Source: a virus
Length of the DNA: 64,000 nucleotides
Virus record (IMG/VR): IMGVR_UViG_3300002143_000153
Coordinates: 29,958-93,957 of that record
Reading direction: 5' to 3' (one strand)
Shown here: positions 1 to 64,000 of the stretch, one piece after another
How positions within the stretch are numbered: the first letter of the stretch is position 1
How the letters are laid out: every line of letters starts with the position of its first letter
Notes under the pieces: model-generated
Databases searched by the model: none
What the model saw: the letters and a program-made list of their open reading frames with translations, nothing else
Told to the model about the DNA's origin: nothing
Translations under genes and position numbers: made by a program

Positions 1-3000
1 AAATCTCAACGTAAAAATGCTTTCAAAATAGTTAATACACCAGAAGCATTAGCTGAAGATTTAAAAATTGATGACTTTATTAATTGGGCTAAAAGAAACT
101 TACCTGATTTTATTCAAATAGTTGATATAGCTGAATTAAAAAATAAACTAAAAGCTAATGGTTATACTGCAGGTCAGTTTACAATGGCTTTAAGAAATAT
201 TGCTGGTGGTGTAGAAGTAAGCGGTACTATATACACAGGTCCTTCAAGTATGATTGCTTACCATGAAGCTTTTCATAGTGTCTTTAGAATGCTGCTTACA
301 GATGAAGAACAAACTAAATTATTAAAAATTGCTAAAGATGAAGTAAGAGCTAAGTTTAAAACACCAGAAGCTTTAATGGAAGACATGTTGCAATTTCAAA
401 CTCTTAGCCCTTTATATAAAAGCATGAGTCTTAAAAGACTTGAGCGTGAATATCTAGAGGAATATATGGCTGATGAGTTTGCTAAGTTTAAACAAAATCC
501 TAGAAGTACAAAAACATCTTCTATAATTAAATCCCTATTTAATAGAATAATAGAATGGATTAAAGCAGCATTAAAACGTTATAGTAAAAATGAACTTATC
601 AATGTGTTTGAAAACATTGATGCTGGTAAATACAAAGGTGGTGCTGTAGCAGATAACTTTTATACTAAAGATTTAGATGGTGATATTACTATTGAAGCCT
701 ATAAAGCAATTCCATATGAATCAATTAATGGTGAGCTATTTGCTTCTGAATTATTTTTAGATCCTGCAACATCTGATTTATTAATAAGAATGATTGCTAA
801 TACATATCTAGAAAGAGTTAGTAAAGCAAAGACTAATATTGAAGAAAACAAAGTTAAAGATCAACTTTCAAATTTATTAAGCAAGTATAGCAAATTAAAT
901 GATGAAGATCAAACTGAAGAGATTACATCTGAAAAAGTTTATATAGGCGCTGTTATAGCAGATTATGCTGATTTGTATTATCCGGGTAGAGATATCTATA
1001 ATGGAGATAAATTTAGTGATTCTCAAGCTGAAAAATTAGAACAAATTTATAAAGCTTTAACTTTAGATGATGGAGAAAAAGTTGCTGATGAAGTAGCAGA
1101 TTATATTTCTTTATTTGATATGAAGTTTGAAGAAATAAATAATGAAATAGATTATCTTGAAAATTCAATTGGTAGTAGAAGTGTAGACCAATATGGTAGA
1201 GAAAATCAAGAGATAGGTATTCAACCCAGTAAAAAAATTAGACTATATATTGCATCAACAATAGTAACTTCAAAAGACATGTTTGGTAATACTGAATTGC
1301 TTAATGGTGAACCCATAAAAGTAGCTGTTAAATACCAAGATGTACACAATGGTTTAATGCTTGCTGCAATGAATGAGATAGATCCTTTTAAAATGATTAC
1401 AAGAATGTATTACCATTCAAGAAGATCTTTAAATACAGCAGCTGTACTTGATAGATTTTTAAATGATGTTGGTATCATAAATGGGTCAAGATCTATGAGT
1501 GATGTTATTGATTCAGGTGAATTACCTACGGATATTAAAGATACTTTATTATATCATGAGTTTATAAAAACTTATAAAAATAGTAGATTTGATTATGCAT
1601 TTCATTTAAAAGATAAAAAATTAGGTAAAGCAATTATTATTTCAGCATCTCAATCAGATGCTGCTACTGCGCAAATAGATTCTTGGAAAAAATTCCATGG
1701 AGATAAGTTTGAATTATTTAAACAAAATGATAAAGCCTTGAACCAAGCTGTTTCATCTTTAACTTTACTATCTAAAACATTAGGTAAAAATAAGATTACT
1801 AATAAGGAGTTATCTGCATTAGCTGATTCTTTATCAAAGAATATTTTTGAAGACCTTGGTATAAGTTTTAGCCGTGGTTTCTTAGAGGTAAGCATTTCTT
1901 CTTCTATTGTTAACAAGAAAAAATATCAAAAAAACTTAACGGAAGTTGGTGAAAACATAAGACTTATTACTAAAGAAGATGCTTTGCAAATGTTACTTGC
2001 CTTACGTGTAAAAGTAACATCAGACGTAGGTTCAAAAATTGTTAAATTTAGACCTGAAAATTTATTTGTAGATGTTGAAGGTAAAGGAGTAAGTTCTAGA
2101 TTAATGTCTTTAGCTTTAGGTAACGCTCATTTTGATGAAGCGATTGGAGCTACTGTATTTACAGATGTTAATGATAAACTTATATACGCACACCAACATC
2201 AAACATATCATTCAAGAAGAATAGCTCAGTTAAATAGTGAAACTTTTTTAACTGAATTAGTTGAAGAAAATGCATTTCTAGAAAAAAATATTCTTACTGA
2301 TAACTTGGCTTTTAGACAAATGGCCAAAGATAAAATGCTTGCAATTACTAGAGTTTCTGGTACTAAAAATGCAGATCTTTCAAATAGTCAAATTGATAAT
2401 TTATCAGATGCAGCATTAAAAGAAGAAGGTGTTACTTATGGTGATATGAGTTCTGCTGAATTTATAAATACACTTGTTGATTTATATGTACAATCTTTTA
2501 ATACTAAAAGTGAAACTAATGAAAAAATAACTTATAAGAATGAAGAGGGTTTTACAGAAACTATTGCAAAAGCACCTGTTCTTTTAAGAATTATGGAAGC
2601 ATCTAATACAAATGATTTAGTTTCTTTACCTGTTATTAAAACTGTAAGTATGACTGATAATAATGAATGGTCTATAACAGATAATGCATTACAGTTATTT
2701 GCTAATGAAATTGAAAGGGAATATAATGCAATAAAAGAAAACTTTAAAAAAGGAATTCAAGGCTTTGATGGTATTGACGGATACAATGATATGCAATCAG
2801 ACAGAAGTGATAAAGGAAGAGGTTTTAAATTCTTTAAAATGGATGTTTTATTAAATGATGAAAACAAAAAAGTTTATCTAGAAGCAGCTGAAGCAGGTTT
2901 GAATTTTACTGAAGCTTATCCTATAAATAGTTTAAAGAATGATTTAAATAAAGAATTGCAATCTTTATTAGATTCATTTGATATAATGCTAAAAGATGAA

Positions 3001-6000
3001 AAATTAGCTACTCTTCAAAACAATAATAAAATTAAATTTAATTTTTCAAGTTTAGTTACCGGTTCATTCCCAAAAACAGAAAAAGGTAAAAGAGCAATGG
3101 AAGAATTAAATCTTTCTGAGAATGATCAGTCATTTAACATAGCTCAAATATTTTTAAATAACTTTTTAAATACCATGGCAATTAATCAATTAATACTTGG
3201 TGAAGAAGCTAGACTATTTAAAGATCCTTTTATTGATGCAATCAAAAGAGCTAAAATGCAAAATACAGCACCTATCTCTGTAGAGAGTTATGCTATTGAT
3301 AAAGCTAAAGGGATTAATCATACATTAGGTGACGACTCTATTTCATTGATTACAATGGAAGATGCTTTATACGATCAAGTATTTACAGACAAATCTGTAA
3401 GAGGTAAAGGAGAAAAAACAGATGCACAAACATATATAACATCAAAAGGCTCTAGATATTTTAATTATGGTTTAGGGCAATTAACTGACGCAATGGTTCA
3501 GCTTCATAATAAAATTGATGCCGGTGAAATAATTACTTCAGAAGATTGGTATGGTAATAAAAACAATATAGGATTTTTAAAAGCAGGTGCTATATTAAAT
3601 TCTCAAAAGTATGTGTATGGAGACGGGCAATCTTTTATAAAAATGTCTACTGTTACATTAACTAAGGAAGAAACATCTGATTTGGTTAATGGTGTGTGGG
3701 TTGCTAAAATTGGTATGGAAGAGTTACATAATACCAGGGAAATGATGGAGGAGTATGAAAAAACAAATCCTACAAAAGTTGCTTTTTTAGCGCCTAGATC
3801 TGCAGTTAAAATGTTAAAAAGTAGAGTGCATTCACTTTCAAGAATAACAGATAATAAATCACCTTTAAAAACAACTGATGTAACACCTATAAATGCAAAA
3901 GATTTTGGTTTACAACAAGTTAATCCTTCTAATAAACTAGAAGTTACTTTACCTAACCAGATTAAATCTTTAATTACCAGTGAACAAAAAGATTCTGAAA
4001 TAGTAATTATAAACGGTATGCCTCTAGAAATAGGTGCTATTAAAAAAGCATACCACAAGCTTACAAAAGAAGGTGTTAAATTTGAATTCAGACAAAAGAA
4101 AAATCTAATGTTTGATTTGTTGCCTGTACTAGATTTAGATATTTTATCCTCAATGGAAAAAGATAGTACAATAGATGCAAATTTGGCAACATTCTTACGT
4201 GCGGCAAATAACTATTTAAAGTCTTCTGCTGCAGGTAGTAATATGGTTGAGTTCTTTAAAACTAATAAAGGTTATGCTAAATATGAATTAAATAATCCTA
4301 TAACTATTAAAAAGTTTGAACAATTCTTTTTAGCTTATTTTAGTAAAAAAGTTTTAGCTGAAAAAGTAACAGGTCATGCTTTTGCATTAAAATCTGGTTT
4401 TGGAAAATCCATAATTAGAAAAGTATATAGTTTAGATTCAGAAGGTAATATTGATAAGCAAGATGTTATTAGAAGAAAAGTTCATCAACAAAATGGTAAT
4501 AAAGAAGTTACTATAGATTTAAGAACAGAAAATGGTTTTGAACAACTTAAAGAAGCTTTAAAAAATAATTCTGAAGGTGTTACAGTTATTGATAGACTTA
4601 GAATAAACTTACCTAAATATAATAAGATAGGAGCTGTTAAAGATTGGGTTGCAACAGGTGAAAGAATAGCTGAAACTATTGTACCTGCTCACTACAAAGA
4701 AGTAATGGATCTGATTGAAAATTGGAATTATAATAAGTATGGAAGAATACCAGATGTAATTGCTAGAATGTTTGTTGTTAGGATTCCATCTCAAGATAAA
4801 CATTCAGCTTTAAGTGTAGAGGTTGTAGATTTTGATCCTGTATTCTTAGGATCAACTGCTGTATTCCCTGATGAACTTATTGAAGTATCGGGTGCAGATT
4901 TTGATATTGATAAAGTATTTGCTCATATTAAAGAATGGTATATAAAAAAAGGTGAGTTTATTGAATATGGTAGATCTAATGCTACAGAAGAAGAAAAGTA
5001 TGATGACTATATTTATAATTCAAATAAGTTAATTAATAAAAAAGATTCTTATTTATATGATGCTCTATATAAATATAATACCATAGGTGGTTCTAAGATT
5101 AATGCATTAAAACCAAAGCAAAGAAAAGAACTTCTTAAAGATAAAAACTTTAAAGAAGAAACTTTAGATGCTTTATCAATGCTTAATTTACCAAGAACTT
5201 TTAAGGAATACACAGTCTATAAAGAAAAATATGGTGTTGAACCATACAAGGCTGCTATAAATAATCAATTACTTGATTTAAAAATGGCTCTTGTAAGTAA
5301 TAAAGCTATGACAGAATCTATTAATGGTGATACACCTTTAGCTTTTCAACCTGCAGATATAGAAGCTTTAAAAGCTGAAAAGACACGTTTATTTAATGAA
5401 TTCCCTCAATTAAAAGCATTATCAAAAGATGATTTTCCTATTGATAGTTTAATAGGTCAATACTATAGTCATCTTAATGTTAAACAAAATGCTAATCTAA
5501 TTGGCGCTGTTGTGCCTAGAAACGTAGTTATAAATTTCTTAAAGGAAATAGATGTAACTTTAAATAGCAAATGGGGTGAAATAAATGTTAATGACCAACC
5601 GCTTACTAAATTTGAAAACTTTACTAAAGATTCTTCCGGTGTAAGATCTCAATATTTGTTATCTAATCTTATAAGTGCTGCTACAGATGATGCTAAAGAA
5701 AGAATATTATCTGCACTTGGTTTTAATAAAGATGCTATAGGTATTGTAGAAACAATGCTGGCCATGGGGTTATCTGTACATACAGCTACAATGTTTGTTA
5801 ATGTTCCTGTTATAAGGAATGCTATGAAAGAAAGTGATCCATCTATAATTAAAACAGCAATATCAAATGTAGGTACAGATAAAGATGTAAATGTTACAGA
5901 TTTAATTTTATCAAATGCTATTAATAAGACAGCTACTCCAGAAGAGTTATTAGGTATATATAAAACTTTTAATAAATTTAAAAATATAAAAGTGTTCATA

Positions 6001-8508
6001 GATAACTTAATACCTATTTTTAATTTAAATACGGGATTTGGTAAAGATTTTACCAGCTTAGAAGAGGTTCAACAAGGAATTGATGAATTGGGTATATATC
6101 TATCAGATGTAGAATTTAATAAAAACAAGTTACCTTTTGATATAAGAAATGGTATTAAAAACCATTATATTTCAGGTTACTTAGAAATTTTTAATGAGTT
6201 TACAGAAGCAGTTCTACCTAGAGTTTTCTTAACGCAAACTGCTAAGTTTAAGGAATTAACTTCTGGTATATTTGGTTATAGTAGTTTTTCTGCAAGCAAA
6301 AAAGTAAAAGGTAAAGATCAAATTTCTAAAAATGTTTTAGCTTATGTAACAATAAAAGCTTACATGAATCAGCTCTTTAAAAATGAAGAAGCTGCAAGTG
6401 CAATTGGTGGTTCATTAAACAATGACTTTATTTATGGTAATGGTAATTCAAACTATAACATTAATACAGTATTTAATAATTTAAGAGAAAACAATAAAGG
6501 TAAATCTAATTATTTTTTAGACTATTATGCGTCTACTCAAAAAGCTTCTGATAAAATTAATACTACAGGTTTAAATCTACTTAACTCAAACAGTTTTGGT
6601 AAACTAAGTGATAATGAAAAAGTACGTATTCAAAATGGTTTTCATCAATTGTATGGTGAGAAAGAAACAAGAGCTGATGCTGTTAATATAATACACTATG
6701 TAATGATTAAAGACGGTCTTCAGTATGCAAATGGAAGTATACTTGATGCATTGGTTCCTTTTACTATGGAGAATTACTTAAGCGCATCTACAAAAGCATT
6801 TAATGTTTTTAAAGGTAATGATAATTTTGAAGACGTTTTTGGTGTATCATTTGAAGAATTAAAAGATGAAGTAATAACTAAATATGGTAGAGCTACATCA
6901 TATGCATCAAACATATATAAACTTTCTCCTGAATATTTATTTAAAGGAAAAGATTCTCCGTTTGCTTATGAAGAAATAAAACTTGATGATACTCTAACAT
7001 ACACTAGAGTCATGTCTAATGATAAGTCTAAACCTAGTAAACCTTTATTTAAATTTCCTTTATTCATAAATAGAAGAGTAAAAGATCCAATAAATGGTAA
7101 TTCAGAAGGTTACATAAATAATTATTATGTACTAACAAATGCAACTTTAAATGGTGAAGATGTAATGTGGAAGAGAGGTGCTGGTGCCATAGATTCTGAT
7201 AAAGTAACTTATGTTAAATATGAATTAGAAGGTGCTTATAAACAAAACATTATTGGTTTTATGTTTGATAATGAAAACTACAAAAGACCTACAATCAAAG
7301 AACTAATAGCGTATAGACAAAGTCTTAATGACTTTTCTTCATATAGAGATGACTTTGATGATATTGATTTTGATGATATTGATTTTGAGGATATTTTAAT
7401 GGAAGAAGCTGAATCTAACAAGTTTACATTTTCTTCAGTTGATGAAAGTAGTGTAGTAGCAAATGAAAAAGGAATTGCTATTGATGATATAAATATTTCA
7501 GATTACAAACGACCTGAAGGTGTTGAAGATGCGGAGAATAAATTGCTTAAGTTTATGGCAAACAAATCAAATCCAGCACAACCAGCTACTGGTGCTGAAG
7601 AAGTGTTATCTATACAAGATGTTTTAAAAGAATATACCTTAGAAGAATTAAAACAAGGAGTTAATCTTAGGTCATTACAGGATAAAGTATTAAAAGGTGA
7701 TGAAGAAACTATTAAAACTGCATATAACTACTTAAAAGCATATGAAAAGGTAGAGTTATTAAAAAAAGAGTATGATAATACAGTAGAAAAAAATAAGGAA
7801 ATTACTACAAAGATTAATAGTCTAACTCAAAGAATTAATGATACTATACCAACAAAAGTTGGAGATGTGCTTGATATATCTAATGATGAAAATATGTCTG
7901 ATTATAAGGCTAGATTATTAGAGATAACAAGAAATGAAAAAGGTGCTGTATTAAAAATTATAACAGCAAAGAAAAAAGAATATACACTTGTAGTTACTAA
8001 GGAAGGAGAAACTAAAACAGGATATGTAACTAATTTTGTATTTGAATCAAGCAAAGAAGATGTTGGAACATTAAGAGCGGATAAAGAAAATCTAAAAAGT
8101 CAATTAGTTTCTGTTAAAGATTACTTTGATTATGATAATGCATTTTCAAAAATATGGAAAGATTATTTTATACCCACTCAACCATCTACTAGTGTTGAAC
8201 CAGGAGTACAAGAACTATTTGATTCTAATCCTAAATTAGCTAATGCTGTATATGGAGCTTTAGGGTTTCCTATCATTAATGAATCAGAAATAACTTATAC
8301 AGATGAAAACGGTAATCCTTGTGCTAAAATAGGATTAACTAATACTACTAAAGGAACAGGTTGGAAAATAGTTAAAGATTTTAAAGGACAACCTAAACAT
8401 AGTCAAGGTGGTGTAGATATTATTATTTCTGATAAAGGAATAAGTATGAGAAAAAGCGGTAAAGATATAAAAGCTAAGTTTGGATTATTAATATCTAATA
8501 ATAATTAA
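1..8508 (+). CDS. Giant virion-packaged DNA-dependent RNA polymerase of crAss-like phages (5'-truncated by the window edge), with zincin-like domain
   Basis: Frame is open from base 1 to the ATG at 184, so the true start is upstream. Catalytic SGADFDIDK (DFDID at 4897-4911) preceded by RIPSQ, as in double-psi-beta-barrel RNAPs of phi14:2/crAss type; HEAFH zincin motif at 262-276; >2800 aa. Confidence 0.9.
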   Translation, partial: KSQRKNAFKIVNTPEALAEDLKIDDFINWAKRNLPDFIQIVDIAELKNKLKANGYTAGQFTMALRNIAGGVEVSGTIYTGPSSMIAYHEAFHSVFRMLLTDEEQTKLLKIAKDEVRAKFKTPEALMEDMLQFQTLSPLYKSMSLKRLEREYLEEYMADEFAKFKQNPRSTKTSSIIKSLFNRIIEWIKAALKRYSKNELINVFENIDAGKYKGGAVADNFYTKDLDGDITIEAYKAIPYESINGELFASELFLDPATSDLLIRMIANTYLERVSKAKTNIEENKVKDQLSNLLSKYSKLNDEDQTEEITSEKVYIGAVIADYADLYYPGRDIYNGDKFSDSQAEKLEQIYKALTLDDGEKVADEVADYISLFDMKFEEINNEIDYLENSIGSRSVDQYGRENQEIGIQPSKKIRLYIASTIVTSKDMFGNTELLNGEPIKVAVKYQDVHNGLMLAAMNEIDPFKMITRMYYHSRRSLNTAAVLDRFLNDVGIINGSRSMSDVIDSGELPTDIKDTLLYHEFIKTYKNSRFDYAFHLKDKKLGKAIIISASQSDAATAQIDSWKKFHGDKFELFKQNDKALNQAVSSLTLLSKTLGKNKITNKELSALADSLSKNIFEDLGISFSRGFLEVSISSSIVNKKKYQKNLTEVGENIRLITKEDALQMLLALRVKVTSDVGSKIVKFRPENLFVDVEGKGVSSRLMSLALGNAHFDEAIGATVFTDVNDKLIYAHQHQTYHSRRIAQLNSETFLTELVEENAFLEKNILTDNLAFRQMAKDKMLAITRVSGTKNADLSNSQIDNLSDAALKEEGVTYGDMSSAEFINTLVDLYVQSFNTKSETNEKITYKNEEGFTETIAKAPVLLRIMEASNTNDLVSLPVIKTVSMTDNNEWSITDNALQLFANEIEREYNAIKENFKKGIQGFDGIDGYNDMQSDRSDKGRGFKFFKMDVLLNDENKKVYLEAAEAGLNFTEAYPINSLKNDLNKELQSLLDSFDIMLKDEKLATLQNNNKIKFNFSSLVTGSFPKTEKGKRAMEELNLSENDQSFNIAQIFLNNFLNTMAINQLILGEEARLFKDPFIDAIKRAKMQNTAPISVESYAIDKAKGINHTLGDDSISLITMEDALYDQVFTDKSVRGKGEKTDAQTYITSKGSRYFNYGLGQLTDAMVQLHNKIDAGEIITSEDWYGNKNNIGFLKAGAILNSQKYVYGDGQSFIKMSTVTLTKEETSDLVNGVWVAKIGMEELHNTREMMEEYEKTNPTKVAFLAPRSAVKMLKSRVHSLSRITDNKSPLKTTDVTPINAKDFGLQQVNPSNKLEVTLPNQIKSLITSEQKDSEIVIINGMPLEIGAIKKAYHKLTKEGVKFEFRQKKNLMFDLLPVLDLDILSSMEKDSTIDANLATFLRAANNYLKSSAAGSNMVEFFKTNKGYAKYELNNPITIKKFEQFFLAYFSKKVLAEKVTGHAFALKSGFGKSIIRKVYSLDSEGNIDKQDVIRRKVHQQNGNKEVTIDLRTENGFEQLKEALKNNSEGVTVIDRLRINLPKYNKIGAVKDWVATGERIAETIVPAHYKEVMDLIENWNYNKYGRIPDVIARMFVVRIPSQDKHSALSVEVVDFDPVFLGSTAVFPDELIEVSGADFDIDKVFAHIKEWYIKKGEFIEYGRSNATEEEKYDDYIYNSNKLINKKDSYLYDALYKYNTIGGSKINALKPKQRKELLKDKNFKEETLDALSMLNLPRTFKEYTVYKEKYGVEPYKAAINNQLLDLKMALVSNKAMTESINGDTPLAFQPADIEALKAEKTRLFNEFPQLKALSKDDFPIDSLIGQYYSHLNVKQNANLIGAVVPRNVVINFLKEIDVTLNSKWGEINVNDQPLTKFENFTKDSSGVRSQYLLSNLISAATDDAKERILSALGFNKDAIGIVETMLAMGLSVHTATMFVNVPVIRNAMKESDPSIIKTAISNVGTDKDVNVTDLILSNAINKTATPEELLGIYKTFNKFKNIKVFIDNLIPIFNLNTGFGKDFTSLEEVQQGIDELGIYLSDVEFNKNKLPFDIRNGIKNHYISGYLEIFNEFTEAVLPRVFLTQTAKFKELTSGIFGYSSFSASKKVKGKDQISKNVLAYVTIKAYMNQLFKNEEAASAIGGSLNNDFIYGNGNSNYNINTVFNNLRENNKGKSNYFLDYYASTQKASDKINTTGLNLLNSNSFGKLSDNEKVRIQNGFHQLYGEKETRADAVNIIHYVMIKDGLQYANGSILDALVPFTMENYLSASTKAFNVFKGNDNFEDVFGVSFEELKDEVITKYGRATSYASNIYKLSPEYLFKGKDSPFAYEEIKLDDTLTYTRVMSNDKSKPSKPLFKFPLFINRRVKDPINGNSEGYINNYYVLTNATLNGEDVMWKRGAGAIDSDKVTYVKYELEGAYKQNIIGFMFDNENYKRPTIKELIAYRQSLNDFSSYRDDFDDIDFDDIDFEDILMEEAESNKFTFSSVDESSVVANEKGIAIDDINISDYKRPEGVEDAENKLLKFMANKSNPAQPATGAEEVLSIQDVLKEYTLEELKQGVNLRSLQDKVLKGDEETIKTAYNYLKAYEKVELLKKEYDNTVEKNKEITTKINSLTQRINDTIPTKVGDVLDISNDENMSDYKARLLEITRNEKGAVLKIITAKKKEYTLVVTKEGETKTGYVTNFVFESSKEDVGTLRADKENLKSQLVSVKDYFDYDNAFSKIWKDYFIPTQPSTSVEPGVQELFDSNPKLANAVYGALGFPIINESEITYTDENGNPCAKIGLTNTTKGTGWKIVKDFKGQPKHSQGGVDIIISDKGISMRKSGKDIKAKFGLLISNNN

Positions 8509-8509
8509 C

Positions 8510-10339
8510 ATGAAAAAACAAAATATTGAAGTTGAAGGTGGAGAATTATTAATAATGTCAAAAGAAGGACATTATGCAGTAATACCAGCTAAACATAGAC
8601 AAGAAGTAATGGATATTATTAAAGATGGTTGTGATAATTGTATTAATAATTATATACAAACATTACCTAAAGATAGTGATTATGCAGAAGATGGTACAGT
8701 TATATCTGAATTATATAAACAAAAAACTGGTAAAGATTGGAGTACAGCTAAACAAGAAGGATTAACTACTGGTAGTTATGATGATAACATGAAATTAAGA
8801 GATAGATTAGTAAAAGGTGAATTTGATAATAAACAAATGAACAGTAATAATTCTAAACAAATTATCAATAATACCACTCAAAATCAGGATTATACAAAAG
8901 CTAAAGATTTTAATGAGGCTTTTAAAATAGCAAGAAACCAATTAGGAACTAATCAAATATTTGAATATCAAGGTAGAAAATATGGAACTAATATATTAGG
9001 TGAGAAGTTTGAACCTTCTGAAGAAGTATTAATAAAAGCTAATATGAATAAACCAGAAGTAAAACAAAGATTAAACAAACAAAATAATATGGTATCTTCT
9101 GTTTATTCAGATAAGAAAACAACTAAAGTTGTACCAGAATACCAGGATTGGGATAAGGTAAAAAAGAGAACTAAAGAATTAAATAAAATGAGCCAAGCTG
9201 ATATAATAACAGGTTATCATAAAGATTCAGAAGAACAGTACCTAGTATTAGACAAAAAGAGGGGAAAGATGCATTTATATAAAGGAGATAAAGAAATATC
9301 TTCATATAACGTAGGAACTGGAGCTAATGTTGGAGATGAGCAGACAAAAACAGTAGTTAAAAACGGTAAAGTTGATTGGGATGCCGGAAATAAGATGACA
9401 GGAGCTGGTATATATACAGTATCAGGAGTAAATCCTAAGAATAGTCATTATTCTGATGCACCTACTTGGAATTTTAAAAATGAACAAGGTATTGAAGTTC
9501 CTATGGCTATTCACAGTAGTTTTGGGGATAGAACAGCTAAACTAAAAGATAATGATGAAACTAATAATAGGCTCTCTAATGGTTGTATAAATGGTATTTG
9601 TTACAATCTTAAAGAACTTTATAAAAATGGATACAAAGAAGGACAAAAGTTGTATGTACTTCCTGATGACGAAAGCAATTCATACACATTGAGTAACGGA
9701 AAGTTAATTCTAAAATCAAATGATAACAATGTAAATAAAACAGTTAATACACTAAATTACAAACCAATTAAAATAGTATACCCTAAAGATTACAGTCCTG
9801 AAATTCCTAAAATGGCAAGTAGTATAGTAAATAACAAACAAAACCTAATGAAAGATTTAAAAATAAATGGAGATATCTATAATGACATAGCAGAACTTAC
9901 TCTTGGTGTAGCTGGTCAAGAAACTGACTATGGAAATTCTGTAAAATATAAATTAAAAACAGAATTAGTACAAGACGCATTAAAAACAGTTACAGGAAAT
10001 AACAGTTATAATAGTAAGGGGATAACCCAAATTAAATATGATGCTCAAATTAAAAATGAAGAAGTAGCTAAATTATTTAATAAATATGGAATTACTAAAG
10101 ATAACTTAGAAAGCGGGGATAAAGCTGCTATTGCTCAATTAATACTCTTTGCTACAATGTATAAATATGAACTTCCTAACTATAAAGATGTAAATATAGA
10201 TGATATGGATAAACTGCTGTATTTAAATCAAGGTAAGTCAAGTGAATTAAAAAATAAAACAGCAACACCCAATGAAAATATTTATATAAGAAATGTAAAA
10301 GAATATAAAAATAAATTTAAACTTAAAGAACTTAATTAG
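8510..10339 (+). CDS. Virion-associated peptidoglycan enzyme: L,D-transpeptidase (YkuD)-like domain plus C-terminal lysozyme/lytic-transglycosylase-like domain
   Basis: YLVLDKKRGKMHLYKG...YNVGTG...AIH...RLSNGCIN matches the YkuD pattern (H...S-x-G-C-I-N); LGVAGQETDYG...SKGITQIK matches lysozyme-fold catalytic Glu and G-x-x-Q motifs; N-terminal EVEGGE motif. Confidence 0.7.
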   Translation: MKKQNIEVEGGELLIMSKEGHYAVIPAKHRQEVMDIIKDGCDNCINNYIQTLPKDSDYAEDGTVISELYKQKTGKDWSTAKQEGLTTGSYDDNMKLRDRLVKGEFDNKQMNSNNSKQIINNTTQNQDYTKAKDFNEAFKIARNQLGTNQIFEYQGRKYGTNILGEKFEPSEEVLIKANMNKPEVKQRLNKQNNMVSSVYSDKKTTKVVPEYQDWDKVKKRTKELNKMSQADIITGYHKDSEEQYLVLDKKRGKMHLYKGDKEISSYNVGTGANVGDEQTKTVVKNGKVDWDAGNKMTGAGIYTVSGVNPKNSHYSDAPTWNFKNEQGIEVPMAIHSSFGDRTAKLKDNDETNNRLSNGCINGICYNLKELYKNGYKEGQKLYVLPDDESNSYTLSNGKLILKSNDNNVNKTVNTLNYKPIKIVYPKDYSPEIPKMASSIVNNKQNLMKDLKINGDIYNDIAELTLGVAGQETDYGNSVKYKLKTELVQDALKTVTGNNSYNSKGITQIKYDAQIKNEEVAKLFNKYGITKDNLESGDKAAIAQLILFATMYKYELPNYKDVNIDDMDKLLYLNQGKSSELKNKTATPNENIYIRNVKEYKNKFKLKELN

Positions 10340-10340
10340 T

Positions 10341-10787
10341 ATGAGCTGCAACCCAACATATAAAGGAAAAAGATATAACTCTTTAGAGGAGTTATATAAA
10401 GTTAATGGAATTAATCCACAACAAAAACAACAAGCTCAACAACAATATTCTCATGCAGGTGTACCTGCAATACAAGCTAATGAAGTTGAAGAACAAACTG
10501 ATGATTTTGATGAAATAGATGTTGAAGATATACTTGATAATGATACCTTTGATGAACTAAATGATTTAGGAATGGAATTTAAAAATAAGTTTTCATCTGT
10601 AGAAAATATAGATATCAAAATTAGTAACTTTTATGATGAGTATATTGATGGTAAGAAAGAAGCACAAGAATCTTTAAAGGCTGCTAGAATAGGAACAACA
10701 CTAGAAGGTTTCTCTGAATCATTTAAAAAGAGCGGGTTTACAAAAATTGAAGAGTACCTAGATGATCAAAAATGCCATATAAAATAA
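10341..10787 (+). CDS. Hypothetical acidic protein; possibly the displaced C-terminus of the RNAP
   Basis: 148-aa ORF tightly packed with neighbours; DDFDEIDVEDILD echoes DDFDDIDFDDIDFEDIL in the RNAP. Confidence 0.55.
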   Translation: MSCNPTYKGKRYNSLEELYKVNGINPQQKQQAQQQYSHAGVPAIQANEVEEQTDDFDEIDVEDILDNDTFDELNDLGMEFKNKFSSVENIDIKISNFYDEYIDGKKEAQESLKAARIGTTLEGFSESFKKSGFTKIEEYLDDQKCHIK

Positions 10788-10793
10788 TATAAA

Positions 10794-13700
10794 ATGAGTA
10801 AATGTTATAATAAAAATACCGCGGAGTATAAAGCTTTACAAACAGCATTTCCAAATGATGCTGCTGTAAATAACGTAATTTCACAATGGCAAAACCTAAC
10901 AAAACTGGATGAGTTTCCAACTGTTATACAAGCTAAAAAAATAATTAAGGATGGTAAAGTTGCATTTTCTTTAAAGCAAAGAAGTTTTGCTGAGTCTTTA
11001 CTAGGTAATTTAAGCCGTTTGAAAATGGCAAGTAAATCCAATAAGCATGGTGGGTATTACTATGTTAACAATACTCTGGAAAATCAAAGAGTATATGATA
11101 AAGATGCTTTAGAAAACAATAGAAAAAGAATAGTAAGATACCTTAGCATCAATAATATTCCTGAAGGTACTGTTACTTTAGCAAAAACAAAAAGATCTTA
11201 TAGGGTAACTATAAATGAAGATATGTTTACTGCTAAAGATATATTACCTAAAACTAGAAATAATACAGGCACACATACCACCGATGTTTTAAGTCACTTA
11301 AAAAGAATATTTCCAGATTTAAGTATATACATACCATCAGTAGAAAAAGCTGAAGCTTATTATAATAGTTTAGATCCATCTGTAAAAAGCGGAGTTCCTT
11401 TTTCTGAAGTTAAATCTTTTTATTATGATGGTAATGTAATTCTTATAAAAGGACGTGTTGATAATGAAACAGCAATTGAAGAAGTACTGCATGCATTTAC
11501 AGATACTTTAGCTTATGTAAAGCCTGATTTATTTAAAAGTCTTTTGGAAGAAGCTAAAAAAACATTTCCTGTATTAAGTCAAGAGATAGAAGATGCTTAT
11601 ACTAAAAGAAGAAAGTTTACTCAAAAACAAAGAGATCTAGAGTTAGTAACACAAGCTTTAACAAGACACTTTGCTAAAGAGTATGAAACAGAACCTACTA
11701 AATCTTTTTTAGCAAGAGTTGCTGACATGCTTAAATGGTTTGCTAGTGTCATTAAAGACTTACATAAATTTATTACAGTCAATGGTATAATCAAATTAAA
11801 AGTTGAAGATATTAAATCAACAACTAAAATGTCTGATATTGCTAAATTATTAAATACTAGTGAAATACAATTTGAGTTAACTAAACCTAAACAGTCACAA
11901 GTAAGATATGCATTATCAGATGAGAAAGCTGAATACTTAAAAAGAATTCTTAAGCCTGCTAATCCAGTGCAAACTCAGATGGCTAATAAGTTATTAAGTG
12001 TTGTGCAAAATACAGATAGCGTTGAAGATTCTTATTCTGTAAGCAAAGCTAATTTAAATGAAGGTGATGATATTGTAATTTTAAATGAAGCTGATCATAC
12101 TTATTATAATCTTTTTGATCTAAAAAAAGAATATACTTCTGCTACAACAGCAATTAATGGTAAGATGAGTAATGTAGAACAAGACAATGTTAAACTCAAT
12201 CTTGAAATTGGAAATGATTTTGATAGCATTGCTGAAGGTATTGCAGCATGGAAAACTTTTGATGAAATAAAAGGTAGCATTAAAAAGTTAAGTGAAGAGC
12301 AAGCAGTGAAAGCTTACTCTGAACTATATGATTATATTAATAATTCAATAAGAAAACCGGGTGATATAATAATTCCTCAAGTTGTTGTGCATGATGATAA
12401 AACAGGTCTTGCTGGAACTATTGACTTTTTATTAATAACACCTCAAGGTAAATTAAAAATCATTGACATTAAAACAAGTAAATACAAGTACGCTACAACA
12501 GAAAATACTAAGTATGATGAACCTTGGGATATAAAGCCTGACTCTAGACTTTATCCTTATAATGTAAAACGTCTTTCAGCAAAACAAAAACATAATCTTC
12601 AAGTAAACTTGTATAGAAGAATGCTTGAAAATATGGGTTATGAAATTGAAGATTCTGATCAAGCTACAAGTACTTATCATATTTGGGTTGATATTACAGG
12701 TTCCAAAAAAGATCAAGTATGGGCTGGTAATTTTGAATTAGAACAACCTTATTTTCATCCCATTACAGAAAATGAATTTTATGTTAATGCACTTATACCT
12801 AAAAATGTAAATACCATTTCAAAGAATAAGATTGATAATGCACGTAAAGAGTCTGATGATTATCCATTAATGAATGATGAAGATTTTGCTGATATAAGTT
12901 CTGATATGGGTATGACAGATGATGCTGGTGGTATTGAATTTGAACTTCTATTTCAAGGATTAGAAAATTACAGAACAAAGTTAATTCAAAGAATTGAAGT
13001 TTTAAAAACGGTAAAAGGAGCCATATTCACAGACCTAAGTAAAGAACAAACAATTAAAAGATTAAACCTAGCTATAACAAATGTTACACTAGCTTTAACT
13101 TCAGGTAATGGTCAAAAAGCTTCTGATATATATACAAAGTTTCTTACAGATTCAATAAGGGAAGTAGAAACTTTAGAAAAATATTTGATAGATGAAAATA
13201 ATATAGCTAACTCTGATTACATTTCAAAAGCTAGAAACGCTAAATCATTTGCAGAATCTTTTGAAGGTTTGACAAGTATTTCTTCTACTTATGGTAATCT
13301 TAATTCAACACAAACTAAATTAAAAGATAATTTAATTAATAGTTTAAATAGACTTGCTGGGTCTACAATAAATCAAAGAATAAGTATTGCTGATAAAGCT
13401 ATATTAAAGCATGTTCAAAAACTAACAAAAGACACAAGTACAAAAGAGATGTCAGATGAAGAATTTGAATTGTTATTTAAAGAAGCTGAAAAAATAACAG
13501 GAGCAACATTAAATTTTACAGATATAACTACATCTAGTGATACTCTTTTAGCTGTAATGAAAAAAATATGGCATCAAAAAAGAGAAGAAGCTTTAGATAA
13601 AATTGGTGAAAGAGAGCAAGCAATTGTAGCTGCAGGGTCTTATCTTAGAAAACTTTCTCCTGGATCAACAGATAAAGAAGTTTTTGAATTTATAATTGAA

Positions 13701-16520
13701 ACAGATGATAAAGGAAATCACACAGGTCGTTATGTTGTTGAAATAGGTGAGCAATATTGGAATATATATGATGAACTTGAAAAACAAATAAATGATACAG
13801 ATGGCACAAGATTACAGTATAGAGAAATACTTGATTTAGAAAATGCAAATCCTAAAGATATAGAATTCAATAAAGATTTATATCATAAGAAAAAAGCTTG
13901 GAATAAGTTTTTAAATCCTGAAACTAGAAATGGTTCTGATTATTCAGATGGTGATTATCATTACTATACTGAAGAATTTAAAACAATAAGATCTGAATAT
14001 AAAGAATTTATACCCGTTGGTGAAAATGGTTATTGGCAATTTAAAAGCAACATTTCAGCAGATGAACAATCTTATTATAATTTAACGTACACAAATGCGG
14101 TTGAATACTATAAATCTCAAAATATTGAGGATATACCTACAGGTATGGTTATTAAAACTTTTGGTAATTTTCCTTTAAAGAAATATATAAAGATAAGAGA
14201 CTTCAGCAGTGCTGGTAAAGACATGCGTAGTACTAAGTATAAAACTATTATGGATGCTGCTTCTGGGGATGCTTTAGGGCAAGCCAGAAAATCTTTTTAT
14301 ATGGTTGTAAAGAAGTATTATGAGGATGGTATGCTAAAACAAATTCCTGAGAACGTTAGAGATTATATGTTAGGTAAAACACCTAGAATACAAGCTAATC
14401 TTGCAAATCAACTTGCTAAAAGTCCTGCTCCAGTAACTAGTTTTTTAGCTAGAACTAAGGAAAATATAAAAGATTTCTTTACAGAAACAACACGTTTAAG
14501 TAGAGTTAACGTAGATGAAAAAGGTGAAATTGTAGATTCATTACCAATTATGTTTGTTGGTACACTAAAAGATGATGAATCAATAAAAAAACTTCAAGAT
14601 GAAATTGAAGAGCTTAAACAAAAATATGCTAACTCTGAAATAACTTCTACCTTTTATGATATAAAAATAAAAGAACTACAATCTAAAGAAATAAGTTTAA
14701 GAAGTAAACCAAGAGCTGAAGAGTTAAGTTGGGATGTTGTTTCAACGTTACTTACATTTAGTGTAATGGCTCAGACATATGAGACAATGTCATCAATAGA
14801 AGATACACTATTATCTTTTGTTAAAGTTATAGAAGATAGAAAGTATAAAGAACCCTCTTCTTCTAAAGCAAAAAAAATGATATCTGCAAAATTTTCTAGT
14901 ACATTCAATAGAAAAGGTGGTGATGTAGAAGCTTTAGCAGAAGGTAGAGATTCTAATAATGCTAAACACGCAAGAGCATTTATGAATATGGTATTCTATG
15001 ATAATGCTGAAGTTACTAAAGGTATGGCTGAAAAAGCTGTAGATAAAGTTATACAATACAGTTCATTAGCTTATGTAGGCTTTAACGTTTTTGGTAACTT
15101 TAATAACTATGTTTTAGGTAGAATAAATAATGGTATAGAAAGCATGGGTCAAAGATTTGTTTCTAGAGAAGCTTATGTAAGAGCGTCTAAAGAATTTAAT
15201 AAAAGAGCTATTGCCGATCTAATTCATAGAACATCATACCTAGCCATCAAAAAAACAACTGGTGCAAAATATGATCCTTATAAAGCAATAAGTAAATATG
15301 AAGCTTTTGTTGACTTATATAGAATGATGGATCAAAAGTCTGATCTTAGAGAAGTTGGTAGAAATTATGATGAAAAAAGTTTTTATCAAAAGTATGTTGC
15401 AGGCATAGGTTATATATTCCAAGATGCAGCTGAGTATAATGTTCAGACTAAAATGGGTATGGCTATAGTAATGGATACATATATACTTAATGAATCAACC
15501 GGGCAAATTTTAAGTTTGTACGATGCATTTGATTTTAATGGTGAACAAGAATTACAACTTAAAGAAGGGTTTACTAAAATGGTAAAACCTAAAAAAGATA
15601 TACCAACATTTAAAACAATGCTTCAAGGGAATGTTTATCAAAAAGATGCTTCTGGTAATTTAATTTATGATATACAAGGTGACTATAATGAAAAGTTTAG
15701 ATATGATCTTAGGATGAAAATTCGTGAGGTTAATAAACAAATCCATGGTAACTATGCTTATGAAGATAGAATGGTTATTCAAGTTCATACTTGGGGTAAA
15801 CTACTAGCTCAATTTCATAAATGGGTTGTTCCTGCAATTAGGGCTAGATTTCAAAAAAAGTATTTTGATGAAAATTTAGGCTGGTTGGAAGGACGTTATA
15901 ACTCTTATGCTAACTTTATGGTTTATTTGTTTAAGAATATTGCAAAAACAAAAGATACTGAAAAAAGCATAATAGAAAACTGGATGATAGATACAGGTTT
16001 TAAAAATAATAATTCTCAGAAAGATGAACAGTTTATAAATGCTGCTTTAAATGTACATAGAACAAATGCGGAACTTGCAATTTTAATAGCTACTATAATA
16101 ACTCTAAATTTATTAAAAGGTATATGGGCTGATGATGATGATGATGAAACAGTTAAAAGACTTAAAAATTTATCATTGTATCAATTAAGTAGAGTAAGAT
16201 CTGAGATGCAATTATTTTTACCTTTACTTGGTGTATCAGATGCCTTACAGTTTTTTGAAAGTCCTTTTGCAACAACTAAAGTTTTAGGCGAATTTGGTGA
16301 TGTAATGGATAAATCTTGGGATTTAATGGCTGGTGGTGCAAGATATTATATTACAGGTAATGATGAAGATTGGTATGGGAATAAAAATGTTTATTACCAA
16401 AGAGGTAGAAGAGCTGGTCAAAAGAAAATTACCAAAGAAATAATTGATTTAGGACCAGGATTGTTAGTTTGGAAGAAATGGGATGATGCTATTCAGAATA
16501 ACACTTTTTATATTGATTAA
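10794..16520 (+). CDS. Large virion (ejected/cargo) protein with degenerate zincin-like and PD-(D/E)xK nuclease-like domains
   Basis: 1908 aa next to the vRNAP; EEVLH (HExxH-like); LAGTIDFLLITPQGKLKIIDIKTS...QVNLY is a RecB/PD-(D/E)xK motif set. Confidence 0.7.
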   Translation: MSKCYNKNTAEYKALQTAFPNDAAVNNVISQWQNLTKLDEFPTVIQAKKIIKDGKVAFSLKQRSFAESLLGNLSRLKMASKSNKHGGYYYVNNTLENQRVYDKDALENNRKRIVRYLSINNIPEGTVTLAKTKRSYRVTINEDMFTAKDILPKTRNNTGTHTTDVLSHLKRIFPDLSIYIPSVEKAEAYYNSLDPSVKSGVPFSEVKSFYYDGNVILIKGRVDNETAIEEVLHAFTDTLAYVKPDLFKSLLEEAKKTFPVLSQEIEDAYTKRRKFTQKQRDLELVTQALTRHFAKEYETEPTKSFLARVADMLKWFASVIKDLHKFITVNGIIKLKVEDIKSTTKMSDIAKLLNTSEIQFELTKPKQSQVRYALSDEKAEYLKRILKPANPVQTQMANKLLSVVQNTDSVEDSYSVSKANLNEGDDIVILNEADHTYYNLFDLKKEYTSATTAINGKMSNVEQDNVKLNLEIGNDFDSIAEGIAAWKTFDEIKGSIKKLSEEQAVKAYSELYDYINNSIRKPGDIIIPQVVVHDDKTGLAGTIDFLLITPQGKLKIIDIKTSKYKYATTENTKYDEPWDIKPDSRLYPYNVKRLSAKQKHNLQVNLYRRMLENMGYEIEDSDQATSTYHIWVDITGSKKDQVWAGNFELEQPYFHPITENEFYVNALIPKNVNTISKNKIDNARKESDDYPLMNDEDFADISSDMGMTDDAGGIEFELLFQGLENYRTKLIQRIEVLKTVKGAIFTDLSKEQTIKRLNLAITNVTLALTSGNGQKASDIYTKFLTDSIREVETLEKYLIDENNIANSDYISKARNAKSFAESFEGLTSISSTYGNLNSTQTKLKDNLINSLNRLAGSTINQRISIADKAILKHVQKLTKDTSTKEMSDEEFELLFKEAEKITGATLNFTDITTSSDTLLAVMKKIWHQKREEALDKIGEREQAIVAAGSYLRKLSPGSTDKEVFEFIIETDDKGNHTGRYVVEIGEQYWNIYDELEKQINDTDGTRLQYREILDLENANPKDIEFNKDLYHKKKAWNKFLNPETRNGSDYSDGDYHYYTEEFKTIRSEYKEFIPVGENGYWQFKSNISADEQSYYNLTYTNAVEYYKSQNIEDIPTGMVIKTFGNFPLKKYIKIRDFSSAGKDMRSTKYKTIMDAASGDALGQARKSFYMVVKKYYEDGMLKQIPENVRDYMLGKTPRIQANLANQLAKSPAPVTSFLARTKENIKDFFTETTRLSRVNVDEKGEIVDSLPIMFVGTLKDDESIKKLQDEIEELKQKYANSEITSTFYDIKIKELQSKEISLRSKPRAEELSWDVVSTLLTFSVMAQTYETMSSIEDTLLSFVKVIEDRKYKEPSSSKAKKMISAKFSSTFNRKGGDVEALAEGRDSNNAKHARAFMNMVFYDNAEVTKGMAEKAVDKVIQYSSLAYVGFNVFGNFNNYVLGRINNGIESMGQRFVSREAYVRASKEFNKRAIADLIHRTSYLAIKKTTGAKYDPYKAISKYEAFVDLYRMMDQKSDLREVGRNYDEKSFYQKYVAGIGYIFQDAAEYNVQTKMGMAIVMDTYILNESTGQILSLYDAFDFNGEQELQLKEGFTKMVKPKKDIPTFKTMLQGNVYQKDASGNLIYDIQGDYNEKFRYDLRMKIREVNKQIHGNYAYEDRMVIQVHTWGKLLAQFHKWVVPAIRARFQKKYFDENLGWLEGRYNSYANFMVYLFKNIAKTKDTEKSIIENWMIDTGFKNNNSQKDEQFINAALNVHRTNAELAILIATIITLNLLKGIWADDDDDETVKRLKNLSLYQLSRVRSEMQLFLPLLGVSDALQFFESPFATTKVLGEFGDVMDKSWDLMAGGARYYITGNDEDWYGNKNVYYQRGRRAGQKKITKEIIDLGPGLLVWKKWDDAIQNNTFYID

Positions 16521-16527
16521 ATAATAG

Positions 16528-16560
16528 AAAAGGGAGACTTAAAAAATCTCCCTTTTTTTT
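16528..16560. terminator. Bidirectional intrinsic terminator between convergent genes
   Basis: AAAAGGGAGA-cttaaaaaa-TCTCCCTTTTTTTT. Confidence 0.8.
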
Positions 16561-17134
16561 ATTTGCCAATTTTCCAATACAACCCACCAGATAGGACAGG
16601 TTGTAATTCTTGATTAATACCTATACCGAGGCCGTACAGATGTTTCTTTTTGTTTTTGTACATTACTTGACCTCCAATGTAATTTAATTGCTTAGAAGAG
16701 CCCTGAAGACCTAATCCTATATACAATTCATTATTATTAACATAAACTGTATTTGTTATTCTGGTTGTAGGATAAATCAACTCATATCTAATAGAACGTG
16801 AACTAATTTTATTCTGAGATATTGAATCTCTAATTGTTAGATTTAAGCTATCTAATTTTTGTATATCTTCATATACATATGTACTAAAGTAATCATTCAA
16901 CACATATACTGTGTCTATAACAAGAGTGCTATCATATTGTTTTTGAATCACATTAATGTACTTTGGTTTGTAACGGGTTACTTCTTTTACAATAGTATCA
17001 TAAGTAACTTCAATTTTAGTAATTGTAATTGGTCCAGCAGGTATAGATTCTTTATTACAATTTCTCATTAAAATAATGGCAACTACTAATACTATAATTA
17101 GTATTGACTGAATATTACTAAAATACTTTTTCAT
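16559..17134 (-). CDS. Membrane-anchored or lipoprotein-like protein, possible spanin-like lysis protein
   Basis: N-terminal hydrophobic helix ending LMRNC; DT(I/V)-rich middle; amphipathic beta-strand C-terminus (GGLYWKIGK). Confidence 0.5.
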   Translation of the reverse strand: MKKYFSNIQSILIIVLVVAIILMRNCNKESIPAGPITITKIEVTYDTIVKEVTRYKPKYINVIQKQYDSTLVIDTVYVLNDYFSTYVYEDIQKLDSLNLTIRDSISQNKISSRSIRYELIYPTTRITNTVYVNNNELYIGLGLQGSSKQLNYIGGQVMYKNKKKHLYGLGIGINQELQPVLSGGLYWKIGK

Positions 17135-17986
17135 TTAGAACCAGTTTTTTGGATTAGCTTTCTTACCAGCTTTTTTTAAAGCATCTGCTGCATCTTGTAA
17201 TCTTAAAGCTTCTGCGGCATTGTCTGCTTGTTTTTTTGTTTCTGCAGCTGTATCGTCCAATACTTTTTGTGCTGCTTTAGCATTTTCTTCTAATCTAAGT
17301 TTTTCTGCAGTTTCTTCTGCTAGTTTCTGAGCTGCTTCTTGTGCTGGTTTAGTATCTACACTTACTGAAAGGTCTACATCAACTCCAACTAAGAGGGCAA
17401 GTTTACCATCAACTCCAACGGTTGCAACACCATCATCCATTGTTGCACCACCACCAACACTACCGCCAGCTTGTACTCCAACTGATACACCTGCGCCTGC
17501 TTCTGCACCATTTCCACTTTCATCATATGTTCCAGTTGATGCACCTACACCTACCGATGCTCCAGCTACTGCTCCCGCGTGTCCTTCTGCTCCATCCATT
17601 CCAACTTGTCCACCAACGGATACTCCAGCATTTGCTTGTGCTCCGGCATGAACTTCGGTTGTGTTTGTTACACCACCATATTCTACTGAGTTAGATACTC
17701 CAACTTCCACTGATGTTCCAACTTCTGCTCCGGCTTCTACTTTAGCATTTCTACCATCAAAGCCTGCTTCTGCTCCTGCTTCGGCATGAACTTCTGCTTC
17801 AGCATGCGCTTCTTGAGAGATAGTTACATCTCCAACTTTGTTAGTGTTTTCTACACCTGCGTGTACTTCTACATTAGCTTCAGCTCCTGCTGCTACTGAT
17901 GTATCTGTAATTTCAGTTCCAGCACTTGCGTTTGCAGATGCTCCTAGGTTTTCATTACCTACTGTTTTATTTACTTCTTCTGACAT
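17135..17986 (-). CDS. Gly/Ala/Val/Glu-rich beta-repeat protein with helical C-terminus, function unknown
   Basis: 283-aa ORF with AGAEA/VGVGA repeats; visibly higher GC than its flanks. Confidence 0.6.
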   Translation of the reverse strand: MSEEVNKTVGNENLGASANASAGTEITDTSVAAGAEANVEVHAGVENTNKVGDVTISQEAHAEAEVHAEAGAEAGFDGRNAKVEAGAEVGTSVEVGVSNSVEYGGVTNTTEVHAGAQANAGVSVGGQVGMDGAEGHAGAVAGASVGVGASTGTYDESGNGAEAGAGVSVGVQAGGSVGGGATMDDGVATVGVDGKLALLVGVDVDLSVSVDTKPAQEAAQKLAEETAEKLRLEENAKAAQKVLDDTAAETKKQADNAAEALRLQDAADALKKAGKKANPKNWF

Positions 17987-17988
17987 AA

Positions 17989-18237
17989 TTATTTATTTGT
18001 TTTAAGTTCTAAAATTCTTTCAATATACAAGTTTTTCTGTTCTTCATATAATTTTTCTATTAATAGTTCTTGTTTTGCTTCAATATTTTCATGTCTAATG
18101 ATTCTTTCTCTGAACATTTTATTTTGAAAATATATAACACCAAGCATTAAAACTATTGTAAAAGATTGCTCTTTTAATTTAGACAAAAATACTTCTAAAA
18201 AACTTGAAGGTATAGCATTTGATTCTTGTTCTTTCAC
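17989..18237 (-). CDS. Small single-TM plus coiled-coil protein (holin/spanin-like candidate)
   Basis: GTG start; hydrophobic FTIVLMLGVIYF then charged helix. Confidence 0.5.
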   Translation of the reverse strand: MKEQESNAIPSSFLEVFLSKLKEQSFTIVLMLGVIYFQNKMFRERIIRHENIEAKQELLIEKLYEEQKNLYIERILELKTNK

Positions 18238-18265
18238 ACTATTAATATACGAATAATTAATTAAA

Positions 18266-18295
18266 CAAAAAAGGTTGATCCTTAGACCAACCTTT
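18266..18295 (-). terminator. Intrinsic terminator after nrdA
   Basis: Minus strand AAAGGTTGGTC-taag-GATCAACCTTTTTTT. Confidence 0.7.
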
Positions 18296-18343
18296 GATGC
18301 ATAAATCTATCATTAATCACAAAAAATAGCTTTAATGTATGAA

Positions 18344-19987
18344 TTAACCCTCACAACTTGCACATTCAAGTATGTTTCTTGAGAATGCTTGAGCTGAACT
18401 TACACTAAATTGATAGTATAAAGTTTTTACTCCTGATTCATGGGCAAACAAATATAATTGATTAATATCTTTTGCTGGAACACTAGGATGAATCATTAAG
18501 TTTAATGACTGTGATTGATCAATAAACTTCTGTCTTTGTCCTGCTTGAATAATAATCTCTTTAGGACTAATTTCAATAAATGATTTAAATACTGCTTTAG
18601 TAGGAAAATCAAGGTGTTGTACAGACCCATCTTTCTTTAAAATACTATCCCAGGTTTTATCATTATTTAAACCATATTTATCTAATTCAGATTCTAAGAA
18701 AGGATTTTTGTATACAGTTTTAGACTTGGCTAAATCTTTTACAAAATAATTAGATTTAATAGGTTCAATACCCATGGATACTTGACCATGTATAAATGAC
18801 GAAGATTTAGTTGGAGCAATAGCAACCAACGTAGTATTAGCGTAACCATTTCTTATAGATTTTACATTACCAATTTCACAGAGTTCTCTTGAGGCTGCCT
18901 CAGATTTATCTTTAATTGTTTTAAATATTTGTGTGTTTAATAATTTAGCTTCCATTGACTCAAACTCAATGAGTTCGGATTGTAAATATGAATGCCATCC
19001 AAGTACACCTAAACCAATTGCTCTATGTTCTTTTGCAAAATTATATGCTCTAGCCATTCCGGGCATTGTTTTAGATTTAGTAATAAATTCATCTATAACA
19101 GCATTCAAAAATAACGTATAAGTTTCAATAGCATCTGTTTTAACAAGCTCATCCCAATGTAAAAGATTGATGGATCCTAAACAACAAACAAATGAATTAA
19201 ATGAATCAGTTGGTAATTGAATTTCAGAACATAAATTAGATGCAGTGATCTCAAGACCTAGTTCTTTATAAGGTGAATTGTTATTTGTGTTGTCCTTAAA
19301 CATAATATAAGGAAAACCAAATTCATTACGTCTTTGAATAACTTTAGCCCAGATTTTACGTTTATCAGCATCTCCTGCTTTCATTTCAGCAATCCAAGCA
19401 TCGGTAACAGTAACTCCGTACTGTAGGTTTTGAATTGGATTACCCTCAGTTCCCATATCTAAGAACTCTAAAATATCATTGTGTTCTACTGGTAACCATG
19501 CAGCGCATGCTCCACGTCTTGCTTCTGATTGTTTACATACATCCACAACTGTATCATAAATTCTAGCATAATGTACGGGACCATCTGCAGTTCCTCCAGT
19601 TGTTATTGCTGTACCTCTTGATCTAATATTTCCTAAGTATACAGAAGTTCCTCCTCCATACTTAGACATCATACCAATTTCACGGCCTGCGTTTAATATG
19701 CTATCTAGATTATCATCTACGTTACTTCCGTAGCAACTTATAGGTAAACCTTTTTGTTTACCAAAGTTAATCCATACAGGGGTAGATAAACTATAAAAAC
19801 CTCTAGCCATATAGTCTTCAAACTTTTTAGCAAAACCATTAACCTTAAGATACTTTTCAGCTATTACTGCAATATCATGTATACGTTGTTCAGGGCTCTC
19901 ATTAATGTAACCTCTTGATAAAAATGTGCGGCTATCTTCATTAAGCCAATAATACTTTTTTCTTTCCATAATTTTAAAATAAGTCAT
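18344..19987 (-). CDS. nrdA: Ribonucleotide reductase class I alpha subunit (short, no obvious ATP cone)
   Basis: PISC, GGGT, RRGA, SNLCSEI (catalytic Cys), IAPT, KTLYY and C-terminal CASC motifs. Confidence 0.95.
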   Translation of the reverse strand: MTYFKIMERKKYYWLNEDSRTFLSRGYINESPEQRIHDIAVIAEKYLKVNGFAKKFEDYMARGFYSLSTPVWINFGKQKGLPISCYGSNVDDNLDSILNAGREIGMMSKYGGGTSVYLGNIRSRGTAITTGGTADGPVHYARIYDTVVDVCKQSEARRGACAAWLPVEHNDILEFLDMGTEGNPIQNLQYGVTVTDAWIAEMKAGDADKRKIWAKVIQRRNEFGFPYIMFKDNTNNNSPYKELGLEITASNLCSEIQLPTDSFNSFVCCLGSINLLHWDELVKTDAIETYTLFLNAVIDEFITKSKTMPGMARAYNFAKEHRAIGLGVLGWHSYLQSELIEFESMEAKLLNTQIFKTIKDKSEAASRELCEIGNVKSIRNGYANTTLVAIAPTKSSSFIHGQVSMGIEPIKSNYFVKDLAKSKTVYKNPFLESELDKYGLNNDKTWDSILKKDGSVQHLDFPTKAVFKSFIEISPKEIIIQAGQRQKFIDQSQSLNLMIHPSVPAKDINQLYLFAHESGVKTLYYQFSVSSAQAFSRNILECASCEG

Positions 19988-20954
19988 CAGCTGTTATAGC
20001 TTTTGATTTTTTGTTGTAATCTATTTGTTTTTTGTAAAAGAAGTCTCCTTCTTTAGTTGCTGTAATTTCTACATCAAACCATTTAGTTGATGCTAATAAT
20101 ACAGGGTCTGGTGTGAATATAGGATTCATTCCAATTTTCATTAATGAATTATTAAATCTGTTTTGAATAAATTGCTTAATAGTTTCCAAAGATAGAAACT
20201 CTAATTCACCTTTTTCAAATATCCAATCTAGTATTCCACACTCTGCAACATAAGCTTTTTTGCATGCTGAATAAACCAACTCTTCAAATTCTTCATCAAA
20301 CCACTCAGGGTTTTCTTCTTTGATTATATTAATTATTTCAACACCAAAGTTACCATGGATATCTTCTTCTTTACTTGTTGCTTCAACTACATTAGAGATT
20401 CCTTTAAATAAGTTCTTCTCCTTGTTAAAAGACATCATAATTAAGAATTGGCTAAATAAACTAACATGCTCTATAAACAAAGAGAATAGTAGTACAGACT
20501 TAGTATACATTTTATTGTCTTTACTACGAGAGCCATCTAAGTACTTTTTTAAGTACTTAATCCTGTCTTTAATAGCCGGGATTTCTACTACAGTTCTAAA
20601 CTCTTCTTCTAGCCCAAGGATTCTTAAAAGTCTAGCATAAGCATCTTTGTGTCTTACCTCAGATTCTGCAAAGGTCATTCCTACATCACCTACTTCTGTG
20701 ATTGGCATTCTCTTATAAAGATCAGCCCAAAATGTTTTAACATTAACTTCTATTTGCGCAATTGCAAGCATTGTTTTTTTAATTACTTCACGCTCTTGAT
20801 CATTAACTTTAACCTTATAATCATCAATGTCTGTTGTAAAATTGTATTCAGTATCTATCCAATATGAATGTCTAATAGCGTCTTTGTATTCTAGTAGTGA
20901 TGGGTATTCATAAGGTAGAATATTTTCCCTAGGCATAAAAATGTTTTTTGTCAT
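19974..20954 (-). CDS. nrdB: Ribonucleotide reductase class I beta subunit
   Basis: ESEVRHKDAY and KEEDIH di-metal ExxH motifs; GDFF...Y C-terminus. Confidence 0.95.
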   Translation of the reverse strand: MTKNIFMPRENILPYEYPSLLEYKDAIRHSYWIDTEYNFTTDIDDYKVKVNDQEREVIKKTMLAIAQIEVNVKTFWADLYKRMPITEVGDVGMTFAESEVRHKDAYARLLRILGLEEEFRTVVEIPAIKDRIKYLKKYLDGSRSKDNKMYTKSVLLFSLFIEHVSLFSQFLIMMSFNKEKNLFKGISNVVEATSKEEDIHGNFGVEIINIIKEENPEWFDEEFEELVYSACKKAYVAECGILDWIFEKGELEFLSLETIKQFIQNRFNNSLMKIGMNPIFTPDPVLLASTKWFDVEITATKEGDFFYKKQIDYNKKSKAITADDLF

Positions 20955-20980
20955 AAGTGTTTAATTATTAATTGGTTGTA

Positions 20981-21026
20981 GAAAAAAATAGCTATAAAGC
21001 AAGTTGAGTAACAAGCTTTATAGCTA
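20981..21026 (-). terminator. Terminator-like hairpin in the nrdB leader
   Basis: Minus strand TAGCTATAAAGC...GCTTTATAGCTA followed by a T tract. Confidence 0.65.
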
Positions 21027-21080
21027 ATAGTGTATAGTCAATTTACAAAAAATTGAACAGTGTTCCTAGAGGAACTTTAA

Positions 21081-21317
21081 TTATTTCCAAAAAATATGGG
21101 AATAACTAAATGTTAAAAATAAAAAACCTAACTCAATACTTATTAGGGGTCTAAATTCATCGTCCTCACATTTTGCGTGTGTGTTGTGTAATTTGATACC
21201 TAACAAAGGTTCTTGAGGTAATAATACTAAATAAAACTTATGATTAAAAGTTTCTTGTTTTATATCTGACATAATTATTAATTTTTTTGATTTAAACTTT
21301 TTAAATGTCATAGACAT
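21081..21317 (-). CDS. Hypothetical protein (start possibly 21272, MSDIKQ)
   Basis: ORF track; TATCTTTG host-type promoter element at 21347-21354 on the minus strand. Confidence 0.55.
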   Translation of the reverse strand: MSMTFKKFKSKKLIIMSDIKQETFNHKFYLVLLPQEPLLGIKLHNTHAKCEDDEFRPLISIELGFLFLTFSYSHIFWK

Positions 21318-21400
21318 TTTGTATATTGTATCTATGGATGTATAAGCAAAGATAAATGTTTTGCTATATAATCCTTTTTATTTATAAAATATTTTAAAAA

Positions 21401-21709
21401 ATGGAGTGGACTCAAATTATTATTACCGTTATTACTGTAGCTGGATCTACGGGAATATGGAAATTTTTAGAAACCAAGTACATTGCAATGCAAGAAGAAA
21501 AAAGATTGGATTTAGAAAATAGTGACGGAATGCAATTTAGAGATGATTTAAAATCAAGAGTTAGAAATCTTGAAACTTTATTGGCTGGTTCAGCAGATCA
21601 AAAAGATCAATTAAGAAATCAAGTTTTATTATTAACTGCAGAAGTACATGCTTTGAGGGTTAAAGTTGAATATCTTGAGAAAGAAAATGAAAGACTTAAA
21701 AATATATGA
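21401..21709 (+). CDS. Holin-like protein: N-terminal TM plus coiled coil
   Basis: QIIITVITVAGSTGIW helix, then heptad-rich C-terminus (LKVKVEYLEKENERL-like). Confidence 0.6.
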   Translation: MEWTQIIITVITVAGSTGIWKFLETKYIAMQEEKRLDLENSDGMQFRDDLKSRVRNLETLLAGSADQKDQLRNQVLLLTAEVHALRVKVEYLEKENERLKNI

Positions 21710-21764
21710 TTTTGAAAGTATATAATTTTGTAGTATATTGATAGAGTATAGATATATAATTAAA

Positions 21765-21983
21765 ATGATTAATAAATTATTAAATAAAATTTGGAATTGG
21801 GCTTGGTTCAAAACCAATATTAATGAAAAGGTTATTGAGGTTGTTACAGAAACTAAACCAAAAGTAAAAGTAGTTAAAAAAGAATTGCAAGATGTTAAAG
21901 AAACATCTGAAGAACTTTTATCTAAAGTTAAAAAAGTAGATAAAACTATTAAACCTAAACCAAGAGTTAAAAAAGTTAAATAA
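21765..21983 (+). CDS. Small Lys-rich hypothetical protein
   Basis: ATG at 21765 preferred over TTG 21738, which overlaps the GTATATT promoter-like motif. Confidence 0.55.
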   Translation: MINKLLNKIWNWAWFKTNINEKVIEVVTETKPKVKVVKKELQDVKETSEELLSKVKKVDKTIKPKPRVKKVK

Positions 21984-21984
21984 A

Positions 21985-22230
21985 ATGAAAGTTATAAATT
22001 GGATTACAGGATTACTTAAAGATGAAAAAGGTTCACCTTCTTCAAAAAGATTTATAGGTATTATTGCAGGTCTTACTTTATGTGCTACTTTATTTGTTAA
22101 TCAATATACAGACGAAGCAATTGCTCCATCTCCTGTATTAATAAATGCAGTAGCAGCTTTAGCATTTGGTGCTTTAGGATTAGCATCAGTAGATAAGATC
22201 TGGGGTAAAAAAGATAATAAAGAAGACTAA
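21985..22230 (+). CDS. Two-TM holin-like protein
   Basis: SSKRF motif followed by two hydrophobic helices and a charged tail. Confidence 0.6.
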   Translation: MKVINWITGLLKDEKGSPSSKRFIGIIAGLTLCATLFVNQYTDEAIAPSPVLINAVAALAFGALGLASVDKIWGKKDNKED

Positions 22231-22232
22231 CA

Positions 22233-22370
22233 ATGGCTAAAATTAATGTAGGTGGTACATTCCAGAAAAAAACAAAAGTTAAAAGACCTGGTGTGCATGC
22301 TAAAACTAAAACTAGCAATAACAAAAATAGTGCAAACTATAAAAAGAAATATATAGGGCAAGGTAAATGA
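22233..22370 (+). CDS. 45-aa basic protein (not in ORF track)
   Basis: MAKINVGGTFQKKTKVKRPGVHAKTKTSNNKNSANYKKKYIGQGK; tightly packed with neighbours. Confidence 0.65.
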   Translation: MAKINVGGTFQKKTKVKRPGVHAKTKTSNNKNSANYKKKYIGQGK

Positions 22371-22513
22371 AGGATTGGAGTTTATTAATAGCTTTTCACT
22401 GGCCTCATGATAGATTTATATTTGGTTGGGAAATAATACATCCTGATAAAGAATTTAATACATATAATTTTACATTATATTTGTTGATAGTAACGTTAAC
22501 TTTAGAAATTTAA
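22367..22513 (+). CDS. 48-aa hydrophobic protein (not in ORF track)
   Basis: MKDWSLLIAFHWPHDRFIFGWEIIHP...; ATGA overlap with the previous gene. Confidence 0.6.
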   Translation: MKDWSLLIAFHWPHDRFIFGWEIIHPDKEFNTYNFTLYLLIVTLTLEI

Positions 22514-22517
22514 AAAG

Positions 22518-22673
22518 ATGAAAAATATAAAATATAAAATAGGTGGTGAAACATTACTATCTAAATTAACTTATGGTGGTTCATCAATTGATATGTCTGA
22601 ACCTATGGTTAAAAGAATGCAAATGGGAGGAAGTACTGCTAATACACATAATAGTCCCAAAAAGAAAAAGTAA
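22518..22673 (+). CDS. 51-aa protein with three (K/R)xxxGG repeats (not in ORF track)
   Basis: KYKIGG, KLTYGG, RMQMGG; stop overlaps the ATG of the next gene. Confidence 0.6.
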   Translation: MKNIKYKIGGETLLSKLTYGGSSIDMSEPMVKRMQMGGSTANTHNSPKKKK

Positions 22674-23251
22674 TGAATATTCTTACAGACATATTAAGTT
22701 TATTTAAAAGAAAACAAGTTGTAGATCAGGTTACACCTGAAGATCTTATAGTTGTTGGTAGACATGAGAAACCTGATATGTTAGGTATAGCATCTCCAAT
22801 TCCTTATAAAAGTGTTAAGCTTGTTAAGGTAAAGGATTTATTGTCTATAGATGATTGTGCTCATACTAATGTTAATAATGGTACAGGCACTAACCCGGTT
22901 GGTATATTTCATAACAAAACTTCAGAACCTTGTTCTATAAATCTTAGAAGTATATCTGGTATAGGAAACAATATTAGTGTTGTTCAAAATGATAAAGAAA
23001 TTGAAATTTCTACAACAGGAGAACCTAATACAGGAATTAATTTAGGTATTGGTGCTAAAGTATTTAAAACTAAAGTTGCTGAAGTATTAAATTTCAGAAC
23101 ATTAATTTCAAATAATGGATCTATTCTTATTATAGAAGACACAGATCAAATAGACATAAAACTAAATAGAGTTATTATAAATTCTCCTAATGGTGCAGCC
23201 TGGGAAATAACAATAGATAATTCAGGTAACTTAACAACAACACAACTATAA
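22673..23251 (+). CDS. Putative tail/structural protein
   Basis: LNFRTL and C-terminal SPNGAAWEITIDNSGNL typical of fibre domains; N-terminus resembles that of the next gene. Confidence 0.55.
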   Translation: MNILTDILSLFKRKQVVDQVTPEDLIVVGRHEKPDMLGIASPIPYKSVKLVKVKDLLSIDDCAHTNVNNGTGTNPVGIFHNKTSEPCSINLRSISGIGNNISVVQNDKEIEISTTGEPNTGINLGIGAKVFKTKVAEVLNFRTLISNNGSILIIEDTDQIDIKLNRVIINSPNGAAWEITIDNSGNLTTTQL

Positions 23252-23263
23252 AAATAAAAAATT

Positions 23264-24490
23264 ATGAGTAATATATTACAAGACATAATGGGTATACTTT
23301 CTAGAAAAAAGAGAGTAACACCAAAATTAGATGATTCAATTTTAATAGCTAGACCAGTTTTTAAAACGGATACATTAAAACCTCAACCTGGTTACAATAC
23401 AGAATTAATTTCTATATCTTCATTAACAACTCTTGTTAATGCAAATGATCTAAAAGGATCAGGTACAGCTAATAAAGTTACAAAATGGCTTAATGCTAAT
23501 ACAATTTCAAGCAGTTTATTAAATGATAATGGTACAAGTGTATGGAATGCAGGTGCGGGTGCTGAAGATTCAAATATAGCCTTTGGGTTATATGCCCTTA
23601 TGTCTAATACCACAGGGTATCATAACACTGCACTTGGTTATGAAGCATTAAATAAAAACACCACAGGTTTTGGTAATGTAGCAAATGGTAAAGGTGCTCT
23701 TTTTTCCAACATTATAGGGAGAGAAAACACCGCAATAGGTGTTAACGCCCTTACTTTCAACACCACGGGAGATGAAAACACCGCAACGGGTAATCAATCC
23801 CTTTATTCCAACACCACAGGGTATAAAAACACCGCAAATGGTTATTTAGCCCTTTCTTTAAACACTATAGGTCACGACAATGTGGCAATAGGACATACAA
23901 CATTACGTTCTAATACAAGTGGTAATTTTAATACTGCACTAGGAAATATTACTTTATATTCAAATACAACAGGTATAGATAATACAGCTATTGGACATTC
24001 TGCACTTACAAGTAATACAACAGGAAGTCAAAACGTAGCAACAGGTTTATTTGCACTTAAAACAAATACAACAGGCATAGGAAATACAGCTACCGGGTTT
24101 TTCTCATTGTATTTTAACAATGGAGGTTATAATACGGCAGTAGGGAATAAAGCACTCTATAATAATCAAACAGCAGGTAGTAATGTATCAATGGGTTATC
24201 AATCAATGTATTTTAATACAATAGGAGCAAACAATACAGCGATTGGCACAAACGGACTCTTAAGTAATACAACAGGGAGTAATAATTCCTCTTTAGGTTA
24301 TTATACTCAAAGTGGTAATTTTAGTGGTTCTGTTATTTTAGGTTCAACAGCAGCAGCAACAGCAAATAATCAATTTGTAGTAGGTTCTGCAGTTACAAAT
24401 GCTGGTGCAGTAACAGCGGAAACACCCACACAAGCAAATGTATGGAACGTAGTAATTAACGGAGTAGCAAGAAAAATACTTTTAGCATAA
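23264..24490 (+). CDS. Tail fibre/adhesin-like protein with about 16-aa beta-helical repeats
   Basis: About 15 tandem NTTGxxNTAxGxxALx repeats (YadA-head-like). Confidence 0.7.
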   Translation: MSNILQDIMGILSRKKRVTPKLDDSILIARPVFKTDTLKPQPGYNTELISISSLTTLVNANDLKGSGTANKVTKWLNANTISSSLLNDNGTSVWNAGAGAEDSNIAFGLYALMSNTTGYHNTALGYEALNKNTTGFGNVANGKGALFSNIIGRENTAIGVNALTFNTTGDENTATGNQSLYSNTTGYKNTANGYLALSLNTIGHDNVAIGHTTLRSNTSGNFNTALGNITLYSNTTGIDNTAIGHSALTSNTTGSQNVATGLFALKTNTTGIGNTATGFFSLYFNNGGYNTAVGNKALYNNQTAGSNVSMGYQSMYFNTIGANNTAIGTNGLLSNTTGSNNSSLGYYTQSGNFSGSVILGSTAAATANNQFVVGSAVTNAGAVTAETPTQANVWNVVINGVARKILLA

Positions 24491-24497
24491 AAATAAT

Positions 24498-24839
24498 ATG
24501 AACTATAATTGGACAGTAACAAATCTTTATACGATTGACGCAAACACAGAGGTGAACTATGTCGTTAATGCGTTGTATAATGTAACAGCAATGGAGCAGA
24601 TTGAGGATGAGGTGTACACAGCTACACTATCTAACTCAGCTCAGTTTGAAGTAAAAGAAGGTGACTCTTTTGTTCCTTACGTTGATTTAACTAATGACTT
24701 AGTTATTGAGTGGATTCAAACAGGACTAGGTCAAGATGGAGTTTACAATATTGAGGCATCAGTAGAAGGAATGGTTAATAGCCAAATAAATCCTTCTGTA
24801 AATCCTGAAAATACACCACTCCCCGAAAACTTTAATTAA
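24498..24839 (+). CDS. Conserved small phage protein following the tail fibre (assembly-chaperone-like)
   Basis: YNWTV...FVPYVDLTNDLVIEWIQTGLG pattern common downstream of phage fibres. Confidence 0.55.
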   Translation: MNYNWTVTNLYTIDANTEVNYVVNALYNVTAMEQIEDEVYTATLSNSAQFEVKEGDSFVPYVDLTNDLVIEWIQTGLGQDGVYNIEASVEGMVNSQINPSVNPENTPLPENFN

Positions 24840-24859
24840 ACCTAAACATACATAACCAA

Positions 24860-25006
24860 ATGACAGAAGCACAAGCAAAAGAAGTACTTTACAATGCAGT
24901 TAACATAGCAACCTCTAAAGGTTGTTATAATTTAGATCAAACTATTAATATAGTAGATGCATTAAGAATTGTTTTAGTAAAAGAAGAAGAAACTGTAAGT
25001 TTGTAA
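24860..25006 (+). CDS. 48-aa hypothetical protein (not in ORF track)
   Basis: MTEAQAKEVLYNAVNIATSKGCYNLDQ... Confidence 0.55.
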   Translation: MTEAQAKEVLYNAVNIATSKGCYNLDQTINIVDALRIVLVKEEETVSL

Positions 25007-25026
25007 GGTTACTAATCAGTGAAAAT

Positions 25027-25057
25027 AAAAAGGGAGCCATTGAAGCTCCCTTTTTTA
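25027..25057. terminator. Bidirectional intrinsic terminator
   Basis: AAAAAGGGAGC-cattgaa-GCTCCCTTTTTT between convergent blocks. Confidence 0.85.
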
Positions 25058-25168
25058 TTATAAACTTTTTTTAAGTTATTTAATCTTGAGATTTATTTTT
25101 TCCAAATATTAAAATAGATAAAATAAATAATACTATAGTTATTATTACTTCAATAATACCCTTAAGCA

Positions 25169-26014
25169 TTATAAAATAAATGCTTCATTAGTAATTTCTA
25201 TGTCTTCAATAGCATTAAAATTATCAGTTGCTGCATTAGCAATAACAGAATCTTTTTGTTGAATTCCCATTTGACCCAGCAAGTCAGCAACAATAAAGTC
25301 ATGAAACTTTTGACTATCACTTAACCAAGTTCTTGGATGTGATTTTTTTAAAGCATGTGTAACATGGTTGTAAAAAGTCCATGCATTGTCTTTATCAGCA
25401 TTATAATCATATGATGCCTTTGTCATCTCATTTTTAATAACAGCTACCTGACTGGTGTCAATTATTTCTTTTTCTGCATATAATCTACCTAGTAATTCTG
25501 ACTGTGCTTTTATATCTAAAGTAACATTTCTTAGATTATTTTTATCATCAATGATACGTCTGTAATATTTCTCAGCATTTTTGATTTGATTTGATATTTG
25601 CATTAAAATATCATAATCTGCAGATCCTGTATGTTTTCTTCTGAAATTCATCATATCACCTGCAACCATACCATTATAACATACCATTACGTATGCGCCA
25701 ATAGCACACTGAAAAACTGTACTTTTATCATATGAATTTGTCCAGGCAAACATCATCCCAAGTTCTGATTCAGTTTTTACTAAATTATCTAGCGGGTTTC
25801 TAGGTACAATATGATATATACCTTGAGCTACATTTGCGTTCATGTTAGCTCTATAAAGTTCTCTAGTAACATGGAAACCACTGGCATTCAGCATGTTGAG
25901 AGTATTGTGTATAACCTCTTTATGAGGAATTACGGTGTAAGATTGACCGTGGGTTGGTAATGAGGCAGCCTCTAAATAGGCTCTCGTTGTGTCTTTTGGT
26001 TTTGTATATCCCAT
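25169..26014 (-). CDS. DUF932-like protein
   Basis: NSYDKS...GAYVMVCYNGMV...RRKHTG...NAWTFYNHVTHALK pattern. Confidence 0.7.
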   Translation of the reverse strand: MGYTKPKDTTRAYLEAASLPTHGQSYTVIPHKEVIHNTLNMLNASGFHVTRELYRANMNANVAQGIYHIVPRNPLDNLVKTESELGMMFAWTNSYDKSTVFQCAIGAYVMVCYNGMVAGDMMNFRRKHTGSADYDILMQISNQIKNAEKYYRRIIDDKNNLRNVTLDIKAQSELLGRLYAEKEIIDTSQVAVIKNEMTKASYDYNADKDNAWTFYNHVTHALKKSHPRTWLSDSQKFHDFIVADLLGQMGIQQKDSVIANAATDNFNAIEDIEITNEAFIL

Positions 26015-26040
26015 TTATTTATATTTATTATTCTTGTAAT

Positions 26041-26309
26041 AAAGTGCGGTAAAACGCTCTTTTGATATGTATTTATGCGGTATTATACGTATTTGCAGCA
26101 TAAAGTGCAGTATAAGGTACTTTTATATGCTTTAATGTAGTATATATGACGCATTAAGGGTGTTAATTCGGATAATGTCCGAGTTATGCAACATAATTTT
26201 GCATAATAAACCTTACAGATATATTGTGCATTTTTTAACAAATTGGTTTACTTATTGGTTTGTATTTATACTTTATATGCTTGTCACAAATTTACAAATA
26301 ATTGTGACA
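26041..26309. repeat. Array of about 8 short imperfect palindromes, the first five at about 30-bp spacing
   Basis: AAAGTGCG/CGCTCTTT, AAAGTGC/GTACTTT, TTAATG/CATTAA, TAATTCGGA/TCCGAGTTA, TTATGCAA/TTGCATAA, TGTCACAA/TTGTGACA. Confidence 0.7.
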
Positions 26310-26331
26310 CAATAAGATCAAAATTTAATAT

Positions 26332-26529
26332 TTATTTAACTATTTCAACTTCAGTCCATCCAGCAAGATGAACAATTTCACCTTTTAAATTAATGCAGTA
26401 TGAATACATGCCATCAAGATGGTCAAATATTAATATATCTTCTTGATTTAATTTAGGACTTTCTGGTGGAGTATCTGCATCAGATATTATTCTGATTTTA
26501 GATCCTTTTGGTATGTCGTATAATTTCAT
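26332..26529 (-). CDS. Small hypothetical protein
   Basis: ORF track; DHLDGMYSYC motif. Confidence 0.6.
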   Translation of the reverse strand: MKLYDIPKGSKIRIISDADTPPESPKLNQEDILIFDHLDGMYSYCINLKGEIVHLAGWTEVEIVK

Positions 26530-26690
26530 AAACTTTTGATTTTATCAATACCTAATTCATAATGAATAGCCTGTGTGTTAACGTCAGTATTAGATATTGT
26601 TGAATAATATAAATTAGAAATTTCCTTTTTTTTATGAAGTTGTTCTAATATGTTTTGATTAGCTACTTTGTATAGTTCTTTTTTATTCAT
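26526..26690 (-). CDS. 54-aa hypothetical protein (not in ORF track)
   Basis: MNKKELYKVANQNILEQLH...; overlaps both neighbours by a few bases. Confidence 0.5.
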   Translation of the reverse strand: MNKKELYKVANQNILEQLHKKKEISNLYYSTISNTDVNTQAIHYELGIDKIKSL

Positions 26691-26985
26691 CTTTTACAAA
26701 TTGACCGGCTACCATTTTACCAGTTCTTTTACTAATCACATTGTATGCTGATTCTAAGCATTCTTCAAGACTTAGTCCTTGCATCTTAGCTTGAATAATC
26801 AAGGTAACCATAATGTCACCCATAGCATCAATGATCTCAGGAACATCATTTTTATTTACTGCTGTACAGAACTCTGTACATTCTTCTAATGTTTTTAGTG
26901 CTTGAGCCATTGGTGTAGCTTTCTCTAAAATACCTTTTTCTTCCGCCCATGTTTCTACTGCGCATTCTAATTCAAAATAATCCAT
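26683..26985 (-). CDS. MazG-like NTP pyrophosphohydrolase
   Basis: KTLEECTE...IIDAMGD...AYNVISKRTGKMVAGQFVK. Confidence 0.85.
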   Translation of the reverse strand: MDYFELECAVETWAEEKGILEKATPMAQALKTLEECTEFCTAVNKNDVPEIIDAMGDIMVTLIIQAKMQGLSLEECLESAYNVISKRTGKMVAGQFVKDE

Positions 26986-26999
26986 TTGGTTTTAATTGT

Positions 27000-27659
27000 T
27001 TAATTGTTTGCTAATAAGTCTAATACTTCTATTAATGATTCATGTCTATGGTTATCTTTTAAAATAACTTTGCTGACATATTTAGAGCCAACTATTTTTG
27101 CAACTTCATGAATTGCTGAATAATTTTTATCTTTTAAATCAATTTGTTGGCTATCTCCACAAAGAATCATTATTGAATCTTTACCAAGTCTACCCAACAC
27201 CATTGCTAGTTGAGATCTAGTTAAGTTTTGAAATTCATCTATAATAACTACAGAATGATCAAAAGTTCTTCCTCTAAAATGTGCTAAAGACACTAATTCA
27301 ATTGCTTCTTCTTTCTCCATTTTCTCTAATAAAGCAGGTTTATTGTAAACCTTTCTCATATTAGATCTAATAGGTACAAGCCATGGTTCCATTTTTTCTT
27401 TTTCTGAACCAGGTAAAAAACCATTATCTTCTGTTGAGACTGTTGGTCTTGTGATAATAATTTTATTATACTGTCTCTTGAAAAATTGATCCAATGCAAT
27501 TTGTACTGCAAGTAATGTTTTACCACTACCTGCATTACCCATTACAAAATTAAATGGATGGTACAATATTGTGTCTTTAGCTAATTTTTGTTCTTCAGAT
27601 AATTGAATTGTAAATCTGATGGCTCCCTTGGGAGATTCTTTTTCTTTGTTTTGTGCCAT
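27000..27659 (-). CDS. phoH: PhoH-family ATPase
   Basis: GNAGSGKT, GFLPG, FRGRTF, IIDEFQN, GDSQQIDL. Confidence 0.92.
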   Translation of the reverse strand: MAQNKEKESPKGAIRFTIQLSEEQKLAKDTILYHPFNFVMGNAGSGKTLLAVQIALDQFFKRQYNKIIITRPTVSTEDNGFLPGSEKEKMEPWLVPIRSNMRKVYNKPALLEKMEKEEAIELVSLAHFRGRTFDHSVVIIDEFQNLTRSQLAMVLGRLGKDSIMILCGDSQQIDLKDKNYSAIHEVAKIVGSKYVSKVILKDNHRHESLIEVLDLLANN

Positions 27660-29657
27660 TTAAAATAAAGTTAGTTGATTACTAGGGGATTTTAATATGT
27701 TATCTATCTCTTGTTCTATAGCTTCAAGATAATATCCTTTGTTGATATTATAACTATCCCACTTAGGTTTAATTTCCATTTTATTGAAAACTGTTTGTAA
27801 CCATTTTCCTGCTTCTAATTGAATTTCTCTTTTATCTGTTTTATTTACTTTAATAATCTTAACTCCAGTTTTAGATATGTAATATCTATTAATTTTCTGA
27901 AGAGGTTCTTCCATGTATTCACCTTCTTTTATATAACGCGCAACCTGTTTCCAATCACCTTTTGATTTACCACCAATACAATAATCTAATATATTTTTAT
28001 TCTGCTCTAAATACTCAGTTGGCATAATATTATGTATAAAATAATTGTATATTGCTTTTGGTATAATCAACTTAGATTTATTCTTATGCAATGCTAAGTT
28101 ATAAAAGTCAAATCTACCCTTCATTTTTGCTGGAGCATAATAAAATTTATCATTAACCACTTTAAATTTATAATGAGGGTTCTTTTTCTTTATATCTCTA
28201 TAATCTGTAATGTCAATTTGTTTGAAATCATTAAGACCAATATAGTTATTTACATCACCAAGTACCAATTTTTGGTATTTATCATGTTCAAGCTCTAAAT
28301 TGGTTAACTCTTCCCATTCTTTACAAATTTCCATATAAGCATCTACTGAGTCTTTAGGGATAATAGTTTCTAAACCGTCAGTATTTTGCATTAAAGCTTT
28401 AGCATTTGGAATTCTTTCCATAATCATCTCATATAACATTATCAAACTTAGTTGACCGTTAATTGTGATTCTCATAGTTAACTCAGGATCATAAAAGAAG
28501 CTATTTACATCGTTGCTAAGACCGAAAGTAGAATTAAGTATAATCTTATATACATAGTTCATTGGATTGCTCTTAGGGATCTTCTTACGCTCTTCAAAGA
28601 ACCATTCATATTGGTCACAGAATTCTTGTGCTGGAAAATGACCCGGGGCCCATTTATTTCTAATAACTAGATTAGGATAAAATGAAGTAACATCTGAAGA
28701 CATAATAACGTATTCATCTGTTGATTTATATATCCCACCTATTGTTGCACCATGTACACCGCCTACACCAAAATCTGTTTTAACACCTTTATAAGTAACA
28801 GAATATTTAAATGCTCCTTTAAGATTATCTGGATTTAATTCAACAGAGTTAAATCTATCCAGTAGTTGTTTAAATTCAGGCGATGTAAACTTTATGTACG
28901 GTAATATAATGTCCTTAAACTTAATAACATTTCTGTGAGTTCTCATTGTCTTGAGCACTCTTTTATTTATGTTTAGTTTTTTAGACATATAGTAAGCAAA
29001 CAGTTCTTTACTTATACGTGGTTCTGAAGCACTATAAAGATTAATATCATATTCATCAGTTAATTCTTTTCTGAGTTTTATAAGATCTTTTGATCTGTTA
29101 AAAATCTCTTTGGTTGACCTAACATCATTAATATTATAACCTATTATAGTATCTATCTCCTGTAGAGTTTTAATTTCAGTTTCATGGTGAATTGGCATAT
29201 CTAATATGTTATCCCAGTCCATGCTATATTGTATCCACTTTAAACTTGAACGTTTAGCAGGGTTATCCCAATGATGCATTTTATATAGATCAATCTGACC
29301 TATAGACATTTTCCATTGAGGATAATCACTAAATTGTTTTGAATCACTTTTTGATATGCATTTTGCAGCATATTCATATATGATAGCTGCTATTTCGCAG
29401 CCACCTAGATTTAACCAAGCAGCATGTTTCTCTATAATGTATTGTGTGATTTGACTGTCAAATGCCAAACCATTATATGAAATATGCCACTCTTTATTAT
29501 CTGTATTTTGTTTTAAGAATTCTATAAACTCTACAAAATCATTTCTCAGGTCATGAACAACAAAGATTTTAATTTCCTTTGTTTTATAATCTTCAAATAC
29601 CCCTGTGAAACAATTGGATAACGTTTCATAGTCGTGAACCCAGTGTTTTTTACTCAT
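27660..29657 (-). CDS. Family B DNA polymerase (crAss-like type) with 3'-5' exonuclease
   Basis: HDYET, YNGLAFD, YNINDV exo motifs; SDVTSFYP, KIILNSTFG, NTDG polymerase motifs; ATG at 29657 preferred over the upstream TTG. Confidence 0.9.
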   Translation of the reverse strand: MSKKHWVHDYETLSNCFTGVFEDYKTKEIKIFVVHDLRNDFVEFIEFLKQNTDNKEWHISYNGLAFDSQITQYIIEKHAAWLNLGGCEIAAIIYEYAAKCISKSDSKQFSDYPQWKMSIGQIDLYKMHHWDNPAKRSSLKWIQYSMDWDNILDMPIHHETEIKTLQEIDTIIGYNINDVRSTKEIFNRSKDLIKLRKELTDEYDINLYSASEPRISKELFAYYMSKKLNINKRVLKTMRTHRNVIKFKDIILPYIKFTSPEFKQLLDRFNSVELNPDNLKGAFKYSVTYKGVKTDFGVGGVHGATIGGIYKSTDEYVIMSSDVTSFYPNLVIRNKWAPGHFPAQEFCDQYEWFFEERKKIPKSNPMNYVYKIILNSTFGLSNDVNSFFYDPELTMRITINGQLSLIMLYEMIMERIPNAKALMQNTDGLETIIPKDSVDAYMEICKEWEELTNLELEHDKYQKLVLGDVNNYIGLNDFKQIDITDYRDIKKKNPHYKFKVVNDKFYYAPAKMKGRFDFYNLALHKNKSKLIIPKAIYNYFIHNIMPTEYLEQNKNILDYCIGGKSKGDWKQVARYIKEGEYMEEPLQKINRYYISKTGVKIIKVNKTDKREIQLEAGKWLQTVFNKMEIKPKWDSYNINKGYYLEAIEQEIDNILKSPSNQLTLF

Positions 29658-29762
29658 ATTTCTATTTTTATTTATTAGAGCCAAAAAAGCCCAAATCAAT
29701 GGGCTTCTTTATACCTGTCAATAAACTAAAGACCTGGAAGGATCTTTAATCTCCGTGAGTAT

Positions 29763-30185
29763 TTACTGACCTGGCATTATTATACTAGACTTTTTGGTCT
29801 CTTTAACATCAACATTTAATAACTCTTTATAATTGAATGCCGTAGCATTAATTGCAAATAGTTCTATGAAAGTTTCAATATCAGCTTTATCACTGATATA
29901 AAATTCATTAAATGTTTCAAGCATTACTCTATGCTCTTTAACAGTCTTACCTGTTTGCATATTTGGTGCTTTTAATCTTTGTGGTTCACCGTTATCATCA
30001 AGACGTGGCATCATATGAAATGATTCCTTTTTATCTTTACTGATTACAGCTAATATCCCGGAACTGGGATCAAACATTGCTTCTACATATGGGGAGTCAC
30101 TGCTCACCGGAATTAAACTAAAAGATCTTGCATTTCTAAAAACAGAATTTACAAGCATCATGTTGTTACCTAAATTATTTACCAT
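29763..30185 (-). CDS. Conserved hypothetical protein
   Basis: ORF track; PYVEAMFDP motif; TATCTTTG promoter element at 30203-30210. Confidence 0.6.
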   Translation of the reverse strand: MVNNLGNNMMLVNSVFRNARSFSLIPVSSDSPYVEAMFDPSSGILAVISKDKKESFHMMPRLDDNGEPQRLKAPNMQTGKTVKEHRVMLETFNEFYISDKADIETFIELFAINATAFNYKELLNVDVKETKKSSIIMPGQ

Positions 30186-30190
30186 TGGTT

Positions 30191-30775
30191 TTAAATTTTG
30201 TCCAAAGATATAGAAATATTTTTAAAGATTTCTAATTCTTCAGGTATTTTGTTAAAAAGTGTTTCTTTTTTAAGATCTGGGGATGAACACAACTCCCATA
30301 CAGTCTCTATAATATTTAGTTCTACATCTAAAGCTTCAGCATATTCTTCATGATAAGCTTTAGGATCTAGAAAACTTTTGACATAACTAGCTATATTTCC
30401 TACTGAGCCAAAGAAGTTTAAAATTATTATTTTTGTATCTTTTTTAAATTTAGAATACTCCCCTTTTACAAAAGATTTATGATCATGTCTAAATGAATTA
30501 TAATCAAATATGTAAATATGAGTATTATCATCTAATTTAAGATATGTTTCAAGTAAAGGATGAAATTTAAGATGTTTATTTTGAAAATCTATAAATTTCT
30601 TATCTGTTTTTTTAGCAGTATACAAACACAAAAATTTTAAATCAGAAGAATGATATAGTTTGTCCCAAGCAATATAAGTTTGCTCAGGGACATAATCTAT
30701 ACCTTTTTGTAAGTTTAAAAGTGGGTATAAAAATACCTTACTTTTTTGAAAATATTGTGCATAAACACCTGTCAT
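30191..30775 (-). CDS. Conserved hypothetical protein
   Basis: ORF track, operonic spacing. Confidence 0.6.
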   Translation of the reverse strand: MTGVYAQYFQKSKVFLYPLLNLQKGIDYVPEQTYIAWDKLYHSSDLKFLCLYTAKKTDKKFIDFQNKHLKFHPLLETYLKLDDNTHIYIFDYNSFRHDHKSFVKGEYSKFKKDTKIIILNFFGSVGNIASYVKSFLDPKAYHEEYAEALDVELNIIETVWELCSSPDLKKETLFNKIPEELEIFKNISISLDKI

Positions 30776-30776
30776 A

Positions 30777-31781
30777 CTACAAGATAACTTTTTCTATAAG
30801 AAACTCATAGGGTAAAGAATAATCTTTTTTTATATAATGGTATTCAGCCACTTTTAAAACATCTGATAAAGCATTTGTCCACATTGCTATTGATTCTGCT
30901 GATACATCAAACACATAAACTTGTTTGTAGTTATCAATTACAACAAATTTATAAATAATTTCATATTCTTGTTGTGTTTTGTCCAGATTTTCAAAAACTA
31001 ATTTGCAATATATTGCAGCTTGTAACCAATACTTATAAAAATTAACTGTTTCTTTAAACTCAGCTATACTTTTACTAGTTGTTTTAAGGTCACAAATTGT
31101 AACTAATTGTTTCTCTTCATCAACTTTGTAAAAATCCAATATACCCTTTAAACCAAAAGGTTTATCTTTCAAATTACAATCTAATGGTTTCTCTGCATGT
31201 ATAGACACAGGATCCAAAACAAAATCAGTTTGCTTACCAGAAAATAATTCCATTACATCTGGATTGACTTTAATTATTTCAACATATGTTTTACATTTTT
31301 CATATGTGTCATTATCAATAATATCAATTGATGAATTGTTTAAGAAATTCCAATACTCTTTAGCATCATCTGTTTGAACTTTTTCAAGTCTAGCAGAATC
31401 TAGTTTTAAAGATTGAAATAGATTTTCCTCTTTTAAAGCTTCTAACATTAGATTGGTCCATTCCGGTACATCTGACATAAAATCATAATCTATACTATTT
31501 ACTTTACAAAAATCTTTAAACTTACGCAAAACTTTAATAATACCATCAGATGGTGTTTTACCTGGCACCAGATTAAACTTTTTTGAAAAGTTCTCAGGTT
31601 CAAATAATAAACAGTGCACTACAGAACCTTCAATTAAATACTTTTCAGTTTTAATTTCTCTATCTTTTAAAATATAATCCTTATAGAATAAGGACGGTGA
31701 AAATAATAACTTGTTTAGTGATGAATAACTAAACTTGAATTCTTTACTGTAGAATTCTTCTTCTTTTTGATAATCTCTCAT
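30777..31781 (-). CDS. PD-(D/E)xK exonuclease (DUF3799/RecE-like)
   Basis: FSYSSL, GSVVH, KGILD...DLKTT, QAAIY. Confidence 0.85.
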   Translation of the reverse strand: MRDYQKEEEFYSKEFKFSYSSLNKLLFSPSLFYKDYILKDREIKTEKYLIEGSVVHCLLFEPENFSKKFNLVPGKTPSDGIIKVLRKFKDFCKVNSIDYDFMSDVPEWTNLMLEALKEENLFQSLKLDSARLEKVQTDDAKEYWNFLNNSSIDIIDNDTYEKCKTYVEIIKVNPDVMELFSGKQTDFVLDPVSIHAEKPLDCNLKDKPFGLKGILDFYKVDEEKQLVTICDLKTTSKSIAEFKETVNFYKYWLQAAIYCKLVFENLDKTQQEYEIIYKFVVIDNYKQVYVFDVSAESIAMWTNALSDVLKVAEYHYIKKDYSLPYEFLIEKVIL

Positions 31782-31857
31782 TTTTTTATTTTATTAATAA
31801 GGAAGGGAAATCCCTAATGTAACACTAAGAATTTCCCACAATTATGGCTAATTGTCC

Positions 31858-32991
31858 TTAAAAGCTTACAAATTCCTCTCTGGGAGAAATCAAAAATAGT
31901 TTATTTTTATTTAAAGCATCAATATAATCAGGATTAATTTGAAGGGCATTAATATCAATTTTAAAAACACTTTCATCTGTTAAATTCATTGTCTTTTTTA
32001 CTACATTATGAAATGCATAACGCGCAGTTTCTTTAAAAGCAAATTCTGTTAATTGATTATTTTTAATTAACATCTTTAAATACTTGTCATAGAAAAAACC
32101 AGCACTAGTATTATTATAAGGAACAAAATCTGATAAAGAGGATCTTAAGGTTTTAACATTAATATTATTCCAGTTAGAGGCAATTTTTAATTTATCATTC
32201 ATGTAATAAAATAGCATACTTATAAAATCAAAAGATTCATTTAAATTACAATTTGCCATTAATTCTAGAGTCAAACTTAGATTAGACGGATCATTAGATT
32301 TAATCATCTTTTTGCAATTCTCATATTCTTCTTTTGTCATTACGTGTAAACCTTCATATATGATGTTATTTAAAGCATCATCATATATTAAATTTGTAGA
32401 ATTAATAAGCTGATCTACAATTGGTTGGTTTGCTGGACTAATATATCTATAACTACCAAATTTTACAGAATCCCTTAGTTGATCCATAAACAAATTAAGA
32501 CTATTATAATGATGTCTATTTATTATACTTATATAATCTTCATCATTAATATTATCAAGTATATTACAAAAATCTAAATAAGCATCATTATTAAAAGTAG
32601 CTTTGTTAATTTCAAGATATTTAACAACATCTTCTTTTGAGTATAAATTATTCCATGAATAATCACTTAAACTTTTAATATAGTTTTGAGAAATAATTTG
32701 ATAGTCTGCTTTTTTAATATCACGTGTAATTTTAATATTAAAATTTTCTTTTAATAACTCCATTTTTTGTCTTGGTAAAGATAAATTAGGATGTCTATAA
32801 AATAGTTTGTCTTTAATATCATCAACTTTATCTTTTACATTTAAAATGCTAAAAGATACATCTTCAGAACCTGCTTTTGCATATGCAGAAGAATTCAAAA
32901 GGGTATGAGATTGTTCAAGAATTACTGTATTTATATATAATGTTGACTTAGGGTCAATAGTAATTTTTATATTATGAGCTAATTTTGTCAT
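31858..32991 (-). CDS. Hypothetical protein with possible BRCT-like segment
   Basis: LSLPRQKM...IKITRDIKKADYQII; distantly similar to the next ORF. Confidence 0.55.
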   Translation of the reverse strand: MTKLAHNIKITIDPKSTLYINTVILEQSHTLLNSSAYAKAGSEDVSFSILNVKDKVDDIKDKLFYRHPNLSLPRQKMELLKENFNIKITRDIKKADYQIISQNYIKSLSDYSWNNLYSKEDVVKYLEINKATFNNDAYLDFCNILDNINDEDYISIINRHHYNSLNLFMDQLRDSVKFGSYRYISPANQPIVDQLINSTNLIYDDALNNIIYEGLHVMTKEEYENCKKMIKSNDPSNLSLTLELMANCNLNESFDFISMLFYYMNDKLKIASNWNNINVKTLRSSLSDFVPYNNTSAGFFYDKYLKMLIKNNQLTEFAFKETARYAFHNVVKKTMNLTDESVFKIDINALQINPDYIDALNKNKLFLISPREEFVSF

Positions 32992-34045
32992 TTGGTATTT
33001 GTTTTAAATATTTTCTATACTCTGGTTTTACCTCTACTTTAAATACATATAGATCTCTATTGTGAATTTTTATTTCTTTTCTAACAATAACTTCTAGGTA
33101 TCTAAAGTTTACAGAATTTAGTTCTTCACTTTTTTCTAAAGCAAGAATCATATCCTGTGCACTGTAGTTATATAATGTGTTAAATTTTGACATTTCTTTC
33201 CAGTAATGTATATCTTTGTTTCTATTAAACTTGTATATATGACTTGAAATATTTTGTGCTAATTCCCACAATAAATGTTTATTATTGACATAATCAATAG
33301 TTGGTAATATCATAGCTGCTAAAGCTTGATCTTCTTCATTATAACTTGTAACTTGTCTGATTAAATCTTTTAACAATTGTTGATTTAACACTTGTTTTGT
33401 AGCAGATTCATTAGCAACAATATTTACATCAATTACATCTAATTCTCCAATAGCAATTTTATAAGCTATGTTTACAGCCATACCTGTTAAATACCAACCG
33501 TCATAAATATTAGTTGTATCATTAACTTGCCATGATGATAAATTTGCTTTATTACAATTTTCATCATAAATCATGGAGTAACCTGTGGTATTACACCATT
33601 CATCTATTTCACTACCTCTAAAAGCACTTGTATTGGATTCTTTGAATGTTGTATAATTCCATAATTTACATATTAATTTATTAGATTTTATTTGATTACC
33701 ATTGCTAAAACTATCCCTAAAGTCAGGGTGTGTTATTATAAAATCAGCAGCTTCATAATCATTTGTTAATGTAATTTTATGCTCTTTACATGCTGCTTTT
33801 ACTCTGTCAGCAGATATAGGTGATGATGGTAATAAGAAACCTTTCTTCTTTGTCTTAAATTGTACAGAATCTATGGTGTCTTTACCTAATATAATTTTAA
33901 TATTGTCATACGTGATTTCAGAATCTGTAACCATAACTTTACTTATATCTTGGTTAGTAAGCACCCCATGTATAGGGGCGCTTTCTAAACCAAAATGTTT
34001 TAAAGCCAGAGGATCAAATTCTTGATAAACTGATTTACTTGCCAT
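32972..34045 (-). CDS. Hypothetical protein with possible BRCT-like segment
   Basis: SPISADRVK...ITLTNDYEAADFII. Confidence 0.55.
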   Translation of the reverse strand: MASKSVYQEFDPLALKHFGLESAPIHGVLTNQDISKVMVTDSEITYDNIKIILGKDTIDSVQFKTKKKGFLLPSSPISADRVKAACKEHKITLTNDYEAADFIITHPDFRDSFSNGNQIKSNKLICKLWNYTTFKESNTSAFRGSEIDEWCNTTGYSMIYDENCNKANLSSWQVNDTTNIYDGWYLTGMAVNIAYKIAIGELDVIDVNIVANESATKQVLNQQLLKDLIRQVTSYNEEDQALAAMILPTIDYVNNKHLLWELAQNISSHIYKFNRNKDIHYWKEMSKFNTLYNYSAQDMILALEKSEELNSVNFRYLEVIVRKEIKIHNRDLYVFKVEVKPEYRKYLKQIPNDKISS

Positions 34046-34046
34046 T

Positions 34047-35312
34047 TTATTTCATTGTCATTTTAATAATTTCTGGATTAAGCATCATTTTGCTAAATTT
34101 AGATTTGTTACCGTTAAATAATGAACGTACCACTAAATATTTAAGATCATTTGTAAAGTAGTCTTTTGTACAAAGAGCTATTAATCTATCTGTCATTTTT
34201 TGTGTTATTGTATTATCTTTACTGTAAACAACAGCATAATTTGCTAAACGTGTTGCCAGTGTTGCAGCAATATCTGCGCGATAGTCATCGTCTTTACCTA
34301 CACAACCTCTTAACTCACCAAGGATATATGATTCATTATCATGAGTCAATAGATCTTTAGGTGTTACAAGTTTATCTAGTTTGTTATTGATAAATGTAGT
34401 AAACATAGAAGCAAACGTGTCACCAACAGATCCCTCACCAATCATTTGAATTAAACTCAAACTATCTTGAAAACTTTCAAGACTAGATATAGAGTTAAAG
34501 AATGTAGTAATAGATCTGGAGTTAGTTTCTTGAGTTACTAACTCAGGATGTAGTAATAAAAAGTTAATACATCTAGTGTCAATACCTGCTTCTTCTGCCC
34601 AACGTGCCCATACGTTAACATCAAACTTTAGATTTGCGGTAATATATCTAGTCTTTTGTGCAGAATCTACACTGTTTACCATATAATCACCATTATCCGG
34701 GTTTGCTGTCAATATAATATGCCAATCTTTAGGTAAAGACCATGATATATAAGTTTGACGGTCAATTAATTCCATACATGCTTGTATAAATCTTATATCA
34801 GCACGATTCCAGTCATCTAGAAGTAGTATACCACCTTCTTTTACATCAGCAATCCACTCAGGAGCAGCATAAGACATTCTGTTTTTACCAGTCATCTTAT
34901 AACCATTCTTTAGATATGAATCAACAGCTAACTCATCAACCCATTGACCTACTTTTTTAGTAACGGTACCGCTCATTGCAGCAATATCACTAGAAGCAGC
35001 AGCTCTTTGTGCAGCTGTATAGTTTAAATCATCTACTTTCTTAACGGTTGTTTCTTTGTACATCTGAAATTGACGTACAGGGAAGCCTACTAAGTCACCT
35101 AACTCTTCTATTTGAGCTAAGTTTAACTTAACAAAGTTTAAATTATTTTCCTTTGCTATGTCTATAATGGTAGATGTTTTACCAATACCTGATTCTCCAA
35201 CAACTTCTATTGCTACTGGATTCTTTCCTCCTTCTTGAAGAAATCTGTTGTTTTGAATGATGTGGTTAATAAAATCTTTTGCCTCATCAATGTTTAAATT
35301 TACTTGTGCCAT
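34047..35312 (-). CDS. MoxR-like AAA+ ATPase
   Basis: GESGIGKT, GDLVGFP, LLLDDWNRA, TANP, DSAQKTR. Confidence 0.85.
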   Translation of the reverse strand: MAQVNLNIDEAKDFINHIIQNNRFLQEGGKNPVAIEVVGESGIGKTSTIIDIAKENNLNFVKLNLAQIEELGDLVGFPVRQFQMYKETTVKKVDDLNYTAAQRAAASSDIAAMSGTVTKKVGQWVDELAVDSYLKNGYKMTGKNRMSYAAPEWIADVKEGGILLLDDWNRADIRFIQACMELIDRQTYISWSLPKDWHIILTANPDNGDYMVNSVDSAQKTRYITANLKFDVNVWARWAEEAGIDTRCINFLLLHPELVTQETNSRSITTFFNSISSLESFQDSLSLIQMIGEGSVGDTFASMFTTFINNKLDKLVTPKDLLTHDNESYILGELRGCVGKDDDYRADIAATLATRLANYAVVYSKDNTITQKMTDRLIALCTKDYFTNDLKYLVVRSLFNGNKSKFSKMMLNPEIIKMTMK

Positions 35313-35318
35313 GTTTTT

Positions 35319-35513
35319 TTATTTATTTATTATTTCTTCTTCAATTAAAGATTGAGCTGTTCTTCCAAACCATCCTTGTAGGCTGTATGCAAGTCTTGTA
35401 TCATGTAAATATTGCCACGCCTCAATTTGTTCTTCTCTTGTTGCATTTTCTCCTTCACAAAATCCTTCTGCTATAGCTGTAGCTAAATAAGGTGTCATTT
35501 TTGTTTTTTCCAT
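35319..35513 (-). CDS. Small conserved phage protein
   Basis: AWQYL...LQGWFGRTA motif. Confidence 0.65.
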   Translation of the reverse strand: MEKTKMTPYLATAIAEGFCEGENATREEQIEAWQYLHDTRLAYSLQGWFGRTAQSLIEEEIINK

Positions 35514-35528
35514 TTTTTTATTTATTTT

Positions 35529-35915
35529 TTATAATTCTGCTGTGAATGAACAATTACCTTGTTCTTTTATACACTCTTCTATTTTTTTGCCAATTCTATA
35601 ATCAAAGAACTCTAATAATTGTTCTTCGTTTAGGGGCTTTTTATCTCCTTTTTTTAAGTACTCTTCAAATCTAATTTGTACATTATCATTTGACCCATAT
35701 AGATCATAATAGACTTTCAAATATTCACCATGTTCACCCATTTCAGCTTCTATGAGTTTAAGCTCTGTTTCTAGATCTTCTAGATTAGTTTCATCATAAT
35801 AATACTCTAAGTAACCTGGTGTACGACCCGCAACTCCAAATCTATCTGCTGCGGTACTTGATTGAGAACCAAAGACAAACTTGCCTTCAATATCTCCACT
35901 ATAATATCTTCCCAT
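35529..35915 (-). CDS. Conserved hypothetical phage protein
   Basis: MGRYYSGDIEGKFVFGSQSS...FG N-terminus. Confidence 0.65.
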   Translation of the reverse strand: MGRYYSGDIEGKFVFGSQSSTAADRFGVAGRTPGYLEYYYDETNLEDLETELKLIEAEMGEHGEYLKVYYDLYGSNDNVQIRFEEYLKKGDKKPLNEEQLLEFFDYRIGKKIEECIKEQGNCSFTAEL

Positions 35916-35917
35916 AA

Positions 35918-37081
35918 TTAGTTTAGTTTAATAACCTTACCAGGTAAATCATTATTCATTTGAGATGTACTACTCAATACCCATAAGGTATTATTTGGAC
36001 AATTCTCTGGAGAATAAGCTTCACCATCTGTTAAATATACAAGCGCTGTATAACGCTTAAATTCATTGTAATGATCAATTACAGGTTGGAATGATGTCCC
36101 ACCTCTACCTATTATATTCCAATCTTTCTTTGGATTAAAATCTTCTACAGAATTAAGTTTTGTATCACACTGTGCTATAGTAATCTTATGACCTGTTTTA
36201 TTCATATGGTAGATCTCACTGAAAAATTCTTTGAGTTCATCATTTGATACAGATCCAGATGTGTCTATACCGACAAGTATATGATTCTTAAACTTTATCT
36301 TTAGGCCAGGATTACCGGCATAACGTTTGTTATACTTTCTTCTAAGCTTCTTTGTATAAGACACTGTAGAATTACCAACAAATCTTCTCAGATAACCTTT
36401 CCAATCAAATTTAGGTGGTTCAATATGTCTAAGTCTAGCTATAAGCTCGCCAAGTTCACCTGGAATATTACCCATTCTTTTTTCAGTTTGTTCAGATATT
36501 TCCTTAAGTTGATGTTCAACTTGTTTTTCAACAAGTTTCTTTTCAGCTTCAGTCAAATCATCAAACTCTGCCCATGTAGGATGTGAATCATAAGGACTAT
36601 CTCCTTCTTCATCATTCAACATAGATTCTAGTGATGGACAGCTTCCATCATCTTTAGCTTCTGATAGTAAATCATAATAAACTTTTGTACCGGCTTTAGA
36701 AGGTAGTGTTAACTCAGGAAATGAATCCATTGTTATACCACCTTCAGGTAGATTTAAAACGTTTATATACTGATTGATTTCTAAATCTGCGGCTATGTTA
36801 AATAATTTATGATCTGCATACATATCACGCATAGTTAAATGACCAAAAGCAATATGTAATAACTCATGTTTAAGTAAACCAACTCTGTGTTCTTCAGGTA
36901 AAGAATTAAAGAAATCTGGATTAACAGCAAGCTGTACTCCAATACCATGCTTGCTTACGCCTGCTGTTGGTAGATCTTTTCTAAAGGTCTTATTAAGACC
37001 AACTAAAAAGAGCCCGTAAAAAGGCTCTTCAAATATTAATGTTTTGCTTGTCCTTGCAAGCTGATCTGCGGTATTAACCAT
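35918..37081 (-). CDS. DUF2201-like metallopeptidase plus VWA domain protein
   Basis: HELLH...NIAADLEIN; DTSGS MIDAS; GRGGT; LTDG. Confidence 0.88.
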   Translation of the reverse strand: MVNTADQLARTSKTLIFEEPFYGLFLVGLNKTFRKDLPTAGVSKHGIGVQLAVNPDFFNSLPEEHRVGLLKHELLHIAFGHLTMRDMYADHKLFNIAADLEINQYINVLNLPEGGITMDSFPELTLPSKAGTKVYYDLLSEAKDDGSCPSLESMLNDEEGDSPYDSHPTWAEFDDLTEAEKKLVEKQVEHQLKEISEQTEKRMGNIPGELGELIARLRHIEPPKFDWKGYLRRFVGNSTVSYTKKLRRKYNKRYAGNPGLKIKFKNHILVGIDTSGSVSNDELKEFFSEIYHMNKTGHKITIAQCDTKLNSVEDFNPKKDWNIIGRGGTSFQPVIDHYNEFKRYTALVYLTDGEAYSPENCPNNTLWVLSSTSQMNNDLPGKVIKLN

Positions 37082-37430
37082 ATAATTTTATTTCTTCTTT
37101 TAACTCTTTATTGAATAATTCTTTAATTGTTTCATCATTTGAATGTTTTGTTTCTATTACATCCTTAACATTTTTTACAGTTAAATTAATGTAATTATTC
37201 AAATGAATGTCTTCATAACAATAATCAGTAAGTGTAAAGTTTTTTAAAAACTTAGATCTTTTACCTAAGCAAATACTTTTACCTAATAATAGTACATATA
37301 TGTTTTTTACATTTGAATTTTTTAATATTTCTACAGCCATATCCATATCTTCATCTGTAGACTTAATCATTTGTTTTAATCTGTAAAATTCTTCTATTGT
37401 AATTGTTTCTTCTTCATTCATTTTTTTCAT
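37074..37430 (-). CDS. Hypothetical protein
   Basis: ORF track; EEFYRLKQMIKSTDED echoes EEYENCKKMIKSNDP in 31858-32991. Confidence 0.55.
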   Translation of the reverse strand: MKKMNEEETITIEEFYRLKQMIKSTDEDMDMAVEILKNSNVKNIYVLLLGKSICLGKRSKFLKNFTLTDYCYEDIHLNNYINLTVKNVKDVIETKHSNDETIKELFNKELKEEIKLYG

Positions 37431-37797
37431 TTGAATCTAATATTTCTATATAAACCCCTGGATTTTCTTTATCATAACTGTAATTATAAAACATAGGTTT
37501 TATACAATCACCATTATCATCTTCAATCCATTCATAATCTACCATATCATCTTGCACTGTTTGCGCGGGATTAATATAGTCAAACTTATGACGTGTACCT
37601 CTAATAAATGTAAACCCTATTGTGACTGGAAGTTTATACTTTTCAAATTCAGCTTTGAATTCTTCTGCATATTTCTGATAATACTGTTTAGTATCTTTAC
37701 GGTAGCTCATAACAGTTTTACTTGCTATAAAATACTTCCCTGTCCACCTACGTCCATTCTTTGAACTAGGTACATTCCCTGGTATAAACCATTTCAT
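37414..37797 (-). CDS. RusA-like Holliday junction resolvase
   Basis: IPGNVPSSKN, FDYIN...QD...WIEDDN, NPGVYIEI. Confidence 0.75.
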   Translation of the reverse strand: MKWFIPGNVPSSKNGRRWTGKYFIASKTVMSYRKDTKQYYQKYAEEFKAEFEKYKLPVTIGFTFIRGTRHKFDYINPAQTVQDDMVDYEWIEDDNGDCIKPMFYNYSYDKENPGVYIEILDSNEKNE

Positions 37798-37799
37798 AT

Positions 37800-38777
37800 T
37801 TATTTATCTAATGTTGTTTTAAGTAATGGTTTCAATTCTGCATGAATTTTTTCAAATCCGTGTTCTTTAACAGCGTCTGATATGTCTTTACATATATTTA
37901 ATGTGCAACCATTAATATTATATGTTTCTGTATATCTTTCAATTGCTTCAGAACCTGCTTTGTCATTGTCAAACAGAGTTATTACTTTTTTATATTTCTC
38001 AAGGAAATTCTGGATCAAATAAGGTTTAATCATTGTATTCTCACTGTTAGGTGCAATGACTTCTATATTATAACCAAAACTCTTTAAACACATGGCATCT
38101 TTTAAAGAAGAACAAATAACTAGATAAGGTTTATCATAGTTAAGTTGATCATAACCCTGCAGATATGAATCTACATTGTAAAATTTATGACCCGTATTAA
38201 AGGGTTGATATATTTTATATATATCACCATCCTTATTAAAGTAACCATAAGTCATAGGTTTATTAAACTTAGCTTGTTCTATCTTTCCTTCTTCATCTTT
38301 AATCATTGTAAAGTATTCAACAGGTTTAACATTATATTCATTTAACATAGTGCTCCCTATTCTGAATGATAACCAAAATGATGCATCTTGGTTGTGCCAC
38401 TCTCTTGTCTGTACATGATCTAGTACCCATTTTGCATTAGGTGTAAGATTAATCAATTCAAGATCACCTGATTTAACATAAATATTATAGTCAGAAATAA
38501 TCATATTTGCTGCTTGGTTATAATTTACATTAAAAAGATGTTTAACTAAATCAATTTTACTACCTGCTTCACCAGTAGAAAAATCTTTAAATCTATATTG
38601 GTTTAAACCTCTATCTACATATATACAAAAACTTGGTGTTTTTTCTGCAGCATTAAATATTGATCTAATCTTTAAGTCTTGTCCTGTTAACTTTTCAGGT
38701 AAATCTAAATAATATTGAAATACCCAATAACTTGGAACATCATGTACATTTATTAATAAATTTTTAGTATTTAGCAT
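37800..38777 (-). CDS. DNA primase (Toprim, crAss-like)
   Basis: EKTPSF...FKDFSTG N-terminal region; SSLKD; LFDNDKAG; KDISD. Confidence 0.85.
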   Translation of the reverse strand: MLNTKNLLINVHDVPSYWVFQYYLDLPEKLTGQDLKIRSIFNAAEKTPSFCIYVDRGLNQYRFKDFSTGEAGSKIDLVKHLFNVNYNQAANMIISDYNIYVKSGDLELINLTPNAKWVLDHVQTREWHNQDASFWLSFRIGSTMLNEYNVKPVEYFTMIKDEEGKIEQAKFNKPMTYGYFNKDGDIYKIYQPFNTGHKFYNVDSYLQGYDQLNYDKPYLVICSSLKDAMCLKSFGYNIEVIAPNSENTMIKPYLIQNFLEKYKKVITLFDNDKAGSEAIERYTETYNINGCTLNICKDISDAVKEHGFEKIHAELKPLLKTTLDK

Positions 38778-38780
38778 AAT

Positions 38781-38810
38781 AAAAAAGGGGAGACTATAAA
38801 GCCTCCCCCT
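38781..38810 (-). terminator. Intrinsic terminator
   Basis: Minus strand AGGGGGAGGC-tttata-GTCTCCCCTTTTTT. Confidence 0.75.
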
Positions 38811-38824
38811 GATTAATTAATTAA

Positions 38825-39499
38825 TTAAAGATCAAAATCATTTGCAGAATTAACTACTGGTTCAAAAGAACTAACTGTTGAATTCTCTGATTTTTTAATA
38901 GCAACAATGTGCTCATTTCTATCAAATCTTATCATTTTAGAATTATTAGCATCTAATCTTTCAAAAGGAACTTGATTTGTAGAACGTTTTGGTAAAAATA
39001 ATTGAAGATTAATATAACCTTCTTTGTTTTCCCACTCACGACCACCAACACAAATATTATAATAAGTGTCACCGCTTAATATTTTACTTGCTGCAGAAAC
39101 AAATTCTTCAATTGTTTCATAATTAAGTGCATCAAGTTTTTCTCTTTGACTTACACTTTGTTGTTCAGCTAAAAATATTAAAGCTTTTTGTATTTCAGTA
39201 TCTCTATTGATTACTCTACCACTAGGTAAAGTTGTATCAGAATATGGATAACGTTGAAAAGCTACTCTACCAACTTGACCTTGGTAACGTGGTCCACTTG
39301 GATTGTTAACGTCAACTAAAAATCCTTCAAACTCACCTTCAACAGGCTCGGTTTCTAAGTTTAATATTAACTCATATGCTGCTTGATCATAAGGTGGTTT
39401 GTTTAAAGTTAATGACGTAATTTTTAACTTTTGGTTACCTGCTTCAATAACAGGTTTTACTTTGCCGCTGTCGGCTGACATGTTTTTTGTACTTAACAT
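38825..39499 (-). CDS. Putative single-stranded DNA-binding protein
   Basis: Lies between AAA_24 and primase; acidic-aromatic C-terminus NDFDL; function inferred from context. Confidence 0.5.
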   Translation of the reverse strand: MLSTKNMSADSGKVKPVIEAGNQKLKITSLTLNKPPYDQAAYELILNLETEPVEGEFEGFLVDVNNPSGPRYQGQVGRVAFQRYPYSDTTLPSGRVINRDTEIQKALIFLAEQQSVSQREKLDALNYETIEEFVSAASKILSGDTYYNICVGGREWENKEGYINLQLFLPKRSTNQVPFERLDANNSKMIRFDRNEHIVAIKKSENSTVSSFEPVVNSANDFDL

Positions 39500-39533
39500 T
39501 TTTTCTTTGATTTTTAAATTTTACTTTTACTTA

Positions 39534-40217
39534 TTATTTCTCATATGCAATAATTGCATCTTTAACATGTTGAAGATCATTTGGAATAAATTCTTCTTCA
39601 AACATACCTATTGGTGACTTACAAGTAGTTTCACCATCTGTTTGTGTAGCAAACAAATACTTTAACGTACCATCGTCTTGTTTAATGACCCTACCAAATA
39701 ATACAATGGAAAATAAACCTTCCAGTGTAAGAGCATTGTCAATCATTTTACCTACTGTTTTTGCTTTTATTCTGCGTCTACCATTAACGTCAGTTGATTC
39801 TTCTGCATGAGTTAAAAAGAATACAGTTAAGTCTTCTCTTAAATCTTTAGGAAGTTTTGCAACTTGAGCTAAGTTGGCCGCAATATGAGTAAATTTATCA
39901 TAACCCTTTTCATGGGCTTTATCAAAATACTCAAAACTTGACATATACTGCCAATCATCAACAACTAAATTTTTGATGTGTGGCATTTTATTACTTACAT
40001 GTAACATAGCTTTATGTACACCAGGACCACTTGATACATTAATCAAGTTGCCATCTGGATTTTCTTTATCCAACTGTACATAACTAGCCTTCCACCCTCT
40101 AAATGGAAGCGGTTTGTTAGCAATATTTATAATTGCTGTTTCATTAGGATTCAAATTCCTAATAGATGTTGATTTACCTGAGCCTGACTCAGCTATAATT
40201 AATACACTTTGTGCCAC
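39534..40217 (-). CDS. AAA_24 / Sak4-like ATPase
   Basis: AESGSGKSTS, VVDDWQY, KTVGKMID, TCKSPIGMF. Confidence 0.85.
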   Translation of the reverse strand: MAQSVLIIAESGSGKSTSIRNLNPNETAIINIANKPLPFRGWKASYVQLDKENPDGNLINVSSGPGVHKAMLHVSNKMPHIKNLVVDDWQYMSSFEYFDKAHEKGYDKFTHIAANLAQVAKLPKDLREDLTVFFLTHAEESTDVNGRRRIKAKTVGKMIDNALTLEGLFSIVLFGRVIKQDDGTLKYLFATQTDGETTCKSPIGMFEEEFIPNDLQHVKDAIIAYEK

Positions 40218-40729
40218 TACTTTTTATTTAATATGGTTTTTAATGTTAATTGAATTGCTTTAAGGGTTTTATTAATATCAACTAATGCTTCTACTAATCC
40301 CGGTCCTGTTGCTTCATCAGGGTTTGGTAAATCTTCTACAGAGTCAGGTGTAAAAATAGTATTTTTTGCTAAAACATCTGTAATATCAGTCATAACTTTT
40401 AACTCTGATACAGGAATCATATGTCTTTGAAATCCACTATTAGATGTAACTATTTCATATTCTTCTTCCCAATGAGAATTATACTTATGTAAGTATAAAG
40501 TTCTTTTAGGATCTTCTGAATCATAGTCTATACTAATAAATTCTGTGTAAATGTCTTTGTTTCTTTCAAGCTCACTTGGAAAAAACGTAACATACAAATC
40601 ATCTTTACCGCTAGGTCTGTAAGCTGTTTTAGGAATGAATGTAGCATCTTTAATTTGATTTAAATCAAAATACTTTTGATGCAATTCTCTCAACTGGGCA
40701 ACTTTTGTTTTTCTTTCTTCTGGTGTCAT
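40217..40729 (-). CDS. Conserved hypothetical protein
   Basis: ORF track, operonic. Confidence 0.6.
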   Translation of the reverse strand: MTPEERKTKVAQLRELHQKYFDLNQIKDATFIPKTAYRPSGKDDLYVTFFPSELERNKDIYTEFISIDYDSEDPKRTLYLHKYNSHWEEEYEIVTSNSGFQRHMIPVSELKVMTDITDVLAKNTIFTPDSVEDLPNPDEATGPGLVEALVDINKTLKAIQLTLKTILNKK

Positions 40730-40755
40730 TTTAAATTTTAAATTTTTAATTGTTA

Positions 40756-41712
40756 TTATCTACGTTGTTCTGTTGCGGGAGTAGCCATTTCAGCAATCTC
40801 CATTTTTTCAAAATAAGCTTTAAAAAAGCTCATTCTAGTATCACCATTACGGGCTTTAAGAAAATGAAGGCACAACGTTTTATCATCTTCTATAATATAT
40901 CTATCAGGGCCGTATAATCTAATCTTTTGCTTTGCTGGTCTGTTGATACCTATTAAAGTATCAGCGTGTTGTAGCATGGCATCTGAACCAAATATATCAG
41001 ACTCTAATATATAATTACCGTATTTACCGTCTACTGCTCTATCCGGGTTATCAATATTTCTATTGAGTTGAGATAATGCAATAAACATAACTGGATATTC
41101 ACGCTTTGTTTGTGTAAAAAACTCACCTAACTCAAACATCATATCTAATGTGTTATTTTGATAGGGTGCTCTTTTAACAAGCATTGTGTGATCTAGTGTT
41201 ACAATTGTTTTTTTACCTTTATGTAAATTCATGTACATGTCTATTTGTTCACGCATTTGATTTACAGTCTGAGGTCTACTTACAATGTCTACAGGATACT
41301 TTACTCTTTCTTTAGCATATTCGTGGCATTTATTAATTATGTCTGCGGTTAATACACTACCAGCACTACATAATTCTTTATATGTCTTGCCTGTAAATGA
41401 TGAAAACTCACGTAATGCTGATGTTCTACCAACCATCTCAAATTGAAACTCTAGTACTCTAAAGTCATCATTAGGATTTAAAGAAAAAGATTCTCTTACA
41501 ATTTGATCTTTAATAAGAGTCTTACCTGAACCTGGACGGCCCCCTATAACAGTTAATGTATTCCATTCTAAACCATCAGTGGTAGCATCATTAAACTTTG
41601 GCCATGGTGTATAAATAGACTTTTCTAGACCTTTAGATCTATTAACCATATATTTAAGAGCATCGTTAAATGCTGCATATTGACCAATCCAAGATTCTTC
41701 TGTTTTACTCAT
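40756..41712 (-). CDS. dnaB: DnaB-like replicative helicase (C-terminal domain only)
   Basis: GGRPGSGKT, FEM, LDH, LSQLNR, SDAMLQHAD, KARNG. Confidence 0.88.
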   Translation of the reverse strand: MSKTEESWIGQYAAFNDALKYMVNRSKGLEKSIYTPWPKFNDATTDGLEWNTLTVIGGRPGSGKTLIKDQIVRESFSLNPNDDFRVLEFQFEMVGRTSALREFSSFTGKTYKELCSAGSVLTADIINKCHEYAKERVKYPVDIVSRPQTVNQMREQIDMYMNLHKGKKTIVTLDHTMLVKRAPYQNNTLDMMFELGEFFTQTKREYPVMFIALSQLNRNIDNPDRAVDGKYGNYILESDIFGSDAMLQHADTLIGINRPAKQKIRLYGPDRYIIEDDKTLCLHFLKARNGDTRMSFFKAYFEKMEIAEMATPATEQRR

Positions 41713-42101
41713 TTTTGTTTTGGTTTAATAATTTTAAATACTTCATAAGACTCTAATTCAGCCCATGTTATTATCTCTTCTTCTTTATTTACATCATAGT
41801 CATGTAGTGCAAATGACATGTGCATCATCTCATGCATAATTAAGCCAAAGGTGTGCAAATCATCTGTGCATCTTGATAAATTGATAAATACAAATCTTGG
41901 GTTACTATCAGTGTAGTTATCCGATTCTTTAGGAATGAAGTTACACAACCCTGCTATGTATGAGGATTCTGTAGTGTTCTCATGTTCAATGCAATCTATC
42001 ATATTAAGACCATGCATCTCGTCTACATTATAATAAGTAAATACGTCACAAGGGTTGTAACTCAATAAAAGTATATATGCTCCTCTAATTATTGTAATCA
42101 T
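41709..42101 (-). CDS. Small zincin-like metallopeptidase
   Basis: HEMMH...EEE motif. Confidence 0.6.
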   Translation of the reverse strand: MITIIRGAYILLLSYNPCDVFTYYNVDEMHGLNMIDCIEHENTTESSYIAGLCNFIPKESDNYTDSNPRFVFINLSRCTDDLHTFGLIMHEMMHMSFALHDYDVNKEEEIITWAELESYEVFKIIKPKQK

Positions 42102-42304
42102 TTTATTTTAACATTATGTAATTCTTCATGATATTCTTTCCACATTGCTGTAGGTAATCTATAGTACTCAGGATCATTTGGAATACTAACTTCACCCGAA
42201 TCATAATAATTAAATGCGGGATGATAATCAGGATTTTCTTTAAACCAAAGAGCAGATGCTTCTTTAATTTTAGAATACCATTCTTCTTTTCTTTCTTGTG
42301 TCAT
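42098..42304 (-). CDS. Hypothetical protein
   Basis: ORF track, overlapping start/stop. Confidence 0.55.
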   Translation of the reverse strand: MTQERKEEWYSKIKEASALWFKENPDYHPAFNYYDSGEVSIPNDPEYYRLPTAMWKEYHEELHNVKIK

Positions 42305-42909
42305 ACTACTTTTTCTTTAAAACTGTGTACTTCTAAATTTACTCCCTCAATTACCATGTCACAATAGTCTGCTAATTTACTATTTTTTACCTTATGTTTA
42401 TCCTGTTTTGCTATAAAATATTGACTTGTAACCATATATAAATAGTTCGTGCTTCTATATTCATTAACATACATTCTAGTGGCATTCAGTACCTGATCCC
42501 ATGTATAATTATAATTTTCAAAAAACCATCTAAATGATTCATTTAACGCCTTAATATTTTGTTTAGCTGGTACACCTGATGGCAATTTACCTGATGGAAA
42601 AACATTTCTGTACTCTTGTATCTTCTCAGAAAACTCTTTACCCATCAATTGAGCATTGGTTTTCTTCTTTGCTTTAGTAAAATAATTATCCAATTCTTCT
42701 ATAAGGTTTAAACCTTTAGTTGTTATTGTATATCTTTTATTTTCATTTAACTCAATAAAGTTTTCTTTTACTAAATGAGATACATCTTCTTTAGTTCTTT
42801 CAACTGTAGAATTCATTGGAACTTGTATTTTTTCATACATTCCATACATCAAAAACAATTGATTTGGTGATATATTAGCTTTTGATATTTTATTTATTAT
42901 TTCCCACAT
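42301..42909 (-). CDS. Winged-helix / replication-initiator-like protein
   Basis: LVKENFI...YTITTKG wHTH wing; FP...LPSG...YTWDQVLNAT..YV C-domain; upstream of the helicase. Confidence 0.5.
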   Translation of the reverse strand: MWEIINKISKANISPNQLFLMYGMYEKIQVPMNSTVERTKEDVSHLVKENFIELNENKRYTITTKGLNLIEELDNYFTKAKKKTNAQLMGKEFSEKIQEYRNVFPSGKLPSGVPAKQNIKALNESFRWFFENYNYTWDQVLNATRMYVNEYRSTNYLYMVTSQYFIAKQDKHKVKNSKLADYCDMVIEGVNLEVHSFKEKVV

Positions 42910-42937
42910 ATTATATTGTTACAAATTTAATTTTAAG

Positions 42938-43636
42938 TTACCACTTGATTGAAGTTTTACCTTGATTTTGGAGTATGTTATTCACATTGTTGAAAACATT
43001 TTTGTCATCCCAAACACCACCTTTATAAGCTGCTGCAGCCGGATGTTCAACTTCAAATATAATATGATTTGTAATTAATTTCTTCCACTCTTGCGCCTTT
43101 TTACCAAGTAAAACCACAACTAATTGTGAATCATGCTGGTTAAGTTGAGTTAAAAGATGTGTTGTGAAGTAATGCCAAAGACTATAGTGACTACCAATCT
43201 TGTTTATCTCTACAGTCAAAGCTGTATTAAGCATTAAAACACCTTGGTTAGACCATCTACTTAAATCACAATCTTTATTATAACCAGGATAATGTTTTTC
43301 TAGGGCATTAAAAATATGTCTAAGTGAAGGTTGTGCAGTCATTGTTTTACTACAGGAGAAAGATATACCATCAGCAACTCCAATTTGAGGATAAGGATCC
43401 TGACCAATGAAAATTACATTTAAGTTTTCATATTTACACTCTGTAAATGCATTAAACCAATCAGACATTTTAGGTGTAAACCTTCTATCTTCTTGTACAA
43501 AGTCAACCAACTTATTTAATGTAGAGTAAAATTTCTCTGATTCTATATATGGATAAAGAATGGGTTCCCACCCAGATCCAACTAATTTATTTTTAATTTC
43601 CTGTATTTTTTCAGGAAGATTTATTGTTTCTTGCAT
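42938..43636 (-). CDS. ung: Uracil-DNA glycosylase (family 1)
   Basis: GQDPYP, GISFS, QPSL, QGVLMLNTALTV, HP motifs. Confidence 0.93.
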   Translation of the reverse strand: MQETINLPEKIQEIKNKLVGSGWEPILYPYIESEKFYSTLNKLVDFVQEDRRFTPKMSDWFNAFTECKYENLNVIFIGQDPYPQIGVADGISFSCSKTMTAQPSLRHIFNALEKHYPGYNKDCDLSRWSNQGVLMLNTALTVEINKIGSHYSLWHYFTTHLLTQLNQHDSQLVVVLLGKKAQEWKKLITNHIIFEVEHPAAAAYKGGVWDDKNVFNNVNNILQNQGKTSIKW

Positions 43637-43656
43637 ATTTATTTTATATTTGTATT

Positions 43657-44082
43657 ATGTCAAATTACCTAGAAGCAACTAATACATATGATTTAACTAA
43701 AAATATTAAAGATATAGAAGTTAATACAGGTTTTATACTTGGTTTAGATGCTATATTAATGTATTATATAACTAATATTATAAAAGATCCATCTACACTT
43801 GCTGCAACATTCAAAAAGTTTGAAGTTATTCTTAGTGGTAAAATGGATGAAACTAATCCTGTTGTTTTAGATCATATTGAAAGACAAGTTTATACTTTAT
43901 TTGCTTTACAACAATTGTTTAAAGCTAAAGCTAAAGAACAAAATCTTGAAGTTCCTATGGAATCTAAAGTTACTAAAGATGATATTACTGAATATTTAAA
44001 ATCTATAATGGAAGATGATGAAGTTGCCGCTGCAGAAAAGTTAACGCAAATTGAAGCATTAATTTCTCAAAAATCATCTTAG
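43657..44082 (+). CDS. Hypothetical protein, lone plus-strand gene in the minus-strand block
   Basis: ATG at 43657 directly after TATATTTG (43645-43652). Confidence 0.65.
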   Translation: MSNYLEATNTYDLTKNIKDIEVNTGFILGLDAILMYYITNIIKDPSTLAATFKKFEVILSGKMDETNPVVLDHIERQVYTLFALQQLFKAKAKEQNLEVPMESKVTKDDITEYLKSIMEDDEVAAAEKLTQIEALISQKSS

Positions 44083-44457
44083 ATTCATATTACTAAAATC
44101 TCCTATTTCAATACATGCTTGTATAGCTAGGTTTAAATCTTCTTTATCACAATCAGCAAAAGACTTGCAGTATTCTTTATCATCTTGGATGAAACAGAGT
44201 CCTGCTTTTTTTTTGACATATAATTTTACTTCATCAAATGTATAACCAATTTCATTGGCCAGTTCTCTACACATAGCATGTATTCTTGCTAACTGTGCAT
44301 TAGAAGCTTTACCATCAGATACACTTATAAATATTTCAACACGGGCTCCTTCTGGTGCTTCAGCTAAAAAATTATCATGTTTGGATTGATTTGCTTTGCT
44401 AGGATAAATAATCTTACCATTCTCAATCACACCATTTAATACTACATTGTTTTTCAT
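44074..44457 (-). CDS. NinB-like protein
   Basis: SNAQLARIHAMCRELANEIGYTFDEVK...KSFADC pattern. Confidence 0.6.
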   Translation of the reverse strand: MKNNVVLNGVIENGKIIYPSKANQSKHDNFLAEAPEGARVEIFISVSDGKASNAQLARIHAMCRELANEIGYTFDEVKLYVKKKAGLCFIQDDKEYCKSFADCDKEDLNLAIQACIEIGDFSNMNLR

Positions 44458-44520
44458 ATTGACATTGTAATGTATGATCCGGGTTGTTCATCACCCGGAT
44501 CAGATACTATTATTTCTATT

Positions 44521-44910
44521 TCATTCATGATTTTTTACTTTTACTATTTCTATTAATTTTTTAAGACAAGCAAGTTCTGCTTCTTCATAGGTACTATACT
44601 CTTTTAAACTTATAATCAAATTATGCATTTTAGATGAAGCATCTTTTTTATACTCTTCATTAGTTTTATAATAAGCTACACTGTATTCAGTATATAATCT
44701 TTCAATCCAGCTGCATATACCATGCTTCTCTCTAAACCATCTAAATGCTTGTTGGTATAGTGGTGCTTTAGTTAAGTTCTTATCATCAGTTCTAGGTTTA
44801 TATTTAAAAAAGTGAGAACCATTATAGTTGTAGTATCCAAAACAAGGTTCATCAAATCCTAATTCTTTTAAAGCTAATGCTTGTTCGTATGGTATAAATT
44901 CTCTGTTCAT
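44521..44910 (-). CDS. Conserved Bacteroidota-phage hypothetical protein
   Basis: FIPYEQALALKELGFDEPC...APLYQQAFRWFREKH...TYEEAELACLKKLIEI. Confidence 0.7.
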   Translation of the reverse strand: MNREFIPYEQALALKELGFDEPCFGYYNYNGSHFFKYKPRTDDKNLTKAPLYQQAFRWFREKHGICSWIERLYTEYSVAYYKTNEEYKKDASSKMHNLIISLKEYSTYEEAELACLKKLIEIVKVKNHE

Positions 44911-44914
44911 ATTA

Positions 44915-45067
44915 TTATTTAAATCTTAAAGCATTATCTATTTTTATAAACTCTTGACCACAACCATCACAAATTATATCAGTGTCAGTTGTATTCAATG
45001 TAAAGTTAAAACAATTTGGGCAAGGTTGCTCAGAAATTTGTTTTACTTTTAATATTAATTTTTTCAT
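44915..45067 (-). CDS. 50-aa zinc-ribbon protein (not in ORF track)
   Basis: CPNC...CDGC. Confidence 0.6.
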   Translation of the reverse strand: MKKLILKVKQISEQPCPNCFNFTLNTTDTDIICDGCGQEFIKIDNALRFK

Positions 45068-45069
45068 TT

Positions 45070-46167
45070 TTAATTTGTTAAAGGGTTATAATATTTAATT
45101 TTATTTTGATCAAAACCTTTTAGTGAATCAGCAATCCATTTTTCATCTATTGTGTCTATATAGCATAATATATGACAGGTTGCTGTATCATTAGGGTTTA
45201 GTCTTAATAATCTACCGATTCTCTGGGAAGTCTTTCTCTCATTACCATAAGCATGCATGATGATTCCTTGTTTTAGATTGGGTATTGTAACACCTTCACT
45301 TAACTGTAAAACACATGACATTTTAGTAATCCTACCATCAGCAAATAAATCAAAATTTTCTTGTGATTTAGGATTGTTTGAGTGATAACTATGATTACAC
45401 ATTCTATCTGCTTGATCTTGCGTATTTGCAAAAACAATGCATTTAGAACTAATCTTATTCATAATTGATTCCACATAATCTTCTTTGGTTCCATAATCCA
45501 TTAAAGATCTCATTCTCATAATAGAAGCAAACTGCATTTGCTTTTGTGTTTGAGCCTCAGCAATTCTTCTACTACAATATTGATAATCCTTTAATTCAGA
45601 TGTAAACCAATGACCTCCATCTTTCTTTTTCTTTTTTAAGTTATTTCTTCCGTCTAACTCTAGTTGATGCACAATAATTTTATAATTATTAAGAATATTA
45701 TTATCGGTTGCTTCATCTACAGAAAAGTCATATACAATAGGACAGTATTTTTTAACCATTCTATATTTCTCCGTTCCTTGACGTACTGGTGGTGTACCGG
45801 TTAAACCTAATATCTTACCGTGATAGTTAGATAAAAAAGCTTCATGATTATTTAGTAAACTATGGCACTCATCCAGGTAAACTATTTGATAGTCTTTTGG
45901 ATCATGTTTGTTTATAGATAAATATGTAGTAAAGGTTAAATGATTTGCAAGATCTCCAGAATTCATTTTTTCTAATTCTGCAATCCATGATTCTTTAATT
46001 GATAGTTTTGGTATTACCACCAATGCTTTTATAAAAGGATCATAATGTTTTTGAAAATGTTGTATAGCAATACGTGTTTTTCCTAACCCCATGCTAATAC
46101 CTAAACCGCATCTTTTATGTTTTAATACAATATCCAGGGCTTCTTTTTGTACATTTTCTCTATTCAT
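45070..46167 (-). CDS. Superfamily 2 DExH helicase
   Basis: GLGKT, DECH, TGTP, QRIGRLLR. Confidence 0.9.
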   Translation of the reverse strand: MNRENVQKEALDIVLKHKRCGLGISMGLGKTRIAIQHFQKHYDPFIKALVVIPKLSIKESWIAELEKMNSGDLANHLTFTTYLSINKHDPKDYQIVYLDECHSLLNNHEAFLSNYHGKILGLTGTPPVRQGTEKYRMVKKYCPIVYDFSVDEATDNNILNNYKIIVHQLELDGRNNLKKKKKDGGHWFTSELKDYQYCSRRIAEAQTQKQMQFASIMRMRSLMDYGTKEDYVESIMNKISSKCIVFANTQDQADRMCNHSYHSNNPKSQENFDLFADGRITKMSCVLQLSEGVTIPNLKQGIIMHAYGNERKTSQRIGRLLRLNPNDTATCHILCYIDTIDEKWIADSLKGFDQNKIKYYNPLTN

Positions 46168-46636
46168 TTGTTTCTTTTATAGTAATTATGATTTCATCCA
46201 AGGAATGTTTAACATTGTTTAATATCTCTTTTTCCATTTTGTAAAAGGTCAAATGTAATTTATCATTAAACTTTCTTTTAAGATTAAAAAATTGTTTTCC
46301 TGATATTGGTACATCATAAGCATAAATATGGTTAACTAACTGTATTTTATTTTCATGAATAACAACAAAGTAATCTCCATTATGAATGTATCTCTTATGA
46401 GTTACAGGGCACATTGATAATTCACTTTTTTCTTGTTTAATAAGGTATGATGCTATAGACAAAATTTTTAAATCATTTTCTAGCAATGGTTGTTTATTAT
46501 AATTTGGTATCAAAAGACCTTTTTTATAAAAAATATATTTTTGTAATAGGTTTCTTTTAAAATTGTGTATCTCTAATTTAATTGATTTTAACATTTTTTT
46601 AATTGTAAGATTGTTTTTTTGTGCTTTTCCAATCAA
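46160..46636 (-). CDS. Hypothetical protein
   Basis: ORF track; start uncertain (possibly 46594). Confidence 0.55.
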   Translation of the reverse strand: MIGKAQKNNLTIKKMLKSIKLEIHNFKRNLLQKYIFYKKGLLIPNYNKQPLLENDLKILSIASYLIKQEKSELSMCPVTHKRYIHNGDYFVVIHENKIQLVNHIYAYDVPISGKQFFNLKRKFNDKLHLTFYKMEKEILNNVKHSLDEIIITIKETNE

Positions 46637-46802
46637 TTGGAATATAAGCCATGCTTAATTTTATAGTGTCACCAACTTCATATTTTTGTTTAGTGTACAT
46701 AGTAAGAGTATAATTTTCATTAGATGTATCTTCTACAAGATAAGAGTAACCATTATTCCCGGTTAACACTTCACAACACATTATTATTAGTATTTTGATC
46801 AT
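46599..46802 (-). CDS. Hypothetical protein
   Basis: Probable start MIKILII within the 46599-46859 ORF; YEVGDTI motif. Confidence 0.45.
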   Translation of the reverse strand: MIKILIIMCCEVLTGNNGYSYLVEDTSNENYTLTMYTKQKYEVGDTIKLSMAYIPIDWKSTKKQSYN

Positions 46803-46803
46803 T

Positions 46804-47175
46804 TTATTTATTTTTAAATTGTTCAAACCAATAATCTCTTGCTGCATCTGATTTAGCACCTTGAATGAAGTCTTTATAGTATCTGTTATTGTTATCTTCT
46901 GCTATGTATTTTTCAGCAGCTTCTTCAATTGTTTCTGTGTAGGTTTGTATTCCTATATTCATATCTGCATTTGATTTGGTAGAGTTAATGTTCAATGTAT
47001 TCCATTTTAGTTCTTCCGTACTCCAATCTATAACATTTTTAAGTATTTTAACTTTATTCTCCCTAGATAAGTCGTGATATGTATTCCATATTCTAAATAC
47101 TTCTATTCCAAGACCCTTTTCTACTTCACCATGAAGCGTGGTATAATTTTCGGTTTCAATTAGTTTATTTTTCAT
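46804..47175 (-). CDS. Hypothetical protein with ETIEEAAEKY...FIQGAK module
   Basis: ORF track. Confidence 0.55.
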   Translation of the reverse strand: MKNKLIETENYTTLHGEVEKGLGIEVFRIWNTYHDLSRENKVKILKNVIDWSTEELKWNTLNINSTKSNADMNIGIQTYTETIEEAAEKYIAEDNNNRYYKDFIQGAKSDAARDYWFEQFKNK

Positions 47176-47227
47176 CTTACTTCTTTTTAAATTATTTGAG
47201 TTGCGTCTCCACTAATATTAGCAGTAA

Positions 47228-47482
47228 TCATTCAGACAGTACATACCTTAACATTTTTTCACCTTGATAAATTTCAACACCTTTGAAAACCAAAGTTTTG
47301 TTTGCAATCAATTGCTCTACTACTCTATATCTTATATATTTCTCACCAAACAAAAAACGACCAGATGAAGGCTTAAACCATACTGAATGCCAAAATGGTG
47401 AAGGTATGTAGTCATTTTCTTCTGTTAATTCCGCCTTAATTGAAGCAACTAAATCCCGTTGTTGCTTTTTTATTTCTGTCAT
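47228..47482 (-). CDS. Hypothetical protein
   Basis: ORF track. Confidence 0.55.
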   Translation of the reverse strand: MTEIKKQQRDLVASIKAELTEENDYIPSPFWHSVWFKPSSGRFLFGEKYIRYRVVEQLIANKTLVFKGVEIYQGEKMLRYVLSE

Positions 47483-47485
47483 TTA

Positions 47486-47800
47486 TTATTTATATTTTTG
47501 TTTAACCTTTTCTCTTAAAATACTAATAAAAGTATTAGCATAAAGCTTTTTTGGTTCTTGCCATAATATTTCATAATCAATATATTCAAATGATTCATGA
47601 TTACTAGATTCAGCTTTTAACATTTGTTTAATAGTTTCTATACAAGATTCTTCTTCATTTGTCAAAAGATCAACATCCATATTTACTGAGAATTTAAATC
47701 TACCTTTATTTTTCCAGTGCTGTGGACATTCACCTTTACCGTCCCAGTCTTGGGCTCCATAATTTTCTTTATATTTTGTATTTATAATAACTATATTCAT
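47486..47800 (-). CDS. Conserved phage protein
   Basis: ENYGAQDWDGKGECPQHWKNKG motif. Confidence 0.7.
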   Translation of the reverse strand: MNIVIINTKYKENYGAQDWDGKGECPQHWKNKGRFKFSVNMDVDLLTNEEESCIETIKQMLKAESSNHESFEYIDYEILWQEPKKLYANTFISILREKVKQKYK

Positions 47801-47804
47801 ATTC

Positions 47805-48014
47805 TTATTGTTTTATGTATTTTCTAATAAACTTAGTTTCTCTTTTGTTGAGTTTAATAATATATAAAGAACCTTTTTTGGTTCTATAAACTTGGTATCT
47901 TTGATTATTATCATAGTGCCATTGTTCTGTATAAGAATACTCTTTTATTCTTTCATCAACAACAGCACATGATATCAAAAACACACTAAAAAACAAAATT
48001 ATAATAATTTTCAT
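47805..48014 (-). CDS. Small lipoprotein
   Basis: MKIIIILFFSVFLISC signal peptide with lipobox. Confidence 0.6.
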   Translation of the reverse strand: MKIIIILFFSVFLISCAVVDERIKEYSYTEQWHYDNNQRYQVYRTKKGSLYIIKLNKRETKFIRKYIKQ

Positions 48015-48203
48015 TTATTTAATTATTTTAGCTTCTGGTACATCTTTTTTCATTTCTTTGATTTTATTAATCAAATACCTGGATTTACAACACAAAGCTA
48101 CACAGGCTTCTTTTTGTGTTTTATACTTTTTTAATGCTTTTGTTATAAGCAATCTTTTATTAAATTCTATGTTAAGATTTTCTTCCATTTTATATTCTTT
48201 CAT
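48015..48203 (-). CDS. Fis-like HTH protein
   Basis: LLITKALKKYKTQKEACVAL...RYLINKIKE. Confidence 0.55.
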   Translation of the reverse strand: MKEYKMEENLNIEFNKRLLITKALKKYKTQKEACVALCCKSRYLINKIKEMKKDVPEAKIIK

Positions 48204-48594
48204 CAGAAAATCCTAGTTCAATTGCTTCATCTGGATGTTCTTCTATATACATGTGACAATTTCTACATACAGATAACCATGTAGATACTACTAAATGATA
48301 TTTACCTCTACCTTTTTTGTGATGTACATCTGTTGATGAAATATTACAACCGGGTAAAGCAGCCTCACACATAGGTTTATCACTCATAAACTTTACTCTA
48401 AGGACACTATAAGCACTGTCTAAGGCTAACATTGTTTTAGATTTAAAGTTTATAGGTTTAACTTTTAATGGTTTAGCTGTAGATTCTTTTGATTTGTACC
48501 AGCAACTTTTGCAATACCGGTTGCCTTTATCATTCTTCCAGATAAATTGATCGGTATTGCAATTGTTACATAGTTTTTTCTTTTTCTCTATCAT
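48190..48594 (-). CDS. HNH-like zinc-binding nuclease
   Basis: CxxC pairs; DVHHKKGRG...VCRNCH...H. Confidence 0.7.
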   Translation of the reverse strand: MIEKKKKLCNNCNTDQFIWKNDKGNRYCKSCWYKSKESTAKPLKVKPINFKSKTMLALDSAYSVLRVKFMSDKPMCEAALPGCNISSTDVHHKKGRGKYHLVVSTWLSVCRNCHMYIEEHPDEAIELGFSDERI

Positions 48595-49106
48595 TACTTG
48601 ATAGTCAAGAAGTTTTTAGGTAATAGTCCTTTATGCATGTAAAATAAAATTAGATCATCATAATTGATACCTAACTCTTTCAACGTCATAGTGTTAATGT
48701 AAGTAGGGTCAATATCATCAATAGGAAGTGAGTTCAAATATAAACCTGTATCAGTGCTTTTAAAAAAGCTAAAGATTTTCTGAGCATATTTGTTACATAT
48801 TACTTGTTTCCAAGCATTTACTTCACGTTGACCACGTTGCCAAACTTTTTTAATTCTTCTTTTCTTATCCCAATGCAAGTTCTCCAATTCTTCAGGAGTA
48901 TAAACTTTTAGGCCATGCAACACTCTTTTAAACATGATATGTTGTTGTGGATTAAGTTTAGTGTAATCTAAACGTTGTATGATATTAGCAGGTTGAGTTT
49001 GATATTCACTCAATATACCAAGATATTCATACCGTTCTTTGCGTTGTTTAAGAATTTCAATGTTTCTTTCTGTTTCTAAGATTTGTTTTTGATTGTTTGT
49101 GAGCAT
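48594..49106 (-). CDS. Conserved hypothetical protein
   Basis: ORF track. Confidence 0.6.
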   Translation of the reverse strand: MLTNNQKQILETERNIEILKQRKERYEYLGILSEYQTQPANIIQRLDYTKLNPQQHIMFKRVLHGLKVYTPEELENLHWDKKRRIKKVWQRGQREVNAWKQVICNKYAQKIFSFFKSTDTGLYLNSLPIDDIDPTYINTMTLKELGINYDDLILFYMHKGLLPKNFLTIK

Positions 49107-49183
49107 AATTTTGGTTTTTTATAACTTTAAGAAAAAAAAAGCTGATATTTCTACCAGCTCCTCCTAAACACATATGAACTTAT

Positions 49184-49780
49184 TTATAGTTCAAAAGTAG
49201 AATCTTCTAATTCTATTTCTTCAACTATTTCTTCAGTGAATTCTTCAGTGAATTCTTCAGAATTCTTTATTTCAGCAATAGAATCTTCAAGATCTACTTG
49301 CTTTGATATTGGTTTAACAATTTCTTTGTTTTTAAAAATGTTAAGTTTATCATCTATTTTACTGCTGTTTGCTTCACGGATTGCATCACCATTATCGTGA
49401 GATATCAATGTATCTTCTGCATTCATATCAGGAGTATACATTGTTTTCCTATAAATAGGTTGTCCGTCTTGGCAGCATATAATACCGGTATTACCTGCAA
49501 TTTTAAGATCTCTATCTGGATCCTTATCATTAAAAGGTGTTAATGATTCTTTAACTATGATTTTACCATTTAAATTTGTTTTGTTATGGAGATCCATTTC
49601 ACGTAGATCTTCTGTTTTACCATGTAACAATGTTGTTACTACTTTTCTGTTTACCCAACCGCTGTTGGTATAACTAACTCTATCTTGCTCTAGTCTAACA
49701 TGACCGAACTCCGGATTATTTTGAGACACACGGATTACATTCCCTAATTCATCAGGGGCAATTTGAACTTTGTTTTGCAT
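49184..49780 (-). CDS. Conserved hypothetical protein with acidic tail (possible ssDNA-binding)
   Basis: KIAGNTGIICCQDGQPIYRKT; C-terminal EDSTFEL. Confidence 0.6.
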   Translation of the reverse strand: MQNKVQIAPDELGNVIRVSQNNPEFGHVRLEQDRVSYTNSGWVNRKVVTTLLHGKTEDLREMDLHNKTNLNGKIIVKESLTPFNDKDPDRDLKIAGNTGIICCQDGQPIYRKTMYTPDMNAEDTLISHDNGDAIREANSSKIDDKLNIFKNKEIVKPISKQVDLEDSIAEIKNSEEFTEEFTEEIVEEIELEDSTFEL

Positions 49781-49809
49781 TTTTTTTTTGTTTTGTTTAA
49801 ATATTAATT

Positions 49810-50097
49810 TTAGATGTCATCTGAATAGAAACATTCATCATCATATTCCATTTTCTGTGCTGTATCAAAATTGATTAATTCAAATAGATCTGGTTCAAAC
49901 TCTTCATCTTCCATGAGTTCGTCAGCTAAGTCTTTATCAGTTTTAATATCAGAAAATAAATTATAAAATGGATTATTACATTCAAGACTGTATACAGACC
50001 CTATACCATTAAGCTCTTTAATATCATTATCATCCAGTTCTAGAAACTGTTCAAAAGATAATTCAATAATACGTCCATTTGATAGTTGATATATCAT
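49810..50097 (-). CDS. Acidic hypothetical protein
   Basis: Probable start MIYQLSNGRII; the upstream extension to 50193 looks non-coding. Confidence 0.6.
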   Translation of the reverse strand: MIYQLSNGRIIELSFEQFLELDDNDIKELNGIGSVYSLECNNPFYNLFSDIKTDKDLADELMEDEEFEPDLFELINFDTAQKMEYDDECFYSDDI

Positions 50098-50205
50098 ATT
50101 TACAATTAATATTAGTGTAAATGTAATGATATAAAATACCAAATTTGTCTGTACCAAGAGATTTAATGGGTTAGTCCTGTAAATAGTGAGCATATATATA
50201 GCTAA

Positions 50206-50460
50206 CTATTTTAGTATTAACTTTCTACCTACCCTTGTTATGTATTCTTTTTGCTTAAGTTCTTTAATTAATCTTTCTATTGTACTTCTAGACATGTTGC
50301 AATTATCTGCTAATGTGTTTACCGATGGGTAGCACATTCTATTTGTGTTTGCGTAAGTTGATAGTAAACTATAAAGTCCTTTAGCTTGGATACTTAATTC
50401 TGGGTCTTTTAAAACTATTTGATTAACAACACCAAATCTTTTAAGGGATAATGATGACAT
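50206..50460 (-). CDS. Helix-turn-helix (HTH_36-like) protein
   Basis: DPELSIQAKGLY...CYPSVNTLA...SRSTIERLIKELKQKEYI. Confidence 0.8.
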   Translation of the reverse strand: MSSLSLKRFGVVNQIVLKDPELSIQAKGLYSLLSTYANTNRMCYPSVNTLADNCNMSRSTIERLIKELKQKEYITRVGRKLILK

Positions 50461-50644
50461 GCTTATCTAATAGTATTCTTACAGCAGTAATAAAATATAG
50501 AGATTCTTCTAGTTCTTTATCTTTCATCACATACCTTTTATTCATATAATGACCAAATGTATTGGTCTGTCTAGAAAACATTCTCTTGATTGTCTTCCAG
50601 TCCTTGATCTCCTTCCGTAATAATTGTTTTGATACTTGTGCCAT
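50441..50644 (-). CDS. Hypothetical protein
   Basis: ORF track; overlaps the upstream ORF by about 74 nt. Confidence 0.5.
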   Translation of the reverse strand: MAQVSKQLLRKEIKDWKTIKRMFSRQTNTFGHYMNKRYVMKDKELEESLYFITAVRILLDKHVIIIP

Positions 50645-51113
50645 TTTCTTGATTTTTATAGTAAGGGATATCTTCTTTTTTGATTTTGATAAGCTCTGAC
50701 GTATTTACAGAGCGCTCACATAACTTTAATTGTTTTTCTTCATCATGATATAGAAAATCTAAAATAAGCCTGCCATTGTACGCATTATAGTCCGTAGACC
50801 ATGAGTTACTACCTTTTACTTTAGCAAAAACATATTCATTGTTCTCTATTAAGCTTAATTCAGTTAATACATCTAAATCACAAAGCTTACCTATATCAGA
50901 TGCAATTTCATTAACATGAACCTTAACATAATCATTTCTATAAATGAGTTCTTGCTTTTCTTTAGCAGTTAATATATGGACTAAGTAACTTAATGATGTA
51001 CTATCTATACATTTTATAAGACCCTCAATAAATATAGTTTTGTTTAAAGTATCTTTCTTTAAAGACTCTGATATAATATTTTTTAACGTGTCTTCTGATA
51101 TATGTATACTCAT
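50571..51113 (-). CDS. Hypothetical protein
   Basis: ORF track. Confidence 0.6.
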   Translation of the reverse strand: MSIHISEDTLKNIISESLKKDTLNKTIFIEGLIKCIDSTSLSYLVHILTAKEKQELIYRNDYVKVHVNEIASDIGKLCDLDVLTELSLIENNEYVFAKVKGSNSWSTDYNAYNGRLILDFLYHDEEKQLKLCERSVNTSELIKIKKEDIPYYKNQENGTSIKTIITEGDQGLEDNQENVF

Positions 51114-51328
51114 TTTTTGTTATTTAATTCAAGAATAACAAGATTAGCCATAGATTTTGCATCTTCTTTCAATTTACCATTAAATTCTATACTTAATTCA
51201 GTATTAACATGTCTCCCTTCATCAGTTGCTTTTCTATCAAACATCAAATAATTGTAAAATCTTTGTTCTAGTGTTTCTCTTAATTTGTTTGTGTAAATTT
51301 CTTGTTTTATTAATTTTTCTTCTGACAT
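51110..51328 (-). CDS. Hypothetical protein
   Basis: ORF track. Confidence 0.55.
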   Translation of the reverse strand: MSEEKLIKQEIYTNKLRETLEQRFYNYLMFDRKATDEGRHVNTELSIEFNGKLKEDAKSMANLVILELNNKK

Positions 51329-51358
51329 GTTGTTTTAATTATTTGTTTTGAGTTAAAT

Positions 51359-51438
51359 AAAAAAGGACTCATCGGTTTACAAGCCAGAGTCCTTTAGTAA
51401 TGTATGAAATACAGTATCAAAGAGATACAGTGTCATTG
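51359..51438 (-). ncRNA. Candidate small RNA or attenuated leader
   Basis: TATATTTG promoter element (51439-51446) followed about 45 nt later by terminator AAAGGACTC...GAGTCCTTTTTT with no substantial ORF between. Confidence 0.4.
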
Positions 51439-51543
51439 CAAATATAAAAAATCTATTTACAATACCTTCATATATGATGGTTTATTAAGAACAATAGTAA
51501 GTTCATTATACTGGTACTGTTAGGGCCTCATATATGAGGGTTT

Positions 51544-52110
51544 TCAGTTGTATAAACTTTTAGCTATAGAAATCATATATTTATCATCATGTATAATGTG
51601 TGGTTCATATTCTACAATATTCTTAATAAACTCAGGATCATTACCATTTTCTTTGATTATAGCCTTGAACTTACTAAGTCTGTCTGACACATTTTTAATT
51701 AACTTAATATTCTCCCAATGACCTAAACCTAAAAATCCATCTACAACAACAGTTGATTGTAACTGTATTTGGTTATAGTCTAAATGTAAATCTTGTTCTG
51801 GATTGTATATATGTTTTTTATTTTCAGTGATTGTATCATAAAAATCTTTTAGATATTTAGATGTAATTGTACTTTTTGTAACATTAATGTTAGTTTTATT
51901 CTCATTAAAGTAAAATGTATTATTTACAATACTACCAAAATAAATATTGTAATGTGTTAAAGCAACAACTTTATTATCTATTATCTGACAAGATATATTA
52001 CCACGATGACCTTTTAATAATTTACCTGGGTTAAAGGTTAATATTTTTTTAATAGAATAATAAGATGGATCTGCTTGATATGATTTAAATTCATCTATTA
52101 ACTTTTCCAT
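51544..52110 (-). CDS. Hypothetical protein
   Basis: ORF track. Confidence 0.55.
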   Translation of the reverse strand: MEKLIDEFKSYQADPSYYSIKKILTFNPGKLLKGHRGNISCQIIDNKVVALTHYNIYFGSIVNNTFYFNENKTNINVTKSTITSKYLKDFYDTITENKKHIYNPEQDLHLDYNQIQLQSTVVVDGFLGLGHWENIKLIKNVSDRLSKFKAIIKENGNDPEFIKNIVEYEPHIIHDDKYMISIAKSLYN

Positions 52111-52226
52111 TTGAATTCTATTGCAATAAAAGGTAATACTATTACTAAACCTTGATTAATACCAAGACCAAATGCTATTACAGGTGCTGTTGTTATTTCT
52201 ATTTCAATTATTTTTTTCATTTTATT

Positions 52227-52910
52227 TTATTTAATTTCAAATACATTTCCATTACTACTCAATTTACCAAACTTACCATCAGTAACCACAGAACCATTTG
52301 AGAATATTGTATCTAAGTCTGGTATTGTTCTAGTACCAGCATTAATAATATCACTGCAATTATGGATATGTCCAAACATTATAAATTTAGGATTTACTTC
52401 TATAACTCTATTCAATAATGATTTATCACCACAATGCTCCATACTACCAACTCTATCATAAGATAAATCTAACATACCCTTTGGAGGTCCGTGAACAACA
52501 ATAATATCAACATCTTCATCTATAACATTTCTCCACATTCGTTCTAATTTATTTCTATCCTTATTAAACGACCAACCATATCCAAATGTTGGAGTGTAAG
52601 GTGAACCAAATATCTTTAAACCCTCTATTTTGATAGTTTCATTTTCAAGATAGTGAATACCACGATCATTAAAATCTGATTTAGTAACGAACTTCTTCTC
52701 AATACTAGTATCATGATTACCAGCTACAAATACCTTATGATGTATAGGTAAGTTAGCAAACCAATCTATAAAGGCTCTAACTTCAGGTTCATTATTATAA
52801 GGATCTCTTGGATTACTACAATCACCACTAAAAATAACCATAGCAACACCTTCAGGTATTTCTAGTAAGTCATGGAATGTGTGTGTATCACTTATATGCC
52901 AGATTTTCAT
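52227..52910 (-). CDS. Calcineurin-like metallophosphoesterase
   Basis: SDTH, SGD, GNHD, HGPP, GHIH. Confidence 0.9.
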   Translation of the reverse strand: MKIWHISDTHTFHDLLEIPEGVAMVIFSGDCSNPRDPYNNEPEVRAFIDWFANLPIHHKVFVAGNHDTSIEKKFVTKSDFNDRGIHYLENETIKIEGLKIFGSPYTPTFGYGWSFNKDRNKLERMWRNVIDEDVDIIVVHGPPKGMLDLSYDRVGSMEHCGDKSLLNRVIEVNPKFIMFGHIHNCSDIINAGTRTIPDLDTIFSNGSVVTDGKFGKLSSNGNVFEIK

Positions 52911-53266
52911 TTCTTAATTTTAAAATTTTCCAATTTTTCTACTAACTCTTCCATTGTATATTTAGGTATATCAAAACCTCTTGTCACTCCATTTGAATCT
53001 TTGAATGTTAATTCATTACCATTTGAATCCCTTGTGCATTTATAACTATATCCATCTGAATCTTTGTAGGTTAATATCTTACCATTTGAATCTCTTGTAT
53101 ATTCATCACTAAATCCAGTTGAATCTTTGTGGGTTAATTCATTGCCGTTTGAATCGTAGGTGCGTTCCCAAATAAATCCATTTGACAATTTACGATACGC
53201 ATAAACTCTAACGCCATTCTTGTTGTATAGCTTTAAGCTCTTTTTTTTTCCTAATACGTTTTTCAT
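52907..53266 (-). CDS. Repeat protein (YTRDSNGxELTYKDS repeats), paralog 1
   Basis: 21-aa repeats; C-terminal PKYTMEELVEKL. Confidence 0.75.
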   Translation of the reverse strand: MKNVLGKKKSLKLYNKNGVRVYAYRKLSNGFIWERTYDSNGNELTHKDSTGFSDEYTRDSNGKILTYKDSDGYSYKCTRDSNGNELTFKDSNGVTRGFDIPKYTMEELVEKLENFKIKK

Positions 53267-53267
53267 T

Positions 53268-53642
53268 TTATTTTATAATCTTAAATTTTCCAATTTTAGC
53301 TATCAATTCCTTCATTGTGTATTCGGGAATATCAAAGCCTCTTCTTTCTCCATCTGAATTTTTATATGTCAACTCCTTACCCTTTGAATCTCTGGTGTAT
53401 TCATAACTATAACCATCTGAATTTTTATAAGTTAGCTCTTTACCATTTGAATCTCTTGTGTATTCACAACTATATCCTTTTGAATTTTTAAGGGTTAGTA
53501 TCTTACCATTTGAATCATATGTGACTTCAGTATATTTATGATTACCCTTTGAATCATATGTATTTTTATAATAATCATAAACTTTTTTACCGTCCTTGTT
53601 CAATAGTCTTAAGTTTTCTTCTGTTCCTAATACGTTTTTCAT
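53268..53642 (-). CDS. Repeat protein, paralog 2
   Basis: Same MKNVLG start, repeats and PEYTMKELIAKIG end. Confidence 0.75.
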   Translation of the reverse strand: MKNVLGTEENLRLLNKDGKKVYDYYKNTYDSKGNHKYTEVTYDSNGKILTLKNSKGYSCEYTRDSNGKELTYKNSDGYSYEYTRDSKGKELTYKNSDGERRGFDIPEYTMKELIAKIGKFKIIK

Positions 53643-53805
53643 TTTATGTTTATTTGTTTAAGTGTACCGTCCCAACGTTTACTTATTATAAACGATTGAT
53701 CTGTTCTGCGTTTTGCTTGATCTAAAATAGGTGTTGTATATTCATCTCCGTTTCTTTGATAAATATAGATGTATTCTGTTTGTTCCATTTTTTAAATTGT
53801 TAAAT

Positions 53806-53835
53806 AAAAGGGTGATGATATTAAACCACCACCCT
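53806..53835 (-). terminator. Intrinsic terminator
   Basis: Minus strand AGGGTGGTG...CATCACCCTTTT. Confidence 0.65.
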
Positions 53836-53843
53836 CAAATTGA

Positions 53844-54131
53844 TTAATAATGAGTTTTTGTATAATTCAAATAACTAGTATCTGCATAGTTGTAATCACC
53901 AACATCAACTAGACCTTCTTCTAATGCAGCATCAAGTAATGTGCTATTATTCATTAGTTGATCAGATATAATATCTAATCCTGCAAACTCAAGTTTATCT
54001 GAGTTAACACTGTGAAAGTCTCCGTCTTGTTTACGAATTACAGTTTTCTCTGATTCATTCTCTATCATAACAATAACTATTTTGTTATTTAATAGACTGA
54101 ATCTCTCCGGGTTGTTGATATAGACACGCAT
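53844..54131 (-). CDS. Hypothetical protein
   Basis: ORF track. Confidence 0.55.
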   Translation of the reverse strand: MRVYINNPERFSLLNNKIVIVMIENESEKTVIRKQDGDFHSVNSDKLEFAGLDIISDQLMNNSTLLDAALEEGLVDVGDYNYADTSYLNYTKTHY

Positions 54132-54133
54132 AA

Positions 54134-54334
54134 TTACAATGTTTCATCTAAGTCATAAGCCAATATAACACCTGGTACCCAACCAAATAATAACATAATC
54201 ATAAATGTAGCACCATGTCTTAAGCATTCAGTATAGGTGCTATCATAAGATATTAAGTATCCAGCTAGTGCTACCACTAACCAAACAGTCACTGTCATAG
54301 CCATTACAGCTAACATAATTTTTGTTTTTTTCAT
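54134..54334 (-). CDS. Two-TM membrane protein
   Basis: Two hydrophobic helices. Confidence 0.6.
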   Translation of the reverse strand: MKKTKIMLAVMAMTVTVWLVVALAGYLISYDSTYTECLRHGATFMIMLLFGWVPGVILAYDLDETL

Positions 54335-54516
54335 TTTTGTTTTAAGTTATAAGTTAATTTTTGTTTTTTAATTTTAAATCTATAAGTTGAAGAACAGTTA
54401 TAAAAGCTATAAAGAATACTATAACTGAGTATGCATAATACTCTAATATTACTAGCATTATTGTTTCTACTGTTGCTGTTATTGATATGATTTTTAATAT
54501 TTTTTCTTTCATAAGT

Positions 54517-54783
54517 TTAGTTTTGGTTTGCATATGCTAAGATTAAATCTTCATCAGGAGACCAATTGTCTTCTAACAATCCACGAGCAATTTCTTCTGC
54601 ATACATGTATTCATGGACAGTACCATTTGACATATATACTGAGTAATAAGGTCTACCTTCATTATCACCTGTTAATTTGATGGTAATATTTGTTAAAGAG
54701 GATGCATCACACTCAATCTTATTGGTGTTACTACATGAAGCAAAAATTAATGCTACGGTTATAAATGTTATTATTTTTTTCAT
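54517..54783 (-). CDS. Small lipoprotein
   Basis: MKKIITFITVALIFASC lipobox. Confidence 0.65.
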   Translation of the reverse strand: MKKIITFITVALIFASCSNTNKIECDASSLTNITIKLTGDNEGRPYYSVYMSNGTVHEYMYAEEIARGLLEDNWSPDEDLILAYANQN

Positions 54784-54867
54784 AAGTTTTGGTTTAATGT
54801 GTTAAGGAAAAAACTAGAGTATGCTAACGGTAATAGCATACTCATAGTTTAATCATGAGTTTACCAT

Positions 54868-54901
54868 CTGCTCACACTTCAAAAATGAGAATGGTACATT
54901 A
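54868..54901 (-). ncRNA. Degenerate 5' half of the twister-like unit (unit 0)
   Basis: UAA-UGUA-CC-AUU-CUCAU-[UUUUGAAGU]-GUGAG-CAG; loop mutated and 3' half absent. Confidence 0.5.
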
Positions 54902-55070
54902 ATTAATCACTTTAATCCCCTATAACGGATAACTTATGATATATGGTTACTACACCAGTTTGTATTATCAATACTTATTTATCCAAAGAGGTGATAAAAT
55001 CCTCTTTTTAATCTACTGTTGCCTTTTGGCTTTAAGAGTATCAAGCAGTAAGATTTACTTGACACAATAG

Positions 55071-55168
55071 TACCCTCTGCACTCAGTTGTAAGGACTAGA
55101 TGCATAATCTCTAGTATTATTTCCAAACTTACAACTGCTCACCCTTGGGAAGTGAGAATGGTACATTA
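55071..55168 (-). ncRNA. Twister-like self-cleaving ribozyme, unit A (34-nt cargo in P5)
   Basis: UAA-UGUA-CC-AUU-CUCAC-UUCCCAAGG-GUGAG-CAGUUGUAAG...CUUACAACUG-AG-UGCA-GA-GGGU. Confidence 0.8.
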
Positions 55169-55169
55169 A

Positions 55170-55421
55170 TTAATTCCTATTTATATCTAGGTTGGTTATC
55201 AAATCAGGAGTCATACCAAATTCAATAGCTTTAACTTGCAAATCACTAAGTATATATGATGTTGCAATGAGTTTAGGAACATAACCCATATTGGTTAAAG
55301 TTCTTTCAAATATAGAAGACAGTGTGTCAATAACAATGACAGCTGTGTTATCAATTGTATTCAAGTATAAGTTATACATAGTAAGTACAGCTTGGTTTTG
55401 TGTTGTTGTTAATTCTTTCAT
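55170..55421 (-). CDS. 83-aa hypothetical protein between ribozyme units B and A
   Basis: ORF track; AT-rich leader typical of the phage's genes. Confidence 0.6.
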   Translation of the reverse strand: MKELTTTQNQAVLTMYNLYLNTIDNTAVIVIDTLSSIFERTLTNMGYVPKLIATSYILSDLQVKAIEFGMTPDLITNLDINRN

Positions 55422-55455
55422 AAGTTTATTTTCTTTTATTATTTGATTGGTTAGA

Positions 55456-55637
55456 TACCCTCTGCACTCAGTTGTAATAGAACAGCCATTTTCAGCCTGT
55501 ATAAGTGTCTGCTTTCAAGACATAAACTTGGTCAATTATCATAGGATGCATATTTCCCTTGCCTGATAACATACTGAAGTCAACACTTTTTATTCTATTA
55601 CAACTGTCTCACCTTGGGAATGAGAAATGGTGCATTA
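55456..55637 (-). ncRNA. Twister-like ribozyme, unit B (110-nt cargo)
   Basis: UAA-UGCA-CC-AUU-UCUCA-UUCCCAAGG-UGAGA-CAGUUGUAAUAGAA...UUCUAUUACAACUG-AG-UGCA-GA-GGGU. Confidence 0.8.
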
Positions 55638-55752
55638 CTTAGTTGTAATCCGTATAACATAAATACTATTCTCAACAAAACAGTGATTGCTGCTTTACAT
55701 GCTTATGAATAATCTGAGTTCTTGTTAATACTAATTAAGAATTACAACTTAA

Positions 55753-55936
55753 TACCCTCTGCACTCAGTTGTAATAGGTTTTTAGTGTGTAGAATGTTTC
55801 ATGAATTAAATGAGCCGTAATTTCCAACTATTACTGTCCGACCAGTTTATAATTGCGCTTCTGTTTAATATCATATATCTACTTATCACTGTCTATTACA
55901 ACTGCTTATCCTTGGGAAATAAGTTGTGGTGCATTA
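55753..55936 (-). ncRNA. Twister-like ribozyme, unit C (115-nt cargo)
   Basis: UAA-UGCA-CC-ACAA-CUUAU-UUCCCAAGG-AUAAG-CAGUUGUAAUAG...CUAUUACAACUG-AG-UGCA-GA-GGGU. Confidence 0.8.
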
Positions 55937-56131
55937 GTAAAAATAGTACTGTTGTTTTATCCTAATAACATTTCTGGAATGACCAAAGAAGTTGATTAAC
56001 GTTGATATGAGCTTATTACCCCTTATCTATAGTTGAGGTAATATTCTAAGTATTAGTGACAATTTATTAGAATTGTCCTAATCTTCTTTGGATATCTTTA
56101 TTGTTAGGTAACAGTACTATTAGTTTGTTTA

Positions 56132-56362
56132 TTAAAAAGGAGTTTCTACAACTCCCTCATTCCAATAGCCTAATGCTAAAAACTTTTTACCATCTCTGGT
56201 TAAAGTTATGACATCAAAGCCATTAACATCTGTTGCTACTAATTCTGCAGTATCCCAATGTATTATACCAAGAAACTTTCCAGTTAGTGTTTCTGAATCA
56301 GTATCAACTAAATGAATTAGTTGAATAGGTTCTTTTTTTAATAGGTTTATTATTTTTACCAT
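56132..56362 (-). CDS. 76-aa hypothetical protein inside the ncRNA island
   Basis: ORF track. Confidence 0.6.
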   Translation of the reverse strand: MVKIINLLKKEPIQLIHLVDTDSETLTGKFLGIIHWDTAELVATDVNGFDVITLTRDGKKFLALGYWNEGVVETPF

Positions 56363-56555
56363 TTCTTTCTTTATTTAAATTGTTAAAAAATTACAGAGTT
56401 CGGGTTAGTATTGATAGATATTGAATAAAATATCAAGTATGCTGAACCGCTTCAGCAGATTTTATCGTGTGTGAGCATATAGTAGTTATCTGCAGATTCT
56501 AACTATACTCTAGGAGGTTGGCGGGCTTTTCCTCTTTTTATACTTGATATAAGTT

Positions 56556-56680
56556 TTTATATACACTCAGTTGTAATACCAATAAGGGTTTTAGACTACT
56601 ACATTAGAGTTTCGTCTGCACCTATTTGATCATTAACTTATTACAACTGCTCACTCTGATTAAGTAAGTTATGGGTATTA
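56556..56680 (-). ncRNA. Degenerate twister-like unit D (60-nt cargo), probably catalytically inactive
   Basis: P4 CUUAC/GUGAG and P5 CAGUUGUAAUA/UAUUACAACUG kept; loop is UUAAUCAGA and the GA-GGGU segment is lost. Confidence 0.55.
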
Positions 56681-56835
56681 AAAAATTAGACAGTTTCACT
56701 TCGCATTATATCTGTCTAGAACCCCGCTTCTAGGGTTTTAATTTGTTGGATTCTGGTACCAACACCTACATACTTGAAATATATAGACCCTATGGCTTCA
56801 CTAATGTTTTTTTAAGAACATCACCCCCATAGTTG

Positions 56836-57000
56836 TTGTACTCTCACAAGGTTGCAACCCCTTGATATATATCTCATAAAACAACATAACATTAATAGTA
56901 GGACCGTGTTACTAAGTCTAGTCCTCCTTTATTAATGTAACAACTCTATTAAGTTATTTTGCTTTACTTGGTAATAAACCTGCTCGGATGAGAGTAACAA
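56836..57000 (-). ncRNA. tRNA-like structured RNA (acceptor-like stem plus T-arm-like hairpin)
   Basis: UACUCUCA...CAAGG-GGUUGCAA-CCUUG-UGAGAGUA with a long internal hairpin ACAUUAAUA...UAUUAAUGU. Confidence 0.5.
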
Positions 57001-57261
57001 CCAGAACTAAAATTACAGAGTTCTGGTTAATATTGATGTAAACTCCTATATAGAGATACATAAGGAGAGAGAGACAGATATGTTTTGTATGCTAGCTGCA
57101 GGAACGCAGTGTTATAGCCATATATATACAAGTAGTGATTATAATAATTATGATTGTCTTGAAGTATAGAATAAGGGATATGATGTCACCCTCTCTCTAT
57201 GCAACAGACAAACAAATAAATATTACTTAGGAAAGATACCTAATAGTTGGAACAATAATTA

Positions 57262-57288
57262 GAAAGCAGGGATTATTACCCTGCCTTC
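57262..57288 (-). terminator. Hairpin after the 90-aa paralog
   Basis: Minus strand GAAGGCAGGG-taataat-CCCTGCTTTC. Confidence 0.5.
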
Positions 57289-57297
57289 AGTATATTG

Positions 57298-57570
57298 CTA
57301 GTGAGCCCAGAACATATTGGGTATTACTTCACCCTCTTTGTTCTTAACAGCTTTGTCTGTGAGTACTAGTGGTAACGCATCACCTACTTGTATGCTCATT
57401 TGAGCAGCGGTTTCTGCACTTACTGCAGTAAAGCCGAATGACACATCATTGCTTTGTACACGAACTTCAGTTTCAACTCCGCCAATTATTTTGATTTCCG
57501 TTGTCTGGCCCAACGGTGCAGTAGTAGATACTATACCTTTTCTACTCTGCGTGAATTTGTAAAAATACAT
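57298..57570 (-). CDS. 90-aa early protein, paralog of 58733-59017
   Basis: Aligns from MYFYK to PNMFWAH with its paralog; the extension to 57720 only translates tandem repeats. Confidence 0.75.
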   Translation of the reverse strand: MYFYKFTQSRKGIVSTTAPLGQTTEIKIIGGVETEVRVQSNDVSFGFTAVSAETAAQMSIQVGDALPLVLTDKAVKNKEGEVIPNMFWAH

Positions 57571-57583
57571 GCAATATTTAGTT

Positions 57584-57697
57584 GGGGAGAGGGACTGGAA
57601 CAAAAGGGGGGAGAGGGATTGAAACATGTTTGTGCTATGTAATAGTTGCAATGTCAGGGTTAAGTTAGTGCTATGTAATAGTTGCAGTGTCAGGGTT
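57584..57697. repeat. Two adjacent tandem duplications
   Basis: GGGGAGAGGGAYTGRAACA x2 and GTGCTATGTAATAGTTGCARTGTCAGGGTT x2 (36-bp period). Confidence 0.85.
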
Positions 57698-57729
57698 GGA
57701 AAAAGGATGCTGTTACACACCCTTTTTAT

Positions 57730-58098
57730 TTACCATTGATTAAGATTAGGATTGAATGTTATTACATTAGTCTCTTGAGCATCTTTAAATGCTTTATATG
57801 CTTTATCATTAACTCCTGGTATATGTACCATACCAACACTCTTGTTGTTAACTGAATATTTTTCAGCTGCTATCCTACGTCTACCACCTATGACTTCTTT
57901 AAACCTATAGTAATTATTAAGCATATCTAGTGCTTCTATTACTTTTCTTTTAGGCATTATCATTCTTAAATCTTTGTAGCTCATATCAGCAAGTTCATCT
58001 AATGTTGTGATGTTGTTATGCTTCAAACACTTATAAAGATAAAATGATATATCCAAGTCCATTTCTTGGATAATGTTAGTTCTTATTTTATATGACAT
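57730..58098 (-). CDS. Protein with RNA polymerase alpha-CTD-like domain
   Basis: IQEMDLDISFYLYKCLKHNNITTLDELADMSYKDLRMI resembles alpha-CTD (LELSVRSxNCLKxxxIxTxxDLxxxSxxDLLKI). Confidence 0.65.
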   Translation of the reverse strand: MSYKIRTNIIQEMDLDISFYLYKCLKHNNITTLDELADMSYKDLRMIMPKRKVIEALDMLNNYYRFKEVIGGRRRIAAEKYSVNNKSVGMVHIPGVNDKAYKAFKDAQETNVITFNPNLNQW

Positions 58099-58160
58099 GT
58101 TCTTTTATAAATTAAATTGTTGTTAAAAGGGTGCTGTTACACACCCTTATAAATTTTATT

Positions 58161-58484
58161 CTATGCATACTTATTTATGCCATAGACAATTATCTGTGGA
58201 TTAGTTATACTGTTCTTTAAATATAAATCTAATGATGTATGCTCTATTAGTTCTTTATAAGTTTCAGGCGTTAAAGAAATACCTTCATTTGGACAATCAG
58301 ATATTTCCATACCTGGTTTCATCTGGCTTATATCAAAATTTGATGGCACATTTACTCTTAGTACTTTGACTTTACCTGCCAGCAAGTCTTTCATCCATAC
58401 AGATAGATGAGAGATGAGTGTTACAGTAGTACTCTCCTTGTTTGTTTTGGTATGAAATACATACCATTTGCTTGTTATATTCAT
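58161..58484 (-). CDS. Hypothetical early protein
   Basis: ORF track; shared leader ACAATTTAATTTATAAAA. Confidence 0.6.
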   Translation of the reverse strand: MNITSKWYVFHTKTNKESTTVTLISHLSVWMKDLLAGKVKVLRVNVPSNFDISQMKPGMEISDCPNEGISLTPETYKELIEHTSLDLYLKNSITNPQIIVYGINKYA

Positions 58485-58491
58485 TTTGTTT

Positions 58492-58668
58492 TTATAAATT
58501 AAATTGTTTACTTAGCTCTATGCTTATCAGAGGATATGTTTCTTTTAGTTCCTCAAGAGACATTTGTGTTCTACTACCATCATCAGTAGATACTGCTACT
58601 ACACAGTGACCTACTCTTGGTGCATACAAAAATTCTACTTCTACTACATTTTCTTCTACTATATTCAT
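58492..58668 (-). CDS. 58-aa hypothetical protein (not in ORF track)
   Basis: MNIVEENVVEVEFLYAPRVGHCVVAVSTDDGSR...; same leader as its neighbours. Confidence 0.6.
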   Translation of the reverse strand: MNIVEENVVEVEFLYAPRVGHCVVAVSTDDGSRTQMSLEELKETYPLISIELSKQFNL

Positions 58669-58732
58669 TTTGTTTTATAAATTAAATTGTTGTTAAAAAG
58701 GAGAGAGCTTTTACACTCTCTCCATTAGAATC

Positions 58733-59017
58733 TTAGTGAGCCCAGAATAGATTAGGTATAATCTCTCCAGCAGAATTCTTTACAGGTTTGTCTGTAATGG
58801 TTAAAGGTAGCTCATCACCCTTAACTAAGACCATCTTAGCTACAGCTTTAGGGCTAATAGCAGTAAAACCGAATCTCATACCATCTGTGTCAGTACGTTG
58901 CTGTCTGACCTCCACGTTGTAGCCACCAATTTCTTTGATGACAATTTCTTGTTCTGTAAGAGGATGTTCTGAAGTTACTAGTCCTTTGTTAGTTTTTGTT
59001 GTTTTGTAATAATACAT
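58733..59017 (-). CDS. 94-aa early protein, first gene of the leftward block
   Basis: Paralog of 57298-57570. Confidence 0.75.
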   Translation of the reverse strand: MYYYKTTKTNKGLVTSEHPLTEQEIVIKEIGGYNVEVRQQRTDTDGMRFGFTAISPKAVAKMVLVKGDELPLTITDKPVKNSAGEIIPNLFWAH

Positions 59018-59039
59018 GTGTTTGATTGATAAATTTTAA

Positions 59040-59150
59040 ATGATGGGTACCACAGAAGCGGGGGTACCCTGACCGCAATTTTTTGCTGGGGAGTTAAAAC
59101 GTTACACCCCTACCTTATGCAACACATAAAACATTTAGGGTACCGGGGGA
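59040..59150. other. GC-rich strand-switch region; candidate genome terminus, packaging site or origin
   Basis: Divergence point of the two gene blocks; three GGTACC palindromes, G runs and a GGGGAGT...ACACCCC hairpin. Confidence 0.4.
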
Positions 59151-59293
59151 TAGACATTGAATATATTATATGGGTTACAGACACAATATATAAAATTGGG
59201 AAAAAAAATATTTTGATATTTACAATGATGTTTATTAAATCAATTAAAAATATAACTTTGTAAATAGAATTCTAATGAAGATATCCTTAAAAA

Positions 59294-59303
59294 TTTGTAT
59301 ATT
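59294..59303 (+). promoter_or_regulatory. Putative phage (late) promoter motif GTATATT
   Basis: TTTGTATATT; similar copies at 21318-21327(+), 21730-21739(+), 18244-18253(-) and 59750-59759(+). Confidence 0.45.
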
Positions 59304-59335
59304 GTCTATATAGGAATTATAATAACCAGAATTAT

Positions 59336-59680
59336 ATGAATGATGAGTATGATGATTTTGAAGGTTTGTTTGATGATCTGAATGAAGATGAAGATGATGA
59401 TTTTTTTGATGAAGAATTATCTGATGATGAGTTCTCAGACTTAGATGATAAGTATTATCATGAAGCTTTTATTAACTCCTATGACATACTTACAGAAAAG
59501 GTAACGCTTGATCAGTTGATCCAGAAAAACTATTTGGAATCAGATGGGATTACTACACTCATACATGATGCAACAGCTGGTCCTACAAAATTAGAACTTG
59601 AAACTATTCTTGAATACTTTGAGGAATCAGAAGAATATGAGAAATGTGCTGAGATATATAAAATGATAAAAGAATATTAA
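59336..59680 (+). CDS. Highly acidic protein with C-terminal UVR-like helix pair
   Basis: D/E-rich N-terminus; YFEESEEYEKCAEI. Confidence 0.65.
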   Translation: MNDEYDDFEGLFDDLNEDEDDDFFDEELSDDEFSDLDDKYYHEAFINSYDILTEKVTLDQLIQKNYLESDGITTLIHDATAGPTKLELETILEYFEESEEYEKCAEIYKMIKEY

Positions 59681-59961
59681 AAAAATGATAATTGCTTCTG
59701 AGAACAATTCAAAAACAGTACAAGTTCCAAGTGTTAAAAATGATCATCTGTTATATATTAATCTAGAAAATATATATGGTGCCTCAGATGATTATGCTAA
59801 TTGGGTAGATAAATAAAATGATTCAAATGTTTGATATCATTTTAGCATTTACCCTCACTGTTTTTGCATTATATATGCTGAATGCTTTTTTAACAAACGA
59901 TAATCAAAATAAAGATTAAATAAAAAACCGTTAAACTTTCTTTATTTAAACTTAATAATAT

Positions 59962-59969
59962 TACATTTG
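59962..59969 (+). promoter_or_regulatory. Bacteroidota sigma-70 -7 element TAnnTTTG
   Basis: TACATTTG upstream of 59995; same motif at 43645(+), 51439(-), 42922(-), 30203(-) and 21347(-). Confidence 0.6.
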
Positions 59970-59994
59970 TGATGAAACAAACAAATTTAATATT

Positions 59995-60261
59995 ATGTCA
60001 AATCAAGAAAACCCAACTCCGTTATCTAAAGAAGAGATAGCAGATCGTAGAAAAGAGATCACTGCTTTCTACAAAGAAAACATTACACATCTTAAAGTAC
60101 AGAAAGAGTACGAAGAACTTTTGAGGGATATTGAAAAAGCACGTGCTGAAAGAATTCAATCTCAAATGTTTCTAGCCCAAGCATATGCTAGTGGTGAAGA
60201 AGACTCGGAGGAACTAGACGAACCAGGAGAATTAGCTAAACGTACATTAAGAAAAAGTTAA
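59995..60261 (+). CDS. Conserved coiled-coil protein
   Basis: ORF track. Confidence 0.65.
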   Translation: MSNQENPTPLSKEEIADRRKEITAFYKENITHLKVQKEYEELLRDIEKARAERIQSQMFLAQAYASGEEDSEELDEPGELAKRTLRKS

Positions 60262-60262
60262 T

Positions 60263-61180
60263 ATGATGATGTTAAAAGAAGGTTCTAAAGGACCTGAAGT
60301 TATACAACTTCAAAAAATATTAGGTGTTAGTGCTGATGGAAATTTTGGTCCGGGTACAAAGAAAGCTGTTATAAGATTTCAGTTAGGAGCTAATCTTCCA
60401 GCTGATGGTATTGTTGGTAATGATACTTGGTCTCTGTTACTTACAAGGGGTGCTAAAAAAGAAGCCATTGATGAGGATACAGATGTACAAGCTCAATTCT
60501 ATACTACTAACTACAATCAATTAATACATAAACATTTCTTACCAAAGAATGAATACATAAAAGGACCAATCAAAAATCTTTATATGTTTATCCATCACAC
60601 AGCTGGTTGGGAAGATCCTTACAAATGTATTGATAGCTGGGGAAGAGATGACCGGGGGGCTATTGCTACAGAATTTGTTATGGGGGGTCAGAAAGTAACT
60701 ACAGGTGATGATACACATGATGGTGTTATGGTACAGGCTTTTGCTGAAGGTAATCAAGGATGGCAGTTAGGTAAAACTGGATCTGGTATAATGAATCGTC
60801 AATCCGTAGGTATTGAGATTTGTAATTTTGGTTATTTAACAAATGAATTAAAAACATATGCCGGCCAGAAAGCACACGAATCTCAAGTATGCAAATTAGC
60901 GGAACCATTTAAAGGTTATACTAATTGGCATAATTATTCCACTAAACAAATTGAAGAATTAGAAAAGTGGTTGAAGTACATTGCTGAGAGAGACAACATT
61001 GACTTGAGAATTGGTTTAGTACAATGGATAAAAAAACAAGGAGCAACCAAAGCATTTGATTATCAGGATGATGCATATTATGGAAAAGTAAAAGGTTTAC
61101 TTACTCACACTAATGTGAGAAAAGATAAATTTGATTGCTATCCACATCCAGATTTAGTTGACATGCTATTAAGTTTATAA
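60263..61180 (+). CDS. Endolysin: PG_binding_1 domain plus N-acetylmuramoyl-L-alanine amidase (Amidase_2)
   Basis: LKEGSKGPEVIQLQ...DGNFGPGT...FQ...DGIVGNDTW; IHHTAG, SVGIEIC, THTNV...K.DC.P. Confidence 0.9.
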   Translation: MMMLKEGSKGPEVIQLQKILGVSADGNFGPGTKKAVIRFQLGANLPADGIVGNDTWSLLLTRGAKKEAIDEDTDVQAQFYTTNYNQLIHKHFLPKNEYIKGPIKNLYMFIHHTAGWEDPYKCIDSWGRDDRGAIATEFVMGGQKVTTGDDTHDGVMVQAFAEGNQGWQLGKTGSGIMNRQSVGIEICNFGYLTNELKTYAGQKAHESQVCKLAEPFKGYTNWHNYSTKQIEELEKWLKYIAERDNIDLRIGLVQWIKKQGATKAFDYQDDAYYGKVKGLLTHTNVRKDKFDCYPHPDLVDMLLSL

Positions 61181-61182
61181 AT

Positions 61183-61554
61183 ATGGCACTAGTAAATAAA
61201 GTAGAACAAAAAGCAAAAGTTAGTATTGATGCTGTAATTCAGTTTCAAATTGTAACTTACTGTTTCTTTAATGATATCCAGATTAGTAGTGCTGATTTAA
61301 AATGTTTAGCTCAGTTGGCTAAACAAGGAGAGGTAGAACTTACTTTATTTTGTAATGATGTAACTGATATGGGGATTTTCAAAAGTCCCCAATCAGCACG
61401 TAATGCTATTACAAAAGCAAACAAGAAAAATCTTGTTATAAAAAATGGATACAACAAAAAGAAAATATCCTTGAATAAAGTACTTAATGTGCAAACAGAA
61501 GGTAATGTTTTTTTAGATTATAAAATTTTAGGTATTGAAAGCAAAACATCATAA
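61183..61554 (+). CDS. Putative winged-helix protein
   Basis: FKSPQSARNAITKANKKNLVIK. Confidence 0.5.
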   Translation: MALVNKVEQKAKVSIDAVIQFQIVTYCFFNDIQISSADLKCLAQLAKQGEVELTLFCNDVTDMGIFKSPQSARNAITKANKKNLVIKNGYNKKKISLNKVLNVQTEGNVFLDYKILGIESKTS

Positions 61555-61900
61555 AGAGTTTAAAAAAGGAATAGCTGAAAAAGCAGGAGTTCATCAAGAT
61601 GTTGTTGATGAGTTCATTACATTCTATTATGCAAAAGTTAGAAAAGCATTATCAGAATTAAGTTATTCAAGCGTTACTCTTTTTGGTTTAGGTACTTTCC
61701 ATTTAAGAAAGAATACTTTAGAAAAAGCAATAAAGAAAAACAAAAGCTATCTTGGTAATTTATCCAAAAATACATACAATGGTTATGAGAAGCATGTTGT
61801 TGTACGTGAGAAAATAGAATCTTTAGAAAACATAAAAAAGATTTTAGATGAAGTTGAACAAGAGAAATTAAATTTTAAAAAGAAAAGAAATGAATCTTAA
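61535..61900 (+). CDS. HU/IHF-like DNA-binding protein
   Basis: IAEKAGV...VDEFI...VTLFGLGTF. Confidence 0.65.
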   Translation: MKAKHHKEFKKGIAEKAGVHQDVVDEFITFYYAKVRKALSELSYSSVTLFGLGTFHLRKNTLEKAIKKNKSYLGNLSKNTYNGYEKHVVVREKIESLENIKKILDEVEQEKLNFKKKRNES

Positions 61901-62201
61901 AAAATTAGCAGGTTATTTTAAAAACCTTGATCAGATTAGTGAAGGTGTTTTAAATACATTTTTTAAAAAAGATACCGTTGAACTTATTGCAAGTACAAGA
62001 TATAATATTTGCAAAGCATGTAAACACTTTGATAATGAGGGTGTTAACTGTGCTGTATCAGGAACACAACCTTGTTGTTCAGAATGTGGTTGTAGTTTAA
62101 AATTTAAAACAAGATCTTTATCATCCGATTGTCCTAAAGGAAAATGGGATTCATGGTTGACAGAAGAACAAGAAGAAAAATTAAATCAACAAATTAAATA
62201 A
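61890..62201 (+). CDS. Cys-rich zinc-binding protein
   Basis: RYNICKAC...CSECGC...KTRSLSSDCPKGKW. Confidence 0.7.
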   Translation: MNLKKLAGYFKNLDQISEGVLNTFFKKDTVELIASTRYNICKACKHFDNEGVNCAVSGTQPCCSECGCSLKFKTRSLSSDCPKGKWDSWLTEEQEEKLNQQIK

Positions 62202-62208
62202 TAAAATC

Positions 62209-62469
62209 ATGAGAACATTTTATGACTATAGAGGTGTAAAAAGAGAAGATGCTACAAAATATCCTATGCAAGGCATAGTAATACTAAAAAGTAAAAAATA
62301 TTGGTTGTGTTGGATTTATAAAGACAACCACCGGTTAGAAGGACAAAAACTAAAGAAAGGGTTTATTGTAGCGCCCAGAACCATTTACTTGTACAATATT
62401 TATATTGCTAAATCTTTTTGGGATGCTTTAAAGTATTATTTAATATTAAACAAACAAATTAAAAATTAA
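62209..62469 (+). CDS. Hypothetical protein
   Basis: ORF track. Confidence 0.55.
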   Translation: MRTFYDYRGVKREDATKYPMQGIVILKSKKYWLCWIYKDNHRLEGQKLKKGFIVAPRTIYLYNIYIAKSFWDALKYYLILNKQIKN

Positions 62470-62473
62470 AATT

Positions 62474-62644
62474 ATGACAGTAACAGAAATAGTAAATGAT
62501 CTTTTAGAACATAAAATGATCACTACAGAAGCAGCATTAGTATTACTTAAAGCTGAAGCTCAGGCAAGTATTAATAATATTAATATAACACCTGTAAAAA
62601 CTCCAAGTTGGAACCCAAATTATTGGTATACTACAACTAAATAA
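62474..62644 (+). CDS. 56-aa hypothetical protein (not in ORF track)
   Basis: MTVTEIVNDLLEHKMITTEAALVLLK... Confidence 0.6.
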   Translation: MTVTEIVNDLLEHKMITTEAALVLLKAEAQASINNINITPVKTPSWNPNYWYTTTK

Positions 62645-62650
62645 AAAATC

Positions 62651-63469
62651 ATGGGTGTAATATTTAAAGAAGAAGGACATGTATATGAAAGTAATGATGC
62701 TGATCAAATTAATTGGACCAGTGTCACATCTTTTATAGGGATGTTTAAACCAAAGTTTGATGCAAAGTCTCAAGCTAAAAAATCTGCTAAGAATAAAAAT
62801 TCTAAATGGTATGGTATGACCGAAAAAGAAATCCTAGCAACATGGGAATCTGAAACAGAAAGAGCTATTGGTTTAGGTAACTTTTATCACAACCAACGAG
62901 AATCAGATCTTTTAACATTTAAAACAATTGAAAGAGAAGGTGTTGAATTACCAATCATTAAACCTATTGTTGGTGACAATGGTGTTAAGACAGCACCTGA
63001 ACAAAAGTTAAATGATGGTGTATACCCTGAACATTTTGTTTATTTAAAATCATTAGGTCTTTGCGGCCAGGCTGATAGAGTTGAAGTAGTAAATGGTTGT
63101 ATTAATATTTTAGATTATAAAACCAATAAAGAAATAAAAGAAAAAGGTTTTACTAATTGGGAGGGTATTACATCTAAGTTATATAATCCAATAAGTCATC
63201 TAGATGATTGTAATTTAATGCATTATAGCTTACAACTCAGTATTTATGCGTATATTATTAAAAAGCACAATCCTAAATTAAAAATAGGAAAGCTTACAAT
63301 TCAGCATGTTAAATTTAAACAAGCTGGTCTTGATAAGAATGGTTATCCTATAACAGAGCATATTAATGGAGAACCTGTATTAGATGAAATTAAAATGTAT
63401 GATGTACCATATATGAAAGATGAAGTGACAAGTTTGATTATGTGGTTTAAAGATAATAAGAAATGTTAA
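62651..63469 (+). CDS. PD-(D/E)xK nuclease
   Basis: SVTS, GNFYH, LCGQAD...ILDYKTNK, YSLQLSIY. Confidence 0.85.
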   Translation: MGVIFKEEGHVYESNDADQINWTSVTSFIGMFKPKFDAKSQAKKSAKNKNSKWYGMTEKEILATWESETERAIGLGNFYHNQRESDLLTFKTIEREGVELPIIKPIVGDNGVKTAPEQKLNDGVYPEHFVYLKSLGLCGQADRVEVVNGCINILDYKTNKEIKEKGFTNWEGITSKLYNPISHLDDCNLMHYSLQLSIYAYIIKKHNPKLKIGKLTIQHVKFKQAGLDKNGYPITEHINGEPVLDEIKMYDVPYMKDEVTSLIMWFKDNKKC

Positions 63470-63981
63470 TAAGACTATTTGATATACAGAATGGAAAAGT
63501 AATTCCATCAGAACATTGCTATACGTTAAAGTTTTTAAAAGAGATAATGGAAGATTATCCTGATACTTATTTAACTGTATATCAATATTTATTCTATATG
63601 ACTTGTCCAAATCCTGATATGAATCCTTTTTTTAATTTACCTGAGTATGAGAAAGAAGATATAATCATTGAAGAAATTGGTTTAGAAGAATCACCTGAAG
63701 ATGCTAAAATTAGATATTCATTAGAGATGTGTACTGCATTATATGAAACACCTGCTTATAGAGCGTATAAAGGAATTAAATCAATGCTTGATAGATTAGC
63801 TAAATATATGGAAACAACTCAAATTGAGCACGGCCGTGATGGTAATATTAATTCTTTAGTTAATGTTGCTGCTAAGTTTGAGCAAATTAGACATTCATAT
63901 AAAGGTGCATTTACAGATATGAAAGAAGAACAAGAAAGTACCGTGCGTGGAAATTCTAACCTTGCCTACGATCAAATATGA
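63463..63981 (+). CDS. Conserved crAss-like protein, possible terminase small subunit
   Basis: Helical protein ending VRGNSNLAYDQ; function inferred from gene order (after PD-(D/E)xK nuclease, usually before TerL); TerL is not in the window. Confidence 0.45.
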   Translation: MLIRLFDIQNGKVIPSEHCYTLKFLKEIMEDYPDTYLTVYQYLFYMTCPNPDMNPFFNLPEYEKEDIIIEEIGLEESPEDAKIRYSLEMCTALYETPAYRAYKGIKSMLDRLAKYMETTQIEHGRDGNINSLVNVAAKFEQIRHSYKGAFTDMKEEQESTVRGNSNLAYDQI

Positions 63982-64000
63982 TAACAGAAAAAAAAGACAA

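What the first reader, a model, noticed from the sequence alone, without database searches (positions are those of the whole stretch)
54868..56680. Tandem array of twister-like ribozymes, each carrying a different cargo RNA in a conserved P5 stem
Seen: read on the minus (transcribed) strand, three units (55071-55168, 55456-55637, 55753-55936) share UAA-UGYA-CC-N3/4-[P4]-UUCCCAAGG-[P4']-CAGUUGUAA-(variable)-UUACAACUG-AG-UGCA-GA-GGGU. P4 differs but always pairs (CUCAC/GUGAG, UCUCA/UGAGA, CUUAU/AUAAG), i.e. covariation. Known: twister has UAA-P2-GC...P4 loop GUCCCAAGC...P2'-GA-GGG. Here P2 (UGYA/UGCA), the catalytic G, the T1 pseudoknot (CCC:GGG) and a compensatorily swapped T2 (CC:GG instead of GC:GC) are all present. 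Deviations are a U for G at the first loop base and a weak or absent P1. The P5 loops hold unrelated 34-, 110-, 115- and 60-nt sequences. Two further units (54868-54901, 56556-56680) are decayed. Inference: a constant-scaffold/variable-cargo system in the early region that cuts one transcript into a panel of discrete small RNAs (antisense, decoy or anti-defence effectors).
Basis: partly seen in the sequence, partly recalled or inferred. Interest (0 to 1): 0.93.

Follow-up and report, generated by a model that had tools for sequence, protein, structure and literature searches.

The report
Phage twister-like ribozymes with variable inserts
Three intact and three decayed copies of a previously uncatalogued, phage-specific variant of the twister self-cleaving RNA sit in a 2.4-kb RNA-rich island among a phage's early genes, each with a different structured insert in one stem; the family is found in hundreds of environmental phage contigs and most likely cuts early transcripts without host enzymes.

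Summary
On the minus strand, 55936-55753, 55637-55456 and 55168-55071 are three intact units of one motif. Two decayed units flank them, and the hairpin between units 1 and 2 is the leftover P5 and insert of a sixth. About 200 distinct units show covariation in P2, P4 and P5. The twister T1 pseudoknot is also supported: a search for 3' halves reading GAGUG returned 14 family members, and all 14 have the compensating CAC in loop L4. The cleavage-site AA and the G-A after P2' are near-invariant. The first C covaries with the G just 5' of P2', giving a 5-bp P2. The last G pairs with the base before UCCCAAG. That leaves only an invariant C:G for T2. Rfam twister models do not detect any unit. P1 is weak in the window but present in relatives. 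Inserts are extremely diverse, sit on 9-16 bp stems and show no antisense match in the phage. Most relatives carry a single unit just upstream of a small ORF. I read these as a new twister variant that processes early transcripts; an effector role for the inserts is untested.

The parts
55753..55936 (-). Unit 1: intact twister-like unit. Predicted cut between U55936 and A55935. P4 is CUUAU/AUAAG. A 12-bp P5 encloses a 115-nt insert.
   Evidence: I14; 71.6 bits; the MFE fold gives P2, P4 and P5
55636..55754 (-). Remnant of a further unit: a P5-like hairpin (AGUUGUAAU/AUUACAACU) with about 81 nt inside, lacking both ribozyme halves.
   Evidence: I3; homologous to P5 plus insert of a full unit in L032:2440-2570
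55456..55637 (-). Unit 2: intact unit. Predicted cut 55637/55636. P4 is UCUCA/UGAGA. A 14-bp P5 encloses a 110-nt insert. The same insert occurs in L011 with a different P4.
   Evidence: I8; 72.9 bits
55170..55421 (-). 83-aa ORF between units 2 and 3. It starts 34 nt after unit 2, and its stop codon lies 1 nt before unit 3.
   Evidence: homolog in L122 (53% over 55 aa, E 1e-12)
55071..55168 (-). Unit 3: intact unit. Predicted cut 55168/55167. P2 is UGUA/UGCA with one G.U. P4 is CUCAC/GUGAG. A 10-bp P5 encloses a 34-nt insert.
   Evidence: 85.9 bits
56549..56688 (-). Decayed unit. The UCCCAAG core is deleted and the 3' half lacks GAGGG. It keeps UUAAUCAG, the 3' end of the module found in the L4-insertion subclass.
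   Evidence: 27.6 bits, E 4e-4
54829..54909 (-). Decayed unit. The 5' half is intact up to P4, L4 has mutated to UUUUUGAAGU, and there is no 3' half.
   Evidence: D1, 81%; 21.3 bits, E 0.02
56689..56733 (-). Accessory two-hairpin element (M3) about 8 nt upstream of the decayed unit. It has a conserved loop AUAUAAUGCGAAGUGAAA on a covarying stem.
   Evidence: in L127 and L195 it sits 7 nt upstream of intact units
56836..57000 (-). tRNA-like or other structured RNA (M2) at the head of the island. UACUCUCA pairs with UGAGAGUA and encloses a variable part and a CAAGG/CCUUG hairpin.
56132..56362 (-). 76-aa ORF inside the island. No homolog was found among the fetched loci.
57262..57288 (-). Terminator-like hairpin at the upstream edge of the island.
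54817..54843 (-). Terminator-like hairpin at the downstream edge of the island.

Best explanation
The units are cis-acting self-cleaving ribozymes of a phage-specific structural variant of the twister class. Their order is: (optional P1) - N^AA - P2 (5 bp) - C - 3 to 4 nt - P4 (5 bp plus a closing pair) - loop U-CCC-AA-G - P4' - P5 (9-16 bp, carrying a variable insert) - A - P2' - G-A - GGG.

The loop CCC pairs with the 3' GGG, which is pseudoknot T1. The single bulged G probably pairs with the C that follows P2, a one-pair T2. Cleavage is predicted between N and the first A, leaving 2',3'-cyclic phosphate and 5'-OH ends.

The units are transcribed in sense with the small early genes. They would cut the island transcript at 55936/55935, 55637/55636 and 55168/55167. 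That would separate the small ORFs and the structured RNAs without any host nuclease, and would leave each downstream piece headed by a compact ribozyme fold. The P5 inserts are peripheral domains held away from the core by a long stem.

Shown: the secondary structure, T1, the conservation of the catalytic positions, the orientation and the spread of the family. Inferred: catalysis, the one-pair T2, and the role in processing or stabilising transcripts.
For: Structure: 98.3% of cells pair, 17 of 20 pairs carry double changes, and 0 of 500 shuffles reach the observed values; sliding the 3' partners drops pairing to 24-47%.

P4 is 5 bp in 128 of 135 units, with more than 25 sequence types.

T1 in units not selected on T1: CAC with GUG (4 units), UCC with GGA, CCA with UGG. 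Prediction test: a 3'-half pattern reading GAGUG retrieved 14 distinct family units, and all 14 have the loop UUCACAAGG. Converse test in metagenome contigs found by the 5' half only: 34 of 34 have GA then GGG after P2'.

Catalytic positions: the AA after the cut site is invariant while N-1 is U, C or A; the G after P2' is replaced by A in only 2 units. This matches the published tolerance of twister (PMC11662667).

The loop core UCCCAAG matches the rice twister P4/L4 sequence CCGGUCCCAAGCCCGG (PMC11662667).

A P1 of at least 5 bp next to the cut site occurs in 23% of units against 9.5% of shuffled flank pairs, and it covaries within the GAGUG clade.

Orientation: 112 of 130 units are sense to local ORFs, and 33 have an ORF start 25-50 nt downstream.

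The motif is essentially confined to phage contigs.

P1 is dispensable for twister cleavage, and twisters with P5 cleave well (PMC5408937, PMC11662667).
Against: Rfam twister-P1 and all other Rfam models fail to match at E up to 10. This holds even for insert-free units of 54-62 nt and for a unit with a 9-bp P1.

Two features called conserved or essentially invariant in twister are absent: the two-pair T2 and the G-C pair closing L4 (PMC5408937). T2 is described as the most critical tertiary contact, so a one-pair T2 could lower or abolish activity.

The C14:G30 pair is invariant and therefore untested by covariation.

The loci were collected with motif patterns and many are related, so cell counts overstate the number of independent events.
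Confidence: 0.72

Rival explanations
1. The array is a constant-scaffold, variable-cargo system whose purpose is to make a panel of discrete, end-protected small RNAs, with the P5 inserts acting as antisense, decoy or anti-defence effectors. This model includes cleavage and differs from the best explanation only in what the units are for.
For: Inserts are very diverse: 160 fall into 129 clusters, 3-327 nt long. Some are conserved between phages with compensatory changes inside them. The unit-2 insert recurs in L011 on a scaffold with a different P4. P5 has at least 9 contiguous pairs in 125 of 170 units, which insulates the insert from the core. Arrays of 2-4 units recur in relatives such as L071, L195 and L202. 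A remnant insert hairpin persists in the window without its ribozyme.
Against: A twister cuts only at its own 5' edge, so the insert is never released from the scaffold. 104 of 118 loci have a single unit. Insert-free units exist. The window's inserts have no significant complementarity anywhere in the 94-kb phage genome; the best matches are 12-13 nt at E 0.1 or more. There is no Rfam hit in the inserts. Host targets could not be examined because the host is unknown.
Confidence: 0.18
2. A non-catalytic structured RNA that descends from twister or converges on it. It would serve as a protein-binding or regulatory element in early 5' UTRs, with no self-cleavage.
For: All Rfam twister models miss it. 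The two-pair T2 and the invariant G-C closing pair are lost. The first three P5 pairs (CAG/CUG) are nearly invariant in sequence, as expected for a protein contact.
Against: Conservation is concentrated on the positions that matter for twister chemistry: the AA after the cut site, the G-A and T1. The position 5' of the cut is free to vary.
Confidence: 0.1
3. Allosteric ribozymes. The P5 inserts are sensor domains for a ligand, protein or RNA, and binding switches cleavage on or off.
For: The variable domain sits on a stem that enters the catalytic junction. Engineered twisters can be controlled through appended aptamers (PMC5052635, title and abstract seen).
Against: P5 stems are long and stable (9-16 contiguous pairs in about three quarters of units), so insert folding is decoupled from the core. 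Inserts share no common fold. Insert-free units keep the same core.
Confidence: 0.04
4. A DNA-level repeat with no RNA function, such as recombination sites, miniature transposable elements or operator arrays.
For: The P5 arms are inverted repeats flanking variable DNA. A deletion joining the GAGGG of unit 1 to a neighbour's P5 looks like recombination between units.
Against: Pairing is kept through G.U pairs and compensatory changes, including a pseudoknot between distant segments. There is a strong strand bias relative to genes. No target-site duplications or transposase genes were seen.
Confidence: 0.02

Closest known systems
Twister self-cleaving ribozyme, type P1 with optional P5 (Rfam RF03160; Roth et al. 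2014 as reviewed in PMC5408937 and PMC6154101)
   Same: The order of elements is the same: P1 - N^AA - P2 - junction C - P4 - loop U-CCC-AA-G - optional P5 - P2' - G-A - GGG. The T1 pseudoknot lies between the loop CCC and the 3' GGG. P1 is optional and P5 tolerates inserts.
   Different: P2 has a fifth pair, using the base that forms the first T2 pair in twister. The loop is one base shorter, so only one G is left for T2. The pair closing the loop is U.G, C-G or U-A rather than the near-invariant G-C. P5 is present in every unit seen here, against about 1% of twisters, and usually carries 30-130 nt. A subclass has a conserved module inserted inside the P4 hairpin. The Rfam models do not match.
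Twister-sister ribozyme
   Same: A similar P4 loop flavour and an association with phage-like regions.
   Different: Twister-sister is described as lacking the double pseudoknot and as cutting the opposite strand (PMC5408937, PMC6154101). Here T1 is supported by covariation. There is no Rfam hit.
HDV-like theta ribozymes next to phage tRNAs (PMC10879173, title and abstract seen)
   Same: Small self-cleaving ribozymes in phage genomes placed next to structured RNAs. In L086 and L127 the twister-like cut site directly abuts the 3' end of the tRNA-like element M2.
   Different: They belong to a different ribozyme class with a different fold. Theta ribozymes are tied to tRNAs. The units here mostly precede small ORFs.
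Ribozyme clusters near phage genes in bacteria (hammerhead, twister, pistol, hatchet; PMC10085705)
   Same: Self-cleaving ribozymes enriched near other ribozymes and near phage genes, with no known biological reason.
   Different: Here the units lie in free phage genomes, in an early-gene RNA island, as arrays of a single variant class.
RNase III processing sites in the phage T7 early transcript (from my own knowledge, not checked here)
   Same: Structured intergenic elements that cut a polycistronic early transcript into separate, stable messages.
   Different: The T7 sites need host RNase III. These units would be self-sufficient and would leave 5'-OH and cyclic-phosphate ends.

Membership tests
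twister ribozyme | Cut site N-A followed by A, directly 5' of P2. The A is essential and N is free. | tested here: met
   The AA is invariant in intact units. N-1 is U in most units, C in 2 and A in 1.
twister ribozyme | P2 helix | tested here: met
   UGCA/UGCA, UGUA/UACA (20 units), UGCG/CGCA and CACA/UGUG are all seen. 3-4 pairs carry double changes.
twister ribozyme | T1 pseudoknot between the loop L4 CCC and the GGG that follows G-A | tested here: met
   Double changes occur at all three pairs. The prediction test gave 14/14 and the converse test 34/34.
twister ribozyme | T2 pseudoknot of two pairs between the junction dinucleotide (NC) and two bulged bases of L4 | tested here: not met
   Pair 13-31 shows no double change and 3 mismatches. 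Position 13 covaries with the base 5' of P2'. Position 31 covaries with the base before UCCCAAG. C14 and G30 are invariant, so a one-pair T2 is possible but untested.
twister ribozyme | P4 with loop U-CCC-AA-G closed by a near-invariant G-C pair | tested here: inconclusive
   P4 covaries at all 5 pairs and the loop core is identical to rice twister. The closing pair, however, is U.G (201 units), C-G (18) or U-A (6), not G-C.
twister ribozyme | Catalytic G followed by A, directly 3' of P2' | tested here: met
   GA in 34 of 34 independent metagenome units. G is replaced by A in 2 IMG/VR units.
twister ribozyme | P1 helix enclosing the core (conserved in phylogeny, dispensable for catalysis) | tested here: inconclusive
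   At least 5 bp in 23% of units against 9.5% of controls; clear and covarying in the GAGUG clade. Only 4, 2 and 1 bp in the window's units.
twister ribozyme | Match to the Rfam covariance models | tested here: not met
   No twister hit at E up to 10 in the window, in the own genome, or in 111-251-nt stretches around insert-free and P1-bearing units.
twister ribozyme | Site-specific self-cleavage | not testable with these tools
None of the listed metagenome contig matches starts at the cut site.
twister-sister ribozyme | No double pseudoknot; match to the Rfam model | tested here: not met
   T1 is supported here. No Rfam hit.

The most novel reading that the evidence does not exclude
The island is a phage RNA 'display cassette' system. 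Tandem ribozymes cut the transcript into scaffold RNAs whose ends (5'-OH and 2',3'-cyclic phosphate) resist the usual decay routes, or are joined into circles by a host RtcB-type ligase. Each scaffold presents a hypervariable, structurally insulated P5 domain that acts on host factors, for example as a decoy against defence systems. Cassettes would be shuffled between phages by recombination within the constant scaffold.
Probability: 0.15. Interest if true: 0.9.

Novelty: new variant of a known kind. Interest (0 to 1): 0.74.

Why it matters
If the units cleave, this would be a large, phage-restricted branch of the twister class that current covariance models miss. In it, the contact regarded as twister's most critical tertiary interaction (T2) has been remodelled: one T2 pair is replaced by an extra P2 pair and the loop is shortened. 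Natural sequence variation would then provide a test of what the twister fold really needs.

It would also give a concrete, testable biological role for small ribozymes in phages, namely host-independent processing of early transcripts, where the function of bacterial and phage ribozyme clusters is still unknown (PMC10085705).

The finding also points to a conserved early-region island of several modular RNAs: a tRNA-like element, an AUAUAA/GUGAAA module and twister-like units. The scaffold tolerates 3-327-nt inserts in P5 and a module inside P4, which is of practical interest for ribozyme engineering.

Tried and rejected
Rfam. No family reached the gathering score in the whole window. At E up to 10, nothing relevant appeared in the region, around three insert-free or P1-bearing relatives, or around three L4-insertion units. 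RF03160 gave no match in the own genome.

tRNA scan: none in the window.

blastn against isolate phages: no match.

Metagenome scan for contigs that begin at the cut site: none among the listed matches. These are probably DNA assemblies, so this says nothing about cleavage.

Antisense targets of the four inserts in the 94-kb genome: only chance-level matches of 9-13 nt.

Link to a gene family: the ORFs up- and downstream of 135 units fall into many small clusters.

Variants at the loop G that should form T2: the search returned chance matches plus two damaged units, so the pair could not be tested.

Type-P5 permuted reading across units 1 and 2: it is possible on paper because the P5 arms are identical (I15). 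However, the hairpin that would serve as P1 is homologous to the P5 plus insert of another unit, so I read it as a remnant.

CRISPR-repeat mimicry by the P5 stem was considered from memory only and not tested. The stem sequence varies and covaries, which fits a structural role.

Crassvirales assignment was not established. The DNA polymerase is only about 33% identical to isolate phages and the two giant ORFs have no PHROG match.
Full report
**What is in the window**

Read on the minus strand, 55936-55753, 55637-55456 and 55168-55071 share the layout UAA-UGYA-CC-(3-4 nt)-P4-UUCCCAAGG-P4'-CAGUUGUAA...UUACAACUG-AG-UGCA-GA-GGG.
- The 20-mer that spans the 3' half occurs three times against 0 expected. 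The loop 9-mer is exact only at these three sites.
- P4 differs in each unit and always pairs.
- The P5 arms enclose 115, 110 and 34 nt.
- A covariance model built from 30 short relatives scores the three units at 71.6-85.9 bits. It detects two decayed copies at 56688-56549 and 54909-54829, all on the minus strand.
- The hairpin between units 1 and 2 (55754-55636) is about 75-80% identical by eye to the P5 stem plus insert of a complete unit in locus L032. It is therefore the remnant of a sixth unit that lost both ribozyme halves.
- The whole genome record is 93,957 nt, 82% complete by CheckV, and has no further unit.

**The family**
A scan of JGI metagenomes did the same.
- A scan of one genome for each of about 185,000 prokaryote species found about 7 real copies. 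All are on contigs of metagenome-assembled genomes. The motif is therefore essentially a phage element.
- In 192 sources (191 loci plus the window) I parsed 136 distinct full units, and more after later scans.
- Units without any insert exist, at 54-62 nt (L038, L124, L129, L039, L029). The core is therefore self-contained.

**Secondary structure**

On the model-based alignment of 123 hits (116 distinct), 98.3% of cells form standard pairs, 17 of 20 pairs carry double changes, and no shuffle of 500 reaches the observed values. Sliding the 3' partners by 1-3 columns drops pairing to 24-47%. All five P4 pairs and all six scored P5 pairs covary. P4 is 5 bp in 128 of 135 units, with more than 25 sequence types. 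P2 appears as UGCA/UGCA, UGUA/UACA, UGCG/CGCA and CACA/UGUG. Two caveats apply. The loci were gathered with motif patterns and many are related. The alignment is also fitted to the model's helices, although the pseudoknot columns are unpaired in the model.

**The T1 pseudoknot**

Units that entered only as by-catch in loci fetched for another unit show CAC with GUG (4 units), UCC with GGA and CCA with UGG. These are compensatory changes at all three T1 pairs.
- Prediction test: I scanned IMG/VR for the 3' half reading GAGUG, with no constraint on the 5' half. Of 68 contigs, 14 distinct family units were recovered (12 of them new), and all 14 have the loop UUCACAAGG.
- Converse test: 34 distinct units from metagenome contigs, found by the 5' half alone, all carry GA then GGG after P2'.
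- Together with the invariant AA after the cut site, a variable base before it, and a G-A after P2', this is the conservation pattern expected for twister chemistry. Published mutational data show that the A at +1 and the next A are essential, N-1 is free, and the G is the general base (PMC11662667).
- The loop core equals that of rice twister, CCGGUCCCAAGCCCGG (PMC11662667).

**Where it departs from twister**

Covariation points elsewhere.
- The first C covaries with the G immediately 5' of P2': C-G becomes U-A in several lineages, and 13 of 14 units in the GAGUG set keep a Watson-Crick pair there. P2 is therefore 5 bp.
- The last G of AAGG varies to A without any change at that C. It covaries instead with the base preceding UCCCAAG: U.G in 201 standard units, and C-G (18), U-A (5), U.G (4) and A-U (2) in the insertion subclass. 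That pair closes the loop, taking the place of the G-C pair called essentially invariant in twister (PMC5408937).
- Only one bulged G remains, and it is invariant, as is the C after P2. A one-pair T2 is therefore my inference, not a tested result.
- Rfam's twister models do not match any unit, even at E up to 10 in 111-251-nt search spaces.
- P1 is weak in the window (4, 2 and 1 bp). It is enriched about twofold over shuffled flanks across the family and is clear and covarying in some clades. P1 is dispensable for twister cleavage (PMC5408937).

**Inserts**
- P5 has at least 9 contiguous pairs in 125 of 170 units, and inserts run from 3 to 327 nt.
- 160 inserts fall into 129 similarity clusters.
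- Some clusters span phages and show compensatory changes inside the insert. The window's unit-2 insert recurs in L011 on a scaffold with a different P4. These inserts are therefore maintained, and are probably exchanged between scaffolds.
- They show no significant complementarity to the phage's own genome and no Rfam match.
- The long P5 argues that the insert is insulated from the core, which speaks against allosteric control.

**Context**
- 112 of 130 scorable units lie in sense with local ORFs (median opposite-strand coding is 0). A quarter have an ORF start 25-50 nt downstream.
- Neighbouring ORFs are diverse small proteins with no dominant family.
- 104 of 118 loci have one unit, 11 have two and 3 have three.
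- Maps of relatives show the same island order as the window: small ORFs, a tRNA-like element M2, sometimes M3, then 1-4 twister-like units, then small ORFs.
- In the window the island lies between terminator-like hairpins at 57288-57262 and 54843-54817. It sits about 2 kb downstream of the divergent region at about 59.1 kb and upstream of the replication genes.
- ORF83 between units 2 and 3 has a homolog next to the island of L122.

**Interpretation**

The best-supported reading is a new structural variant of the twister ribozyme that cuts early transcripts at intergenic positions. I put about 0.8 on the fold and on cleavage, and about 0.7 on the whole statement including the processing role. 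Because a twister cuts only at its own 5' edge, each product is the ribozyme plus its insert plus whatever follows up to the next site: about 299 nt for unit 1 and 469 nt, including ORF83, for unit 2.

I found no description of this variant in the searchable literature. That library is incomplete, so prior publication cannot be excluded.

Noticed in passing
window 57000-56836 (minus); also L003, L048, L071, L086, L122, L127 and others: A second conserved structured RNA (M2). UACUCUCA-UCC(A/G)AGCAGG is followed by a variable 45-120 nt, then CAAGG-GUUGCAA-CCUUG-UGAGAGUA. The outer 8-bp stem abuts a 5-bp hairpin, like an acceptor stem and T arm. The 3' part is exact in 21 of 191 loci and lies 0-130 nt upstream of a twister-like unit. 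In L086 and L127 it ends directly at the predicted cut site. No Rfam or ARAGORN hit.
   Followed up: partly
window 56733-56689 (minus); L127, L195, L041, L092: A third element (M3): a CCC/GGG hairpin followed by a covarying stem with the conserved loop AUAUAAUGCGAAGUGAAA. It lies 7-8 nt upstream of a unit's UAA, in a position like twister P0. Its AUAUAA...GUGAAA signature resembles the module inserted in the L4-insertion subclass.
   Followed up: partly
L013:~900-1120, L197, L201, L192, L015, L194, L202, L032, L056, L007 and others: A subclass of at least 16 units carries a 75-270-nt insertion between the P4 5' strand and UCCCAAG. The insertion has conserved blocks GUGGAUAUAAAGACUUCUUA, UAAGAUGUGAAACCAC, UGAUUAA and UUAAUCA(G/U). 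In this subclass the loop-closing pair is mostly C-G or U-A. No Rfam hit. The window's decayed unit at 56688-56549 keeps the UUAAUCAG end of this module.
   Followed up: partly
L013:2401-2464: A tRNA-model hit (36.5 bits, above the gathering score) with the anticodon arm almost entirely missing. It is a tRNA-like RNA in a related phage contig.
   Followed up: no
window 58723-58700, 58148-58127, ~57720, 57288-57262 (minus): Each small early ORF is followed by a GC-rich hairpin with a U run and then a repeated AT-rich leader (UUAACAACAAUUUAAUUUAUAAAA..AUG). This suggests reiterated terminator or promoter-leader units in the early block.
   Followed up: no
window 184-8508 and 10794-16520 (plus): Two giant ORFs (2774 and 1908 aa) have no PHROG family match at E 1e-5. 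The DNA polymerase (29699-27660) is only about 33% identical to any isolate phage. The phage lineage is therefore poorly represented among cultured phages.
   Followed up: partly
L057:2726-2826, L115:2447-2584: Two otherwise intact units have A in place of the presumed catalytic G (GCAAAGGG). They may be natural attenuated or inactive copies.
   Followed up: no
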